A DNA stretch of 64,000 nucleotides from Podarcis pityusensis (taxonomy: Eukaryota), in NCBI GenBank assembly GCA_964106645.2, contig OZ067051.1. One strand, 5' to 3'. The notes under the pieces were generated by a model. The model did no database searches and had not been told where the DNA came from. It saw only the letters and a program-made list of their open reading frames with translations. This document shows positions 1 through 64,000 of this stretch, one piece after another (the stretch's first letter is position 1; the number at the start of each line of letters is the position of its first letter). Both the position numbers and the translations under genes were made by a program.

Positions 1-991
1 TGGAGGGCTGGCTTCTGTTGAAACCAAGATGCCCAAGGACTAGCTTGTTGGGTCAGAGGCAGAATGGCTATGGTGATAATCTCTTTATTCATTGCCTTAT
101 GCCAAGATGGTCTCAAGAAATAAGAAATAAAGTGCATACCAATATAAAAAGAAATTAACTTTTATTTCTTAGTGACAATGTGCAAGCCTTGACAGTAAAA
201 ACCACCCCACATATCTGGTGCAGGCAGTGTTGTATGAGCTGCTGCTTCTGATCTATTGGGTACCCCATGTGGAATGAGAATCCTCTGTGACTTGAATAGG
301 GAGGAGAGCCTAAAAGTGGCATGGACAAGGCAAGAAAATACTGGGCATCCTTCCAGGGTAACATCTATTTCAGAAGGGATGGGGTGACACAATAACTTGA
401 ATTGTGGGCCATCACTTGACTGTTGTTGATTTGATTAACAAAGTTTCATCACAATTCGTAGTATAATTGTATTTGGCAGCTATATTTATCAAAACGTATT
501 TTACCTGTATAGCACGAATCTTGTAGTTAATGCAATTTGCTTGGACTATTTTCCAATAGCTTGGTTTGATAGTTGTATCTCTAAAGAGGTGTTGGGCATA
601 ACTTCGGATAGGCTTGCACTGAAACTTAAGAAAAATGGGACATGGTTGCATCCAGTTGCTAATATTAACAGAAGGTGTTAAAAGCGACCTATAAGTGAAA
701 CAATGACTGCTTGTGCTGCACATTTTTCATCAAAGTCTTCATGGATATCATGAAGGATGTTTTTAGTGTATCTAATGTATTCTTCATAAATTAAGCACTA
801 TTGCACTCAACTTCCAGTAAAGCAGTCACATCAGTGCTATGAACAACCAGGAATGATATATAGTAGCACTTTTTTGGGGGGACAAAAAATAGGATGGCAA
901 GCAGTGGTTTTTATCTTTCAAATGACAGAACAATCTGAATTTATATTACAATAGCAATTATTTTAAAAGGTGTATATGTTGGCTATTGCAG

Positions 992-54487
<53,496 letters not shown>

Positions 54488-55618
54488 ACAGGAAGATAGC
54501 AGGTCAGTCTGGTTCAGCGAGGTCAGACATCCAGCAGAATCAACTCGGCCTCAGGCATCCATAGCAGCACCACAGTCGGTGGTGATGCCTTTCTGGGGCT
54601 TAATGTGAGGAAACCTAGGCAATCTCGGTGCACTGGGAAGTGAGTCCTGCAGAGTAGCTGCACTCAGGGATACGCTAAACACAATGGCCTGGAACCCCCA
54701 GGGTCAAGGGTGAAAGCTCACCGCCTGAACAACACGGCTGTCTTTCTGCTACAGAAGAACTGCAATCGTGTCGGGGGGAAACATAGCTGCAGAAAGGAAA
54801 TTGGGAATGCTACATACCGCAGAGTGATTTGGAACCCAGTTCCACCTGACCCTGTGAACAATCCAGGAGAAACCGAAACCGAAAAAAGGGGGCCGTGAAG
54901 AAATCGCAGCAAAGGAAGATTTGAGAGATTGAGTTTCTTGAGTCGCTCTTGTTGCTTGGCAACAGTGCTGGTTGAGTTGACCAGTTTGTGCAAAAAATGA
55001 ATAAATAAATGCTACATGAGAATGAACTTCAGAAATGGACTGAAAATGCAAAGAGCTGCATGTCAGCTGTGTTGGAAGAACCTCTTTGAGAAGAGAGAGC
55101 CTTTGTGTCTTTTTTTTTTTTTTTTTAAGTTCTTTCCCACTTCTGGTTTATTCTTGTTCTTTAGATGTATTTCTAATATGTTTTTATTTCAATCCTTGTA
55201 ATTTCACTGTTCAGTCAAATTAATCATTTCTTCTTTGTTTTTTGCAAACCAAATTTTCCAAAAGCACAGGGAACGCTGAACATTTAAGCAAATCTTTTGT
55301 GTTGGCTGATCAAACGCAAATGGTTGGAGTTTTGGTTCTTTTAAAGTGGTTTTTTGTGATTCTATCATGTACAGTTTCCCCAAATTCACTGTGCATTTCA
55401 AAGTAATGAATCTAACAGACATTTGGTTTTCATGTGCACCTCCCTCTGCTTGCAGTGTACGCTCCTTTTTGTAGTTCAAACCTTTTCCTCCAAAACACAT
55501 TCTACTGTGATTTTGCTGTAGTTTCTTTTGTAAATGTAGGTACTCCAATGTAATCTTTACCTTAAAAATGATTAGAATATCTAAGTAGACTCTTTTACAT
55601 TGTTGATGACAGAAAATC

Positions 55619-55624
55619 AATAAA
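55619..55624 (+). terminator. Candidate proximal polyadenylation signal AATAAA
   Basis: Hexamer followed by GT/T-rich sequence (GTAGTTTTATGCTGTTTG). Confidence 0.45.
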
Positions 55625-56798
55625 GTCAAGTTCTAGTGGAGGTAGTTTTATGCTGTTTGATTCATTTCAAATTTTGATTTACACTTGTAAATGTATAGTG
55701 TTTCAGTTCAATCTGGGAATTTAAAGATAGACATAAATACAAAGCTAAAGTGGACTATCTCTTTTTGTTCAAGCGAAATTGTACAAAGATTTGTGTGAAG
55801 TTACATTTCCATATGACTTCCAATAGGTGGTGTTCAGTTGTGAATTTCTCAGCAAGTTTTCCTAAACCTACCTTGCACTTTTGAACTATGGGTGTGACAA
55901 AAGTTGCTATTAAAACGGCACTTTAAATCAGTCTGTTTCCATATGTCCTCAGTGTTTTACTTGCCTGCTCACTAAAATCATTACATTAGGAACTTGTTTT
56001 AACTTTGCTTTAGGAAAGAACAGGCTGCTTCTTAACTCAGTTATCACTAATCGGTGTCATGTTTTGATAGGCACCACTTCCAAATTGAACTTGTGGGGCT
56101 ATGTGAACTTATTTAATTTGCTTTGAAAGCTGTTAAATGAGGACAAATCAAATGTTCCCATCACTTCCTCTTTAGTCTCTTAAGGATTTTAAAAACCTTT
56201 CCAACAGTTAATTTTTTTAATTGAGGCAGCCTATTTATCGGAGTTTGAGCTTTGGCCTTTGTTTTGAAGAGTTGCTATCAAATATATATTAAGGTCCAGC
56301 ACAAGAAGAAGCTAATTATTCCAGCGTTTTTATAATGTGGAAAAATTGTTTTGACTTCCTCAGAATATCTGATACAGAAGTGACTTGATACTGGTATCAG
56401 TCTTCCACATAGGCGCTAGCTATCTCACCTTTTAATTACCTGCCCTAGACATGTCATGTGCACTGCCTACATATTTACTAATGCTTGTGAGTAAATGCGT
56501 TCCAACTCAGTACTCTGGAACTTCGCTCTTAGCATTGCAAGAGTGAGAGGTTTGCTTTTCAGTAAAATTCAGTTAAGGCAAAATCCAAGCATTTGGTGAG
56601 TGTACCTTTATTTTCCTTGTACGAAACATCCTTAATGAGCAGTCTGTATCCAAATACGATTGGGATAAGATGGTAACATGTTTTTCTTTCCTTTGGGAAC
56701 CAGGGGTCAGGGCAGGCTGCTGCGCTTGTGATTCATGTATTATTATACCACACTATCCAGAAATGTGTATGGAGACGGGGGTCTTTACTGCATAATGT

Positions 56799-56804
56799 AA
56801 TAAA
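56799..56804 (+). terminator. Distal polyadenylation signal AATAAA
   Basis: Upstream TGTA, hexamer, then ~26 nt to a CA and a downstream TGTGTGG..TTTTCTTT element. Confidence 0.65.
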
Positions 56805-58179
56805 GCTCAAAAATCTATTTGTATTCTTCATTCCCTGTGTGGCATTCTTTTCTTTACTGCAGTAACATTCAAAGTTCTAGATCTCTAACTTGCAGTTAGC
56901 AGTGATCACAGTACCAAGCATGTGTAACCTCTGCAATTGTGGAAAAGGTTACCACCTCTTTCACAGAGGGGAATCAGCACAAGGAATAGATTTGAAAGCT
57001 GCAGCTAGTTGCCTGTCATGCATATAATCCACACAAATGTGTCTGAAGCAAAAGTTATTGTTTCACATTTAAGCAACCATTGTGCAACGACATCTGGAGG
57101 GCACCATGTTATTGGCAGCAAATCGCTGACAGCACAAAGTGGAAAAAATGAAGTGCATACCAAAGCAGGGGCTTCCCATGGTTTGCTTTGACTGAAGCAG
57201 GCAGGGAATATATTTTAGTAGGTTGCTTCTGTGTGTAATGAAACGTTTTTAATATATACTTTGATGCATTTTGAGCATGAGATCTTCAAGGGGATGCACG
57301 GAGAATTAACCACTGCAACATCCTGCAGAATCTAATTGGACGTTATTGTGATAGTTCACATTGATTCATTGGACTTAGGAATTCCTAACCACGCAAGATT
57401 TGCTCCTCTCTGCCGCTCCCCCCCCCCTCCAAATGGGAACATCAGAACCTGCCCCTTTTCATCTTCAGCCTTCACTATATTTGAAACTTCAGTGAGTTAT
57501 TCAGAGGAGTGTTGGAAGCTGTTGGGGGAGAAATGAGTTTAAAATCACCTTTGTTAGGATGTAGGTTTTTGCATTAGTTGGACTCCCAGATAAATGCACC
57601 TAGACTTCGCAGTCTGTCTCCTGCTGTTGTTCAAGCTTGCCCCTTTTATCCAGAAAATGTAGGGCTTTTGAATCAAACAAGTTGAATGTACTATATTATT
57701 CCTGGTCTTTTTTTCTTTTTTTAATTATGGCAATTCAGTTTACCAACATATGGTAGGTTACAGAAGTTGGGAAAGCATAGGTTTAGGATCAAACTAATAT
57801 TCAACACAGAAACAAATGGTAGTATATAAAATATGTGTGTGAGAGAAAGAGAATATTCTGGAAAGGCATTCTAGAGGCTCACCACAACTGCAAGCACTGG
57901 ATGGTTGCTACACCTTTCATTTGTGGGACCCTTCCCTCCCAGCTGTCACCTGGATCTGGCTCCATCACTTCCTTCTCTCTCGCCTGTAGTGGTAAAGACT
58001 ACCAGCCCTTTCCACATCCCTTCTAACTCTCCTCCGATCACTTCCAAACTGCAAGCCTCGTTTGATTCACAAAGGTACTTCCTTTAGTTTGACTCATACA
58101 GGTACTTCCTGCTGGCCTGCTCAGCACCAACACCTCAGGCCCTGGCTCTGCTCCGACTTGCCAAACCCCTTGCTCAGCT

Positions 58180-58320
58180 ATGGAACTCACTGGGTGACCT
58201 CAGGCCAGTCATTGCTTCTTCGCCTGGCCTACCTACCTCACAGGGTTGTTGTAAATAGGGAGAGGGACAACCCACATAGGCCACCTTGAGCTCCTTTGAG
58301 GAAAAATAAGAAATGTAATC
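58180..58320 (+). mobile_element. MIR/CORE-like SINE fragment
   Basis: CTGGGTGACCTCAGGCCAGTCA...CCTACCTCACAGGGTTGTTGT core; weaker similar copy at ~8205-8335. Confidence 0.55.
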
Positions 58321-58479
58321 AGTAATGCATAAAATAGACACTCATGGCAAAGACTCATTTATCCAGCTGGGAAAACCTGTGGGAACAACTCCCACAATCC
58401 CCCCATAAGGGGCCAGTTTGTTTCTATTTGGAAAGGCGCTAAGCAGTCCTTCCCCACCCCACTCCGGAATCCCCTCCAA

Positions 58480-59480
58480 AAACCCGTTAAACGGTTTCTG
58501 CTGCGGGACGTCAAAGGAACAACGCGACGTTTCTCCACCTCACGCGCCCGAAGTCACGACGAGAAGGAGGAGGGCGCTGATTGGTCCAAATTCAAAGGCG
58601 AACGGGCAGGGGGGCAGATGAGAGGGCGCTGGTTAGGGGAGTGAGATGGTCCTTATCCAATGGAAAGCGTCGAGGAGGCGGGATGGGCGGGGCCGCCGAG
58701 CTCATAAAAGGGGAAGGAGGGAGAGGCGGTGAAGGGTTTTTGTTCGCGAGGCCGACGGGGAAGCAGAAAGGAGGTGTCGCTTCGGAAGGGGGGCGTGGCC
58801 TGGAAGGCTAGGCGGAGGAGGCGGGGCTTAACCCGTGACGGTTTGCGAGGGGTGGGAGAGAAGGAGTCTGCAGAAAGCAGCTGTCTGGGCCGCACAAAAT
58901 GGCGGAGGGCGACAATAGGAGCACCAACCAGCTGGTGGGTGAGCGCTGATGCGAAGCACATTGGGTGGGCGGGGGGCGAGTTGAGGCCCTCACTTCCCTC
59001 AAGAAGTGGGAAGGAAGGAAGCGGGGGTGCTTCCTTGGGCTGTATCCTGCGAGGAGCGTCTGCGGAGGGGCGCTTGTTTTTACGCAGGAAGAGGGAGGGG
59101 CTGGCTCTTCTGTGCATGGAGATGCACGTCTTGCAAGGCTGCCATAGCGGCCTCTTCACCCCCACTCCCAGCCCCGCCATTCCTATTCTGCGTTATTTTA
59201 AAGTGGGGTGGGGGTGGGAGGTTTGCGCCATTTGTGTAGCTCTTCCTTTGAGGGGTGGAGGCAGCGAACTGCTTCATAGAGTAGAGGGGGCTGCAAGGGG
59301 CGAAGTGAGGAAACTTCGAAAGTATAACAGGCACACCAAATAATCTTATGGCGCTTTTCAAGACTTAGCTTGCTGCAATGCAGGGGGTTGGGCTGGATGA
59401 CCCTCGGCCCCCTTCCGACGCCACAATTCTGCGATTCTAAGACCCGCAGATTTTTGATGGCAGAAGCTTTTGTGGACTGA
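58480..59480 (+). promoter_or_regulatory. CpG island / ARL6IP1 promoter and start of first intron
   Basis: Sharp rise in GC and CpG. GACGTCA 58507, ATTGG 58580, TTCAAA 58591, CCAAT 58657, GC boxes 58685 and ~58820, YY1-like AAAATGGCGG over the ATG. Confidence 0.85.
58899..58934 (+). CDS. ARL6IP1: ARL6IP1 exon 1 (MAEGDNRSTNQL)
   Basis: Recognised ARL6IP1 N-terminus; Kozak AAAATGG; donor CTG|gtgggt. Confidence 0.93.
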
Positions 59481-61841
59481 AGGCTGCTTCGTCGGATGCA
59501 CGAAGTGGTTGTTTGATGGTGTGTGTATGAATATCTTCTTTCACACACACGTTACCTATCAGTATGTGTATATTTGTATTAACACTCACCTGTGTTTAAA
59601 TAGATATGTGTGTGTGTCTATATTATACACACACATACGGATGGATAATAACATTTAGTGCGTTTGATTAATGGGGTTTTAGCCTGTGAAGCTTCTGCCA
59701 CCATAAGCCTTAAAGGTGCCCCAAGGTTGTTTGTGTGTTGGCTGTATGAAACTGTCCTTCTGGAACTTAAATAACACCCCACGGTCTAGTCATGTTTACT
59801 CAGAATGAAGGCCGGAGTAAATTGGGTTTATTCCAAGGTAAATATGTCACCTCAAATTTCGCCTTTTGAGAGCTGTGGAAGGATCCAAAATCAGGAGAGA
59901 ACCCATTATATTTTGCTGATGCACAAGGTTATAGAAGCTGGCAGAGGCAGCAGTAGTGCTTTGTAGGAACGTGGGATCAGAATTGCAGAGCTGAAAGGCA
60001 AAATAGCCTTCTTACAAATGGGTAGGGATGGAGGCTTTTCTTCCCACCAAATAATACATTAAAAAATATTCTAGGCAAGCCATCTTGAAAAAGATCAGGT
60101 TTCATTTTCCGGTTTCTCCAGTAGGACTCTGCTATGTCATCTTTCTTTGTAGTATTAGAGACACACCTGGCCAGCCTGCTTATTGCTAATAGGAGCAGAA
60201 ATAAGCAGGGTGCTTTGTTTAGGCTGTCAAAGGAGCTGCAGCGCTTCAGGGATAGGTGGTTGAAAGTCAGGTGCACAGCACTGAGCATTGTGGTTGATGA
60301 ACAGAGGAGCACAGATACTGTGTGTGCCTTTTCTTTGAGTTTGAAATGCAGATCATTTGTACGTATCCACAGTGTTATCTGCTACATTTTTCACTATGTC
60401 ATATGCTTAGTATACCCTGCTTTTTGAGTTGAAGACAGTGCACTTGAGTCTCCCCCTGTTTTATAATGGCCCTATGCAGCCACTGAGGCTGTGTGCGCAT
60501 AGATGGCCCAATATAACTTGAGTGAACTTGATGGGAAGGAGAGATTTCAACCCAGGCAGAACAACAGTTTAGTTTGTCTTGTGACTGAATCATTTCAAAG
60601 ACATGAGTTAAGGGTATGTGTGTGTGTGATGGAATATTCACAGATCTAAGCTTCAAGGGAAGAGAGAAATGTTTAGAAACAAAATTTATTGGCTAGAACT
60701 CCCTATATCTTGCTGATCTAGAAGGCCATGTTAGGAAATGGACAGAAATTGAAGAACAGAAATTAGAATTCAAAATAAGGAAGCATTAAACATGCTAGAC
60801 TAGGAGGAGTTTTATACAGTGTGTGTAGACCTCAGTGGCAGGTCTCTCTCCCCCCCCCCCTTCATGGTTCATTATGAAAGTTTCACCTACGTACTATTCA
60901 CAAATCTTCAGTTTATGGTCCTGGGCTGAGACAGCAACCAGTACAAAACACAGCTGTGTAGGATGTCCAAAGTAACAGTTATTCAGAGTTGATTAAAATT
61001 TTGGTAAATCCAATTTTGCACACAGAACCTTGCATAACATTTAACACTGTTAGGATAATAAATAATGTAAAAACAGTTTAATTTCAAATATATATTGCTT
61101 GCAAAAAAAAGAAATTAAATATTTTGTTATATTGAGTTACTTTCTCATGCTGCCCAAGTTCAAGATCATAAGATTTGGGTTCTCCATAAGCCAGATAAAT
61201 TTTATCCTAATATCCAAGCTGGAATCAGAACAAGTCTCAAAATAACGTCCTGGAGCACAGTTTTCACAGAATGGTGCCATAACAATAAATGGCAGGTAGA
61301 ATAGCTCTTTGTTATGAAAAATCCTAACTACTGGATCTAGAGTTATCATTGTGGTTCTAGAAGAGGCTCCCGCTTGAGGAATGTGGGAAAGACAATTTCT
61401 GCCAATTTCCCCTTTCCCCTCTGACCTTAAGGAATCCCCAAACCTCTAGAGCAGCTTTTCATTGGCTGCAGGAGGAAGGAAGAATTGGTGTAAATTGCAT
61501 CCACAACCCTTTTGCTCTAGCCAGAGCATCCTGTTCTGCTCATGGGAACTCTGGATTGAAGTTTCAGTATGTAGAAATATATCCTAGGAATATGGCACTG
61601 TTCTCCTAGTTGGGAGTAACCAGATATTTTGTTGCATGATAGACATAAAGCTTCAAATTAAAAGGACCAGTTAAGAGGATGCAGACATAAAAAACTGAGT
61701 TATATTCTGTAAAGCAAAGTAAGGATAAAGCTGTTATATTGTCTAACATAAGATAGCCTACATGTCCAATGAAGCATATGCATTGTGTAAGCATTTTTCT
61801 GCCTGGGGCAATTACATATGTTAAAATGCTTTTATTCACAG

Positions 61842-61975
61842 GCTGCAGAGACAGCTAGCTTGGAAGAGCAGTTGCAAGGATGGGGTGAAGTGATTCTGGT
61901 GACAGACAAAATCCTTCGTTGGGAAAAACCATGGTTTCCACCTGCTATGATTGCTGTAGTTTCCTTCATCTTTCT
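61842..61975 (+). CDS. ARL6IP1: ARL6IP1 exon 2 (AAETASLEEQLQGWGEV...SFIF)
   Basis: cag|GCT...TCT|gtaagt; peptide matches ARL6IP1. Confidence 0.95.
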
Positions 61976-62458
61976 GTAAGTTATTGGAGAGAATGTTACA
62001 AAAAATAATAATGCTAAAGACAGTTAAGCTAGTAGTTACTTTCCTGAAATTCTCAGTACTGCTCTGCTGTATAAAAAGTACATGGGAAGTTTTATGCAGC
62101 TGGAAAAACAATGCTGCTATAAACAAACCAAATATATGTTCAAACCTGGGGGCATTCCTAGTCATTTTATTTCATAGAAGGGCCTATTAATTGGAAATGA
62201 TAGGGAAGAGCAACAACTTTTTATTCCTTCCAAACTTCCATTTTCTCTCTCCTTCCAACCTACTCTCCCATCGGTGATTATGCCATTGCAGAAACTAAAT
62301 TGAGGCATTATTTCTCAACCACTGGCTATGTTGGCTGGGGCTGATGGGAGTTGGGTACTTCAAAATAAAATTTGGAGGCTACTACTTCTCCACACCTCCT
62401 TTAATCACATTGTTAAATGTTTTGCCGCTAGATAACAACACTTTTCTTGCCCCAACAG

Positions 62459-62578
62459 GATGATCTACTACTTGGACCCATCTGTTCTTTCAGGTGTTTC
62501 TTGCTTTGTTATGCTGCTTTGTTTGGCTGACTACCTTGTACCTGCTCTTGCTCCTAGAATTTTTGGCTCCAGTAAATG
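62459..62578 (+). CDS. ARL6IP1: ARL6IP1 exon 3 (MIYYLDPSVLSG...FGSSK)
   Basis: cag|GATG...ATG|gtatgt; hydrophobic segment. Confidence 0.95.
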
Positions 62579-62728
62579 GTATGTTGTTCGACAGTCCCTT
62601 AAGTATAACATTTAGTAAGAATAGAATTGAACCAACATATATTCAGTGTTAACTATGTGCATCAGTCCTGAACAAAAATTGTTCTACCTAGTGTTCTGAC
62701 ATACCTAGTGTTGTTCTACTACCTAGAG

Positions 62729-62863
62729 CAGGCATAGGCAAACTCGGCCCTCCAGATGTTTTTGGGACTACAGTTCCCATCATCCCTGACCACTGGTCCT
62801 TTTAGCTAGGGATGATGAGAGTTGTAGTCCCAAAACATCTGGAGGGCCGTTTGCCTATGCCTG
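62729..62863. mobile_element. hAT-type palindromic MITE, same family
   Basis: TIR CAGGCATAGGCAAAC; 8-bp TSD ACCTAGAG. Confidence 0.9.
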
Positions 62864-63495
62864 ACCTAGAGCAACAATATCTGTGTATATTAAAGGTTCG
62901 GTTGTCTCTTTTTTCTGTTTGATACCTTTGCTTGTATAATTATGTTTAGACTACAAGGTCATTGAGGCAGGAACCTATCTTTTCCTCCTGTTCTCTTCCC
63001 CCTTATGTTACTCTCTACAGCACCATGCACATTGATAGTAGACTAAAAACAGAGCTGTAGCCTTTAAACCACTGGCTGTCATGGATTCTTGGGGTGTAAA
63101 TATATATAAAGATGTTGCCATCTAACTGAAAGTTTTGAGACAGCTGAAGAACCTCTTTGCTGGAAATGGTGATTTGCTGAATAGGACACAGATTTGCAGT
63201 TAATGGTAAATTCTTCATAATATCTGGTCATTCAGAACACATGTCAACTGCAAATTAATGCAAGTTTTAGTCCATTAAAATATATACGATCTTATTGATC
63301 ACCCTAACAGTGAATAGTTATAGTAGAGAATCAAAGAAATATATATTGTACATATATGAACGGGACATTAAAATGGCATCAAATTTTGAACTGGGTGGCG
63401 GGAGGTCGAGATGTTAATGGTTGCTCATGTGCAGTTTCTAAAGTGGAGGCGAGACCATAATATCAAGAGTTTTGTTCAAAATAATTTCTTTAAAG

Positions 63496-63613
63496 GACTA
63501 CTGAACAACAGCAGCGGTTCCATGAAATTTGTAGCAACCTGGTAAAAACACGGCGCGGAATTGTTGGTTGGTGGAAACGTCTTTTCACATTTAAGGAGGA
63601 AAAGCCTAAAATG
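63496..63613 (+). CDS. ARL6IP1: ARL6IP1 exon 4 (TTEQQQRFHEIC...EEKPKM); gene continues past window
   Basis: aag|GACT...ATG|gtaata. Confidence 0.95.
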
Positions 63614-64000
63614 GTAATATATGTGCTTCTCTGAAAATGTTTCATCCTTTTTGCAAATTGGATGTTGCTTTATAAATCCATTCTGCCTTACATATACAAA
63701 AACAAATGCTTTTGGTGACTGGCATGTATATTTGTTTTTTAAATGAAAATCCCCTTTTCTTACCTAAAATGAAAGTGCACACACCATCTGATCAGAGCTT
63801 TTTATGGTATCTTGATTTGAGTATTTGACACTCTCCCCCTCCTCCATTTTTGTTTCAGGCACTTTTTGGTTGTTGTTTTTTGCTTCATAGTCTCTAGGAC
63901 AGTTATTGTAGTGGTATGCAAATATATTCCTGTCTTCAATTTATAACATCGTCATAATGCATCCAGCAAGCCAATAACAATCTAAGCTAAGCTCCTAAAA

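Follow-up and report, generated by a model that had tools for sequence, protein, structure and literature searches.

[quoted passage not shown] SMG1 mRNA belongs to a list of seven mRNAs, all coding for NMD factors and all with long UTRs, whose levels go up when other NMD factors are knocked down (PMC6680220); in the excerpts of that paper, reporter sufficiency is cited for the UTRs of UPF1, SMG5 and SMG7 and not for that of SMG1. As excerpted, published accounts credit SMG1 feedback to the long UTR alone and cite no SMG1 sub-element. Several general trends have been reported in papers on which we likewise draw in excerpt. Human non-PTC NMD-responsive isoforms have a median of 54% GC in the 200 nt past the stop codon, compared with 44% in non-responsive isoforms; UGA stops are the most NMD-responsive, with UGAC as the most sensitive tetranucleotide, and conservation of the stop exon correlates with instability (PMC13651330). 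UTR sequence rich in GC is enriched for UPF1 (PMC7407380), AU-rich elements in the first 200 nt protect mRNAs from NMD (PMC4408796), and SMG1 is reported to be silenced by miR-125a/b (PMC4966760, citing PMID 23583196).

In the literature that we covered, by titles, openings of abstracts and excerpts, we found no description of a stop-proximal element in SMG1 and no paper that treats SMG1 together with RNA secondary structure or synonymous constraint. The excerpts of PMC3091714, PMC4770240, PMC8555832 and PMC6744440 contain nothing on this element, and neither do those of PMC7285996, in which the position of a miR-32 site is given in a figure only. As described here, a conserved and compact block right at the stop codon offers a defined target for asking what closes the SMG1 feedback loop, the candidate features being UPF1 dwell on GC-rich sequence, miR-125, an RNA fold and a hidden intron.

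The DNA analysed is a stretch of 64,000 nt from Podarcis pityusensis, hereafter the window. Its sequence identifies the gene of interest as SMG1, the kinase of NMD: the penultimate exon (53271–53378) matches residues 3601–3636 of the 3661-aa SMG1 chain 6l53_A (PDB chain match, E = 2e-16). The following features mark the end of this gene and its proximal 3′ UTR.

54410–54487, + strand: last coding exon of SMG1, with the remaining 25 residues and TGA; nucleotide-level (synonymous) constraint relative to the orthologous locus L019

54488–54930, + strand: GC/CpG-rich stop-proximal block of the 3′ UTR, GC 0.519, 14 CpG

54488–54520, + strand: first 33 UTR nt, conserved; 27 of 33 identical to L019 without gaps, and 17 of 18 over 54503–54520

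54663–54670, + strand: CTCAGGGA, an 8mer for what we take to be the miR-125 seed; the only + strand copy in the whole window

55000–55009, + strand: two overlapping AATAAA, a candidate short-UTR poly(A) signal adjoining the 3′ side of the GC-rich block

An earlier note on this DNA had described the first ~440 nt past the stop codon as GC- and CpG-rich and the remainder as AT-richer, and our counts bear this out (GC 0.52 versus 0.35). Specifically, the CpG observed/expected ratio is 0.47 in the block and 0.18–0.29 around it, whereas 54931–56820 has a GC content of 0.354 and 16 CpG (ratio 0.27); in a 100-nt profile, GC declines between about 54900 and 55000. CAG occurs 19 times in the block against 12.6 in shuffles, and CCTG five times against 2.3 (6% of shuffles). 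A paralogue search showed the block to be single-copy in its own genome, the one match being the block itself.

The extent of the UTR was judged from X23, a run of raw RNA reads with the same species label, of which about 6% was sampled (129 reads aligned, no end peak called). Coverage ran from 55135 to about 56800, with a depth of 14.2 in 56661–56769, 1.8 in the following bin and 0 over 57097–58077. Because depth drops across the AATAAA at 56799–56804 (+ strand), we place the length of the SMG1 3′ UTR at about 2.3 kb and regard this distal hexamer as the likely main poly(A) signal; the GC-rich part is then only ~19% of the UTR. Were the AATAAA pair at 55000/55004 used instead, the resulting short isoform would have a UTR that consists almost entirely of the block. 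All X23 reads mismatch the window at 56131, 56225, 56380 and 56660, and X23 therefore stems from another individual or strain. About 2 kb past the SMG1 poly(A) signal lies the CpG-island promoter of the next gene (about 58400–59300; ATG at 58899, + strand), which is presumably ARL6IP1. Between 58170 and 58400, several runs have aligning reads and contigs whose loose ends are unrelated to one another, a pattern like that of an interspersed repeat. Readthrough of the SMG1 stop codon was rejected, as a second stop follows after three codons.

For orthologues, metagenome contigs were scanned with degenerate C-terminal SMG1 codons, every synonymous variant being allowed. The scan gave 23 loci, one of which (L019) was vertebrate-like and alignable to this UTR; the other 22 had no similarity to it, and the corresponding scan of prokaryote genome contigs found 0 loci. 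L019 is distant, its introns being unalignable and its two upstream exons 80% and 86% identical to ours. The last exon differs from it at 2 of 78 nt. Of the 22 synonymous-variable codons of the last exon, 1 differed, compared with 31 of 79 such codons of the two upstream exons (Fisher p = 0.0015), and fourfold sites gave the same picture (1 of 11 versus 20 of 38; p = 0.014). The L019 contig stops at +33, and direct conservation thus comes from one orthologue and 33 UTR bases, whose identity exceeds that of the fourfold sites (18 of 38; binomial p 5e-5).

For the wider block, we turned to exact 31-mers, 43 of which were sampled. Fourteen of 24 listed runs carry all of them, and five runs from three other studies carry 9–12 (21–28%); the remaining runs comprise one with 7% (X20, share 0.07), X21 and X22 with 0.00, and two that were unindexed. 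X20, X21 and X22 carry no weight as evidence. Four of the 24 runs were aligned to 55135–58400 for a distal comparison. There, alignments at ≥ 80% span 379 of 1686 distal UTR bases (22%) in a 13.6-kb contig of X18 and 531 of 1686 (32%) in X15, the aligned pieces being about 90% identical by substitutions and 84–86% with gaps counted; X16, with two pieces of 60 and 39 nt in 3 of 30 bins, was excluded from the arithmetic. Such pieces predict 1–3.5% shared 31-mers (about 0.4–1.5 of 43), compared with the 21–28% found in the block. The latter share would imply, indirectly, a block identity of about 95–96% among relatives, a figure to be read with the proviso that the words overlap and may stem from another organism within the same run.

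Conservation was one of the checks attached to the earlier note: sequence conservation appears to exceed that of the flanks, as seen directly for the last exon plus the first 33 UTR nt in L019 and indirectly, by 31-mers, for the block as a whole. The constraint seems to start within the last coding exon and to disregard the coding/UTR boundary, a feature that the earlier note does not mention, nor does it mention the miR-125 site or the splice-like signals treated below. Given an identity of ~95% together with held synonymous sites, a readout of the sequence itself would fit better than covarying helices. Further downstream, patches at about 55135–55285, 55340–55410, 55512–55718 and 55857–55978 recur in both X15 and X18; one distal conserved patch spans an AATAAA at 55619, and X18 aligns over one more short segment, near 56777 and next to the distal signal. 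Nine non-vertebrate SMG1-like loci (L002, L003, L004, L008, L012, L014, L016, L018 and L023) have mutually similar proximal UTRs with a GC content of about 0.4 and no similarity to this UTR. At most genomic SMG1-like loci the frame opens just upstream of the last 25 codons, which suggests the same position of the last intron.

The central claim of the earlier note was that the 443 nt form a nested multi-stem RNA structure of six helices. All 12 motif positions on which it was built were found where described, 3′ of the SMG1 stop codon, and the six helices do nest without conflict. The block as a whole, however, folds no better than shuffled sequence. Its minimum free energy was −136.6, compared with −135.5 ± 6.5 for dinucleotide shuffles (z = −0.17; 38 of 100 shuffles as good), and trinucleotide shuffles (n = 40) gave z = 0.01. 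Sliding windows agreed with these controls: z-scores below −2 were found in 3 of 39 60-nt windows within the block versus 6 of 190 in the remainder of the UTR, and in 0 of 16 versus 3 of 92 120-nt windows. Perfect helices of ≥ 6, ≥ 7 and ≥ 8 bp numbered 21, 5 and 3, compared with 18.2, 4.5 and 1.2 in 500 shuffles, 29%, 47% and 13% of which reached the observed counts; the best nested total was 76 bp versus 65.8 ± 6.3, a value that 7% of shuffles reach. Helices of ≥ 5 bp were in excess (93 versus 72; reached by 0.6% of dinucleotide and 2% of 200 trinucleotide shuffles). This excess, which accompanies the excess of CAG, is the single measure that favours the structure claim.

Forcing all six helices cost 11.3 kcal/mol above the free ensemble. 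In both species, the last exon plus the first 33 UTR nt folded less stably than its shuffles (z = +1.5 and +0.58), and pairing between last exon and UTR was not favoured over 54410–54930 (z = +0.28). No Rfam covariance model matched the block; a search of 52000–62000 gave four matches at E ≤ 5, all far below the gathering score and none within the block. Collectively, these predictions do not support a large nested RNA fold acting as one working architecture. Just 3′ of the block limit, a hairpin at 54906–54957 (core about 54918–54944) reached z = −2.4 in the 60-nt window 54900–54959 and −2.27 in the 120-nt window 54900–55019, which equals the strongest values inside the block.

To judge the helices one by one, pair probabilities were computed over 24 choices of fold boundary. 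The predicted elements that recurred, in some or all of these folds, are the following.

54568–54584, + strand: predicted hairpin CACCAC-agtcg-GTGGTG, pair probability 0.93 in 12 of the 12 folds that include it, 0.78 by local folding

54588–54797, + strand: predicted competing 8-bp helix of CCTTTCTG (54588) with CAGAAAGG (54790–54797), 0.93–0.94 in 12 of the 12 folds that include it

54688–54867, + strand: predicted outer domain of CCTGGA/TCCAGG and CAGGGTCA/TGACCCTG, a boundary-dependent local fold

54724–54775, + strand: predicted stem-loop closed by CCTG/CGGG, absent from the earlier note, 0.80–0.94 in 24 of 24 folds

The six helices fared unequally. CACCAC/GTGGTG was the sole one robust to the fold boundaries, and at least one perfect hairpin of this type is present in 44% of 1000 shuffles. 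In the full 443-nt ensemble it reached 0.93, with GGTGA/TCACC at 0.19 (0.17–0.33 over the boundary choices) and the remaining four at 0.00. Two helices scarcely form: CTTTCTGC/GCAGAAAG stayed at ≤ 0.01 in 24 of 24 folds, and AGGCAT/ATGCCT at ≤ 0.01 in 12 of 12 folds, with 0.20 by local folding. The outer two are sensitive to the chosen ends of the fold. Of the 12 folds that begin at 54600 or later, 11 gave both CCTGGA/TCCAGG and CAGGGTCA/TGACCCTG probabilities of 0.57–0.99, and the remaining one gave 0.25/0.31; local folding gave 0.92/0.72, compared with ≤ 0.01 in all 12 folds with an earlier start; in whole-region folds, their domain is displaced by the CCTTTCTG/CAGAAAGG helix. Folded in isolation, with ends chosen at its own helices (54685–54870), the domain gave z = −1.40, and 17 of 200 shuffles were as good. 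The CCTG/CGGG stem-loop, which is mutually exclusive with the CTTTCTGC/GCAGAAAG helix, lies in the 60-nt window with the best z-score of the block (−3.01 at 54720–54779, one of 39 windows). Part of the six-helix model may thus exist as a local fold, although none of it is distinguished from base composition by these predictions.

What, then, might the block do? We read it as exposing the SMG1 message to UPF1 and miR-125, because this accords with the feedback on NMD-factor mRNAs, with the GC, UGA and stop-exon trends and with the presence of UPF1 on GC-rich UTRs described above. On this reading, to which we give barely better than an even chance, the block is a linear stop-proximal control region through which SMG1 mRNA stays open to miR-125 and to UPF1-dependent decay, and its predicted hairpins are small ones instead of a single nested fold. 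It has the high GC content of UPF1 targets, 0.535 in the first 200 nt, and follows a UGA stop; against the reading, the tetranucleotide is UGAA and not the most sensitive UGAC. The UPF1 motif CCUG[GA][GA][GA] is not enriched (1 copy versus 0.57 expected from shuffles). The miR-125 8mer, at +176, is the only one in the UTR and arises in 2.4% of shuffles of the block and in 2.7% of those of the whole UTR; folding predicts the site to be mostly paired (unpaired probability 0.014, block median 0.010). A search for miR-125 genes in the same genome gave no signal, but its controls were silent too, and a second search gave 71 matches, below its control, with 0 Rfam hits in 6 of the 71 loci.

As we picture it from the literature, UPF1 would dwell longer after termination on the G/C-rich sequence beside the stop codon, SMG1 would phosphorylate the dwelling UPF1, and the mRNA would be degraded, by which route the kinase would damp its own level. 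miR-125 with Ago at +176 may add a tissue-specific brake. Base pairing in the block, if any, would act as structure of a generic, GC-driven kind and not through a specific architecture. The earlier note had proposed a structured cis-element that may set the NMD sensitivity or translation of SMG1 mRNA. Of this, the distinct, conserved stop-proximal block is supported, and a cis-regulatory role is reasonable because such a block lies in the long 3′ UTR of a reported NMD-target mRNA; the nested multi-stem structure is not supported. Still, an identity of ~95% over hundreds of bases, together with synonymous constraint, exceeds what GC bias or an 8-nt site would require, and something more specific is therefore left unexplained: a linear region accounts neither for the tightness of the constraint nor for its entry into the coding exon, and the weak excess of short helices counts against a purely linear one.

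A conserved specific structure, either the six-helix model or a core of the 54568 hairpin, the 54688–54867 domain and the 54724 stem-loop, could instead set termination or decay. The nesting of the helices, the high probabilities of the outer two in local and downstream-starting folds, the z-score of the isolated domain, the surplus of ≥ 5-bp helices and the conservation of the block all speak for it, and many real structured RNAs show unremarkable folding z-scores. We nevertheless think it unlikely in view of whole-block z-scores near zero, the lack of any 120-nt window below −2, the energetic cost of the six-helix fold, the two helices that form in no global fold, the poor folding of the exon plus 33 nt and the lack of an Rfam family. 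As for a hidden intron, signals resembling splice sites do occur.

54500–54508, + strand: donor-like CAG/GTCAGT (cut at the slash), 8 of 9 consensus positions, 15 nt past the stop

54637–54645, + strand: candidate donor-like GAA/GTGAGT, 7 of 9 consensus positions, 152 nt past the stop

54716–54754, + strand: candidate acceptor-like end, with a branch-like CTCAC (54716–54720), a pyrimidine tract and CAG at 54752–54754 (+267)

The block would then be a minor regulated 3′ UTR intron or an alternative terminal acceptor, which we consider distinctly unlikely. If +152 were joined to +267, an exon junction would come to lie > 50 nt past the stop and would elicit EJC-dependent NMD; use of the donor at +15 would give a shorter UTR, and joining the donor of the upstream exon to the acceptor would replace the last 25 residues by a 47-residue open frame. 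The donor-like sites at 54503 and 54640 and the acceptor-like site at 54754 favour such a role, as do the synonymous constraint on the exon and the fact that GT..AGT at +16 is kept in L019, which reads CAC/GTGAGT at the same offset. An 8/9 donor and such an acceptor ≥ 70 nt apart occur in 1.35% of 2000 shuffles, with criteria set post hoc, and the acceptor is in phase with a 47-codon open frame that runs to 54898. According to the excerpts of PMC13223760, introns that lie wholly within UTRs are short and GC-rich. On the other hand, 14 runs, nine of them guessed to be RNA, carry all 43 block words, and the unspliced form is therefore present; each signal alone is common by chance (16% and 15% of shuffles), and at low RNA depth no spliced joints were seen into acceptors within 55135–58400, a region 3′ of the block. 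The open frame lacks a protein homologue: neither it nor an 84-aa + strand frame found one among proteins of 46–147 aa or, in a weak search, of 84–2000 aa, and the coding potential of both frames was dismissed on this ground.

Constraint that ignores the coding/UTR boundary could also act on the DNA: the block might be an enhancer within an exon, or a cluster of factor-binding sites, that works on SMG1 itself or on the neighbouring CpG-island promoter about 4 kb downstream. The raised CpG ratio of the block and the island at about 58400–59300 would suit this; yet the beginning of the block coincides with the last exon and stop codon, which is an RNA landmark, and the block contains the site for a miRNA that reportedly targets SMG1 mRNA, and we rate this explanation as very unlikely. 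The same low standing belongs to an ordinary 3′ UTR gradient, in which GC and conservation fall with distance from the stop and no element is dedicated except for a few short sites. In vertebrates, proximal UTRs are commonly GC-richer, folding is at chance level and the distal UTR also has conserved patches; against a mere gradient stand the synonymous constraint (p = 0.0015) and the surplus of shared, albeit overlapping, 31-mers. Finally, the last exon and the first ~450 UTR nt might form one conserved autoregulatory switch of ~520 nt, in which competing folds would expose or hide the pyrimidine tract of the cryptic acceptor, and some SMG1 mRNA would gain a junction 152 nt behind the stop or lose its terminal 25 residues and undergo EJC-dependent decay of its own message. 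That tract coincides with the CTTTCTGC arm of the earlier helix model, and 54789–54797 is the partner for which two predicted arms, at 54588 and 54742, are rivals; we hold this combined scheme to be very improbable.

Returning to a linear stop-proximal region exposed to UPF1 and miR-125, its resemblance to known systems is partial in each case. Decay of highly structured UTRs is described as independent of linear sequence; the GC-rich segment of SMG1 can likewise pair extensively, but it comprises a minor part of the UTR, folds like its shuffles and is conserved in sequence. The 3′ UTR introns and ultraconserved AS-NMD elements (PMC13223760) share with it a short, GC-rich, conserved segment with splice-like sites in an RNA-decay gene; SMG1 is not named as a case in the main text of that paper as excerpted, and the SMG1 sites are candidates from sequence. 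The termination-proximal NMD-inhibiting elements of TRAM1, VAMP3, CRIPT and TMED2 (PMC4408796, in excerpt) likewise lie within 200 nt of the stop in long UTRs. They are A/U-rich and protective, whereas the SMG1 block is G/C-rich, and the predicted sign would therefore be opposite.

The reported repression of SMG1 by miR-125a/b (PMC4966760, in excerpt) has its counterpart here in the single 8mer of the UTR for the presumed miR-125 seed, which lies in this block, although 8 nt cannot explain the whole of it. With the autoregulation of UPF1, SMG5 and SMG7 through long 3′ UTRs (PMC6680220), SMG1 shares the rise of its mRNA and the long UTR, but not a described sub-element, none being given for the SMG1 UTR in the excerpts. 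Closest is the class of GC-rich 3′ UTRs subject to EJC-independent UPF1 decay (Imamachi 2017 via PMC7407380; PMC13651330; both in excerpt), which SMG1 resembles in the GC content past its UGA, its long UTR, its conserved stop exon and an mRNA reported as an NMD target. That class is defined by composition, whereas the SMG1 block appears to be conserved base by base, reaching into coding sequence, and is not enriched in CCUG[GA][GA][GA]. We therefore regard the block not as a demonstrated RNA structure but as a further case of conserved, GC-rich, stop-proximal UTR regions.
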